A stretch of DNA of 64,000 nt. Origin: Setoptus koraiensis (Eukaryota; Animalia; Arthropoda). This document shows positions 1 to 64,000 of the stretch, one piece after another. The notes under the pieces were generated by a model. It made no database searches and was not told the DNA's origin. It was given only the letters and a program-made list of their open reading frames with translations. Both the position numbers and the translations under genes were made by a program. The stretch lies in assembly GCA_048013815.1 (NCBI GenBank), contig CM106585.1, positions 23,188,001 through 23,252,000 on the forward strand. The letters are read 5' to 3'. The stretch's first letter is position 1, and every line of letters begins with the position of its first letter.

Positions 1-369
1 CCATTTCAACCTGTTGTTGTCGTTGTTGTCGTTGTTGTCGTTGTTGTTGTCGTAGCTTCTCTGTTGTCTCGATTGATAACAACGGCGAATAATGAACGAT
101 AATGATAGTAACGACCAGTCGAGCCCGGCACCGTTGCAAGCGCACAAACACATCAGTTCTCTGGCTAGGAATTGCCAGCCTCGAACTGTGAGCTTCGAAA
201 TTGTAAGCGTCCAACAAGGTGGTTAGATGACGTTTTTAACGACGAATTGTTGGCTGGTTCTTTGATCGAGATAACAAGAGACGGAGCAACAGACTGAGCT
301 CGGCGGCGACAAGCTATTCAAAGCATGCAGCTTGTGACAGCCAGCAGCCAGACAGCAGCGGCAACAGCG

Positions 370-408
<39 letters not shown>

Positions 409-701
409 GGTGGAGAGAAGGCCTGATGCGGTTGCTTTTGGCGCTCGAAGCAGGTAGCTGCTGCTGCTGTTGTTGTTTGTTAATGGTCAAACTACTACTA
501 ACGGTGGCAGTGGTGGTGGCGGCGGTGGTTGCTGTGGTAGTGTTAGTGGAAGCATGGCCAAAGAAGCAATGCCCACCTAGCTCTCTATTTTTTACTTCTT
601 TCCCCCGCTCTCTCGCTCACTGTCTAAACAGATCTGTCTTGTTCATTTATCATCAGACACACACACTTTGCTACACTGCACTGTCAAGAAACTCTCACTC
701 C

Positions 702-771
702 CAGCAACAACAACAACAACAACAGCAACAACAACAACAGCAACAACAACAACAGCAGCAACAACAGCAAC
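702..771. repeat. (CAA/CAG)n trinucleotide microsatellite
   Basis: Read directly. Confidence 0.9.
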
Positions 772-2215
772 GAGACCGTTAGTGGTGACCGTTACCAGCT
801 AGCTGGTTGGTTGGGTAGTAGTTGTGTCATGTGTGTGTGTGAGTGTGAGTGTATGTCATGAAATTGAAAAATAACAACTAGCGAGCGGCTTCGTTTCACC
901 GAGATTAGTCACAACACAGCGAGCCAGCGAGAGAAAGCAAACAAGCAGCAACCAGGTGAACCGCATTACATAACATAATCACAGTTAGATGTGACTGGTC
1001 GATCATCAAATGATCATTCTGTCTCGGGTACTCATTGTTCACTATAGTCATCACTTAATCATTTAAAATCATTATAAATATATATATATATCAACCTCGT
1101 CAACGTCATCAGCGTCGCCAAGACACCCAAGCGCCAAGAAGACCCATTGACAGCAAGACACAATCAACACCTTCGACTGATACCAGTTTCACAGAGCAAT
1201 TCATCAGCGATCAAACTAACGAATAAGAGGTAAAGTCTTTCTCGCAATCTGTCTCTTTCTTTTGTCTCAATTTCGTTATCAATTATCGGCTGTATCAATC
1301 AGAGAGTGACAATTAGAGATAAAGAGCGAGATGCCAATTAATCAATGAGCAGTGATCACGACAACTCGCTATTGTCTTGTGAGCCTGCAACAGTGTCTTT
1401 GTGGCCACATACAGATCCGCTAATTTATTTAAGTAGAAAAACTTTAAATGCGACAGAGAGCGAACAACAACAAAAAAATATAAATATAATTTTTAATTGT
1501 TACATAACGTTGCAAAGCATTGTGAAAGCATCATTGTGTGTCAGCCGCGAGGCCAATGATCTCATGATTTCAATGGTCCTGTCATTGATTTATCTTTCGC
1601 AGCTTTTTTTTTCATGCGACTCCCACTGAGAGCCCCAAACAACTAACAATACTGTTGCTTTCATCATCTTTGGCTTCGCTATATAATTGACAGCAATCAC
1701 AAGATCATGTTACATTTGTCGCTTGTCAACTAACCCACTAACCAGCACCAACTTGTTGCACAATTTTCTTTTATCAGGTTAGTATACCGATTGCTAAAAT
1801 ATTTTGACCAGACTCATACAGAGAAAGCGATAGAGAGAAAGTCTATAGTGAGTAAAGAGAGCGAATGAAGCAACAATTTCATCATAAATCAGCATAAATA
1901 AATATCACTGTCATCTGCTTGTGAGCAAATCTGAGTATGAACTAGTTAGTAGTTAACATAAAAATCCTCATTACATCTTGTGACTAACCGATTATAAACT
2001 GACTTGAATAATAATTGAACATAGGTTGGCACATATCTGGATAGACGCAGCGCATCATCTCGTCCGATAGAAGAAAAACCAACCACTTCGAATCAAAAGT
2101 GACACTAGGTGGTCAATTGCCAGTTATCGTCGTCGTCGTCGTCATCATCACAACAACACAAGATATAGTTTAAACTTATTCAACGAATAACGGTCCCATT
2201 CGCCAAGCAGCAATC

Positions 2216-5200
2216 ATGCCAAAAATGTCTATGCAAGAAAACTTTTTGCAATTTACTAATACAATGCAATTGAAATCAATTTGCATTAGTTGGTTCAGTG
2301 TATTTATTGTTATATCACTCGCAATTAGTCAATTGGAAGCACTTAGTTTGATATCTGAAAAATGTGATCCAGCTAAGGTTGGCCCAGACGAGACGACAGT
2401 GAAAGGCGGTTGGCAAGCCGAAATGTTCAATGGTTTAGCCTTTAGAGCCTGCGGTAAGTAAATCAAAATTATTATTATTTTTTTTTTTTCGTATTTTAAA
2501 ATCAATTAACAAACACAATGGATGACTGGTGAAGTGACTTTTGGCCACTTTGCGAACATTGTTACATAAGAGCGCCACCACTAAATGAGTCAAGTGATAC
2601 TTTCATTCATTCATGTGATAATAACGGTAAAATGTAAAATAATGTGACTGTGTATCCGTGTAAGGCCAACAAGTTGACCATTTCCATTACATTTCCATTA
2701 TGTTTGCAGTTATTTGCTCTCTCGCACACACTCATACATATACACTGGACAGGCAGCGTCCACTTCCGCTTTGAACTAGACCTATCAATGGTTAAAAAGC
2801 TATAGTATGTGGTCAACAAGTGTCACATTACTGTTATGCTCATATTTTAATGCTCAAACTTGTTATTTCCATGCAGACACAACAGGTAGTTAGTGGCGCC
2901 AGCTCACCTGTGTATGTGTGTGTGTCGTGTCATAAAAATTAACCCGTAGATTGTGGTGGTGATAATGATTTCTTTGGGAATATTATATTATTTTCATCAT
3001 CATTATGATTATTGTTTCACTGGTCACTTGCATTCGAATTAACTTTCACTGACACTCGTTTTGTTATCTTCCATCTGTTCATCTTTTTATGCCGTCACAT
3101 TGCAACTTAAATCAAATTATGCTGACAATATGAATATACTGCGCGACTTGCAATAATGTTGTCTGAAACGAACGAAATGAATAAATGTAACAACTAATTA
3201 TTACTTATTAATAATCGGGAAAAACACACACACACAGACAAGAATTGTATGCCAGAAACAAATAGAGCGGCTATAATATCTTGCTTTAAACAACATTCGC
3301 CAAGAGCATTCAATTTCTACCAGCAATGTACATCAAACTCAACTCTCCAATGTAAAGAAGAAAACAAACAGGAAGTTCACTTTTGTTTGGCTTCATTATC
3401 GCAATCGTTTGTCCAACAAGAGAAATGTGGTCAAATACTAAACGAGGCCACAATTAAATGTTTAGCTCCACAGTTGACCGATCAAATTGAATTATGTTTC
3501 ATCAAGGAGAACGTTCATCGTACAGGTACAACATCAACATCATTGGCAACAACTAGCACTAACACGACGGCCAATCATCTAGAAGTCATTGTGCAATCAC
3601 CTAAGCCAGCCAGAGCCTTCTTGAAGCAATTTGAATACGCTAATTACGATGCATGTAAGTAATTTGTTGTTTAGTTATTTCGCGACTGACACACTTGCTC
3701 GAAAGGCAAACAAACAGCCCAACAAATAAACAAACAACGTAACAAACAAACAACAAACAAATGAACAACCTAACAAACAAACAGGCGGAACAAACGCAAC
3801 AATGCCTAAAGCAAAACAACTGACCACTGACCAACAGTGACCACTTTCTCCACTAACATTCGCATGCATACACAAACTGACCAATAGCCGCTAACTGACC
3901 GTTCCATTGTTACTCATTGTTGTCATTCGCTATATATAACTACATGTATATACATATCGTTCTATTGTGACCAACAGTGAGACACGCTTGCGATCCCGAG
4001 CTGGAATTTGATCAGCAAATTACGTCACAGGAGATGACCGAAATTCAAGCCTTCTATACTATAGCTTCAACATTGTGCAGAGGTAAGCCATTGCGAACCA
4101 CTCAGTGGCTAGCTTGCAACAGCCAGTGGTAGACTCGACTTGTTTGTTTGCCGCAAACAAGTCCACTCAATTGTCCAAATCAATCTATTATAACCGTCGC
4201 TATTGTTTTTTCTTCCTTCTCTTTGCCGCTTCTCATTCTTTTTCAAATCCGTGGTCTTCCGGTGCACTTCAATGCATCGCTCAATTGAATTCTCGCTCAC
4301 TTGTGTTATTCCTATTGTTAAATACAAATTGAAACACTTGTTGTCGGCCATTTCAGATGAATGTTTGCCCGCTCAATCGAAAAAGCTGATGAAAGAATGT
4401 TTAGTGAAAAATTCGTCAAATGGCGCAAAAGTTTTTAATCAATGTACCTCTCAATTTGGCAATGTTTGCACACCAAACAACGAAGAAAATCTAACTTCCT
4501 GCTTCAATACAGCCGCTCAAAATCTCACCATGAATGACAAATGTGTTGAATTGGTTTCGGATAATACACAAAAATGTTGGTCTAGCCTCATCAAGAACGA
4601 AACCACTTATTGTGTTGAAAGAAAGAATTTGCAAACAGTCTCTTTCGAATGTAAGTTTCACCTTTTCCCACTCATTGACCGCCTCAGTTTCTAATATTAT
4701 TGGCCTTTAAATTCAAATATACATCTGAATGATCGTGTTCACCATTGATAACAAATGATTTCATTTGCTCGCATGCAATCAACAACCAAATATAAATCGA
4801 TCATGACGAAACAGATGGAAAGGTGTGCAATTCAAACAATTTCAGTAAACGTTCTCGCGAGGAACAAAATCAAATTGTGATGGCTCATAAAACTAACCAA
4901 GAGAACCTGTTACGCCGGGCCCTCGAGATCATGTGCTGTAAGTCTGGCGAAACTCGATTTATTCAATTATAATCAACTCTGATTTCGACCATTATACTTA
5001 AAACAAATCTAATAACAAATTGACAAATCGCGTCAACTTTTTCACTTAACAGTCCCCAACTGTGTTAGCAACGATCAACGCACTAAAATGATCAATTGCT
5101 TACAAAAGGATTCGCCACTCGCCTATCAAATATACAATAATTGTTCGAAAAATTCGAAAATCAAATGTGATATGGAGGAAAACATTGAAAGTTATGCCGA

Positions 5201-5564
5201 ATATGTCAATTGTATCTACACTGAGGCCGATCAAATAGCAAGAGCACCAAACAGAACTAATTCGTGCGTTTATCTCATAACTGCAAACTCTTTCAAATGC
5301 CTCGAAGGTCTCTATCCAAATGAAATCTTTTACTGTCCAGGTAAGTGATAGATTAATTAGTAAAGAATTTTATCGGTATTCCGTTACTTTCAATTAGTCA
5401 ATCAAATGATTGTAACTTGATAAATCGTCCTTATTATACCTTATACATCCTGATAAATCATATCTACAGACGTGAAAGTGTTTCATGAAGCTCAAGCCGA
5501 AGCTATATCCCACCATGCAAGCGATTCATCTCAAATAGATGAATATGATTATGACAACAATTGA
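2216..5564 (+). CDS. Secreted cysteine-rich protein with three tandem 10-Cys modules (7 exons, ~503-519 aa, family unknown)
   Basis: Manually spliced: join(2216 or 2264..2453, 3238..3654, 3978..4082, 4357..4650, 4815..4937, 5053..5340, 5470..5564). All introns are GT-AG (donors gtaagt/gtaagc) and phase 1, internal exons are multiples of 3, and the frame is open to TGA at 5562-5564. Signal-peptide-like MQLKSICISWFSVFIVISLAISQLEA. Cys spacing is conserved between modules. Confidence 0.85.
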
Positions 5565-7558
5565 AATAGCGCACAAATAAACAAATAATCAAAAACGATC
5601 GAGTCATTTGGGCAGGCAAGACTGAGAACAAAAAGAAAATAATTATCATATACAAGATACTTGTCCGTTTTGTTTGTTGCTGACTTGACATTTCGATTGC
5701 ATAGTAATACTATACTATGATAGTATTACATTCCTTATATATACATTGGTATGCAACAATGATAGCACAATTCAAATGATCGTTCAAAAGAAGAAGAAAA
5801 CAACGACATGAGGAGGACTAATTAAGAAGAAGAGAAAATAAAACCACAATGGCTCATTGTCTACCGAAACCGAAACAAGATAATTGATAACAATATAATG
5901 GCATCTTCCTATCTGAAGATACAGGATATCATGGAAAGAAAACGAGAAAGAGGCAGAGAAAGCGAAAGCGAAGTATACAAATGGTTGATTAAATTAGCAA
6001 ATGAATCACAGCGAACATTTGGCCGATGCAATCATTAGTTTATTAATGAGACACCAACAACATCAAAAAGCGATGAGCTGCTCATATCATGATATAAAAC
6101 AATAATACTAATATAAAATATATTGTATAGCTAGCTGAAATCATTTACTGTGGTTATTGTGATCACAATTGAACCGTCTTATCTTGTCAACAGTCTCTCA
6201 TTTTCTCTCTATCTTCATCTGTTTCCTGCTAAAGTTCAAGTAAACAATGCTATGAACAGCATTTAGAGCAGCAACAATTGTGACACGATTAACGGTTCAC
6301 AAGACACAATCCATGAGAAAAACTACTATTGTTGGTGGTATCAGTATCAGTTAATTGGAGAATTGATTGAATTCGATTGGGCGAACAAAAAGAAGACAAA
6401 AAAAGCAGCACAAAAAGATACAAATCGTCTGATCAATTAGATTTATTAGATAATAGCAGCAGCAGCAGCAGATTTGTTTGATATTACAGGAACATACCAG
6501 ACAGAGGCAATAAGATAGTTAGAATGAATAAAAGGAATTTGGTTCAATCGAAGCTCACATTCTCACATTGCGATGTCATTGTGGAACAAACCAACTCAAT
6601 CACTACTAATTCAACTAACCAATACCGATTGAAATTACTATACTTAACATGTTACCAGCAAAAACTGACGCCTGTATTTTATAAGAGACATTAACATCTT
6701 GAACGCTTGTCCGCTCTAATGAACTACTACTCTATGACAATCATTATTCACATTTCATTAATTAAGTTGAGCTAATTAATAAAAATATGTCACTATAACC
6801 CCCTTTGATATTACTATCAGTCCATGCTTTTATCCACCGTGTCACAGGCAGGTCCGGTGCTTTTGTTCGTTGCATCCTGTAATTCTTGTAGTATTTTATC
6901 ATCTATCGAAGACTTCGGGCAGCTTTGTGAATGATGGTCATGTCATCAAGTGCACCGTGAACATGACACGATGACAGGGAAGCAAATGCACACAAGCTTA
7001 AAATTTTCAATTGTGAGTAACTGAAATTTAGAAATTCTGTTAGCTAACACTTTCTAAGTAATGCTGAGTAATGATCCGTATTCAAGATCAGCCACAAATC
7101 TTGGATTAATCAAAATTGCCATTAGCACTCGCTTTATTATTATCATTATCACTATTATTATTACGTGCCGATATTTTGTCACAACGTTATTATTATAGCT
7201 TATATGATGAAATAAGTGATAATAATATTGCATAATAATAACAATAATAATAATAGAATTTTAGTAACAACGATAATAATTGTTTGTTATAATTGATGAT
7301 TACAACAACAATTATGCAAATTTCATTTTATACCATCAATTATAATGAATCATAATCAATTATGTAATGATCGTAATGATGACAATTAAAATGATGCCCA
7401 ATGGTGCTTAATGATACATCGCGTGTTTGTTTGCTTGCTTGTTTGGTTCATCATCATTAGTGATGGCAACAATTGAATTTGCATTAAATAGTAGCCTATT
7501 GGTTGTTTTGTACTGATACAGATTAAATAATAAGTGTGATGGCGTGATAGTGGTGTTA

Positions 7559-7560
<2 letters not shown>

Positions 7561-7614
<54 letters not shown>
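7561..7614. repeat. (GT)n microsatellite ~50 bp downstream of the paramyosin stop codon
   Basis: Read directly. Confidence 0.95.
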
Positions 7615-7615
<1 letters not shown>

Positions 7616-7666
7616 GTGTGTATATGATATAATAATGTGTAATTAAATGATTAATTGATTGCTTAA

Positions 7667-10600
7667 TCATTGGTATTGTTGATCCTCGTTAACAAAAACT
7701 GATCGTTGATTTTGTTGTTGTTGTGGATTGGCTGCTGTCACCCACGACCTATGTTTGGCACGGATAAAGTTTAGATTGGTTTCTGCTTGATCGGCACGGT
7801 CTTCGGCAGCTTCCAATTCGCGTTGGAATCTTCTTACACGAGTCAAATTCTGTTGTGTCAGGCCCTCTTGTTCCGCAATTTGTCTCTTGTATACCTTGAC
7901 CTTCTCAGATAATTTATCGCAAGTCTCTTGTGCCAATACGAAGCCCTTATGTTCCTCTTCGCATTGCACTAACAATTCCTTAACTCGTGCATCTTTCTTA
8001 CGCAATGTCTTTTGTGTTTCAGCATGACGACGTCTCTCCTCTTCCACCTCAATCTCAATATCACGAATACGTGACTCTAGCTTGGCAATAACACGCTTAC
8101 CGCCCGCCAATGCGTTAGCCTCAACCTCTTCCAGTCTCACCTGTAACGTTCTCACTTCCTGTTCTAGGCTCTTCTTAACGGAGTCTAATTTGGCTAGGCG
8201 CTCTTGTTCTTCGGTCAATAGATCTTTCACTGATTTGTTTTCAATGCTTAATTTTTGCACCTTTTCGTCGGCAAAGCGCAACTCCTTGGTCACCTCCTCG
8301 TAATCGCTGCTCAATGTGGCAAATTCGCCCTCTAATTTGTTCTTGGCCGCTGTCAGATTGACGTTTATCGTTTGCAACTCGTTCACCTTTTGCGAGGCCT
8401 CCTCGGCTGCCTGTTCGGCGGCCCGTTTGGCTCGCAACGCCGACTCAAAGTTCACTCTCATCTCCTCCAATTCGCCCTGTAATTGTTGGGCCCGACGTTG
8501 GGCGACATTGAGCGCATCAACAGCCTGGTTCAATTGTCTGTTGACCTCATCGTAATGGGCCTGTAGCTCTGTTATTTGTAGTCCCTGTCGTTTTATTGTC
8601 TTTTGTAAATCAATGTTTTGCTTGTTCACCACATCCAGTGTCATCTCCAATTCCGTTATCTGAGCTTGCATTTTCTTCTTGATGCGAGCCACTTCCGCTT
8701 TCAGTTTGGCCTCGGCCTCCACAAGTCGCATGTTGAGCTGCTCAATTTCGAGAGCGGTTGCCTTGCGCAATGCCTCTAATTCGTCCTCTTTCTGTTGTAG
8801 ACGCTTCTCATAGTCGTGTCTCATTGCCGCTATTTCGGCCGTCAATCGCTGACATTTGGCCTCCTCTTGTTTGCGTAATGTCTCCGCTTCGCGATAAGCC
8901 GCTGCCAATTCTTCGCGCTCATTCTCCAATCTCTTCAATTCCAATTCTTGTTCGTGCACCTTTCTAATAGCGTCATTCAATTGGTTCTTGGCGTCGGCTA
9001 GATCGTCTTGTGATTTCTTCAATTCTCTCTCTAATGCCGCCTTGGCGTCCTTCAATTTCTCATATTCGTGTGTCAATTTTTGCAATTCGGCCGCCTTTTG
9101 TCTCGCTTCGCGTTGAGCATTTTCCATCAGCATGGTTATCTCGTCACATTTGGCGCGCAAATCATTGTTGACCTTCTCCAATTGTTGGCATCTCTTCTCT
9201 AGATTTTGGGCATGAGTAGTGGCCTTCTCTAGGTCCATTATGAGCACCTCGACCTCCGATTGCAGGCGCGATTTTTGTTTCTCGAGCGAGCTGCATTTGT
9301 TGATCAGTGACTCCAATTGCTCCTCATACTCTTGTATACGTTGGGCAATCTTTCGTTTGAGGTCGTCAACTTCGTCGGCGTGCGCCAACAATTCGGCCTC
9401 ATATTTGGATTTCCACGAGGCAACGTCGCCGTTGGCCTTGGCCAATTGTCGCTCAACCTCAACGCGGGCCTCAGACTCTTCCTCTATTTGCACCTTGAGC
9501 GATTCCAATTCCACCTCCAGTGTGTGGCAGTGATTTTCCACACTGGCGCGCTTTCGTTCCTCCTCTTCGCATCGTCGTCTTGTTTCCTCTAATTGGGTGG
9601 CCAATTGTGATTTTAAGTGATTGACATTGTCCAATGACATCTTATAATCGTGTACCTCCTTGATGAGTTCAACATTTTCGTTGGCGAGACGAGTGCGCTG
9701 AGCGGTGACCTCAATAACTTGACGATTGATTTCCTCCACTTTAATGTTCAATTCGTAAATGGTGTGTTCGTGTTTCTCGACAATCTTTTGAACGGCCACC
9801 TTGTCTCTGTTTGATTGTTCCAATTGTGACATCAGCTCGAACACCTCAGCCTGAAATTTAGATTTCTCCTTTTCAGCTCTGTCGGCAAACAGTTACACAC
9901 AGTTAAAACGGGCAACAAGCATCGGAATAGAATCAATTATCAAGTCGAATCAGTCAGTTCAAATTTCAAATTAAATTATCACCGACCATGAAATATGGAA
10001 AACAATGGGAAATATGCGATGACCTACTTGCTCTTTTGCTTTTGCAATTGATCAATTTGATCTTGCATCTCGGCCGTGGCCGCCTGATGCTTGGTTCTCA
10101 AGTGATGAGCATTCTCTTCACTTTCAAGGTGGACATCCTCAAGTAATTTCCTCAATTTGGCCAATTCAGCATCGCGCTTCTTGTTCATCTCGGCCTGATA
10201 ATAGGAGGAATTTATTTAGTTATTAACGCATTAAGTTTGATCAACAAACGGCATACAGCGTGATTAAATGGTTGCGGGTTACAAACCTTCGACTCGCTTG
10301 AGCCTTCGGCGTCGTCAAGGCGCTCGGAAAGTTGCATGAGTTGAACCATGAGGTCGGATTTCTCGCGCTCAATCTAAACATTTGGGGTGACACGAACAAG
10401 CATGAACGTGATAGTAATCAAAATATTATCAGTAGATATCAGTATGGTGATAGTGCCAAGACTCACTCTCTGTCTGAGTTCTCTTTCGCCATCGAGATCC
10501 TCTTGAAGAAGGCGCACTTTGTCCTATTGTGAGCGACGAATAGTGGTGCAATTAATGATCGACCATGTGCAATTGAAAGGATTATTAGTTGCTAAGATTA

Positions 10601-10771
10601 TATACACAAATAAACGGATATTTGTTTTACAGTTGCATCAGCTGAGAGAGCTGGCCTTACCTCTAGCCTGGTCAAAGCTCCTAGGTCTGTGCCATATTCG
10701 ATTGACAATTCGCCAGAGGCTCCTGGGGCAGTCTTGTACATATATTTAGGTGATCTAGCTGCGGCGGCCAT
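7667..10771 (-). CDS. Prm: Paramyosin (mite group 11 allergen homologue), 5 exons, 877 aa
   Basis: complement(join(10661..10771, 10467..10523, 10287..10373, 10028..10194, 7667..9878)), GT-AG introns, 2634 nt. Diagnostic N-terminus [17 protein letters not shown]; heptad coiled coil with myosin-tail motifs ([30 protein letters not shown]). Confidence 0.96.
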
Positions 10772-13700
10772 GATTGTAAGCAATAGTGTAGTGTAGTTTA
10801 ATTTGAGTTTTGCTGTTGCGATTGATAGTTAAGGCGCGACGACAATCGATCTTATTTCTTCCTGTTCTATATATATATATATATATAACGTTATTTATAT
10901 ATGTATATTTGTTTATTTAGTTGTATTATTAGTTGTGTGTTGTTGTGTATAGAGGTTATAGTTGCTCTATAATTATTATAAAATAGTCTTGCTATAATAA
11001 CTTAAATTGTTTCTTTATAGTGTTATAATAATAATAACAATAATATAATTAGTTGTCTACAATAAATGTATAATTGTTGTATACATAAATTGTTGTTTGC
11101 TAAGACCACAATTATTACTAATTGGATTGGCGCGCGTAATATTCGAGGCCGCACAAGCTTTCAACTTGTTATATAACTGATATAAATCTGTAATCTCAAT
11201 CAGTGCACGTTCTGTTATGATTTTTCTATGATTGATTGATCACATAGACACACACATAAGATAATGAGATATTAAATAATCAACAAATGGTTTTTCTCTT
11301 TTTCGAAGCATGGAACTGACATATGCTATAAACACACAGTGGGTTTAGTTGTTGCTCAGTATACCGCGGTAATATCAACTTTATAAGTGCAAGCTTATCG
11401 CTAGCTGAGCCTCAAACTGGCTTGGCAATTCTTTTTATTTTTCTTGTTTCTCTTTATCTCTTGCTCTTGTTTTAGAGGCAACAAGAAACTGTGTGTGTGT
11501 GTGAGTGTGTGTGTTTTGTCGGGGGTGGGGGGTCGGAGGTCGGGGTCGGGGGCAGGCTGTTGTGGGGTGTATATACACTATATAGAGAGTAGAGACTCAG
11601 ATAAAATGTATATTATATTATATAAAGTGTGTCCAATATGCAAAGTGAAAATATGCGTTATGCATACAATTGCTACGTTATGTTATGCTGTTGTTTGTAT
11701 TGAGTAGCGGCACTAACTGGCGTTGAGTTAGCGAGAGTTGTATGAGTAGCCTGCAAATAATAAAATAATATCAGTATCAATACTATCAATACACGGGCCT
11801 GTATTGCGGCGAATTGCTCAATTACGGCACATTGGAATGAGGCGACACGACATAAGGCACCGACACAGCAGCAAAGGGCACTGGGCATGTAGAAAGTGTA
11901 AAAAATGGGGCACGAAAAGTGAAGAAACGCAAGCAAACGAATTGTGTGGGTCGCTTCGGTGTGTGCAAGCCACGGATAAGCTTGTATTAATTGCACCATA
12001 TATTGCCAGTGGTATTGATATTACTATTGATGCACAGAAGAGTTTTTCAAGGGGCTCCTATGTGTGACACATGTATGCGCGATATATACAGCGATATATG
12101 CAGCGATATATGCAGCGATATCTAGTTCAGCTCTATTTGCTGTGTCGCATGGAATTTATCCTGCTTGCAGACGCAACCAACAACGACAGCAACAAGCGAA
12201 ATCATTTTGTTTGTTGCTGTTGCATCATACTGCGTGTTGTGATTGTGACTCGGCTCGAGTAGAGATAGGAATTCTCAGTGTGGGTGTACATGGATAATTT
12301 AAGCAGATTAGCAGTTGCATGTGTGCAGCGGGCTATTATAATTATTATAATAAATATCTCAGTATTGCAATAATACTGGCAGCGCGCTGGCAAGCGCCGC
12401 CGACAATTGACAGCAACAGTGCGGATATGCAGTGGGAGTGCTGAAAAAAGAAGGTGCAAGCAAGTCGTCGCCACATAGTCGCCTAGTCGCCTAGTCGCAT
12501 AGTCACACAGTCACATAGTCGCATAGTCGCTAGTGCTATAATGAAACCCGCGGCAAGACCTAGATACTCTTTGACTCATTTTCGTATGTTCGTTGGTATA
12601 TTTAATTTATTTGCAAACGCAACGCAATTCCGTCTGTGCAAAGTCGCAATTGTCAAATGTCTCAATGTCGAAAGTGTTATGAGAGTGTAGCGCGGCTCAG
12701 CCAATAGTCACCATTCTTGCTGTTGATAACTACAATTCGCATTGTTGATTCATTTATAAGTCATTTAGTTGCGTATGACGTAAGCTCAAACAAATCTCTG
12801 TGTGTTCGTTTGTATGGGGACGCAAAACTCTAGTTAGTCATCTAGCGACCATGGCGTTGAGCTAAACGTTCAATTTCCGCACAGAAGCGCAAGAGGCGAA
12901 AAGCATTCCGACTGCACGCCTTTGTCTGATACCTATGTGAAGGTGATATTATCACCTAGTGGGCCGTTGCTCTTAATAAACAAACAACCGGAGATGTGTG
13001 TGCGATATTGGTGAGCCGAGAGCAGAGAACAGAAAGCAGGACATTCAATTAGACAATTCACGCTTCTAGAGGCTTCTTTAGACACACTCTTAGAAACTGC
13101 AAAAAAATCACGGCGACTATTGGCACCGAACAGGCGAACTTTATCAGACGATAGCTGAGATAGCTGAGTGACACAAAAATAACAAGTAACAAGTAACATT
13201 TTCGCAACGAAACTATCCTGTTAATTTGTACTCAACTCTGTTGCACTGATAATCTTTTCAATGGTGTATCATCACTAGTGGCGTAACAAGCAACTAGAAA
13301 TTTAATGCTCATGAAGAGAGAAAAAGAATGATAAATTAAATGAATTTTGCCTACGTGATGTGTGTGTGTGTCTACACAAAAATACACGACGGCAGCCAGT
13401 ACAACAATGGGGCAAATTGTTACCCATTTTGTGTCATGAGTTTGCGTTCAAGATTGAACTAGATGATTATTTAGCGACAATTAGAATTAGCTGAATTGTC
13501 TGCTGGCGCGAATCTAACAATCAACAATTGAATCAATTGAGCACTGGCTTGCTTAATTCAACATTTCTGCTCTTTTCTTCGCCTTGGCCGTCTTGCTCGT
13601 CTCGTCGCTTGCAGTTTGGGCGCCTTTCGTTTCGTTCGTTCATCTTGACTCATCCAGTCCCAACTCGTATCGTCTTGTTTTGTCTCTTCTCTTCTCGTTC

Positions 13701-15016
13701 CTTCTTGTCTCGTCTCGTCTCGCCTCGTCTCGTCAGCTAACCTTCGCATAGCACAAACTTATTCTAGCAGCTTTTGCTGTTGTTGTTGTTGTTGTTATTA
13801 TGCAATGCAAAATGTAAACATACTACTATATCACTGTCTGTGCGTAATAAAACGTAACCAAACGCAAGAATATGACTTATAACAACTTTACCATATCAGG
13901 GGTTCGAATATATGAGCTGCAAATGATGATTATTCTGTGTAAAATACTACAAATAAAGTTTACCAGCTAAACAATAATCAACACTCTAGGCGAGGCTAGT
14001 TACACACTCACATTATGCGTTAGCATGTATATAGCTCATATAGCGATCTATAAGAGTATATATATGAGTATGAGTATGAGTATGAGTACATAGCGACATC
14101 GACATCGAGCTGACAAAGTAAAGCGTTTTTTCACTTGAGCGGCATGATTTTTCTAACTACATCGCTCTGGGGCTATAGCGACCATAGCGCTTGCCATTTT
14201 AGGATTTAAACAGGATTTGGCAACTTGACTTAACTTTATATTTATGTTTCATGGTGCCACAGCCAATGATATATGCTGGCGATAGGGCATGAACTTGAGC
14301 AAGACACTTCCTCGGTGTTACTATTGCAAATATTGCAAACTGGGGACTCAGATAGTATGACTCTTACTCACTCACTCACTCACAATTGCTATTAGTTGGT
14401 TACGTTTTGTTATAAATTACTTTATTTGGGCTTTGCTTATGTGTGGGCGCTCTCACTTTTACTTCTGTTGGTTGATAGTACAGTATGTAGTGATGCAACA
14501 AATGTAGGTTATAGTAGCAGTCGTCGTCGTCGTCGTCGGCCTGTAGCATGGTAATGGCGTTATATATGCATGTATCCCACCCACAACACACTTCCATCTA
14601 TCCATCTTTTAGCCTGTTCCATCTTGCTAAGCCAACTCAATGGCCTAGCCCTCTCTTGTTGCTTTACCCGTCTTGTCTCTGTTTTAGCCATTGAGTATTC
14701 GCAGTATCATAATGATAGACTAGTATCGTCATAATAATAGAGTAGTATCATCATAGAAATAGATGGATAGCAATAGTATCCGACCTCTACACACTACTTG
14801 ACAATTTTTCTTTTTGACAAACAATTATTATTATATTATATATTATTAATAAAGTTCATTATCATTATATAGTAAAAGTTCGAATCAACAGAACAAACTA
14901 TTTAAATTTCAATCACGCAAACATCTATAAACTGATAAACAGTAATCAATAAGTAATTACATAATAACAATAATAATAATTTAAAAAAGAAAACCCAAAC
15001 ACAATCATATATCACG

Positions 15017-15539
15017 ATGCCGTTCAAAATGCCAGAACAACCTAAATGCCCCAAATGCAGCAAATCAGTGTACGCTGCAGAGGAAATGTTGGCCGCCGGA
15101 TCCAAATGGCACAAGCAGTGCTTCAAATGTGGTAAGTAATTAAAATTGTTGTTTAACCAATATAACACCATTAATCCATGATATAATTGGACTGCACCAA
15201 CCACTGAGTTGTGTTTGTGTGTAATTAGAATAATAAAAATCATCATCTTGTGATTGCGTCACTCAATTAACAACAACAACAACAACAATAACAACATGGA
15301 TAATAACAACAATTGATTGATTATTGTCATCTTCAGGTCTCTGCCACAAACGTTTGGACTCAACAAACGCCACTGAACACGGAGGAGATCTATACTGTAA
15401 GCAATGCTACGGTCGTAAGTTCGGACCTAAAGGATACGGATTTGGTGGTGGTGCAGGTTGTCTAACCATGGACAAAGGTGAACATCTTGGAAACACCGAA
15501 TGTGAGATGACCAACAGACCACATAACACAAACGTATAA
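15017..15539 (+). CDS. Mlp60A: Muscle LIM protein (CRP/MLP family, single LIM + Gly-rich tail), 105 aa
   Basis: join(15017..15131, 15337..15539), phase-1 GT-AG intron. [69 protein letters not shown] is a canonical CSRP/MLP LIM domain plus glycine-rich motif. Confidence 0.93.
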
Positions 15540-15874
15540 TTTGATACTTAACAGCGACAACAACTACGATTAATATTGCTATGTTGTATATCCTACGCGG
15601 ACTACAAACATATGAACAAAAACGAGTCAAGTAAAGGCCAGAGAAATCAAATAAATGATGAGAAGAAAAAAATGACAAGGCAAAAAAGAAGAGAAGGAGA
15701 GTGAGAACGAGAGAAGAAGAGAGAGAAAGAGAGAGGGAGAAAAAGTCAAACAAAAACGACGGAGAAGAAGTATCATAATAATAATATAATAATAATATTC
15801 ATAATATAATGAAAAAATATTAATAATAAAACAATAATTAAGATGAGATAACAACGGTGTCCTATTGATTACTA

Positions 15875-16783
15875 CTAAAATTCTGTAATGCTCTCTTTCC
15901 ATAGCTCAAAGGTTTGCTGTCCAGCGTCGTGAGCTGATATGTTGTAGAAGCAAACAGAACCAGTGTCGTCCACTACGGCAAACATAACTTTGCCATCGTT
16001 ACCATTCATCGTGGGAGCAACCCCTGTAGGAGGTTGATCATATTTAGACACAATCACAATATGAAAATCTGGCTTTCCGGGAACATCTTTGCGGGGCTTA
16101 TTTTTGACAAAAGTATCTTTGATATAGACATCAAAAGTGACATTAGAAACACCACAATCAGTGCCGTAGGTTGAAGATTGTCGTTCGTTGGGTCCGTTCA
16201 ACATGAGTTTAGCCAATATGGCCTCCATTGTGAGATCACAGTCAGCAAGACCGATGAGTGGACTAGTGTCAGTCTGTTCGACATCATTATTGGAATCTAG
16301 CGGAATTTTGTCATCAATTTTTTGTTGTTCACAGTCAGTTGAAATGGGACTGTGGGGCAGAACACAAAAGCCGGCTGTTGTTAGTTTTTGAAATACAATG
16401 TATTCCTTGAATTGTCTATCAGAGCGCAAAAACAAGTGATATGCTTCAGCGAGACTAAGTTGCACTTGATTGTATAGGATCAATATAAGCTCGGCCTCGA
16501 AACAAAACAGTGCCTCATATAAGCTGAGAAATATTCCATCCTTGTTTTGCTTTCCTAATCCCAGCGGAACGTTCTTGAGAGTGGGTATTTTCACCAATTG
16601 CAAATGGTCATCGTAGTGCCCTTGAAATTCATAGGTGATGTGCTTGGTGTGGCCAATAGATTCAAACAATTTATCGAGAGCAGCCCGAGTTCTGGCTTGT
16701 GTCTGTAGCTTTTCACTCTCATCACTGGGCAGATAATTTCTCTTGCCGGTGGTTAAATTTGAATTCTCCTCATTGTCCAACAT
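15875..16783 (-). CDS. TSEN54: tRNA-splicing endonuclease subunit Sen54-like, intronless, 302 aa
   Basis: Motifs LSLYEALFCFEAELILI..QVQLSLAEAYHLFL..EYIVFQKLTTAGFCV and C-terminal PDFHIVIV..VMFAVVDDTGSVCFY resemble Sen54 (recognised by eye, no HMM run). Confidence 0.75.
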   Translation of the reverse strand: MLDNEENSNLTTGKRNYLPSDESEKLQTQARTRAALDKLFESIGHTKHITYEFQGHYDDHLQLVKIPTLKNVPLGLGKQNKDGIFLSLYEALFCFEAELILILYNQVQLSLAEAYHLFLRSDRQFKEYIVFQKLTTAGFCVLPHSPISTDCEQQKIDDKIPLDSNNDVEQTDTSPLIGLADCDLTMEAILAKLMLNGPNERQSSTYGTDCGVSNVTFDVYIKDTFVKNKPRKDVPGKPDFHIVIVSKYDQPPTGVAPTMNGNDGKVMFAVVDDTGSVCFYNISAHDAGQQTFELWKESITEF

Positions 16784-17139
16784 TATATGATGTCCGGGTT
16801 TTCCGGCATTTAGTTACTCAATCGAGAGTGGTTGGCCTAAAGATGACAATGGAAATGTTTTTCTATTTATTTACTCTATACATTTACACTGTGTTTATTT
16901 ATTTTTTTCTACGTTTTTGTACGTACACTGTGTGCACTGTTATACTGCTTGCCGGCCTTAAATCGTGCGCGAAATTCGATGTGTGATGCGGCTCGTAGGC
17001 GCTGTATATCATATGTTCTCTGTTTTGTTGTCATTGTTGTACAAATCAAAATTTTTGTCCAGTATTTATCATTACTTTGTATAATTATTGTTATCACTAT
17101 CATTAATACATATCTGTCTTGCCCATTACTCCTATCAAT
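16784..17139. promoter_or_regulatory. Probable bidirectional promoter region between TSEN54 and USP6NL
   Basis: Head-to-head start codons are 356 bp apart; promoter function is inferred from geometry only. Confidence 0.5.
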
Positions 17140-18273
17140 ATGGAGGATAGAGAGCGCATCGACATTGTGGACAACTATAGGGCTGATAAAGTGCATGATA
17201 AAACAGACACTTGGGAGGATCCACAATGGGAAATATATCATATCACAGATCGCTATGGTTTTATGCACAAAGAGAAACTACCCGACAAACTAAGCGAATT
17301 TGAGATCAAAACAAACAAATTAGAGAATAGGAGACAACAAAAATGGCTCAAGATGCTAAATAATTGGAATTATTTCACCAGCGAACCAATCGAATCAAAA
17401 TTGCAAAGTAGAATACACAAGGGAATACCGGACGCATTGAGAGGCGAAGTATGGAAACGGCTATTGGGTGTGCCACGTTTACTAAAAGAACAAGAGGGCA
17501 AATATCAGGAGATGCTCGAATGGGGCTTGAAAAATTCCGACGATATTAGACAAATAGATCTGGATGTTAATAGAACATTTAGGAATCATATAATGTTTAG
17601 AGAACGTTATAATACAAAACAACAAATGTTGTTTAGGATACTAGTTGCCTACAGTGTTTATAATTCAGAGATCGGCTATTGTCAGGGCATGTCTCAAATA
17701 GCAGCATTGTTATTAATGTATCTCAACGAGGAGGACGCTTTCTGGGGTCTATCTATTTTAATGTCAGGTGATAGGTACGCAATGCATGGCTTTTTTATAC
17801 CAGGATTCCCCAAACTAGTCCGCTTTTCCGCACATCACGATCACGTAGTGGAAAAATTATTACCAAAAATTTATAAACATTTCAAAAAATTTGATATTAG
17901 CTCAACGTTATATACTTTAAAATGGTTCTTTCAATGTTTCCTTGATCGAGTTCCATTTACGCTGACATTAAGATTGTGGGACTGTTACATTTATCATGGC
18001 GAAGTTATATTAACTGGTATGAGTTATACATTATTACGATTGCACAAGAGTAAAATACTCAAAAAAAATCTAGAAGAACTTATTGAATTCTTACAAGTAG
18101 ATCTCGAACGTGATTTTGGTTATCACGATGACGAAACTATTCACGCTTTATTTAAATCCATACAACAACTAAAACAAGTCGATCTCGTTTATCCAAAAGA
18201 TAAACCATCACCGAACGAATTTCCAAAAAAACCATTCGGATTCAAAGTACCAGTAACAGTAGCAGATGATTAA
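17140..18273 (+). CDS. USP6NL: Rab-GAP TBC-domain protein, USP6NL/RN-tre orthologue, 377 aa
   Basis: The ORF-track start at 17119 is TTG; the first ATG is at 17140. N-terminus ERIDIVDNY..WEDPQWEIYHITDRYGFMH matches USP6NL/RN-tre. TBC motifs IDLDVNRT (R finger) and YCQGM (Q finger) are intact. Confidence 0.9.
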   Translation: MEDRERIDIVDNYRADKVHDKTDTWEDPQWEIYHITDRYGFMHKEKLPDKLSEFEIKTNKLENRRQQKWLKMLNNWNYFTSEPIESKLQSRIHKGIPDALRGEVWKRLLGVPRLLKEQEGKYQEMLEWGLKNSDDIRQIDLDVNRTFRNHIMFRERYNTKQQMLFRILVAYSVYNSEIGYCQGMSQIAALLLMYLNEEDAFWGLSILMSGDRYAMHGFFIPGFPKLVRFSAHHDHVVEKLLPKIYKHFKKFDISSTLYTLKWFFQCFLDRVPFTLTLRLWDCYIYHGEVILTGMSYTLLRLHKSKILKKNLEELIEFLQVDLERDFGYHDDETIHALFKSIQQLKQVDLVYPKDKPSPNEFPKKPFGFKVPVTVADD

Positions 18274-18572
18274 ACTTTTTAAACTAATTATTATTAACAC
18301 CTCTACCGCACTGTAAAACCCTAATACCAAGTCATCATAGACTATATCGGTTTAACATTGCAAACAGAGATCAATTAAGTTTATTTGATACTATTATTGT
18401 ATTATTATGTAAGAAAGATAACAAAACATGAGAAAAACATGTTTCTCATTGATTGCAAACAATAGTATGTGAATTAGCTTCTGCTAATATTTTTTGCTTT
18501 CTCTCTTTAAATATTAAATTTGGCACCTCTAGAGGTCAACCATAAAAGCTATTGGAATTGGCAAGACATCTA

Positions 18573-18903
18573 CTGTGTGCCATTTCTTTCGCCGATGATT
18601 CTCGTGTGATTTTTTCTATCCCACCAGGAGCGCGCAAGGCGTGTTTGGGTGCGCACACAAGGGCAGAGTGATGTATTAAATGTTTATTTAATTTGATTCA
18701 ATCGCATGCATGAGAGCAACGAGCGCACGTGTTTTTTGACGCAAGGTGGCGCATCGGCTCTTCACGTTACGGTGCGCGATCCTGCAGATGAGCGCTCCCC
18801 AAGATCAACTGCTACCCGCTCAAGTTGCGTACGATGAATCAAGTGCGCCGCCCTGGCGGAGTGAAAAAAAATGCGCGAAAGCCATAGGCAAAAGCGCGCA
18901 CTG
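18573..18903. mobile_element. Degenerate MITE-like element related to the 44147-44488 element
   Basis: Begins TA|CTGTGTGC like the 44147 copy, shares an identical 18-mer AGTGCGCCGCCCTGGCGG (18842-18859 vs 44425-44442) and a similar right end (aaagccataggcaaaagcgcgcactgtact); similar length, with eroded TIRs. Confidence 0.55.
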
Positions 18904-18949
18904 TACTAAATTGGGTCCAATTGTTTTTCGACAGAATAAGATATAACAA

Positions 18950-20098
18950 CTATAATGCATTCAATTGCAACATGGTTTGAAAGTGACATATATTATTCTG
19001 TACTAAATAACTTATTTCGATGGGAGCTTTACTGTCAACTCGGCAAAGTTGATCAATGTGATGCTTCAATCTGATCTTTTCATCTACTATCGATGCCAAA
19101 TGGCTTGATATCTGATGATCTTGTATGAGAGCTCGTTTGTTGCTTCTCGTCGAGTGCCTCCTCTCAAAGCCTCCCTTACCTTCTTTGTGAGTATTCCTGT
19201 GTTTCTTTTTCTTTTCAATTTTACACACATGATGGTGTTCCGGTTCCTCATCGACTACCGTTATGATTCTCATTTCCCGCTTCTCTTCTTTGTCTTTTCT
19301 GCGTCTTCTTATGAAAATTATACGAAGAATTCCCAATATAATCCTGGCGATTCGAGCAGCATTAAGAGCAGCTTCGAAGAGCAAAAATAGGTAGAAAAAC
19401 GGGTTAATCAATAGTAATAATAATCTCAATAGGCCACGAAGAAGTAACACCAATGCTCTCAGTAGGAGTATCAGTGGCAACAATAGTAGCCTCAATGGCA
19501 ACAACAGAATACGAAGTAATGCTGCTAATAGTCTCAATGGCAAGAGCAATGGGTTGACTCGGCGCGTCAATTTTGGTGCTGATAGTGTCGATATTCTTCT
19601 AACTATTCTGTTTCCACCACTCGATGACGTTTGTCCATCATGTCGTCTACTCCTACTCAAAAATGTTCGGAAGAAGTTTCTTCCATCTAGTTTCAGTTTT
19701 GATGAATACAACCTAGGTCCTCTTGATATCACTATAGTTGGTTGGTACTTCCGATGATCGATGAATGTCGGTGTTTGTTGTTTGCCAATAGAGTGCAAAC
19801 TTTGTTTGTTCCGCATCAAACGGATATTGGCCAAGACTTGATCGATTTCGTGAAGGAAATTTTGTGCTATATCAAACTCTTCATAAAGTAATTTTGAAGA
19901 AACAGTTTTGTTGTTGTTAATTATCACTTTGACATATTCTTCACAAATGTTGTTTTTAGGAACAGATTTTTGATAACAGTATTCAAGAAGATTCGCTACA
20001 TTGTTTTGACTGAATTCGGCGCGGACTAGAATGCCACAAACAAGCACAATAACTATGGGATAAACGTAAAACGTTAAGGAATTGTCATCTTTTGCCAT
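18950..20098 (-). CDS. Orphan protein, 382 aa: N-terminal signal/TM segment, ~80-aa Leu/Arg-rich hydrophobic tract, multibasic sites
   Basis: Intronless 1149-nt ORF from ATG. Hydrophobic segment FYVYPIVIVLVCGILVRA; residues 181-263 are almost all L/I/A/R/P/F. No family recognised. Confidence 0.75.
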   Translation of the reverse strand: MAKDDNSLTFYVYPIVIVLVCGILVRAEFSQNNVANLLEYCYQKSVPKNNICEEYVKVIINNNKTVSSKLLYEEFDIAQNFLHEIDQVLANIRLMRNKQSLHSIGKQQTPTFIDHRKYQPTIVISRGPRLYSSKLKLDGRNFFRTFLSRSRRHDGQTSSSGGNRIVRRISTLSAPKLTRRVNPLLLPLRLLAALLRILLLPLRLLLLPLILLLRALVLLLRGLLRLLLLLINPFFYLFLLFEAALNAARIARIILGILRIIFIRRRRKDKEEKREMRIITVVDEEPEHHHVCKIEKKKKHRNTHKEGKGGFERRHSTRSNKRALIQDHQISSHLASIVDEKIRLKHHIDQLCRVDSKAPIEISYLVQNNICHFQTMLQLNAL

Positions 20099-23000
20099 AG
20101 TTGAAGACTTTCATCTGCGAAGATGATTCAATAATATTTATTCCATTTGTCGTCAGTGTGCGAAAGCTCATGATGAATCCTCGTCCTCTCGAAGCATGGA
20201 CTTTATATATTCCACCCTGATCCACCATGCGAACACCCATTCGGCTTGTTTCAGATAAAATATTTATAGATATATTTGTCATATCTGTTACCTGTACTCT
20301 AGGATTGAGCAACACCGTTCCGAATGGATCTTAGACAAAATTGTTAATTAACTCAGATATAGTTATTGTTGTTGCGAGCATTGTTTTGGTGTTTTCTGGT
20401 GAGTAAGTTGTAAGTAACAATTATGCAAGCACAAAACCGACACTAGTAATTATGTAAGGCGAAAACAAATATTCCCGATGTGCTTGAGCGATTTTTACAA
20501 ATAGATGCACAAATGGCAGCAATCAGTCTGTATTCCACCCCCACCTAAGGCTAACCATTTTGAACAAATTGACTTCTCGGCGATGTCACTTTCAATACTT
20601 GCTATTGGACAAGGAATTCATTTTTCAAGCCAATAATAGATCTATAGGGAAGCGTGTTATGAGCTCAATGTTCCACTTTGAAAGTGATGAAAACATCTGC
20701 ACTAATGTTACTTGTTAGACGAACATGCTTTATGACTTCCAAAACACAATTCGTGTGTCCCGACACCTTTTCGCCAATGGTAAAGATAGATAGAATGCAA
20801 CTAGATATCTCTGAATTAATTATGACAAGTAAACATGGTTTCCAATCAAGGAGAGACTGGTATGTGATTGTCATTGAATAGACTTCACTCAAGCGGGAGT
20901 GAATCAATCATTGCACCCAAAAAGTCTTCCATTGTCTGTTAATGTTATCAGTGTTAGATATGCAGCGAAATGGTCGATTAATGATGACGCTATTGATATC
21001 AAGCCATCGATTGATGGACCAGCTACAATTATGAGCTATAAAGATATCTCATGATAGGCCCAAAAAATGTAGCGGTTTATATGGTAACATAGCGATTCAT
21101 GATTAAATATTAATAGCTACACAGAAGTTCAATCTACATATTAGCTCCAATCTACCGTGGGTAGTTGTTTGCATGTATGAAAGCACTTCATTAGATCGGA
21201 CAACTCCTTTCCACCCCACCCCAACAACTGAATTAACTCAATTATACAATTCAAGTGGAAGTAGGTAAACCGAATGATGCATCTGTTGTTTGTTATGATT
21301 AACACCTGAACGTAGGCTAAGCAAACTAAAGCAAGCGAGAGCAACAATAGGATGACAACAGACTAGTCAATGTGGTTACAGCTCAGGTTATAATTGCGGT
21401 TGAATTCGCACTTGATCATTATTCTGATCAAACGGAGCAAAGTTAGTCATTGAAAGCAGCTAATGCGATGAAAAACAATACAAAAACAAGCTGATGAGTA
21501 TAATAAAGAATGGAACTAGATAAACAACACCCGACATAAGCAACTAACATAACACAATTCTTGTAGGTGTCAGATTTCAGTGTGGTCACAATCAATCATC
21601 ACGAATGTTGTTGCATGAATAGATCGATCTTATCACCAACAACAACAACACAACAGATATTTTCTATCAGTTGGCCAAAGAGTATCGTTAAGAGTTAATA
21701 AAGCCTGACTGAGTGTGCCAACCATTTGATCTGATGTTCGCATACCAGCTTGAGTATTGTTCGGAATGGGCCTCGTCTACGTATCTAATTAGTCGGCTAA
21801 TTTCAAAACACAGAACAACCTTATACTACTATGACTATCAAAAAGAGCTTTGAGTAAGTTTCGAGTGCAAAGAAAAGTTGCACTAGTGCCAATAAACAAG
21901 AGCAGCTGAATTTTTGGCAAGACTCGCCAATAGATTCATATGTACACTATGTTTGTAGTGTGAGCTTGTGAAGCAAACGGATTTGCTTGTTGATGAAATT
22001 TTCTAGTCATTGTGTATTGAGAACAATGATCGCTTTCTTGATTTTCCAGTTGTTGCTATTATGATTGCAGTTGGTGTAAGTTTTGAGTGTGTGTTTGTGT
22101 GTGAAGCAAGTGAAAGCGGTTTGTTTCAGCTAAAGTTGCCTCTAATGGCGGTTATTTAGATTTCGAGCTTCATTAATAGAGACACATTAGAATTAATTAG
22201 TAATACTGGGTGACATGAGACATGTGTGTGGATAATCATAATTCCATTTTGTGTTAATTTAAGTGCGCCACCGACTATTATGGTCTTACATCTATAAAGA
22301 AACATACTAATTAGTAGTAATGTAAACAAGATAGTGCCGAAAGATGTTGCTTGTACATTTTAGTTCCTTCTTATCACCATTATTATTGTTGAAGTGAATT
22401 TAACATTTGTTGTTTGTCGGTTCAGCACAATTAATTGTTGGAGTAAGTCTGTTGACATGTGAGAATTATATCAAACTATCACAACAACAACAACAACAAC
22501 AACAACAGCTACTTTTATTGTGTTATCTAACAATTGTGAGAGGGCATTTGGAGATTTTGATCTAAAAACAACAACCTGATAATTGGTTTGTCGAGCGCAA
22601 TAGCTACCGCTTATGCCGCTTATAAACACCAGTGGCTAACTGGCTATTAACTTGAGCGAGTGTCTTTCGATTTTATTGGGAGTATTAGTTGAGAGTGTAT
22701 GGCGTTGAGGTGAAAAGAGGAATAAGAAAATAAGCGAAAATACTCACTGACCCGGATTCTTCTTACCGACGTCATAGTCGTCATCACCGTTGTTCCAAGC
22801 AGCACAATCTAAGCATATGAGCATCGCAGCATACAAGCATCTCGGCATCTGAGCGTCTCGGCGGCAGCAAGTGAATGATTTCAACGGAGCAACAGCTTCG
22901 ATGATTGCTCTGATGCAGCGACGGCCGCAACAACTGGCTGCGGCGAGCTGCATCAGATGCGGCCGCTATCGCGATTCTGGTGGAAACGGCAACAGCAGCA

Positions 23001-23765
23001 TCAGTGGTAAGACTGTTTCCTCGGTGCCCTACTGGGTGTTCGAAATTCGAAGTTCGAAATTCGAATAAGAACGAGCATAGGAGTTGCTGGCCGCACATAA
23101 GCACTGTGCCCGGCGCATATTTTGTGCCGGGCTGCCGCAGTACAATTTATCGGGGACGGTGTGCCGAGGAAGCACAGATCTGTTGCACAGAGATTGTGCT
23201 TTGTTGAGAGTGAGTCAAGCGCAAGGTAACAACGGTGAGTGTGCAGTGTAAACTGTGTGTGTGAATTCTAACGATGCTTGCGCTTTGCGCTCATTTTGCT
23301 CGTCTCCTGTTGGCAGTTGTAAGTTGCAAGTTTTGTTTTTTGCACAAGTCGAAATATTCTATCTTCATCATCATCATCTGGTCCGTTTGTGATGATGAAA
23401 ATGCACACACACAAACAGACAGACAAACAGACAGACAAACAAACACACAAATTCATTCGTTCGTTCGCTCATTGGGACACACAGACACAAATATTCACAT
23501 ATATAGAATGACCACAAGAACTGATAATGTGTGTGTATATTATTATTATTATATATATTCACTAATATATATCTGTATTTATTATTATTATTACTATTAT
23601 TATTATCATCACCATAACTACTCTTATCATGATTATTACAACAACATTTGATTGAAGACGACAAAATCAGTATTATCATCATTATAGATATATAAATATT
23701 ACTATTGAAAACATTATATCAACAACAATAGATCATTGGTGCTAGCGAATCATTGTTGTTACACC

Positions 23766-26700
23766 ATGGATCAATCCGATCAACAGGCTGCCGGAATGGA
23801 ATGGTCATTCTCTTGGACTGACAGCACTGAATCGCAGATTCTTCGCAACTATGTTGTCAACTTTCTAAATCAGCCCACTGATAGAGAATATCCAGATTTA
23901 TGCCAATTACCCGACCTCACCGAACAGACATTGTTGGAAAATTTAAGAGCGCGCTTCGAGAGTAGCAATATATACACCTATGTTGGCTCCATTCTTGTTG
24001 CCGTTAATCCGTTTAAGATATTTCCAATATATCAGCCAAACATGGTGCAACTGTACCAAGGCGGTCGTCTTGGTGAATTTCCACCACACATATTTGCCAT
24101 TGCCGATGCCTCATATCAGACTATGCTAAGGCGACGCACAAATCAAACTATTGTGATCTCAGGCGAATCAGGCTCAGGTAAAACAACAAATACCAACCTG
24201 TTACTTCATCATCTTACATCATTGTCACGAAAAGGAGCAGGCTATGGTGTGGAACAGACACTTATAAGCGCCGGTCCCGTTTTAGAGGCATTCGGAAACG
24301 CCAAAACAAAACATAATAATAACTCAAGTCGCTTTGGTAAATTTATTCAAGTCAATTATAGAGAGAATGGTATGGTCAATGGGGCCATTGTACAAAAGTA
24401 TCTACTTGAAAAGTCAAGAATTGTATCTCAAGCAAAAAACGAGAGAAACTATCATGTATTTTACTATATGCTAGCAGGTTCTACGCAAGAAGTCAAAGAG
24501 GAATTTCATCTTACTCAAGCTAGTGACTATTTTTATTTAAACCAAACCGACTGTTACTCCATTGAGGACATTAGTGAGCCATTTGAATTTGAGAGACTAA
24601 AAGACTCCATGTTAGGAGTTGGTTTCTTACCAGAGAAACAGCACAGACTATTTAGTGTGCTTTCAGCTATATTACATTTAGGTAATATTGAATTCACAAA
24701 AAAATCTACTTATCACAGTGATGAAACTGTTCAAGTCAAAGACACCTCTGTCGTTGAGGTTATATCAAAATTATTAGGGATTAAAAAGACAACTCTATTG
24801 AACGCACTCACTTACAAACGAACAAAAGCTGCCAAAGGTGAAACAATAGTTATCAACTACAGGCTACCTGAAGCTATAGCAACCAGAGATGCCATGGCAA
24901 AGTGTCTATATGCCGCCTTGTTTGATTGGATTGTGACAAGAATCAATCAAGCGTTATTGTCCAAAAGACAGAATAGAGAATTCAAGGGAAACCACATAGG
25001 TATATTAGACATTTTTGGGTTTGAAGATTTCGGAGATCAAAACTATTTTGAACAATTCTGCATAAATTTTGCAAACGAGCACCTGCATTTTTATTTCAAT
25101 CAACACGTTTTTAAATATGAACAGGAGGAATACCGCAGAGAAAATATAGCGTGGAAAGAAATTGACTTTGTTGATAATACTGATTGCCTTCGTCTAATTG
25201 AAGGGAGGCCTCATGGTATGCTCTGTTTACTTGACGATCAATGCAATTTCCCAGGCGCTACAAATCAAACGACTTTACAAAAATTTGTAAATCATCATAA
25301 AGACAATCATCTTTTTGAAATACCTCCATGTCGCCAAAGCGCTTTCATCATCAAACACTATGCTGGTAAAGTGAAATATCAAATTACAGATTTTCGTGAG
25401 AAAAATTCTGATCTGATGCGCCCAGATATAGTGGGAGTCCTCAAGAGTAGTCACCTCACCTTTGTTAGAGAATTAGTAGGAACTTGCCCACTAGCAATGT
25501 TTAGATGGCAAGTTTTAAGAGCGTTCTTCAAGGCATATTTTATTTTTAGCAAATTGCGAGAAGCGTCAAAGATCAAGCATAATGGTAGGATAATCTCATC
25601 TCAAACAAACTCGCACTCTGTCAGTTCTTCTACTCCTTCATTCGCGTGTCGATTGCATGGCAATGATACACACTTATGTGCCCACCAAGCTAAAGTATTA
25701 TTCAAAGCTAGCCAAATAATGCAAAAACGACTAAATAAGGAACCTTCGTTTAAAGGCCGTGTTGAAAAAAGTATTAATCTCTTGCAAACTTTGAAACAGT
25801 TGACCGGCAGAGGTAGTCATCACGTCACCGGAAACAGGTCTGGGTCCAAACGAACTCCTACAGTAACTGCTCAATTTCAAGTTTCACTCAACCAACTCAT
25901 GGATACCTTGAATCAAGCTAATCCCTACTTCGTCAGGTGCATCAAGTCGAATGCAGAAAAGAGGCCTAATCACTTTGACGATGTTTGTGTACTGCTACAA
26001 CTTCGTTATACTGGTATGTTGGAGACAGTACGAATACGACAAAGCGGATACTCTGTGAGACTTTTATACACTGAATTTGCTCAACATTACAGGATACTTC
26101 TTGGCAAAGGCGCCTCTAGTCGGGAAGAAGATATCCGGCATTTCCTCATGAAACTAAATTTCAGCCCCGATAACTACCAAATGGGAAAAACGAAAGTTTT
26201 CATGAGAGAAACCGAAAAACTAGCTCTTGATGAAAAACTACATAAAGAAATTCTCAAAAGGATAATCTTATTACAAAGGAGAGTGAGAGCATGGATAGAA
26301 CGTCGAACTTATATACAAAAGAGAAATGCCGCCATAACAATACAGTCACACGTGAGGCGATGGCTAGCACAGAGAAGAATGGACAGTATAAAGAAGATAA
26401 AATCTGACGAAATGTTATTACACTATTCTGCAACAGTGATCCAGAAAACTTGGCGAGGTTACTTCCTTCGGCGCAGATATACAAAGCTCAGGTCAACTGT
26501 GATTATCTTGCAAAACTATATAAGAGCTTATCTTATTCATAAAAGGTATCTTCAGCTGAAGCAGATGAAAGAAAATTGTCCAAGCATTTTGACTAGTCCC
26601 ACAACTTCCATCAATGACCATAGGTCCCCCATGGTCATGTCTAGTGCTGAAAAACCGAGATCAAATAGGATATCATCATATACACCTAGGCAAAGTGTGA

Positions 26701-28709
26701 CTCCGCGCTCAACAGGGTCATCAAACAATTTGAAAAATCAACAAATCGGAAGCGCGAATGACATCGGTTTACCCACTTTAGATGAGTTCCCAGCTCCTCC
26801 TCCTAGAACGAAACTGAGAGGAAAGCTCACTGTATCGGCTTCAGTCGATGGAGTTCTGACACCATCTGTTGCATCTTTTTTGCCACCGCCATCCAAAATG
26901 CAGGCTGTATCTGTATCATTATCAACTCCCACGAAGCCATCGTCAAGTTTTGAACAGACTTCTCGTCATGAAGCACGAAGAAGTTCAAGATCATACAAGT
27001 ATGCACTTTCCAGAAAAGCCCCTAGTCAACCACCATACTCTGAAAGAAGTGTCAATACTTCTACTGAATCTAGTTGGAATGTTACCAGGACATGTGAATT
27101 TACCGATCCTAAAGATATCCTCATAACTGACGTTCAAGAATTGCAAAGCATGGACTTATTTATTTTCAAAAAAATATATCAAATGGACGAACAAAAGAGG
27201 ATATCCTCGAAAGAATCCACTGTAGATGTTGTCTTCAAATATGCACTGAGGGAATTTAGAGCTAATTTATTGAGTACCTACTCAGTTGCAACTCAGGATG
27301 GCCATTTATATATCAGTTACAAGAGTTTGATCGATCATTTTGGTCAGGTGATACTAAATGTTTGTCAGAAGAAAAAAACTTGGAAATCCTTTCCAGTTAT
27401 CATGGGGATCAATGCATTCAGAGGATATCTTGATGAATTCAGAACAATATCCTCCAAAAGAAAATTCAGCGATAAACTATCAAGAGACAGGAAGAAAGAA
27501 AATCGTTTTAAAAGGCGAGTAACTAAACGACAAATGAAAGAAATAGTTGAGAAAGAAGGCCATAAGATGTTTATGACTATTGCCAACATACCCACAGTTT
27601 GTGAAGTGTGCACCACCATAGTTAAACTAGGCACAAAGATACTTGTGTGTAACGATTGCAAATTGACTTGCCATAAGAAATGCCTTGCAAAGGTTGTCGT
27701 ATCTTGCCGTGATAACTCTTTGATACAGCAAGGAAAGAAAGTGTTTGGGGCTTCTCTAGAAAGGTTGGTGTTGGATGATGAACGAGTGCCAGCTGTCCTG
27801 GAACAGTTAATGTCGGCCATTGAAATGAAAGGGCTCTACGTTGAAGGACTTTACAGAAAATCAGCCACCCAATCTAAGATAAACGAATTGAAACAGAGAT
27901 TGGAGGAGGATCGTGTTAACGTAGATCTCGATAGCTACGGTATACATGTTCTTACCGCAGTTTTTAAGTCCTTCTTCAGAGAGATGCCGGAACCTCTGAT
28001 GACATTCCAATTGTATGACGATTTCTTATGGGCAACAGCAATCATGGACCTGCAAGAACGATGTCAAGTCATATTCTCACACATAAACAAACTCAGCAGA
28101 GTTAATTATGACCTCTTAGAAAGATTGACATTCCACCTAGCGCGAGTGGCTCTCGTTGAACATGCAAATCGCATGAGTGCAAGTTCTCTCGCCATTGTTT
28201 TCGCCCCATGTGTGCTCAGAACGGATAAAGTAATGCAAGCCCAAGACAGCTTTGACGATATAAGAAAACAAACAATGTAAGTAGCAAGCACAAAATACGC
28301 CTCACCACTTTATCTGTTGCATATCATCTTACTGATTATCTAACCAAATCTGTTTCAACTATATAACAATAGATGTCTTGAATGTATAATAACCGAGAGG
28401 ATGAAACAAGTTAAGGAGACTCTTGTAGAGATAGATATTCTGGATTGTGCCACACAATCAGCCAAAGCTCAACTCAACAGTATCAGACGCTCTGCTGTCA
28501 ATATAAAAGCAGTCCATCAGGCGGAACAAGTGAATATAGCTAAAGAGGAGGAGGCAAGGCTTACTCAACAGATAGAAAATCTTCAGAGTGAAAAGTCACA
28601 TCTCACCAATATGCTTCCTTCATTTAGAATGGCATCGGCAGGTTCTGATGACGAGATGGTCTTAGCAGGTGATAGTATTGATGATATGTTAGATAGCATG
28701 GGTTCGTGA
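23766..28709 (+). CDS. MYO9: Unconventional myosin IX (motor with loop-2 insert, ~4 IQ, C1, RhoGAP), >=1615 aa
   Basis: join(23766..28276, 28373..28709), 96-nt GT-AG intron. REYPDLCQLPDLTE, P-loop GESGSGKT, class-IX insert MFRWQVLRAFFKA, C1 (H..CEVC..CNDCKLTCHKKC) and RhoGAP GLYRKS are present. The true 5' end may lie on upstream exons (acceptor at 23730-23731). Confidence 0.95.
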
Positions 28710-28730
28710 GAATTTTTTAATTGTAATAAA
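28710..28730. terminator. 21-bp spacer holding candidate poly(A) signals for both convergent genes
   Basis: AATAAA on + at 28725-28730 and ATTAAA on - at 28716-28721, between the MYO9 TGA (28707-28709) and the TYMS TAA (28731-28733). Confidence 0.55.
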
Positions 28731-29597
28731 TTACACCGCCATTTTCATAGAGATAGTATCCTGTGGGTGGTAACCTTCTAGTATAATATCCTTGGAAGTG
28801 AAACTATCTATTTCATGAATGTCTTGGTTCAACTTGATCTTAGGGAAATCGGAAGGTTTTCTTTTGAGCTGTTCTTGAAGAGCTTCTACATGATTGGTGT
28901 AGATATGGGTATCCCCAAACGTGTGCACAAAATCTCCGGGTTTCAGATTAGTCACGTGAGCAATCATGTGTGTCAATAAGGAGTAGCTCGCGATGTTGAA
29001 AGGCACCCCCAAGCCGAGATCTGCAGATCTTTGATACAGTTTGCAAGATAGTTCTCCATCAGACACGTAGAATTGAGCAAGACAATGGCAGGGTGGAAGA
29101 GCCATGAGAGGCAGATCCTTGACGTTCCATGCAGACAAAATGAGCCTCCTGTCATGTGGATTTTTCCTGATATTGTGGATAAGTTCGCTGAGTTGATCCA
29201 CTCCCTTTCCTGTATAATCCGTGTTTTTATCTATATATTCAGCCCCAAAATGTCTCCATTGAAAACCATAGACTGGCCCTAGATCGCCCTCTTGCCTGTG
29301 GCCAAGGTTGAGACTAGCCAAAAATTCTTTTGAACCGTTCGGATCCCAAATGTGAACTCCTTTTCTTGATAGTTCCATTGAGTCAGTAGAGCCTTTGATA
29401 AACCACAGCAACTCCTCAACAATACCCCGCCAAAAGACTTTCTTTGTTGTTAATAAGGGCATCGTTCCCTCTCGTAAATTGAATGTCATTTGAGGACCAA
29501 AGAGAGACAACGTTCCAGTGCCAGTTCTATCCATCTTTGATTTTCCTTGTTCCAAGACCTTCCGAACAAGGTCGAGATATTGATATTCATCTGACAT
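28731..29597 (-). CDS. TYMS: Thymidylate synthase, intronless, 288 aa
   Basis: [32 protein letters not shown], catalytic [25 protein letters not shown] and C-terminal MKMAV. Confidence 0.98.
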
Positions 29598-29871
29598 TAT
29601 GTTATATATTAATTAGGCAATCACAACTAATTGGTCCCTTTCGGATCGTCTCAATTGTACAAATAAAGCCAGATTTTTGAAGACACTGAATGAATGGCCA
29701 GATGGCGCTAGTAACCGACGCCATGTGTTATGCTGGAGAGAATATTGTTGTCCTTCATGTCTCATGTGGTCCGACAGTTCTACTGGCCACGTTATTATTC
29801 TCATCTTTTTACAGTTATTTATAATTGTTATCTCATATATTTTTCGATTTATAATCGAATCAAACCTCAGG
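29598..29871. promoter_or_regulatory. Probable bidirectional promoter between TYMS and TIM44
   Basis: Head-to-head ATGs are 274 bp apart. caaacctcag|gATG at 29861-29874 looks like a splice acceptor of a 5'UTR intron. Confidence 0.5.
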
Positions 29872-31137
29872 ATGAGTTCCTTAATCAGGGTAACCTCTGT
29901 TCTTGTGACAAGATCACTTCAGCGAGAATCGGCAGCACTCAGACCCATGGGATACGGAAAAATGAATACGAATGCCATGAAGTTATGCCAGCGTTCCTCT
30001 TATTCAAATTTCAGCAAATTCCTCGAAAATATAAAAAACGACTTGTCCAAAAATAAGGATCTTCAAGAAAATATTGATAAATTCCGTCAAGAGACTCAAA
30101 AATTAGAAGAGAGTGAGGCTCTTCAAAAGGCCAGAGAAAAGTTTCAACGAGTAGAAGAGGAACTGAAAGGCACCCAGCAGGTTCTCGAAAATGTAAAAGA
30201 CACCATCAAGGATAGTGTCAATCAGGCCAAACAGAGCGAAATTGGTAGAAAGACATTAGAGATTGGTGAACAGATAGCAAAACAAGGCGAAAACCTCAAG
30301 CACTCGGCCGCTTTTAAAACTGTTAGTCAAGCCACAAAAACTGTGGGCAAACAACTGGATGAGGCAGAATTAATCGGTAAGGGTCTGTATAAAGCACCAG
30401 AAATATTAATGAAACGCGCCGATAGATCTGTCAGGTCAGCACGACAAGTAGAGCCCAATAATGAGACTATAGATGTTGACTTACACAAAGATTCTAAATG
30501 GTCACAAAGTTGGAAATCTTTCAAAGAGGATAATCCATATATAAATAAAGTATTCGATTTGAAAATGAAATTTGACGAAAGTGACAATCCAGTTGCCCGT
30601 GTGACACGCACAATTGTTGATAAAATTGGAGATAAATTAAGTGGAATGTTCCAAAAGAACGATCTGTCGCAGGTACTAACAGAAATATGCACAATCGACC
30701 CATCATTTGACATTAACCAATTTTTGAGGGAGTGTGAAACAATAATTATACCCACTATATTAGAATCTATGTGTCGAGGCGATTTGGATACATTAAATGA
30801 CTGGTGTCATGAGGCTGTATTCAATGTTCTTTGTGCCCCGCAAAAGCAGGCACAACAATTAGGATATAAAATACACAATAGGATATTAGATTTAGAAAAT
30901 TTAGATTTAGCCTTAGGCAAGATGATGGAACAAGGACCTGTGTTAGTAGTCACATTTCAAGCTCAACAAGTGATCTACATAAAAGATTCTAAAGGCAATA
31001 TTATAGAAGGAGATCCAGATAAGATCATACAAAACTCTTATGTCATGGCCTTTTGTAGAGATCAATCTGATCTAGACCCTGCCACCGCTTGGAGATTGAT
31101 AGACGTAGCAATGCAACAGTCACAATTTTCATTTTGA
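29872..31137 (+). CDS. TIMM44: Mitochondrial import inner membrane translocase subunit TIM44, 421 aa
   Basis: The ORF-track start at 29677 is TTG; ATG 29872 gives a basic, Ser-rich presequence. Motifs LHKDSKWSQSWKSFKEDNP, IDPSFD..FL, GKMMEQGPVLVVTFQAQQ and AWRLID are present. Confidence 0.93.
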   Translation: MSSLIRVTSVLVTRSLQRESAALRPMGYGKMNTNAMKLCQRSSYSNFSKFLENIKNDLSKNKDLQENIDKFRQETQKLEESEALQKAREKFQRVEEELKGTQQVLENVKDTIKDSVNQAKQSEIGRKTLEIGEQIAKQGENLKHSAAFKTVSQATKTVGKQLDEAELIGKGLYKAPEILMKRADRSVRSARQVEPNNETIDVDLHKDSKWSQSWKSFKEDNPYINKVFDLKMKFDESDNPVARVTRTIVDKIGDKLSGMFQKNDLSQVLTEICTIDPSFDINQFLRECETIIIPTILESMCRGDLDTLNDWCHEAVFNVLCAPQKQAQQLGYKIHNRILDLENLDLALGKMMEQGPVLVVTFQAQQVIYIKDSKGNIIEGDPDKIIQNSYVMAFCRDQSDLDPATAWRLIDVAMQQSQFSF

Positions 31138-31372
31138 TTGAGCTTTAATTGTTCGAAACAGCTAGTTGAAATTTCATTGACACTATTAAACTCAAACTTA
31201 ACGAAAATTTCGTGGTCCTGTAAACTTTATTACTTAAAAATGTAACTGATTTGCCATTGGACTACCTGTTATGATAACTTGTATCATGTTTTAGTAACAC
31301 GTCTTGTAATATTGTATTGAATATATTGTATCATAGCACATGACACTTTACAACAGTATTGTCACAGTCCAA

Positions 31373-32833
31373 TCATAAGTGAGCTCCATATTCTGGCTCT
31401 GCACTAACAGATATCGGACGCACTGGTGCCGGTGCAAAGCGTGCTGGTGGAGCAATGTTGTTTCTTGGCAAACGAATTCGTTCCGGTTTGTGGCTAGACT
31501 CGAAAGTTGGCGCTGGTGCGGTTGCAGACGCCCACGAATTATCATCATTGGTTGATGATTGAAGCTTTTGAGTGGTTGCAGTCGGTTGATTTTTGTTATT
31601 AGTTCCTGAATGGGCCATTTGTATACTAGCTGGCATAGTTTCACCTTGTAATCCTGGCTCGTTTGATTTGATGTTAGCTCTGAAGCCGTTAACATCGGCA
31701 ATGTATTCAACGTGTCTGTAAATTCCATTTGCGTCAGTGTAACCATAAGAGCCACGAACAACACCATCTTTGTCACTTTCCTCTTTTCTGTATTGACCAT
31801 TACCTTGATTGTCATCCATCTTGAAATCGAAAGCAAAAGGCTCTGCTTGACCTAATGGAGCCTGTCCATAATCGACCTGCTGTTGTTGTTCAACATATTG
31901 CTCAGACTGTTGCTGATAATCTAATTCCTGTTGTTGAATTAGTGGTGCCGGTCTGGGCGTGGTTGTGGTTGTAGTTGTTGTAGTAGTGGTTGGCCTGTAG
32001 TAGCTGGTCTTGGTCTCGTAATTCTGGGCCCCTTTGGTGCCTTGTTGTCTCAACTGGCTTGGATAGAAGAAGTTTTGTTGTTGTTGTTGATGTTGTTGCA
32101 ATCTCAGCTTGTTGCTCGATCCACCCTTTGTTGCATAATTGGCGCTTGATGATGAAGTGGACCGTAATACATCCATTATTGAAGACGATTCCTCTTGGTA
32201 GTGATGGATGTTAGATGATGACGACGATGAAAGATCGCTAGTAGCAGACTCGGCGGCTATGATATTTCTTGGCGCCTCAGCAGCCGGAACCGGTACTGAT
32301 CCTGCAACAGATAGTATCTCAACCTCACTTTGATTTCCAGCTTCCTGTTTGTTCTTATTGTTGTCATTGGTGACTGCTGTTAGTACTCGTGTTGTAGTTG
32401 ATGTTGACTCCTTGGTCTTTGTTGCGGATTCTTTGTCAGCGAAAGCAGGTGAAACTTTCGCTTTTTGAGCAGTTGTGGCGCTAATTTGATTTGGAGTATT
32501 TGTAATAACAGTTGCTGGACTAGGGGTGGCAGTAGTTGAAATTGGTGTTGATGTTGTGGATGTGGTCGTTGTAGAAGCAGCAATAGTTGTTGAAGTTGAT
32601 GCTGAAGTAGAATTAGATGATAAGGTATCGCGCTTACCAAACGACGCCGATTGCTGTTCTGGTTGAGCAAGACCATCCACTTGTGTTATTGTAACTGATT
32701 TCACCCTAGTTAAATTGGTTGCTGTTGGTGTCGACTTGATCACACGACGCAATATTCTTTGATTTTGCACACTGGCCAAAGATACCAACAGATAGCCACT
32801 AATTAGTAGCACTTTTATTGTATTGATTTGCAT
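31373..32833 (-). CDS. Cuticle protein with Rebers-Riddiford chitin-binding domain and long Ser/Thr/Gln-rich N-terminal region, 486 aa
   Basis: Signal peptide; PFAFDFKMDDNQGNGQYRKEESDKDGVVRGSYGYTDANGIYRHVEYIADVNGFRANIKSNEPG is an R&R consensus of the chelicerate type. Confidence 0.9.
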   Translation of the reverse strand: MQINTIKVLLISGYLLVSLASVQNQRILRRVIKSTPTATNLTRVKSVTITQVDGLAQPEQQSASFGKRDTLSSNSTSASTSTTIAASTTTTSTTSTPISTTATPSPATVITNTPNQISATTAQKAKVSPAFADKESATKTKESTSTTTRVLTAVTNDNNKNKQEAGNQSEVEILSVAGSVPVPAAEAPRNIIAAESATSDLSSSSSSNIHHYQEESSSIMDVLRSTSSSSANYATKGGSSNKLRLQQHQQQQQNFFYPSQLRQQGTKGAQNYETKTSYYRPTTTTTTTTTTTPRPAPLIQQQELDYQQQSEQYVEQQQQVDYGQAPLGQAEPFAFDFKMDDNQGNGQYRKEESDKDGVVRGSYGYTDANGIYRHVEYIADVNGFRANIKSNEPGLQGETMPASIQMAHSGTNNKNQPTATTQKLQSSTNDDNSWASATAPAPTFESSHKPERIRLPRNNIAPPARFAPAPVRPISVSAEPEYGAHL

Positions 32834-35634
32834 CTTGTATTATGTTGTCTGTTATGTATTCTATTTTATTACTTTACTATAGATTAGATTTTTATTCGTT
32901 GTTTTGGATATTGACACTAAACGAGTAAATTGATAATTGTCGATCTTGCTGGCGATTGGCTCTCAATTTATGCATTTGCTCGATTGCATTTTTAATTGTA
33001 CGCGTGAGCCGATGTTGACGAATTCATATCTATACTTAAACTCTTGCACCTTGACTCTCTTCACTTGTTAAGTCGGTCTTCGCAATTTAACTAGACAATG
33101 TATATGAGTGTGTGTTGGTTGAATCGCCTATTGTTTTCCCTATCTAACTGGATATAGATAGATTTATCTGTCTGGCTCCTTCATTCATTAGGCAGAGACA
33201 GAACAACCACAGCAACAACAGCAGCAGCAGCAGCAACAACAGCGGCAACAACAACAACGCCTGCTGAATTTTTGTCGGACGACTCAATGCAAAAATAAGC
33301 AATATGCCATGATAACGTGCACCCAACTTTACTCAACTTTGGATTTAAAAGGAATTTCAATATCATTTCTCTCTGCCTGACTCTCTTCTTTATCATCCCC
33401 CTTGTCAATAGTTGAGATATTCAAATAAGAGCGCATGCGCTCCGTCCCTTCTAGTAGGTAAGTCACCTGTAACGGTTTTTTAGCAGCAGTGATAAGTTGC
33501 GAACATTGAGGTTGATTTGCCATTTGATTTACTAGTAGCAATTTAACTTTTAGTTAGTTCAATTAAGGACGTGGCCGCACCAAAACTTAAACTTTATCTA
33601 GATGTGTTTGTGTTGGCAAACAATATCACTAGAGCCCACTAATGGAGCAACACTGTCCCTTTTTCATTCGAATTGTTTTGTTCTTAGTTAGTAATAATAT
33701 GAGTTACTTATTCACGTTCATTATAAGCAGACATCTCGATAGAAATGTTATTGGTGGTCGCAAATTGCATTATATACAAAAAAGTAAAAACAGTTGCTAC
33801 TGCTACATTTGCCTAATTGAAATTTACAGTTACTTCACTGTTGATTTGAGCTCATTCAATTTAATTCTAATAAGACTAAAGCAACCACGATGACTGAAGA
33901 CGACGGCAGACAAAACGCAAGCCCTGATATGATAACCACGATAAACAAATTAAGCCTACGCAAAACAATACAAGCAATATGCATTTGATGCTTTGAGATG
34001 TAAATTCTTTTCTTTGCACCCTGCGCTAGTTTCTCTCCTATATCTGTTCCGTGATAATGGAATTAAATAAAGTTATCAAGGTCCTTGATTGATTAATAAT
34101 ATTGATGAACTTGTCTGCCTGAGCGTGTGCTGTGACATAATTTCAAGATATCCAACAGTCCAAGATCATTCTGTTGTATGTGCGATTGTTTTGATTGTTC
34201 AAGTGATTGAAATCACACACCAAACAATGACAAACCAAAACAATCTAAATCAAAGTATCATCAACTTGCCTATTCAATAATAAAGTTCAATCCGCTGATA
34301 AAGTGGTCGCATAGCTAGATGTTTGATTAGAGTTCTAATAATAGCCAATACCTACAATACTTTTGTTAGCAATAAAAAGAATGTCAGGCTGGGCAATCCA
34401 CATATACATGTATTCACGAGTTTCAATTTGTAGTTGAAAGCATTTTGGTAAACATTTTAATTGTATTAGTAAGATGAGTGTTTGTATTTGTATGTTATGA
34501 CTATCCACCTAATAACCACGTACTGTATTGATTGTTGAGCATTGAGTGAGTTCAATGAGTGAGTGGGCGACCACTAGATAGTAACACAATTTCTTGGAAT
34601 CAGTCTACTCCACTCCACTCCTCGTTCTCTCTTTCTTTCTGACACCTGACAGAACAATACAATAAAAAATATTACTACATTAGCATCTATGCTATTCAAC
34701 TAGATCTCTCCAACTTCTTCTATTTATCATTAACTTTTCCACTTTTGTATTCACTCATTTGTACACGCTCACTTTCTCACTCGAGCAACACACCAATTAC
34801 ATTAAGGCTAAAAACTAGGCAGAGAAAAAAAGAAAGGATTATTTCCCTCAAAAATAGATTAGTAATTTGCCAGAGATGGATTTAGTTAGCAAAGTAAGCT
34901 GGCCTCTGACTGGCAGTAGTAGCTTACCGCTGTCAAATTATATCTATCTATTCAATCATGTGTTGGTGTAAATTACAATGAACTTATTGTTAGTATCGCC
35001 GTATTAGCACAAAGATGACTCCATCATCTTCTTTATCACCTTGCATACACACAATTCAGTTGTATTGTTTGGTTGAATATATACGAGAAAAAAGTAGGAA
35101 ATATTAATGACACTAGCAGTGTGCTGGTAAGCCCCAAGATGAACATTTGTAACATTTGTTGCTTTAACATGTAAGCGAAGAAGTGGCCTTCTTTGCTATT
35201 TATCACACTCATTTGCATATTACATTACCATAGTAGGTCTTTTCGACAAGTTGCTAAAAGAGCATCAACAATAGTGTTCACAATACATTCACACATAACA
35301 CAAACACTGTAGTCTTGAAATAATCCACGAATCCAATATAACACAGAAAGCACTGAGACAATTGAAATCGCTATCTATACACATAACGTTATATATCGTT
35401 GTTAATGTTATGACTAAATATATCAAACTAAAATGCAACTAGGTGGTTAGATTTGAATTTGATTGACACAAAGACGAAGAAGAAACAAGAACAGAAATAG
35501 TATCATTTCTCAATAGATATTGGTGTTGTGTTTATCATGACCAAGACACAATGTTAATGTATTACATAATACATTATTTGGGGGCGAATCGAATTTTAAT
35601 ATTACATGATCAAAAACATAAACAAAAAATTCTT

Positions 35635-38600
35635 CTAAATTTTATGCAAAACGGCGGGCAAGTTTTTGTGTATCCATTTCATTGGAAAACGAACATTTTG
35701 AAATTTTGTGTTTGAGGTTCTGTAAGCCACCGTAATAGGAAAAAGATGTTTTGTATTCATCAAGAGATCATTGTGTGGTGAATCAGCTTCTGACTTTTGA
35801 TTTAGATAATCTTGTAACTGCTTAATAAAGTCAGTGGAGATTTGTTCCTCATAACTAGATGTATAAAGATTAAGTATTTTGATGATTTGAGATGATCTAA
35901 CAAAACGATAAGAACAATAAGAGAAACACAGTTTAGTCTTACATTCATGTTAGATTAGATTCATAAGAATTCATAAACACACCAGGCTACTCACCTTAAT
36001 TTGTTGCACATCTCCGCTATAGTAACAATGTGCTCGGCAGTTTTTCGAGTTTGTAATAATTTAGTTGATTGTGTTATTGGATCCAATTGTTCAACAATCT
36101 CTTGCCATTTGATCAATTGTTTCTCTCTACACCATTGCTCTAAACATGACAGATTGAAGCGTATTTGAATGGCTTTGTTCCAATGACAGAGGTCTTTACG
36201 TAACAACAATTGATTTAATGATGTTGCGCATATCAAATAAAAAAGTTGCTTATAGATTTGTAATGCTATCTCTTGGTAGACGTTGTAATGATTTATGAGA
36301 TCGTGAATTGTGTTGAGCTCTCTGAGTAAAGCCTCCATGGGTTTATCACTTTGAATAGGGGAGGAAGTGGATTTTCGTCCTTTGTTCAGATCATTGCCAG
36401 GTTGCTGGTCGTCGTCGACTCCTGATGAGGCCAAACCTTCGTGTTCTAGCACTGCTCCAATAATCAGAGGCTGAATTCTAGAATAGATTAGTCGTACTAA
36501 TGCCTGATAGATCATATCAACTAATTCGTCGTACAATAGCCTGAAGTCGCTAAGATCGAAATTCTTCAATGTCTCATCAAACACACCATAGATGCCCTCA
36601 TCACTTGAATACTGTCGTAGATAGTTGACAATCTTACATGAATTGACCAGCCAAACTGTTAATAATTCAACAGAGTCCGATTTCTTTGCTATTTTTTTTA
36701 GATAATTCAACATCTTCGTTAGCAAACTTTGGACTCTAGGTTCATCATTGATGTGATCAATGTAACGTATGCACATGAACAACGCATTTGCTGGTACAGT
36801 TATGTCCTCCATAGTAGGCAAATCACTAACTTCCAAGTGATTAATAATAACATCGACAATGAAATCTTCATCCTCGCTATCGTGGCGCAACATGCCCACT
36901 TGTCGAGGAGGCGCAAAATCTCCACTTGTTGGTCCAGAATCATGAGAACTCGTCAAACTAGACTGATTCAAACTTAGATTCAAGCCAACAAGATCCAACA
37001 ATCTACTCTTACTTTGATTAAGTGATTGCTCCTTCTTGTTATTGTTAATAGTTAAAGATTGTTGGTCGTTATTCGTATATTTAACATTTGATAGCGGCGT
37101 TGAATTTTTAACAGTGACCAATTCACGTTCCATCTCCATCCATTTGTTCTTGTGAGCTTGACATTCTTCAATAAGTTGTTCGATGCGCATATCTTTGTTC
37201 TTCCTTTCTATATCCCATTCTTGCTCTAAGATGTCAAGTTTTTCTAGTAGCTCCTTGACATGACATCTCTCCAATTGAATTTCTTCTATGCGCTCCTCTC
37301 TATCCCTCTTAATATTATCTAATTCCTGGCGTAATAATTGCACTTCGTTTTTGAGTGATTTCAATAGAGATTCCTTTTTATCACTATCTTTCTTGTGTTC
37401 AACATCGTACACTTTTTGATTCTGGCTTGTCTCACTAAGTTTCTGTTGCAATTCAATTATCTTTATCTCTAGACCTCTATTCAATTTCTTCATATGCTCT
37501 ACACTGCGAGCCTCTTGTTTCAGTACTTTGAAAATTCGTTTGGCGGCCCATCGTCTGTAGGCTGATTGAGCAGTAATAATCTTAGATCGATAGGCTAGAT
37601 AATCTCTTCGTTGTTTGTGTCCACGCCAGTGACTTTGAATGACAATAGCAGCTTGCCACTTTTTGATAGCAATCAATTGCTTTCTAGCTAACAAACCTCT
37701 AACTCTTGCTTGTAATCTAATCGTGGCAGTGACGAGTTTGAGATAATTTGCTCTAGCTTTGTGGCAGCGCCACATGGACTGAATTTGAATAGCCGCTCTT
37801 GTTTGTCGCAAATGATTAAAAAGTCGTCTTGCTGCATAGCGCCTGAAATAGCTCTGTATTATTATCGAGGCTCTTCTCTTCTTCTGATATGCTCTTCTAT
37901 TCAACCAGCCTCTTATATGGCGCTGGATGATTGTCGCGTAATGCCTAAGTCTTTGAGCACGTATTCTTTCCAGGAAACTTACTTGGCCAGACCTGAAAAA
38001 AAGTTTAGTCTTACCAAATTGAAATATTGCGTTTACACTACCATGGCGTTCGATTAAACTCTCTTGGTATTCTCTTTCCTCTTTTAGTCGGATATGCGCG
38101 TACAAATCTTGTACATAAACGACTTCGGTAATGGCAGCACAAACTGCCTTTGGGTCAATTGAGGTCAGTGAACTACTCCTTGATTTAACTACAGAATCTT
38201 GATTGTCATTAAGATTAGCTGGATTTTGACGGGATTCAATCAATGATTCGTACTGTTTGTGTCCAACTATGACCACACTGTAACGTCGAGAAAAATCTTT
38301 ATAATTCCATCTTGATGGAAAACCATTAGTGCTAATTCTAATTGTTTCATAGACACCGCAAGCTTTCAATTGTTGGACGGCTCTCTCATCATCAAATTCA
38401 AATGCTGCCTTGCTGTCATTCGGTTTTATGCATCTGATGTAATGTGGTTCAGTTTGATTCAAGATACACATCAACGAAGCTAAAGATTCTCTAAATTGTG
38501 AGCCAACAGTTGCTTTCGATGGCTTACTTGATTTAGTTGGCGTAGTGGCAGGTGATTGAACAGTTGCTACTTTTTTTTTGTTGGCTTGTTTGGTGATTGT

Positions 38601-40223
38601 TGGCACTGATGGGTCATCGAAGATAAATTGAATCTTGTTGGATTGCTTCAATAGATCAATTTGTTCTTCCCAGATTGTATCTCTATTTTTCTCTAGAAAA
38701 GTATGCACCTTATAAGTGACTTTTTCAGCAAAATGCTTAATATTGAAGGAATCTTGATAGTTAAATTTAGGTTTTTCAAATATACTGTCTTTGAACATCC
38801 TGCCATTGACCTTACTTAATTGAGCATACAGTTTAGCGCACCATGTTTCGTCACTACCTCTTGGCATCTTACATTCCTCATCTAAAAGATTAAGGATTCC
38901 GATTGGTTTGGCCTCTATTATGTCAATAACAGGCTGATTGTCGCTGAACTCTATGAAAGCCCAATCTATACCCTCCCTTATGTATTCCTCTTGTTCCAAT
39001 TTAAAAACGTGTTGATTGAATTGTTGTTGAAGAACCTCGTTGGCATAGTTGATACAAAATTGCTCGAAGCTATTAAGATCGAAATTCTCGAATCCATAGA
39101 TGTCCAATACACCGATGAATTGTGTGTCTCTACTTTGGTGATTTGGCGAGGTGGGTGAGTCGAGCGGCACACCAGTGTTACCTAGGGCATTGTTAATTAA
39201 AGCTACAATCCATGAAAACAGACGCTCATAGATGAATTTAAGCATTGCATCTCGGCCATACTCGGCCATTTGTGAATTTAGTGGAGTTGATATGATTTCT
39301 TTGGCCCCGGTGCGCAATAGTCTGGTGGTTAGCCATTTCTCCGCTTGTTCCTTGTTCAATCCTAGTAAATCACAGAATATTTGAAAGTGTTTGCTGTTGA
39401 TGTCCAAATGACAATTTTCGTCCTGATCTTTCGTTTTGTTGCCATCAAAAACAATGTTTCCACCATGCAAAATGGCGGCCACAATGCGAAATATGACATC
39501 ACGACGTTTTTCGTTGATGCCCAATATTGTTAAAGCCTCGCAAAACCTAGTCAAATCATCTATTTGATCCTGTGGTTTAACATTGCCCAAATATCTGAAT
39601 TCTTCATCACCATTTAAAGCGAGATATTCCAGATTATGCCTAGTGGCATAGGTGACCATTTGGTAGAATATATGGAAGTTTCTTTCTCCGTTTTGTTGCT
39701 TAGTAACGCGCGATTTCTCTAACAAATATGTACGCATATGACCGCCTAATATTGTTCGTTTTTGTCTATCAAATAGAATTTGAATATATTTACCAAATCT
39801 GGACGAGTTGTCATTGCGAACTGTGGAGGCATTGCCGATGGCCTCCATAATGGGATTGCTGGCTAGCACTCTATTCTCAATATTTGTTGATTTGCTACAA
39901 GCTATGGAGGCAAAGTATCGCATTGAATATTTGGCCGACACTGTTTTGCCGGCGCCACTTTCGCCTGACACAATGATAGATTGGTTGGTGCCATTTCGTT
40001 CTAATTTTGAGTAGGCATCCTCGCTGACGGCAAATATGTGAGGCTCTAATTGGACGTGTCCGGATGAGGCGTGATAAGTTTCAATGGCCTGGTCGCCGTA
40101 GATGTCCAACTCCTGGTAGGGATTCACTGCAACCAGGGCAATGCCACACCATGTATAAATGGATCTCTCGTGGAGAAATCTCTTCTTGAGCGTCTGTAAT
40201 GTTTCGTCGTATTCTGAAATCAT
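35635..40223 (-). CDS. MYO5: Unconventional myosin V (motor, ~6 IQ, coiled coil, DIL cargo domain), >=1496 aa; 5' end uncertain
   Basis: complement(join(35995..40223, 35635..35896)). A 98-nt GT-AG intron restores the DIL end (RSSQIIKILNLYT..DLLMNTKHLFPITV..*). P-loop GESGAGKT. A tttcag acceptor at 40214-40216 suggests unidentified upstream exon(s). Confidence 0.94.
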
Positions 40224-40749
40224 TGCGTACAATAGTGATTGCGATAAACTATAAATAAATAATAATTAATAATAACATTAATGAACCAATTAAACTATTA
40301 ATTAATTGGTGTGATTGTGATTTGTGTGGTAGGCGCGTAGTTTCAATTAATAAAAGTTAGAAAGAAAAAAAACGATGGCATGACAATAAATGAGTTATAC
40401 GAAAAAGAAATGCGCGTACATGGCGTGGCGTTTAAGAAATTCAACAGTGGCCGTCCCATTGTCAGCTATATGAAATGTTGTTTGTTATGGCGCACACACA
40501 CACACACACACACCACTGCACCATTGCACCACGGCACCATTGCACCACTGCACTGTTGCACAACAACAACAACAGCGGACGGACATTTCTGTGCCACCGA
40601 GGTGTCCACTTGCTGTGCCGCAACTGTGTGCTCCACTTGCAAGTGGTCACTCTGTACACCTGTCCGCCTGCTCTGTGCCTGATAAATTATTAGTCATAAC
40701 ACAATCACCTGTTGTGTAACACTGTGCGAGTCAGTGACCCACACAAACG

Positions 40750-40751
<2 letters not shown>

Positions 40752-40813
<62 letters not shown>
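40752..40813. repeat. (CA)n microsatellite
   Basis: Read directly. Confidence 0.95.
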
Positions 40814-40814
<1 letters not shown>

Positions 40815-43800
40815 GAGCGGTCTAGCCAGGTAGCCAGACGGCCGGACGGGCAACAACAGCAGCTAGCCTCGGCTAGTTGCAGTAACAGCAACAACTAACA
40901 ACATCCCACAGTGCACAGAGTCATTACACTTACATTCAGGTTCATTGTCGGAGTTGTTCTTTTCGCTGCTATTCGCTTCGTTTCGTTTCGTTTCGTCTCG
41001 TCCAGCTTCAGCTCGAATCGTCTCGTTTCGTTACGGCCAACACAACACACAAACACAACCGACTCGAACGAATGGCGCTAAGTTGGCAAAATTTACCTGT
41101 CGAAAGTCTCTCACAATGCGAGCTTATTCCTAGTTTGTCAGTGTGTGTTCGAGCACACAATCGAAATATTATTACTCTTCACAAAACAACACCAACAACA
41201 ACACATGCTGTGACTAGAGACTGTGGCACAATGACGACGACCAATTGCAATTATGCCAAGACGCTAACGAGTTATTCAAACTTGAGCCATTTGGACATTG
41301 TCAAAGAGAGTTCTCCCAAAATTGCTCTCTCGTTTGCACACTTTTGTCTGGTCACACACAACAACAAGCAGTAACTCTCATTCGATTGCATAATTTGCAT
41401 TTGTGCGCCAGTTTTGACTTGATCAGGTCGCATAGATCTTGTGCGCATCTGGCAAGGGGGGCCTCGCGTTGCGCTGCCCAGCTCCCCTCTAGGGGCATGA
41501 GTAGTAACTAGCCAAGAGCCTCCTCCCGTGCACGGGTCCGAAAACAACCATATCTACTATTTGAAGCAAGTTTGTCAGGCAGATAAAAAGACAGAGAGAG
41601 AGAGAGAGAGAGAGAGCATGTAGAGAGAAGAAATTTTTTGAAGAGAGCCGCAAAAAATCTATTTTGGCAACCTTCCTCTCACCGTCTCACACCAAGCGGG
41701 GCAGGCAGAAGAAAGATTCTCCCAAATCCAATACAATCAACGGCACAGGCAGTATCTTCCCCCCATCACCGACCAAGACTTACAAGATTGAATCAAAACT
41801 TTATCGTCGCCATCTTGTCTAGTTCAATCAGACCTTTACTCATTTCCGGTCAGCCACTAATCGCGTGTTGTTAACAATTCGACCTGAAACAACTGATAAA
41901 AAAGTTAAAGTTCTATTCTATTCGGCTCAATTCAATATGAATGCAATGATAGCCGAGTGATGTTAGTCTAGCCAGGCTCTACCTCAATGACTCATTATGT
42001 AACGTTAATAGACGTGACCCTTTGCCAATCTCTTCCATGACTCATCATCTAAGCAGCTGCTGTGCCTATTTGTCGACGCTTAACTCTCTAAATAAATCTA
42101 TAATCGTTTCCAATCGCACACAACAGGTTTGTTTGTTTCTTATCTTTCTTTATTTTCATCTGCTATTTCTCTACTTAGATAAGCAAGCTTAATTCTACCA
42201 AAAGACCATTCAGAGCCCGATACCATCTCAGACACCGTTCGCTGGATTGTGAGATGGCTCAGTTAGATGAAATACAACGGCAACATATTGTGCTCGTTGC
42301 TGTGACTCGACTCTCTCTCCCATGTATGTGTATGTGAGAATAATATTGTGTGATACATAATGTATATAACATGGACATTGAGCTATAATAAAGATGGACG
42401 ATGCTACACACGTTATGTCCATGGTCCGACACAGACACACAATGAGGCTCATGTTGAGCAGATGATGATTTTTGTGAAACTTGTGCGAATCTCATTCCCT
42501 TGTCGGCTATCTATTACATAACAAGATGGGTAAGTTGATACAAGGAAAACTGTTGGCAGCTTGTTTGTGATTTAAAGAAGTAAACACGAAGATGACAAGA
42601 TTAGATGTCGGAGTTTACGTAACTCTCAAGAATATACCAACAGGGCTTAATTACAACTACTATCATCATCATCACATTGTTGTCTATGATGATGAGTCTT
42701 ATTCATGGTAGTTGCAGTAGCGACCATCAGGTAAGTTGGTGGAACAAGATAAAATAAAGTGCAAGAATACCAAAGTCCATCCATAGTGCATTCATACTTA
42801 AATTCAGATCTTTTTTCAGGTGGGAATAAACACGAAACACTATTGTGAATGTGCACGAATGAGCGATTATCATCAGATTACAATCAGAATAACAGGGTTG
42901 TTAGTTAAATGTCGTACCTTCAAAATGTTTAAAATGGATGAATCAACATGATGTTCATGGTTGATTCAATAAACTCCAATGATTATTAAATGGTCTTTAT
43001 GTGTGATCAAGCTAAATAAAAATACCTGTAGAAGACAGATTGAGAAAAACATCAAGATTCGCACTAACCAATCAGCTAGCTATCTATTTATGTTGTCACT
43101 GCGTGTAGAGAACTTTAAATTTCTGGCTTTAATTACAAATAAACACTTAGATTGTCACAAACATGCTATATGTATTAATAATAATAATACCTACAATCCC
43201 GGCCAAAAGATATACGCCATAAAATAATAAATTATATGCAGAGTTTAGTTATCAATTTATCATTAGTTCAGATGAAATGTCTACGATTGTGGTTGTCGTC
43301 AAGAATATGCACACAAACAGATTGATCACGATCAATGGGTATTGAACTTATATGTTGGTCATTTTAAATAAAAATGCTTGACCACTTTTATTACCCTGTT
43401 GTAGCTTCTGGTTTTGCCATCCGGTTTTGCCCTGTCTAACTCTAAATTTTATTTTATATTTTTATTGTAAGACTGTAAATAATAGTAAGCCGCATAAGCA
43501 AACTCTTGTTTGAGCCCATTGAATTGTTGTTCTATCACCATCAACATAATTATCTATGGCAACATCACATGTATCAGTGTTTCTATTTCGACTCATGATG
43601 ATCTATTTGAGGAACATCAATTGCACGATTCGCTCGCCGTATCACATGAATACCCATAATTAATTCCATTCTAATTTTAAATGAGAGACAAAGTAAGCAA
43701 GTAAGTGAGTAAGTTGCTGGCTGCTAACAAAACTAACAAGAAAAATGACCAGATGAGTAGTAATATTGAACACAAGTGTTTGTTGGTGTGTGTTCGTAAC

Positions 43801-44146
43801 ATCGTTTATTTGACCATTATTATGCAACCAGATAATTTGTATTGGCATAGAGTGGTGAGAATTGTTGAATCAATCATGCAACTACTCCGAATAAAACCTG
43901 TATCTCATACAGGTATCTCATACATCTCAAGTTGTATGACTCATACTGGCAACAACCGATTCGAGAAACTTGTGCATCTTACGCAAGTGTATACAACAAT
44001 GATGATCTCAATGTAAGATGATCTACATCTAACATCTTTTGCACGATTATTTGTCAGAGTTCTCTTGTACAGTTAGAATTGCGTGCTAATCTAGCTGACA
44101 ACATTTCACTTGGCACTCGAATGAGTGGATGAACTGCAGTAAAGTA

Positions 44147-44488
44147 CTGTGTGCGTTTTTTCCAATGGCTTTTCTCCTACTTACTTCTTTGCCCGCCAAG
44201 GGCGCAGCGGGCGCACAAGGATGCACAGCTAAGCGTAGAGTGTATCGATAAATGTTTCAATTGGTTGACGTTACTCAACAGATAGCTAGCAAACAACTAG
44301 AGGCGCTGCGATCACTGCACTCACTACTTTGACGGCAGTTCATCACTGGCAGTTTACTCGCGAAACAGCTATACTGCGGCACATACTGCGACTGACGCTC
44401 ACTCACACTGCATATGAAAATCTGAGTGCGCCGCCCTGGCGGCTTCTAAAAGAAATGGGAAAAAAGCCATTGGAAAAAACGCACCCAG
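44147..44488. mobile_element. MITE-like non-autonomous DNA transposon (342 bp, ~27-bp TIRs, TA duplication)
   Basis: Left CTGTGTGCGTTTTTTCCAATGGCTTTT vs reverse complement of the right end CTGGGTGCGTTTTTTCCAATGGCTTTT (1 mismatch). Flanked by TA on each side within an AG-TA-CT site; no ORF. Confidence 0.8.
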
Positions 44489-44639
44489 TACTCCTACCCT
44501 AACTTGTTTTTGCTTGTTGTTGTTGCTACAGACTTACTACTGCATTGGACTTTATGATGTAACCATGAATGACTCATGCAAAAGTAGTCTTTAGTAACTT
44601 TTCAGTTTCATTACAGAGGGCGCTGAGATAACCAACACA

Positions 44640-44863
44640 TGTAACGCCAGCGTTATCGCTGTTGAATATTCACATGTCCATATCCACGCACGGACATATC
44701 CATACTCTTATATTCACCAACCGCATATAAATAGTAGTGTTTGTATCTCAAACACTTCACTTGTGCTTCAACTCTCATACAATAAACATCTAACAGCTAA
44801 AGTAAACCTCCCTCAGCGTCATATTAGTATATCTTGTACCGACTGAACGATTTGGTCGTTACA
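44640..44863 (+). repeat. 5' LTR (224 bp)
   Basis: TGTAACGCCA...CGTTACA; TATAAATA box near 44726 and AATAAA near 44781. Positions 44745-44863 are identical to 48233-48351. Confidence 0.92.
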
Positions 44864-44866
44864 AAT

Positions 44867-44883
44867 TGGCGTCAACGGGTGGA
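44867..44883 (+). other. Primer-binding site, tRNA-Asn-like
   Basis: TGGCGTCAACGGGTGGA, 3 nt after the 5' LTR. TGG complements tRNA CCA, and CGGGTGGA matches the complement of the TCCACCCG T-arm end of animal tRNA-Asn as recalled from memory; the isoacceptor is not verified. Confidence 0.65.
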
Positions 44884-45121
44884 TGACGCTCTAGGGAAAT
44901 AAAAGTTTAGAATAATAGTTTAGGATAATAGTTATATCGAATACCGATAACTAGAAGTATCAAGTCCGGAGGTGAAACGCACTCCGTGATCAAATATTAG
45001 GCACCCCAAACTTAAATTTATTGGACTAGGAAATTTCCTAGTCCACAACAGACATCAAAGTCGAAATTAACAGACATCAAAGTCGAAAACAACAGACATC
45101 AAAGTCAAAACACAAGGCAAG

Positions 45122-46894
45122 ATGCCGATAAATACTAGAAATACTATAAGAGATGACCAACAGCAGGGTCAAGACCAAATGGAATCACCAAACCAAATAA
45201 ACAACAATAACCAAGATGGTAATGTAAGCCTTTCAGGTAATGACGACGGGTTGGACCCAAGATTGTTATCGGTGATCAACACCATGATTTCAGCTAACAA
45301 CGCAGCTTTGACTGCAAACATAGCCCAAATTGTATCGCAGACAGTAAGCTCTACATTTGAGGCTCAGCAAAGAAGAACAAGCCAAGGATCAGTTTTAGGT
45401 GGACGCACTAACAATGTTAATGTTGAGAACAACATCCCACTACGAAACGATCAACCACCGGAATATTCGAACTTATTCCAAAGCAACAACAATGGCCCAC
45501 GAGAAATTTCTCGTGAGCCATACATGCCACCAGGTTCATCAAGAGATGACGACCGATCGCACAGAGCATCTTCCGAGACTAGGAGAACAACCTATCAAGG
45601 AATGAACGATGAAGCTTTTCAAAGATCCCTTTATGAACCGTTCGCAAGACCACACTGCAATGGGGCAGTACCCATACATCCCGTTGAACCTTCTAAATTC
45701 AATGGTGACCCCAGGAAAGCCCGAAATTGGCTCAGAGAATTCTCAGAGACATGTACAATCAATGGATACGACGACCTACAAAAGAAGTTAAGAATCGTAG
45801 CTTACTTAACGGATGAGGCAAAAGAATGGTATTACGAACTGAAAAGCCGCCGCCCAGACATAAGTTGGATCAATTTGCAGAGCGAATTCCTAAGTGACTT
45901 CTCCTCAAATAACACCTCAATTCAACTATTCAAGACCCTGAGCGAGGCCCGACAACGCCGAGATGAGAGACCCTTCACGTATCTCTTAAGAGTGCTCGGA
46001 TACTGTCGAGATTACAACGTCGACATGGCAGAACGAGAGAAAGTAGAATGGTGTCTTCGCGGTCTACATCGCAACATTGCAAATACCATCACATGCAATA
46101 TAGCACCGCAGCAGATGAGCCTCGACTGGTTAAGAACACAACTGAAAAAGTGGTCTATCCAGACAGAAGAGGAACGCCAAGATGCTCGCGGGAAATTTCC
46201 CGGAGCACGAAGAAGCCAAGCTAAGAACAAGAAAAGACTAGACCAGAACCTAGATCCCAACACGTTCGAGGTCGGCGATCTCGTCGTCATAAAGAGACCA
46301 ACTCGAGTGAAAGGTGGAGTTAAGAAATTAACATTCACGTATATTGGACCCTTCCGTATATCAAAGAAACTCAATTCACTCAACTTTGAAGTCGTAAATC
46401 TGAGCGGCAGACCTCGTAGCTTCTCGGTCCATCCAATGCACCTCAGAAAGTATTACCTACGTAACGACTTGCCAACAATCGAGGAACCTCGTATCCTAGA
46501 TGTCAGAGAAGAAATAAACGACTTTGCAGAGCAAATTGAGTCAAATGACAACGGCGACACACTCAAGACATATGCCAAGACTAAAGAAGCTAGCAACGGG
46601 AAATTTCCCGCTGCTAATCAACGCCGAATTGACAATACATGCGATATTGACGAAAAACGGATAACCGGAAGTGACTCTCAAATTATGGCGGACCCGCATG
46701 ATATTAACCTAGACGACCTACAAGAAGAATATTCTGTCGATAAACGTCTACAGTCACCGCCGACCATAGTAAAGCCAGTCTCACCGCCTGACTGTATCAC
46801 TGACGCGACAAATACAAAGACAACACATGATCACGTCAATGCGCCTGCGCGACCCAAGCGGGTCACAAAGACACCCGCGCGTCTTGATTTGTGA
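45122..46894 (+). CDS. Retrotransposon Gag fused in frame to integrase C-terminal GPY/F (SH3-like) region, 590 aa
   Basis: Gag core PSKFNGDPRKARNWLREF..LRIVAYLTDEAKEWY..ARQRRDERPFTYL, followed directly by KKRLD..FEVGDLVVIK..KLTFTYIGPFRI..VHPMHLRKY. No DSGA/DTGA protease, YxDD RT or DDE motifs were seen. Confidence 0.88.
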   Translation: MPINTRNTIRDDQQQGQDQMESPNQINNNNQDGNVSLSGNDDGLDPRLLSVINTMISANNAALTANIAQIVSQTVSSTFEAQQRRTSQGSVLGGRTNNVNVENNIPLRNDQPPEYSNLFQSNNNGPREISREPYMPPGSSRDDDRSHRASSETRRTTYQGMNDEAFQRSLYEPFARPHCNGAVPIHPVEPSKFNGDPRKARNWLREFSETCTINGYDDLQKKLRIVAYLTDEAKEWYYELKSRRPDISWINLQSEFLSDFSSNNTSIQLFKTLSEARQRRDERPFTYLLRVLGYCRDYNVDMAEREKVEWCLRGLHRNIANTITCNIAPQQMSLDWLRTQLKKWSIQTEEERQDARGKFPGARRSQAKNKKRLDQNLDPNTFEVGDLVVIKRPTRVKGGVKKLTFTYIGPFRISKKLNSLNFEVVNLSGRPRSFSVHPMHLRKYYLRNDLPTIEEPRILDVREEINDFAEQIESNDNGDTLKTYAKTKEASNGKFPAANQRRIDNTCDIDEKRITGSDSQIMADPHDINLDDLQEEYSVDKRLQSPPTIVKPVSPPDCITDATNTKTTHDHVNAPARPKRVTKTPARLDL

Positions 46895-46967
46895 ACACGC
46901 AACACGTGGTCAGCAAGATAACAAACAAACAACAACAGCTGCTCGTGCACGGATAATTATCCGCGCA

Positions 46968-47219
46968 CTAGTATCAGCACAAATATCAGCATAAATATCA
47001 TAACCAGTATCATAGCCAGTATCATAGCCAGTATCATAACCAGTATCATAACCAGCATCATAACCAGCATCATAACCAGTATCATAACCAGTATTATAAA
47101 CAGTATCATAACCAGTATCATAACCAGTATCATAACCAGTATCATAACCAGTATCATAACCAGTATCATAACCAGTATCATAACCAGTATCATAACCAGT
47201 ATCATAACCAGTATCATCA
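46968..47219. repeat. 12-bp tandem array (CCAGTATCATAA)n, ~18 good plus ~3 degenerate units
   Basis: Read directly; regular units at 47004+12n to 47208. Lies between the two element ORFs. Confidence 0.95.
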
Positions 47220-47268
47220 CATCCAACATCGACAATTGTACGGATAATTATCCGCACCACCACGTGTC

Positions 47269-48126
47269 ATGGAGTGCCTCACATACCCTCAGTTATTGGA
47301 TATCAAGGAATTGGTAGGTATCGAAGCCAATCCCGACCATGCTCTGGACGTTCAGACGGCCCAGACTCTTCAATGCTCCCTCTGCCTCTATGTCTCAACT
47401 GAAGCCGTCAAACACATAGCCTGCGACCACCTGTTCTGTAGCTCCTGCCTCAAAAACTATCTAAGTGAACAATACCTCGGGGTATCTTACGAAGGTGCCT
47501 TTAACCTCATCAGGAGAAAGGAATGTCCTGTCTGCAGACAGTTGTGGTATAGAGAAAGTATAGATAATCCAAACGAAGCCTCACAGCTATGCCGACCAAC
47601 TCGGCTCGAACTTAGAGTCATAAAAGGGCTGACACTACAATGCCAGAAATGCCCTGGTACCTACCCACTGGAGGGTATTGGTACCCATAGGTGCCTACCC
47701 GAGACGCCTGGGAAATTTCCCAGCACGTCCGTAGAGGCTGCAACCAGTGAGAGTGGCTACATTGTTATCAGTAACAGCGGACACTTTGAGTTCCGGTCTA
47801 AGCCAACTAACAGGAATCGGCTATTCACTTTAAGGTTCGAAGGCAAATCTATTGCATCCTATTGCTTCCGGAAGAAGCTGACGGTGATGATGATCAAAGA
47901 AAGAATGGCTGCGCTAGCTGGTGTCACTCCAGCGGAAATAGAACTATTTAAGTTCTCACATCAAACATTAGACGACCACGACCAAGTGGAGTCGTTCCAC
48001 CAGTGTAGCGGCAGGATTGTCTTGGAAGGTTTCAAAGTATCTACTATTAACAAAAATGAGTTGCTGTCTTTGAGGATTCAGCCAGCTACAACATCACACG
48101 AGAGAAGCGAGGACGCTCCATTCTAA
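47269..48126 (+). CDS. RING (C3HC4) - Zn finger - ubiquitin-like domain protein carried inside the LTR element, 285 aa
   Basis: CSLC-x12-CDHLFCSSC...KECPVCR is a C3HC4 RING. LTLQCQKC..PLEGIGTHRC is a TRAF/RAG1-like finger. TVMMIKERMAALAGVTPAEIELF..QTLDDHDQVESF follows the ubiquitin-fold pattern. The stop codon overlaps the PPT. Confidence 0.8.
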   Translation: MECLTYPQLLDIKELVGIEANPDHALDVQTAQTLQCSLCLYVSTEAVKHIACDHLFCSSCLKNYLSEQYLGVSYEGAFNLIRRKECPVCRQLWYRESIDNPNEASQLCRPTRLELRVIKGLTLQCQKCPGTYPLEGIGTHRCLPETPGKFPSTSVEAATSESGYIVISNSGHFEFRSKPTNRNRLFTLRFEGKSIASYCFRKKLTVMMIKERMAALAGVTPAEIELFKFSHQTLDDHDQVESFHQCSGRIVLEGFKVSTINKNELLSLRIQPATTSHERSEDAPF

Positions 48127-48134
48127 GAAGGAGG
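48125..48134 (+). other. Polypurine tract
   Basis: AAGAAGGAGG, 3 nt upstream of the 3' LTR TG. Confidence 0.8.
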
Positions 48135-48137
48135 TCA

Positions 48138-48351
48138 TGTAACGCCACTGTTGTAACTATCCACACACGTACTATTCATCTCATGGTTCACTTATGATAT
48201 TCACTTGTAAACACTTATATATGCGTGTATTCATCTCAAACACTTCACTTGTGCTTCAACTCTCATACAATAAACATCTAACAGCTAAAGTAAACCTCCC
48301 TCAGCGTCATATTAGTATATCTTGTACCGACTGAACGATTTGGTCGTTACA
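48138..48351 (+). repeat. 3' LTR (214 bp)
   Basis: TGTAACGCCA...CGTTACA; the last 119 bp are identical to the 5' LTR. Ends exactly at the assembly gap. Confidence 0.9.
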
Positions 48352-48851
48352 NNNNNNNNNNNNNNNNNNNNNNNNNNNNNNNNNNNNNNNNNNNNNNNNN
48401 NNNNNNNNNNNNNNNNNNNNNNNNNNNNNNNNNNNNNNNNNNNNNNNNNNNNNNNNNNNNNNNNNNNNNNNNNNNNNNNNNNNNNNNNNNNNNNNNNNNN
48501 NNNNNNNNNNNNNNNNNNNNNNNNNNNNNNNNNNNNNNNNNNNNNNNNNNNNNNNNNNNNNNNNNNNNNNNNNNNNNNNNNNNNNNNNNNNNNNNNNNNN
48601 NNNNNNNNNNNNNNNNNNNNNNNNNNNNNNNNNNNNNNNNNNNNNNNNNNNNNNNNNNNNNNNNNNNNNNNNNNNNNNNNNNNNNNNNNNNNNNNNNNNN
48701 NNNNNNNNNNNNNNNNNNNNNNNNNNNNNNNNNNNNNNNNNNNNNNNNNNNNNNNNNNNNNNNNNNNNNNNNNNNNNNNNNNNNNNNNNNNNNNNNNNNN
48801 NNNNNNNNNNNNNNNNNNNNNNNNNNNNNNNNNNNNNNNNNNNNNNNNNNN
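48352..48851. other. Assembly gap (500 N)
   Basis: Run of N; the poly-X ORFs here are artefacts. Confidence 1.
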
Positions 48852-51800
48852 TCTGTGGCGTGTATGTGTGAGGCGATAAAATTATTAAAACTTCGTCTGC
48901 GGCTTCCTTCTCGAACACATTGGAACAACATTCGGCTTGATCGGATGGAAAGTGGCGAGCTTACGACCAACGGATGAGCGACGCAAATGAGAAAGGAGTG
49001 AATTTATTCTGTTGTGTTCGCTCTCTCTCTCTCTCTCTTTCTCATTTAGAGCGGCGCCACAATGCTCGGCGTTGCATCGCCGAGACAGTTGATATAACAA
49101 CAACAACAACGACGACGACAACAGAAACAGTTGGCCAAAGGGCAATTGTTGGCGCTGCCGCCATGGCAACATTATCCAACTGTTGCGGGCTGCACGAATG
49201 GATATTTGATTGACCGAATTAGGTTGCTAAGCAATGCAGGCGGATTTAGATAGGAGAAGAGATTGAATTTATCAGCCGAGCTGACTTATTGATTGATTGA
49301 TTTGCCGTTGATTGACGTCGCAAATCTCAGCTCTACTTAGCTAAAATCCATTTCCATCGCCGGCTACCTGTTGATAATAACAGCAACAACACCAACCGTA
49401 TGTGGCAACAAATTAGATTAGTTTCGCTAGTTTGTTTGCATGCTGTTGTGATTGCTGCTCCACTTGTTGTTATTTCCTCTCTTTCACTACTAAATTTCTC
49501 TGTTTAGCAACGTTGTTGTTAATAACCACGACTCAAGATTTCCGACTGGCTGTTGTTTAGCAGGCAACTTGAACTAAAACTGAAGCCAAATACCAAACTA
49601 AAGCCCGCACTCACACTCAACACAACACCGCCTTGGCTAACAATATACAATAAACACATGTATATAATAAAAGAATGGGGTCACATGCAGCATTTTCCAC
49701 TGCCACTTCATCGCTCTCGAACGTTGTTGACCGATTCAAATTGGCCAGAAATGGCTCAATGATGGACATTCGCCCGTTCATTACACACTGGCCAACTGTC
49801 GACTTGCCTCTGTTGCCCGATGCATACGATGCCCCATTGCAATGCAATCATCATGCAAATGATTGTGAAGAAGTTTTAAGTTTGCACTTGTCGCTGCTCG
49901 ACAACTTTCAAGTGATTGGCTCACAATGTCAGCAATCGTCAGCTCGAACAAAGAAAGCGACGCTCGAACTTGGAAGGGAGACGCAGCAAATTCATTCGCA
50001 TTTTTGATCACGAGACCATCAAGATGCACAACGCTTGACTGGAGCTCATGGCTCGCTTCACTCGCCTCTGGCGGTGCTCATTATTTTTGTTATTATGTCA
50101 TTATATTCACTATCATCGGCTATTGGCATGAATCGATTGATTAATTAACCTATCAATTGTACAGTGCGATCGACCATACAATGGTGCCCATGTCGAATAA
50201 TCGTGCCGGAAATAAATAACGGTCATAACGGGCGAGTGCTGGGCGAGTCACGTAAAGTTGACTTAAAAAAATGAACATTTTTTGAAGAGCACACAAGCAC
50301 GATCGCAGTATATCGAGCACATTTTACTGCATATACTTGATGTGACGACCAACTGTTGGCCGGACCAGTTAACAGTTTGCAGTTTATTCTCATTTGCATG
50401 CTAGAAAGTCAGAAAGTGAAAGCTTCGAAGGAGAAAAACAGAGCGAGAGTTTTTGTTTTTCCTGGCGGGCGAAAGCAGCTCAATTGATTGATGTCATAAG
50501 ATGCTTCCCTTTATGTTTTTTGCCATTGGCTGCCGCCTGCTTTTTGTTGTTATGTTATCTCAAAATTGGATTTAGGCTTTATTGATGATTAATGAGTTGG
50601 CCCAGGCATCACTTGTTGGCGGCACCGTGTTACATAATAAGTTATGCAATAAGATGAATTATTAACAGGAATAAATGGAGTGAATATTCGATACACTTTA
50701 TCCGTTAATTGAGATCGGTTTTTGTTGGCCCGTCTTAGTGCGGTGTGGTCTGCATCAGCAACATTGCGTATCGTCAGCGACGGCAGTCTATCTGGTCTAT
50801 CTGGTGTTATCGGTGGTCCAATAATGACGCAACAGCAGTGATGAGGATTTGCCAATCACTAGATCGAAATAGATCGGAATAGATGGATCGCATTGTTAAA
50901 ATTCAAATGCAACGAGCCCAGATTAAATGGCATGCAAATGAGCCCATCGTTTTACTGCCAGCTCGATAATACTCCAGCTTGGTATATAATCATTATGTGT
51001 ATGTATGTATATATATATATTGTATATTGTTGGCGTTATTTTTAACAATTGCCAAAGTACCGTTACGTCGTTAGTTGGCGCTATTACATAAGCTGTGAGT
51101 GGATGAAAGGCATAGTTCTCAGCATTGATCTGGGCATTGTTCTTGGCGATTTTGTATAAATAACAAATGTGTGTTACAACAAAGCCAGCACTGTACTACC
51201 TGTTGCTTGACTTGGCCTAGCCGCTTCAACTATAACTATACGCTATCGACTATAACCATACGATATCGTATAGTTAGTAGTCAATGGCGTATAGTTATAG
51301 CAAAAAGGCGATCGCACAATCACAGCGGCCCCAGTGGCAACGGTCAATTGGTAGCAACGGTCGGCGTCAATCGATCAATTGGTCAGTTAATGATCATCGC
51401 ACATACATGTAATAACAACCGTGCCAACGGCGACTAATAATCAACAGCAGTCAACTTGTTCACCGGACAAAAACGGAAAGACTTTTCTGGCGCGCCAACT
51501 AACCTGTCGTTGTGGTTGTTGTCGTTGTTGTAGCGGCGGTTGCTTGTGCTGCTGTCGTTGTTGTAGCTGCCAACAATAACAGCAACAACAACAACAACAA
51601 CCTATGGGCTGACTGGCATTGTTATTGCTGGTTGCTGACCGTTAGTTAGTTGTGACACCGTCAACTAGTGTCCGTTTGTCCGTTTGAGACTCTGCTCAAA
51701 AGTGCGCAAGTCCGAATGTCGCTGCTGTCAGAATACATACCTGTTGTTTTTGCACCATTCATCCTTCCTTTGGCAACTGGCATATATATTACGTATGTGG

Positions 51801-53943
51801 CACTACAATGGCTGCCAAATACATAATAAACAGTCAGCAAACAGTTGCCGGCTAGCGACGCTCGCCAGCGCCAACAAGACCCACATAGGAGCTGTGTGTG
51901 TGTGTGTGTGTGTGTGTGTGTTGGTGGGTCGCACACAGGTAACAGGTAAGAGACGCAAGAGACGTAACAGGTGCATGTGATTGGTTGGTGGTTGCATGCA
52001 AATGATGATCTCACTCATCATCAGCTGTTTAGGTGTCACTATCAAAGGAGCGAGAGACAGAGCGCGAGAGAGAGAGAGAGAGACTGACCACTTAAGAGTG
52101 ACCAGCAGTCAGTTGGTGCCGCTCGAGTTGATAGTGGCCGCTCGCTTGTACCTAGTGGCTCTGTGTTGCAGCATTTAATGATATGATGAATAGCAGCATT
52201 CATAAGTGGTCAGTGCAACTAATGACACTTGTTGCGCCAAGCTCTGCACTTGTTGTTGTCTCGTTGGCTGACTGACCGACTGGCTAAGTGACCGGTTAGC
52301 TGGCCGGCTGGCTGGCAAAAGTCAGCGTGAAGTCATCTGATATTTCCAGGTGGATTTTGCAGTGATGAGATCATCACTACAAGATCACTGCAAGCTCGCC
52401 AAGCTCGCCAAGCTCACCAAGCTCGCCAAGAGGTCAATAAACTGAATTAGCTAGCTCAATAAGTTTAGTTTTGGGCACACAACGCAACGTAACGCAACGC
52501 AACGCAACGCAAAATAACATGGCACTGTGTTGCGTAAGTGGCCGATGTCACGCTGACCAGCGCTGGTGATTATTTTACATCTCACGTATAACAACATGGA
52601 GAGCTAGCCAACTGGCCGGTCATCTCTACACTTGTGTCTGTTTGCTGATATTCCCATCGTGTGTAATGCATTGTAATCCCGGCAGCGACGCAATTAGATT
52701 CTAGTTCACAGCCAACAACGGCAACAACGACAACAACAACAACGGCAACAACGACAACAACGGCAACAACGGCAACAACGACAACAACAACAGCAACAAC
52801 AGCAACAACAACAACAGCAACACCGAAGAGTGCACGGTGCAACTCATGTCATCGCGGGCTGGGCCAAGCCGAGCGAGAAGCATTGTATAAACATAGATAT
52901 GATTTAATGATTCTTCGTTCCTTCATTCCGCACACACACACACACACACTACAATGGCGTGTGTTGCCTGCTGGATCTTCTTACATAATACAAACAGTAA
53001 CACAACATACTGTGGGCATTATATAATACGTGACGGGCTGCTTTTACACTTTTAAACACCCTAATGGATCGTGACACAATGCTGGCTTCAATAAGCGTGA
53101 CAGTGCACGCTTCTTCTTTGCACTTATATGCGACAACCACAACCAACACTGACAATTTGTTACCTGTTGCAGGCACATTTACTCGCAACCAGCCTGACAT
53201 AACTATGTAGTTATGTAACTGTTCTGTTGCCGTAATGAATATATTGGCGGCTGGTGTTTGGTCGCGTTCAATGCGTTGCAACAAGGCTGCGCACAAGGCG
53301 TGCTGCTGGTATAAATAGACACACGAAACTGGTCAATAATGGTGGCTACAAATAAGCACAAATAAATACAAATAAATGAACACAAATAGACGAAAATTTT
53401 AATGAAAAACTTTCACTCGTTTAGCGACTGTCGCCATATCTCGATATGTAACATGTTATATATATAAATCTCCATCCAATGTGATCCATCTAAATTGACG
53501 GCGAACTGATTGAACTTGACTCGTCGTTGAATGATGACCAACTAATTATAGAACAGGTTGCAGCAAGTTGCAGAATGATGATGATTGCCATTAGTATGCA
53601 TTGGTTGTAGTGCAATGGTCACTGAGCTCACTCTGGCCACTAATGCAGTGAGCGAAAATCAAACGCATTCATTGGGCCGGCCACCAAATATTAATAGCAA
53701 CACACAGTGCAACAAAACAGGTTACAGTTTAATTAATTAGATAGTCAACAGTAACACATATACACTACAAATGCAACAAGTTGCATTAATGAGTTGCTAA
53801 AAGAGATAACACTCTCGACAATGTAATAAATAGCGTCTTGAGTTATTTTGTGCGGTGTGCCGTGTGCGTTGTGTGTGACGTGACGTTAATGTTGCTTGTG
53901 GAAAATTCTAGCTCGCCAGCGGGAGCTAGTTAAAGTCACAAAG

Positions 53944-53944
<1 letters not shown>

Positions 53945-54016
<72 letters not shown>
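53945..54016. repeat. (CA)n microsatellite
   Basis: Read directly. Confidence 0.95.
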
Positions 54017-54017
<1 letters not shown>

Positions 54018-55610
54018 GTCACTTGTATGGCAACTTGTATGGCAACGAATGGGATACAAGTTGACATCATGATCATCGCTGATAAATCATTGCGATGGTT
54101 GTTTGTTGCTTCTTGTTGATTGCCTGCCATTGAGTACATAATGCAACCATGTGAAAAGATGCCCCTCTCCGCGTCCAATCCGCAGAGCATATATATATTT
54201 ATACATGTATATACACACTCTAAATATATAGAGTGTGTGTGTGTGCAATTAATCAGTGGCCGCCATTATAGCATGGGTTACATCATCAATCAAGACTAAC
54301 TAAAATGATGATTGCATTATCCTATTTAGTTGCCTGATGTGCTCCAATTCATTTAGTGGAATTTCCATTTCCATTTCCCTTTTCATTTCCATTTCGTTTG
54401 CCGTTTGCCGTTTGCATTTCCATTTATTTGGTTGCCGATGCAACAAGCATGTGATGCCACAGTTTGCATTAGTTTACTTACAGTAGCTTGTATACATTTG
54501 TATATATGCTCTATTGGGCAGTTGCAGTCATTGGAGCCAGCAGCAAGCAACTAAACAAACAACAACTACAACTGTCTATTGCGAGTCACTATTGGCAGTG
54601 GCCGGCGTGCAACGATGAGCAACATCTAGATATCGCATTCACAGCATAGTGGTCAGTTGCAGTTGCATCATAAACACTCTTTCAGATGCCACTCGCAAGC
54701 TCACTTTTATACATTACCTGTCTCTATAAATATAATACATTATATATCACATTCACCTGTAGCCACATAGGGCGTACAGGTGAATGAGACACTGTCTGTG
54801 TCTGCATGAATATTAATATTGAAATTAATAACCGAGTGATCATCTCAACATCTAATCTCATTCCTCTGTTGCCTGTTACCTGTTGCAAAGATGATAGCTC
54901 TATTGCGAGTTGAGCTATCGTCTTATGTGCAAAGTGTGCAAAGTGTGCATAGTGTGCATAGTGTTTGCATAGTGTGTGTCCATGCCGTTTGTCTGCAATG
55001 GCTCGCCAAGACAAGTGCTCCCTTCTTCGACTGTTTAATATGATATAGCAGTGTCAGATATGCACACGGCATTAGCAGCGCCATCATCAGCAGTCTTGGC
55101 AGCAGTGTTATCAGCAGTTTTATCAGGCTGAAGCGGATCTATCGCAATCTCGTTGCGATCGGCTCGCCACCGGTTGCCCTGTTGCCTGGCCCTGTTGTGT
55201 GCCCATGTTGTATCGCCGTGATTGTGCTGCATCAGGACAAGTGCCATTTGAATGTGGCGGCTGCATCCTGAGCTGGATGCCGGTCAGTTCTCGCATCCCA
55301 GTTTCGACCTTGACGAATATTGGCCATTGTCGCCGTGCTGAATCGCTTTGCAAATCACCTGTTGCTGTTGCTGCTGCAGTTGCTGTTGCAGTTGCTGTTG
55401 GAGTTGCTGGCGCAGTTGCACTTGTTGCCGCTCGTCGCTGGGCTTGCCAAATCGGTCGGTGTGTCGCTAATCGATTGCGAATGCATTATAATCTGGGCAC
55501 TGGCGCTGGCCAGCCGATCATTGTGATAATAATGCGGCAATAATTCAGTTTGACATAATTAGGCGTATTCATTCATGTGAATCCCATCATTAATATCACA
55601 GCCACATCGA

Positions 55611-55663
<53 letters not shown>

Positions 55664-56380
55664 GTAGACCAATTCAATACGATTTAATATATGTGGAATA
55701 ATGGACAGATTATCACACACACACATGCCAATATGCCATTATTACGCAATGTAGGTATTATTGGAAGATGAGCTCATCACACCGGCTGTCATACTACACA
55801 TTATATGCTCTGTGTATAGCGCAGTTATATTGCAGTTATATCAGAGCGAGTGTGTGTGTGTGTGTGTGAATTTAGCCAATTCACTGGCTGTTGTAACATG
55901 AATAAACCGTTACAAATGGATCAAGTTGCACACACACACACACACACTGTAACTGTAGAGCGAGCAGTTAATTTGATTGGAGCCACAATTTGAATATTCG
56001 CAATTTGCATGTTCTCGCGCACTCTCAGCAAGTGCAACTACAATGCGCAGGAGTGTTTCTATCTGTGTATGTGTGTCTCGCCAAAGTAATACAAGTCGAC
56101 ATACAACAGTATAATGCAGTTAACTGCAAGCTAAACTACCTGTCGTGTTGCATTACGCAACAACACTTGCTGTGTTGTAGCTATAACTGTTATAACTGAT
56201 GCAACTATTGATGCTAATAATAACAGCTGTTACAGCTGTATTATAAGTTATAACACAGTATAGTGGTCGTGTGGGTAGTATTGTCTTGTCAGCTGACAAT
56301 TGTTTTGTTGCTCATTCAATTGTGTTGCTGGCGCTATTGTTGCCAGCATTGTTTGTAAGCAACCGAAAACTAAACATTCA

Positions 56381-56467
56381 TTCGAATCGTTCGAATCGTT
56401 CGAATCGTTCGAATCGTTCGAATCGTTCGAATCGTTCGGATCGTTCGAATCGTTCGAATCGTTCGAA
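56381..56467. repeat. 9-bp tandem repeat (TTCGAATCG)n, ~9.5 units
   Basis: Read directly; one variant unit TTCGGATCG at 56435. Confidence 0.95.
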
Positions 56468-58430
56468 TAGAGAGGCAGAGAGAGAGAAGACACTTTTTTA
56501 TTTTATCCCTCATCCTCTCTTATCCCTTTACCACATCAGGTGTCACCTTGATTTGTTGTTGTTGTCGTTCCACTTGCCGTTGTCGGTGTAACTGTTGCGC
56601 TTGCAACCTACCTACCGCTCACATCGCACACCATCAAGCTTGCACTTGTACAAGTGCGCGTGATGCGCATGCACACAAAATCTAAAATTAGATAATAATG
56701 ATTCTTATATGTTTTGCATGCATATTCTAGAGTGACCATCGCAACCTGTCACCAGATCTCTCACAAGATTATGCGTCGACGCTCAGACACACTGGCCAGA
56801 CCGATTGCAAATATTGTTGGACCGTTTGAAGGTTCCAGGGTTTTATTCGAGGGCCAACCAAAACAGATGCACAGCAAATACAGTGTCGCTCAATGCAACG
56901 CAACACGCAACTAAACCGACGGCTGACAGTGAGTCAAGTAAATGGAAATAAACAAGACAAGATATAGTTGTCATGTTATGCAATGTTATGCAATCCAGGC
57001 GACCGCATGAGACACATTGCACTCATTGGGAACAATTCTAATTGAGTGTCGCCGGCTAATGGTTGCCAAAATAACATTATTTTCGACTCAATTTCGCCAC
57101 TTACTATGACCATATTATGCAAATAGGCGTTTGTCATTTCAATGCGACATTTATAATGGCGGCGCAAGAAATATGAAGCTGTTATTGTTATTATTTATTG
57201 TCATCTATCTGTCTAGATATGTCTGGCGAGCGAGACACATACGCAAGATGCTGATCTCTTGTTTCTGTGTTCTCATTAAGCCGGCCCTGTCAAGCTCACT
57301 ATCAAGCTATTTATCTGTCTCGAGTGACACAACAAGTGTTGTTGCAAACAATAAACACTACACTTGATGACAATGACCACCAACTTTAAATAATGTACCT
57401 TGAATAGTGCGTTGACAGTTACCATGACAAGCGCAGCGAGCCTCGAATGTGGAACACACGAACCGTTATATGCCGTTGCTCATGTGCAGCCTGTCTGTCA
57501 TAGCCTTGTTTACCGTTGTATTCAGACCCTTACCTGTCGACAGTTGGACGTATATGTGTATGCATTATAACCATTATATTTTGAATGGGCACAAAGATGC
57601 ACAGACACTCAGATGTGAGCAGATAGATTAGCGGACAGGTAGCTGGCAACAAGTATAAGTAGTTTGCATAATTTAGTTAGTTAAGTCAGCTGGTTGGTCA
57701 ACCGAAGGCACACAATTGAAGGTCACACAATATTCACCACTATGCTAGCTAGGCGGTTGTAGCAGTGAATATATGGCAGTGTTGTTGGGCTTTTGTGTTG
57801 CGTTGTGTTGTGTTGTGTTGCGTTGTGCTGTTCTGTGTCCATTGGTGAACTCAATAATGACAGACAATAATGACATGTGATGACTTGCAACAATATTGGA
57901 TTCACTCGCTGGACACCAAAGCACCGTTAATGGTCACAGGTAACACTGTTAACAGGTGGCGAGCGAGCGACACTCGCATTCAATCCATTCAATTCAAGGC
58001 ATGGCCATAGAAAGACACACATACACACACAGACCAGGTGAAGTGAGCGCTTGGTCAGCGTGATAATTTTACCACCATATTGTTAAATGGATTAATCATG
58101 TCGCCACTGTTGCGCAGTGGGTTAGTTGTGCGACTTGTGGTGCAGCTTGAATATTCACACAATATTCTCACCGTATGTACATAATAATGAGAGACAATAA
58201 TAATGAGTCGATCCTTACATGTCGGCACACTGAGGCCGCTGACACAATATGCTAGCATGCCAGAAAGAGATCATTATTATCGCCTATTACTGTGTGTATG
58301 TCATTATTACTGCATTATCAGCTGTATTATTATTGTTGTTGTCATTGCTGTTGTTGTTATAACTCTTACAAGGATGAAAATTGAAATCATCATATCACAA
58401 CAACAACAACAACATTTAGATCCATCTTGT

Positions 58431-58500
58431 TGTTACATAACATTACATAGCATTACGTAACATTACGCAACATTACGAGACATTACGAAACATTACGTAA
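58431..58500. repeat. 10-bp tandem array (CATTACRNRA-like), 7 units
   Basis: tgttacataa cattacatag cattacgtaa cattacgcaa cattacgaga cattacgaaa cattacgtaa. Confidence 0.85.
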
Positions 58501-59411
58501 GATAAAGGCATGTAATAATAGTAATAATTCTTGACCACTGCTATATAAGCCGCTGTAACAGATATAATTTGATGCATGCAGTTAAACGCATTAAGAGCAT
58601 GCCAAGTGTGGGATCAGGGTCAGTGTGTAAATTGATTCAATTATTTTTATTATTGTTGTCTGGTGTTGATAGACACAGAATACATGATGATAGTTTGTAA
58701 ATAAGCATAAGTCAATAGTAAGTGTGGTGTGTGGGCAAGTGTGTAAGTGTGTAAGTGTGCGGCTAAAAGAAACTAACAACACTCTTGTCATAACAACAAT
58801 AATCTAAATTGAATTCCCTTCGAAACTTTATACCAAGTGAGAGATTGTTGATTTAATTAGATCGCTTGGGTCCGGTTTGCTTGGTCCAATTTAAACATTG
58901 CACAGCAATCAATGGACACAAGTGAGTCTATTAATGCTCACTCACGATCACTCTCAAATGTCAGCCGGCGCCAGTATACTAATTAGTTTCTCTGAGCTCG
59001 TTCGTTTCACTCATTAACGTTAAGAGTTTTAGTCACAATTGATATACGCTATCAGCTGCCATAGTGTTCTACTTGACTATTCAATCTGCGGCATCATAGA
59101 TCACTAAGCGAGATAAAAAAAGCGATTGTATATCCCTATTGTTTTTATCGTTAAGCCTCTCTCCCTCTCTCTCTCTCTCCCTCGCTGAACGTCTGTCTGA
59201 CCATTACTCACTGACTAACGGTATCTGACCAACCGTGTCAGGGTCCGTAGTACAGGCAGTCATATCCTCTGCGTGTCCGTGACAGGTATGAATAAATTCA
59301 GTGGTCTCGATTTTAGTCCAGTCGGCCAGACATGGATCAATCAAAGGACTATGACCTGTGATTAGTGATTTTGATTGAGCAATGGCCAACTAATTGGACA
59401 TTAATCGCCGC

Positions 59412-59518
<107 letters not shown>

Positions 59519-61386
59519 AAGAGAGGAAAGGGAATTCACAATGGAACAATGGCACTTCCTTTAAAGATATGCAATTGTACTTGGAGCGACTTTCTAATTA
59601 GTCCTTCGTAGCTTCCACAGTCCCCTATATATTTTCTATTTAGTAGTAGACAACAACAATAAATGATGTGTTCTTGTCGGCCCGCTACTCAACTTGTGAG
59701 CTTTTGAGCTTGTCAAACTGGACATTAAATCTGCTTGCTGAATAAATAGCTGTGTAGCTAGAAAATTATAATAATATTCGACTACGAAAACGAGATTCAA
59801 CTACGCTCAGGCACACGACATAGTGACGCACACGACACTGCGCTCATGCAAGTAATTGGTCTAATTAGTAAGGAATCTTTTATCTTCCTTAATTAAAAGC
59901 AACAATAAAACTTCAATTATAATATACGTCACACGAACAATGAATGCGAGGGAGTGAGGGAAAGGGAGAGCGGCAGCGGGAGACGCACTTCTTTAAAATT
60001 GGGCCATGCGAAACAAGCAAATAAAGCCAGTGCTTGTTAGTCTGTTTAATTTAGTGTTACATCGGACACTAGATCATACAATGGACATTTAATGTGTTCA
60101 CGCTGATATATTATAAATGTTCAAAACCCTCAGGAGATGAACCGGTCAGTCCAATGCACACTCATCCTAAATGATGGGAAGGGATGGGTCGGGATGAAAT
60201 GGAACGATTCAAATTCAACTGTTAGGTCAACTTAGATTCAGATCGCTGATATAAATTAATTGAATCTAATATTGTAACATTGTTATCATAATAAATATTG
60301 CTTGAGCTTGCCTATCCCCTTTTGCTATCATCATAACTGACTTCATCATTAGCCAATGCAGCGAAACGAAACGAAGCAAGACAGCAACAACAAACAACAG
60401 TTATATTCAACAACAGGAAACCGCTATCAGGCAAGATCTAGTTCTAGTTGTTGCCTGCGTATGTTTATGGCTGATTATGCAGATATCGATTGTTGATTGA
60501 TTAATACTAATTCACCTGTCTGAGGTTTGAATTATTGTTCAGCGCCACTAGTACCAAGTAGAGATTACTTTTCTTTCCTTTCCTTTCCTTTCTTTTTTTG
60601 CCGTTACTATGTTTGCAGTTACTATGATTTATTAAGATTGTATTCCGATAATAATTGCAAGATATTGTATAGATATTTTATTTGGGCCAGTTAAATAATC
60701 AAGTGAAATCAAGTATCAAGATTGATCGAATAGGGCGAGCCTATGATTTCAGTTGAAAAGTTCGAATCATATATGCAATCAGCTGCCAAATGAAAGATAT
60801 TCACCTTAGGCCTACATGAATAGCTGATAATCGTTCTGCAGACACACACACACACTCACATAACTGGATGTAAAATGATGATGAAATTATAACGATTGTT
60901 CAAGCGTATAAAATGAGTTTATATCCTTCTCTATGCCTCTGTCTATCTGCCTGTTTATCTATCACTGTGTGCTCCGTTATGGCCGAAGATCGAGAAGCTA
61001 GCGATGGCATGGTGGTTGCGCCCATCGGTCATTGATTGTAGCCTCATTCGCCAAGATAGTAAGCCAACAGTCTCTGGGGAGATGAAATTTCGTTGCCTAC
61101 CGGGAATTCACAGTGAGAGAGAACCTTGAAGTCGAAGTCGTTTCTACATGCAATCTCCGGCCAACCTAAACTAAAGAACTTGTGATGTGTGTGTTTGAGT
61201 GCAGAAGTGATGCAATAGACTTCTATCTAGCCAGTTGCATCTTTAAGTCACTATTTTTAGTTTAGTGTGACTAGGCATCCTTCGACATTTGCCTTTCGTG
61301 GTCATCTCCACTAGCCGATCGGCTGCTTCTCCAGCCAGCCGGTTCTCATGATCATTTTGGCATCTCTCCGGTTCAAATCGTTGTTG

Positions 61387-61391
<5 letters not shown>

Positions 61392-61462
<71 letters not shown>
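61392..61462. repeat. (CT)n microsatellite
   Basis: Read directly. Confidence 0.95.
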
Positions 61463-61466
<4 letters not shown>

Positions 61467-63087
61467 GTCCTTGCATCTTGCTTCCAGTGAGAAACCTGAG
61501 CTCTCCATGTTGTTTACAGTGCTTCTCGTCACGGTGCTTATCTGGTTATATAAATTGAACTAACAGATTACTATTCCCTGTGTGTCTATGCGTTTTGTGT
61601 ATCTGTGTGAAAGAGGAAAAAATATTAACGCTGAACAGCGTCAATAAACAAAGAAGACCATGAAATTGGTATTAGCCTGTGTGTACTTGTTGCTGCTGTT
61701 ATTGTTATTGCCGTTGTTGATGCTGTTGTTATTCTAGTCTTGCTTGTTGTTATAACTTATAACACACACACACAGCAATATTCCTTCCCTTCTTTTCGGG
61801 TTACATCCGTCAATTAGTCACAACGAAACGGGACGCACCATTGAATTGTTTGACTTCAATCCTTTTGCTGATGCTCGACGTGAATGCTGTCGATATGAGT
61901 TTGTCCAAGTTCAATCCAGTTTTATTGGTGAGGGATAAAAACAAATGTTAAACTCAACACCCACTGCTACCATCTTTGAGCACCTACAATCTATATTTGT
62001 ACATATCCATTGTTGTTTTGTTTGCATCTTTTCAGCAGCAGCAGTAAATTTTTCTCGAAATGCTCACCCAATAAGAGCGGCCATAGTAAACTGCTTTTGT
62101 CGAATAAACAAATATATTTGTTTTTTTTTTTTGAGGGGGGGGGGGGGAGGAGGCAGGCATAATTTGTCTTTTCGTCAATCCGTCTCGTCATTTCAGATGT
62201 GTTTTGGTTTCGGCTCCATAAATGATGGATAACCAGCAGGAATAAACACCGACAACAAAACAAGTCAAAACACAAAGTCTTGCGTTGTCATTGTTAATTG
62301 ATAAGATACTAGATTAGTATGAAGCCAGTTTAGAGTGTCTATTTGCCTGTTACATTGACAATAAAGATAGTAATCCATGTATTAGCTACCTCCATCTATG
62401 CTATTTCCAGTGTTGTCGCTCCATAATCAATTCAGGTTGTGCGTCAATTTTGAGGTCAATGCAAATATTCGTTCGATAAACGAGTTAGCTAAGCGAGTCT
62501 CTGAGTAGGTGAACATCGTTCGAGTGAGACATTATGTTGAGAGATGGAATTGAATCCGGACAATTGGAGTAGCGTTTTTTGCTTGCGTTGTTACTCCCCG
62601 TTCGCTCTTTCTCTCTTTCTCCCTCTGTCATTTTTTATCCGTTTGGTGGCGACTGTATAATCTCGTTTTCAATTGTATACCAACAAAAACAACTTAATGA
62701 AAACGTATAAACAACACAACGGACGCAAACGATTCTTTGTATAGCATAATCTAGAATTCAGATTTTAAAACAAAACCCGTGAGAAGCTCGCTTTCCACAC
62801 TATTTAACCATTAGTATACATGTTTACTGTGAGCACTGTTTGCGCCAACGAGATCACACGAATTAAGCTTAATATTGAGCTGGCTGGCTGGCTGACTCAA
62901 CTTGTTGAGTCCGGTCCGGTGTAGTTGTCGTGTGCACTGTTGAGCATTGGACATAACAGCCCCTAGTTGGCGAATCTTTTCATTCGTTACACGATGGCAG
63001 CACACGATGGCGGCAACAATTTATGGCCTGTTGTTGCTTAGCCTGTTGTTATGCCCGATGCGAACCTTCTCCAAACAGTTCGCTGTG

Positions 63088-63118
<31 letters not shown>

Positions 63119-64000
63119 TGCCCCCGTATGCTTGCCCCCCTTGAGCCTCCGGTTGGTCTGGTTGCGATGCAACAGCCATTGTATACGTGAGTCCCGTCGC
63201 ACTTCGGCCATGGTTGCGAGCTTGCGTGGAAGCAACGAGTTGTTGTTGTTGTTGCATACCGGATCGGATTGGGTGATAGGCAACCGCACACACACACACA
63301 CACACACACCGACTGCTGAGCATTCAATTGCATTCTGCATCGCAGACGAACAGAGCGAATTGCTCGAGTGAGATCACATACAGCTACACACAATACACAT
63401 TAGTTCGCTACGTTAGAGAGGAAAGGCGCATGGCTGCTGGTATGTTTGCCTTGCAACGAGAGCGCATATAGAAAGTTCGATCAGACAGCGAGACGAGCAG
63501 CACATGGAACAACCATTAGAGAACAACGAGAGAGCAAAAGTAATTTGAGGCGAATCGCTGAAACAGTTCGATGATGAGCCGCCAAAGTTGCCGCCGTTGC
63601 TGTTATAACAATAGTCAAGTTGAGTTTATTTAACATTGCCAACGTGTTATCGCCACCATAATACACACATAGAATCACAACAATAATGTACAGTCATGTA
63701 CGCGTTATGTAGGCGCTAATTGATAGTCAACAACAACAGCACGCGAAAATGACTCACAACAAATATAGAGAAAAAGTTTTATTTTAAATGAAAAAAAGAA
63801 GAAGAAGAAAGAGTTGCGAATAGTCGCATTGCCATCACAGCCACATTTCGTACAATGGGATGAAGATAATGCTTATATTTTATCTCGTTATCTCATATCA
63901 GTCATAGTGTAATTAACGTCCTGCACCAAATAAGATCATATTCTAATTAGTTTCAGCTGAAAAATTGAAATAAATCATCATTTGCAGTATATACGTGACA

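What the first reader, a model, noticed from the sequence alone, without database searches (positions are those of the whole stretch)
45023..47723. Five long palindromes sharing the core GAAATTTC are spread along the element, four inside coding sequence
Seen: perfect palindromes GGACTAGGAAATTTCCTAGTCC (22 bp, 45023-45044, 5'UTR), CACGAGAAATTTCTCGTG (18 bp, 45498-45515, extends to 30 nt with one mismatch), CGGGAAATTTCCCG (46189-46202; again at 46597-46610, extending to 26 nt with one mismatch) and CTGGGAAATTTCCCAG (16 bp, 47708-47723). Five of the six AAATTT hexamers I found in the element are such centres. The arms differ between sites but stay self-complementary, and three sites read GKFP in frame, in both ORFs. 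The naive expectation for palindromes >=14 bp in 3.7 kb is about 3700 x 4^-7 = 0.2. A GAAATTTC outside the element (31167-31176) reaches only 10 bp. Established: self-complementary motifs drive retroviral and retrotransposon RNA dimerisation, and GGGAAATTTCCC resembles Rel/NF-kB sites. Inference: a distributed RNA dimerisation/packaging code that lets a Pol-less element hitch-hike, or an array of homodimeric protein sites. The signal in the RING ORF suggests the cargo has been adapted to the element.
Basis: partly seen in the sequence, partly recalled or inferred. Interest (0 to 1): 0.8.

Follow-up and report, generated by a model that had tools for sequence, protein, structure and literature searches.

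The report
Conserved palindromic hairpins along a retrotransposon
A pol-less Ty3/gypsy-type retrotransposon in an arthropod genome carries seven long perfect palindromes with the same AATT centre, and a diverged relative keeps them through compensating changes, so they are probably selected RNA pairing elements (likely for genome dimerisation or packaging), not chance or protein motifs.

Summary
The element (44640-48351) holds 8 perfect palindromes of at least 14 bp, against 0.19 expected (0 of 2000 shuffles). Seven share an AATT centre: the five reported, plus two copies of a 14-mer that bracket a 12-bp tandem array. The eighth is chance.

Synonymous-codon shuffles show the coding sequence does not explain them.

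A 1.4-kb related contig (L001, about 70% identical) covers three of the sites, and all three are still perfect palindromes:
- Two are unchanged, inside islands of conservation.
- One carries two mirror-image compensating substitutions, one of which changes an amino acid.
- The chance palindrome is not kept.

Each site folds into a stable hairpin with an AAUU apex, or could form a perfect duplex with a second RNA.

Best reading: these are selected self-pairing elements of the genomic RNA, most likely multi-point dimer-linkage or packaging contacts, and probably also favoured points for template switching. This function is inferred, not shown. The Rel/NF-kB reading is not supported.

Palindromes 1-3 could not be tested in relatives because I left out the look-up of the gag contig. 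Four slips are declared in the full report.

The parts
44640..44863 (+). 5' LTR (TG...CA)
   Evidence: Read directly. Its last 127 nt are 97.6% identical to the 3' LTR. The first ~90 nt differ apart from the first 9 nt.
45022..45045 (+). Palindrome 1: 24-bp perfect, AATT centre, in the 5' untranslated region between the LTR/primer-site region and the ORF1 start
   Evidence: Hairpin -16.3 kcal/mol, z -6.0. It is also formed in the fold of the whole leader.
45045..45112 (+). 22-bp tandem repeat, 3.1 copies, directly after palindrome 1
45122..46894 (+). ORF1, 590 aa, given as one part. It has a Gag-like domain and an integrase C-terminal SH3-like domain in one open frame. The protease, reverse transcriptase, RNase H and most of the integrase of relatives are absent, as is the Gag zinc knuckle (one deletion, no stops or frameshifts).
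   Evidence: Pfam Retrotrans_gag aa 226-316 and SH3_Tf2-1 aa 385-423. Relatives P0001 and P0003.
45498..45515 (+). Palindrome 2: 18-bp perfect (30 nt with one mismatch), in the N-terminal part of ORF1, read as REISR
   Evidence: Hairpin -18.6 kcal/mol, z -7.5.
46189..46202 (+). Palindrome 3: 14-bp perfect, in the linker between the Gag-like and integrase-like domains of ORF1, read as GKFP
   Evidence: Hairpin -15.9 kcal/mol, z -4.4. The GKFP residues are kept in P0001.
46597..46610 (+). Palindrome 4: 14-bp perfect (26 nt with one mismatch), in the C-terminal tail of ORF1, read as GKFP
   Evidence: In L001 (7-20) it differs by two mirror-image substitutions and is still a perfect 14-bp palindrome.
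46950..46963 (+). Palindrome 6: 14-bp perfect, AATT centre, in the spacer upstream of the tandem array
   Evidence: Hairpin -15.9 kcal/mol, z -4.2. L001 has only one copy of this site.
46996..47217 (+). 12-bp tandem array, 18.5 copies, bracketed by palindromes 6 and 7; absent from L001
47241..47254 (+). Palindrome 7: same 14-mer as palindrome 6, 15 nt upstream of the ORF2 start
   Evidence: It is identical in L001 (431-444), inside a 28-nt island that is 96% identical in a spacer that otherwise does not align.
47269..48126 (+). ORF2, 285 aa, with a C3HC4 RING finger (aa 36-91) and an uncharacterised C-terminal half
   Evidence: Pfam. Its only relative is P0002, 75% identical. Window versus L001: codon positions 1+2 are 84% identical and third positions 45%.
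47708..47723 (+). Palindrome 5: 16-bp perfect, between the RING/zinc region and the C-terminal half of ORF2, read as GKFP
   Evidence: 16 of 16 bases are identical in L001 (926-941), inside the longest invariant run of the ORF (23 nt).
48126..48134 (+). Polypurine tract just before the 3' LTR
   Evidence: Read. The same bases are present in L001.
48138..48351 (+). 3' LTR, followed at once by a 500-N assembly gap (48352-48851)

Best explanation
The seven AATT-centred palindromes are selected cis-acting pairing elements of the element's single-stranded genome (its RNA). Each can fold on itself into a stable hairpin with a four-base AAUU apex. With the same site on a second RNA molecule it can instead form a perfect 14-24-bp duplex.

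I think they most likely act as several dimer-linkage or packaging contact points, spaced about 290-690 nt apart along the whole transcript. They would hold two genomic RNAs together: two copies of this element, or this element and a pol-bearing relative that carries the same sites. That would get the RNA into particles.

As a side effect, such sites would be preferred places for reverse transcriptase to switch templates. This fits their position at the seams between the element's modules.

Shown: the excess, its independence from the coding sequence, hairpin stability, and conservation with compensating changes. Inferred: that the molecule concerned is RNA, that the pairing is between molecules, and that the purpose is dimerisation or packaging.
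For: - Excess over chance, and over shuffles that preserve the protein.
- All seven sites fold as hairpins. Six are at -14.5 to -18.6 kcal/mol with z -4.2 to -7.5. In most, the stem continues past the perfect part after a single mismatch.
- The computed homodimer is 10.8-12 kcal/mol better than two hairpins.
- Over 10 sites (7 in the window, 3 in L001), AATT is invariant in 10/10. The five pairs next to it are paired in 100% of cells, and each shows changes on both sides.
- L001 is about 70% identical, with third codon positions at 45%. In it:
  - Palindrome 5 is 16/16 identical, in the longest invariant run of ORF2.
  - The spacer palindrome is identical, in a 28-nt island.
  - Palindrome 4 differs by two mirror-image substitutions. 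One is synonymous and one changes Pro/Ser, so pairing is kept at the cost of the protein.
  - Two further both-side changes lie in outer stems.
  - L001 itself has 3 palindromes >=14 bp, against 0.09 expected (0/2000).
- The non-AATT palindrome is not kept.
- GKFP occurs 3 times against 0.004 expected, always with the same minority codons. The peptide therefore follows from the DNA motif.
- Palindrome 1 lies in the leader, where dimer sites of Ty1, Ty3 and retroviruses lie (PMC6844567, PMC11381356, PMC516450).
- Dimer linkages are recombination hot spots (PMC516450). Here one palindrome lies in the linker where ORF1 passes from Gag-like to integrase-like similarity, and a pair brackets an array that the relative lacks.
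Against: - No experiment bears on RNA dimers or packaging in this element.
- Known retroelement dimer sites are short (6-7 nt in Ty1 and Ty3) and confined to the 5' few hundred nucleotides. Five of these seven sites lie far downstream.
- A four-base apex is too small for a classical kissing loop.
- There are no G-U pairs in the perfect parts. The same structure can therefore form in either strand of cDNA or as a DNA cruciform, and the molecule is not identified.
- The comparison rests on one relative and three sites. Palindromes 1-3 are untested at the DNA level.
- The covariation table is partly circular, because the sites were chosen for being palindromes.
- Some outer-stem pairs are broken in the relative.
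Confidence: 0.45

Rival explanations
1. The sites are hairpins recognised one by one by a protein that reads the invariant AAUU apex on a stem of any sequence. The protein could be the element's own Gag-integrase-tail protein, a helper's Gag, or a host factor for export, localisation or translation. There would be no RNA-RNA pairing between molecules. Packaging signals scattered along some single-stranded RNA virus genomes work this way (from my own knowledge, not tested here).
For: The apex is invariant in 10/10 sites while the stems covary. Hairpins are stable. The sites are spread rather evenly, 291-689 nt apart. Palindrome 7 sits just upstream of the ORF2 start and is conserved there.
Against: Nothing requires a loop that a protein reads to be self-complementary, yet it is self-complementary at every site. 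No binding protein is known. Rfam has no such family.
Confidence: 0.2
2. The sites are double-stranded DNA sites for a homodimeric DNA-binding protein (Rel/NF-kB-like, E2F-like, or another), forming an enhancer array inside the element.
For: The 8-nt E2F site printed in PMC9749859 matches one half of palindromes 3 and 4. The same paper uses a 16-mer containing the 12-bp core as an E2F element. Insect retroelements often carry regulatory sites downstream of the LTR (own knowledge).
Against: - Only 2 of 7 sites match that E2F motif, and L001 has none.
- The arms differ between sites.
- The relative changed both halves of palindrome 4 in mirror fashion. Independent half-sites would not be expected to do this.
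- The symmetry extends to 24-30 nt, beyond usual protein sites.
- Five sites lie deep in coding sequence.
- I had no reliable Rel motif to test. See the slip in the full report.
Confidence: 0.1
3. The palindromes are a by-product of how the element is copied or rearranged, with no function. They would be scars or hot spots of template switching, fold-back synthesis or DNA-level hairpin/cruciform events.
For: They sit at seams between modules: the inter-domain linker of ORF1, both sides of the tandem array, and between the two halves of ORF2. There are no G-U pairs in the perfect parts.
Against: - Scars would decay. Instead the sites are islands of conservation at about 70% overall identity, one with compensating changes.
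- The half-lengths of the coding palindromes (7, 7, 8 and 9 nt) are mostly not multiples of three, so fold-back insertion would have broken the frames.
- GKFP is also present in the closest full-length Gag, so that site predates the pol-less form.
Confidence: 0.1
4. The palindromes are chance, or an assembly artefact.
For: None beyond the assembly gap next to the 3' LTR.
Against: 0 of 2000 shuffles reach the count. The same sites are present in an independent short-read assembly (L001).
Confidence: 0.01

Closest known systems
Ty1 PAL1/PAL2 and Ty3 DS/PAL6 dimerisation palindromes (PMC6844567, PMC11381356)
   Same: They are self-complementary sequences in the genomic RNA of LTR retrotransposons, in the leader or the start of gag. 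They pair between two RNAs, alternative sites can substitute for each other, and they are conserved among family members.
   Different: Those are 6-7 nt long and lie within the first ~400-560 nt. Here the palindromes are 14-24 nt perfect (26-30 nt with one mismatch). There are seven with one shared centre, spread over 2.7 kb, including the second ORF and the spacer. No dimer has been shown here.
Retroviral dimer linkage structures (review PMC516450)
   Same: They are palindromic stem-loops that can pass from hairpin to extended duplex, are linked to packaging, and act as hot spots of template switching.
   Different: Those are concentrated in the 5' leader and usually expose a loop of six or more bases for a kissing contact. 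Here the apex is four bases and the sites are dispersed.
Dispersed packaging-signal stem-loops of some single-stranded RNA viruses (own knowledge, not tested here)
   Same: They are many stem-loops along the genome, with a shared apical motif and variable stems.
   Different: They are not described for retrotransposons. There the motif need not be self-complementary, and capsid binding was shown there but not here.
E2F or Rel/NF-kB-type palindromic DNA sites
   Same: They resemble the 12-bp core in sequence. A 16-mer containing it is used as an E2F element in PMC9749859.
   Different: Only a minority of the sites match. The relative loses the match while keeping the palindrome. The arms vary and the symmetry is too long.

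Membership tests
Retroelement dimer-linkage palindromes | Self-complementary sequence within the genomic transcript | tested here: met
   Seven perfect palindromes of 14-24 bp lie between the LTRs on the coding strand.
Retroelement dimer-linkage palindromes | Location in the 5' leader or the start of gag | tested here: inconclusive
   Met by palindrome 1 (leader) and loosely by palindrome 2 (376 nt into ORF1). The other five lie 1.1-2.6 kb further downstream.
Retroelement dimer-linkage palindromes | Self-complementarity conserved among relatives, with compensating changes | tested here: met
   3 of 3 testable sites are kept in L001, one by a mirror-image double change. Palindromes 1-3 were not tested.
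Retroelement dimer-linkage palindromes | Palindrome exposed in an apical loop large enough for a kissing contact | tested here: not met
   The predicted apex is four bases at all sites. Only the extended-duplex mode is open.
Retroelement dimer-linkage palindromes | The RNA is dimeric in particles and the site contributes to the dimer | not testable with these tools
   Only computed energies are available: the homodimer is 10.8-12 kcal/mol better than two hairpins.
Rel/NF-kB binding-site array | Match to the family's binding consensus | not testable with these tools
   No motif library is on hand.
Rel/NF-kB binding-site array | The contacted bases of each half-site are conserved in relatives | tested here: not met
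   At palindrome 4 the relative differs in both half-sites, in mirror fashion. Palindromes 6 and 7 have other bases in the arms.
E2F site (as printed in PMC9749859) | Presence of the 8-nt motif | tested here: not met
   Present in one half of palindromes 3 and 4 only, which is 2 of 7 sites. Absent from L001.
Ty3/gypsy-type LTR retrotransposon (non-autonomous derivative) | LTRs with TG...CA ends, a polypurine tract, Gag, and relatives with the order protease - RT - RNase H - integrase | tested here: met
   LTRs and tract. Retrotrans_gag. P0003 shows gag-asp_proteas, RVT_1, RT_RNaseH, Integrase_H2C2, rve and SH3 in that order. The element itself lacks pol apart from the integrase tail.
Dispersed packaging-signal hairpins | Multiple hairpins with a shared apex and variable stems along the genome | tested here: met
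Dispersed packaging-signal hairpins | Capsid protein binds the hairpins | not testable with these tools
   No binding data are available.

The most novel reading that the evidence does not exclude
A retrotransposon lineage uses a genome-long 'zipper' of seven long self-complementary sites with one shared centre, placed in linkers of both ORFs and in the spacers, to pair two RNAs at many points. Its Gag has lost the zinc knuckle and carries an integrase C-terminal domain instead. A pol-less element could then pair with, be packaged with, and recombine with a helper. The nucleic-acid code overrides the protein sequence where the two conflict.
Probability: 0.3. Interest if true: 0.75.

Novelty: new variant of a known kind. 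Interest (0 to 1): 0.6.

Why it matters
How LTR retrotransposon RNAs find each other and enter particles is known for only a few yeast elements, and it is essentially unknown how non-autonomous elements are taken along.

This element offers unusually long, countable sites that are conserved through compensating changes. The questions become ones of plain description: which sites are paired, with what, and in which copies.

It is also a clear case of a nucleic-acid constraint written through two reading frames. It creates the same tetrapeptide three times and is kept at the cost of an amino-acid change.

Tried and rejected
- **Other copies in the window:** none, by blastn and tblastn of the element against the rest of the window.
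- **Rfam:** no family matches the element, even at E <= 1.
- **tRNA genes to name the primer:** none in the window.
- **AlphaFold2 model of ORF2** from its two-sequence alignment: mean pLDDT 32, unusable, so no fold search was run.
- **PDB sequence search with ORF2:** only weak, generic RING matches.
- **An NCBIfam scan** failed because of a frame error of mine and was not repeated.
- **Literature search for the 12-bp core:** only an E2F reporter element in rice.
- **Long-range pairing between the two identical copies of palindromes 3/4 or 6/7 as the selected feature:** rejected. The relative keeps complementarity within the site at palindrome 4 rather than identity to palindrome 3, and it has only one copy of the spacer palindrome.
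- **GKFP as a protein motif:** rejected. It is absent from all but the two closest of 151 relatives, and the relative has GKFS at palindrome 4.
- **The palindrome at 47528-47541 as a family member:** rejected.
Full report
**What is there**

The finding lies in an LTR retroelement at 44640-48351. Its layout is as follows.

| Feature | Coordinates |
|---|---|
| 5' LTR | 44640-44863 |
| Leader containing a 22-bp x 3.1 repeat | up to 45121 |
| ORF1 (590 aa) | 45122-46894 |
| Spacer containing a 12-bp x 18.5 tandem array | 46895-47268 |
| ORF2 (285 aa) | 47269-48126 |
| Polypurine tract | 48126-48134 |
| 3' LTR, followed at once by a 500-N gap | 48138-48351 |

- ORF1 has a Retrotrans_gag domain (aa 226-316) and an integrase C-terminal SH3-like domain (aa 385-423 or so).
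- ORF2 has a C3HC4 RING finger.
- The relative P0003 (1583 aa) shows the Ty3/gypsy order protease - RT - RNase H - integrase.

Count of breaks in the window's element:
- pol is missing through one internal deletion. Protease, RT, RNase H and most of the integrase are absent.
- The zinc knuckle that the Gag relatives P0001 and P0007 have is also absent.
- There are no stops or frameshifts in what remains.
- I give no closer place for the deletion (see slips below).

The neighbouring genes are myosins, a TBC RabGAP, thymidylate synthase, Tim44 and an insect-type cuticle protein. They point to gene-rich arthropod DNA. Nothing here looks human.

**Check of the observation**

All five palindromes are present, and the first is 24 bp rather than 22.
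- The element holds eight perfect palindromes of at least 14 bp. The mean is 0.185 (maximum 3) in 2000 dinucleotide-preserving shuffles.
- That is 2.16 per kb, against 0.17 per kb in the rest of the window.
- Shuffling synonymous codons, which keeps protein and codon usage, gives 0.10 for ORF1 (observed 3, 0/1000) and 0.08 for ORF2 (observed 2, 2/1000).
- GKFP occurs three times against 0.004 expected from composition. Each time it uses the same codons, and two of these are minority codons. The peptide is a consequence of the DNA motif.

The same 14-mer occurs at 46950-46963 and 47241-47254, centred on AATT like the five, on either side of the tandem array. In total, 7 of the 24 AATT in the element are centres of >=14-bp palindromes, against 0 of 572 outside (Fisher 7e-11). 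The eighth palindrome (47528-47541, in the RING finger) has another centre and folds no better than shuffles.

**Structure**

Taken as RNA, six of the seven sites fold into hairpins of -14.5 to -18.6 kcal/mol (z -4.2 to -7.5). Palindrome 7 is weaker, at -5.7 kcal/mol. All have an AAUU apex. In most, the stem goes on for 4-5 more pairs after a single mismatch, so the symmetry reaches 26-30 nt. Palindrome 1 is also formed in the fold of the whole leader. A homodimer of each site is computed to be 10.8-12 kcal/mol better than two hairpins, as expected for any palindrome. The centres are 291-689 nt apart.

**Relatives**

The word search found one relative for each ORF:
- P0001 is a 445-aa Gag with a knuckle, 60% identical.
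- P0002 is 284 aa and 75% identical.

The full-library search with ORF1 found 675 relatives. GKFP occurs only in P0001 and P0002 among the 151 proteins held, so the motif belongs to this sub-lineage alone. P0001 keeps GKFP at palindrome 3 and P0002 keeps it at palindrome 5. P0006 (694 aa, 31% identical) is also a Gag fused to an integrase tail without a knuckle.

**The DNA test**

I looked up the contig of P0002. L001 is 1382 bp, from a Logan assembly. It proved to be the 3' part of a related element: ORF1 tail, spacer, RING ORF, polypurine tract and LTR start. It is about 70% identical to the window.

| Site | Window | L001 | Outcome |
|---|---|---|---|
| Palindrome 4 | CGGGAAATTTCCCG | CGGAAAATTTTCCG (7-20) | Two substitutions at mirror positions keep a perfect 14-bp palindrome. 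One is synonymous; the other turns GKFP into GKFS. |
| Palindrome 5 | 47708-47723 | 926-941 | 16/16 identical, including 5/5 third codon positions, where the ORF average is 45%. It starts the longest invariant run of the ORF (23 nt). Only 1.3% of 16-nt windows in that alignment are invariant. |
| Spacer palindrome | 47241-47254 | 431-444 | Identical, inside a 28-nt island (96%) in a spacer that otherwise does not align. |
| Control (47528-47541) | 14-bp palindrome | homologous position | 11/14 identical and no longer a palindrome. |

Further points:
- L001 has one copy of the spacer palindrome and no tandem array.
- L001 on its own has 3 palindromes >=14 bp, against 0.09 in shuffles (0/2000).
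- Two more both-side changes lie in outer stems: at palindrome 4, and between the window's site 6 and the L001 spacer site. Some outer pairs are broken.

Over the ten sites, AATT is invariant in 10/10. The five adjoining pairs are paired in every cell, each with changes on both sides. The sixth position is unpaired in 6/10. The outer five pairs are paired in 50-70% of cells, against 24-49% in slid controls. This table is partly circular, because the sites were picked as palindromes. The comparison with L001 is not circular.

**Interpretation**

Selection acts on self-complementarity within each site. That is the mark of a nucleic-acid structure, not of a protein motif or a pair of independent protein half-sites. 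I put this sub-claim at about 0.8.

Which structure, and for what purpose, is inference. I favour multi-point RNA-RNA pairing for dimerisation or packaging (0.45), for four reasons:
- The invariant centre is itself self-complementary. A duplex needs this and a loop does not.
- Palindrome 1 sits in the leader, where Ty1, Ty3 and retroviral dimer sites lie (PMC6844567, PMC11381356, PMC516450).
- The element lacks pol and the Gag knuckle, so it must rely on a relative. The closest full Gag keeps at least the residues of palindrome 3.
- Dimer linkages are template-switching hot spots (PMC516450, PMC6894440). The sites sit at seams: one lies in the linker where ORF1's similarity passes from Gag relatives to integrase relatives, and a pair brackets an array that the relative lacks.

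Against this reading:
- Known sites are 6-7 nt long and lie near the 5' end.
- A four-base apex cannot kiss.
- The absence of G-U pairs leaves cDNA or DNA structures open.
- The comparison rests on one relative.

The rivals are protein-read hairpins (0.2), DNA sites for a dimeric factor (0.1), functionless by-products of copying (0.1) and chance (0.01).

The E2F motif printed in PMC9749859 matches one half of palindromes 3 and 4 only, and nothing in L001.

It has no known cellular parent, so the idea cannot be tested.

- I did not look up the 5016-bp contig that encodes P0001.
- I did not scan any collection by pattern or by protein for more copies.
- Palindromes 1-3 are therefore untested at the DNA level.
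- No spliced model was tried.

- (a) Notebook entry 2 and my working locate the deletion of the element more closely than the operators' line allows.
I give the result no weight and write none of them out.
- (c) In my working I recalled a few short motifs of known retroviruses from memory.
- (d) Notebook entry 1 said I would fetch neither contig. I then looked up the contig of P0002, judging that a 1.4-kb contig holding only a RING-finger gene cannot be a virus of animals.

Noticed in passing
window 45122-46894; P0006: ORF1 joins a Gag without a zinc knuckle to the C-terminal SH3-like domain of integrase in one frame. A distant relative (P0006, 694 aa, 31% identical) has the same architecture, so it may be a maintained design in which the integrase tail takes over the nucleic-acid-binding role of the knuckle.
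   Followed up: partly
window 47269-48126; L001 487-1341: The RING-finger ORF2 has only one relative among 5.8 billion proteins, and that relative also sits in such an element. It is under purifying selection (codon positions 1+2 are 84% identical, third positions 45%). Its C-terminal half has no family match and the structure model failed.
   Followed up: partly
window 44640-44863 and 48138-48351: The two LTRs of this one copy are 97.6% identical over their last 127 nt. Their first ~90 nt do not align, apart from the first 9 nt. The cause could be a recombinant copy, gene conversion, or a chimeric assembly next to the 500-N gap.
   Followed up: partly
window 46950-47254: A 12-bp x 18.5 tandem array is bracketed by two copies of the same 14-bp palindrome. 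The relative L001 has one copy and no array.
   Followed up: yes
window 45045-45112 and 44898-44933: The leader has a 22-bp x 3.1 repeat directly after palindrome 1, and a 13-bp x 2.8 repeat nearer the LTR. They could be regulatory repeats of the kind seen in leaders of insect retroelements (own knowledge).
   Followed up: no
window 44143-44201 and 44434-44492: A 59-nt inverted repeat (78% complementary, 232 nt apart) lies about 150 nt upstream of the element. It looks like a small foldback or MITE-like insertion.
   Followed up: no
window 7667-9844 (-), 23736-28280 (+), 35991-40232 (-): Three long open frames of different myosin classes lie within 33 kb: a myosin tail; head + IQ + C1 + RhoGAP; and head + IQ + DIL. 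Between them are TBC RabGAP, thymidylate synthase, Tim44 and a cuticle protein gene.
   Followed up: partly
window 47528-47541: A 14-bp palindrome over the last cysteine pair of the RING finger has another centre, has no folding excess and is not kept in the relative. It serves as an internal chance control.
   Followed up: yes
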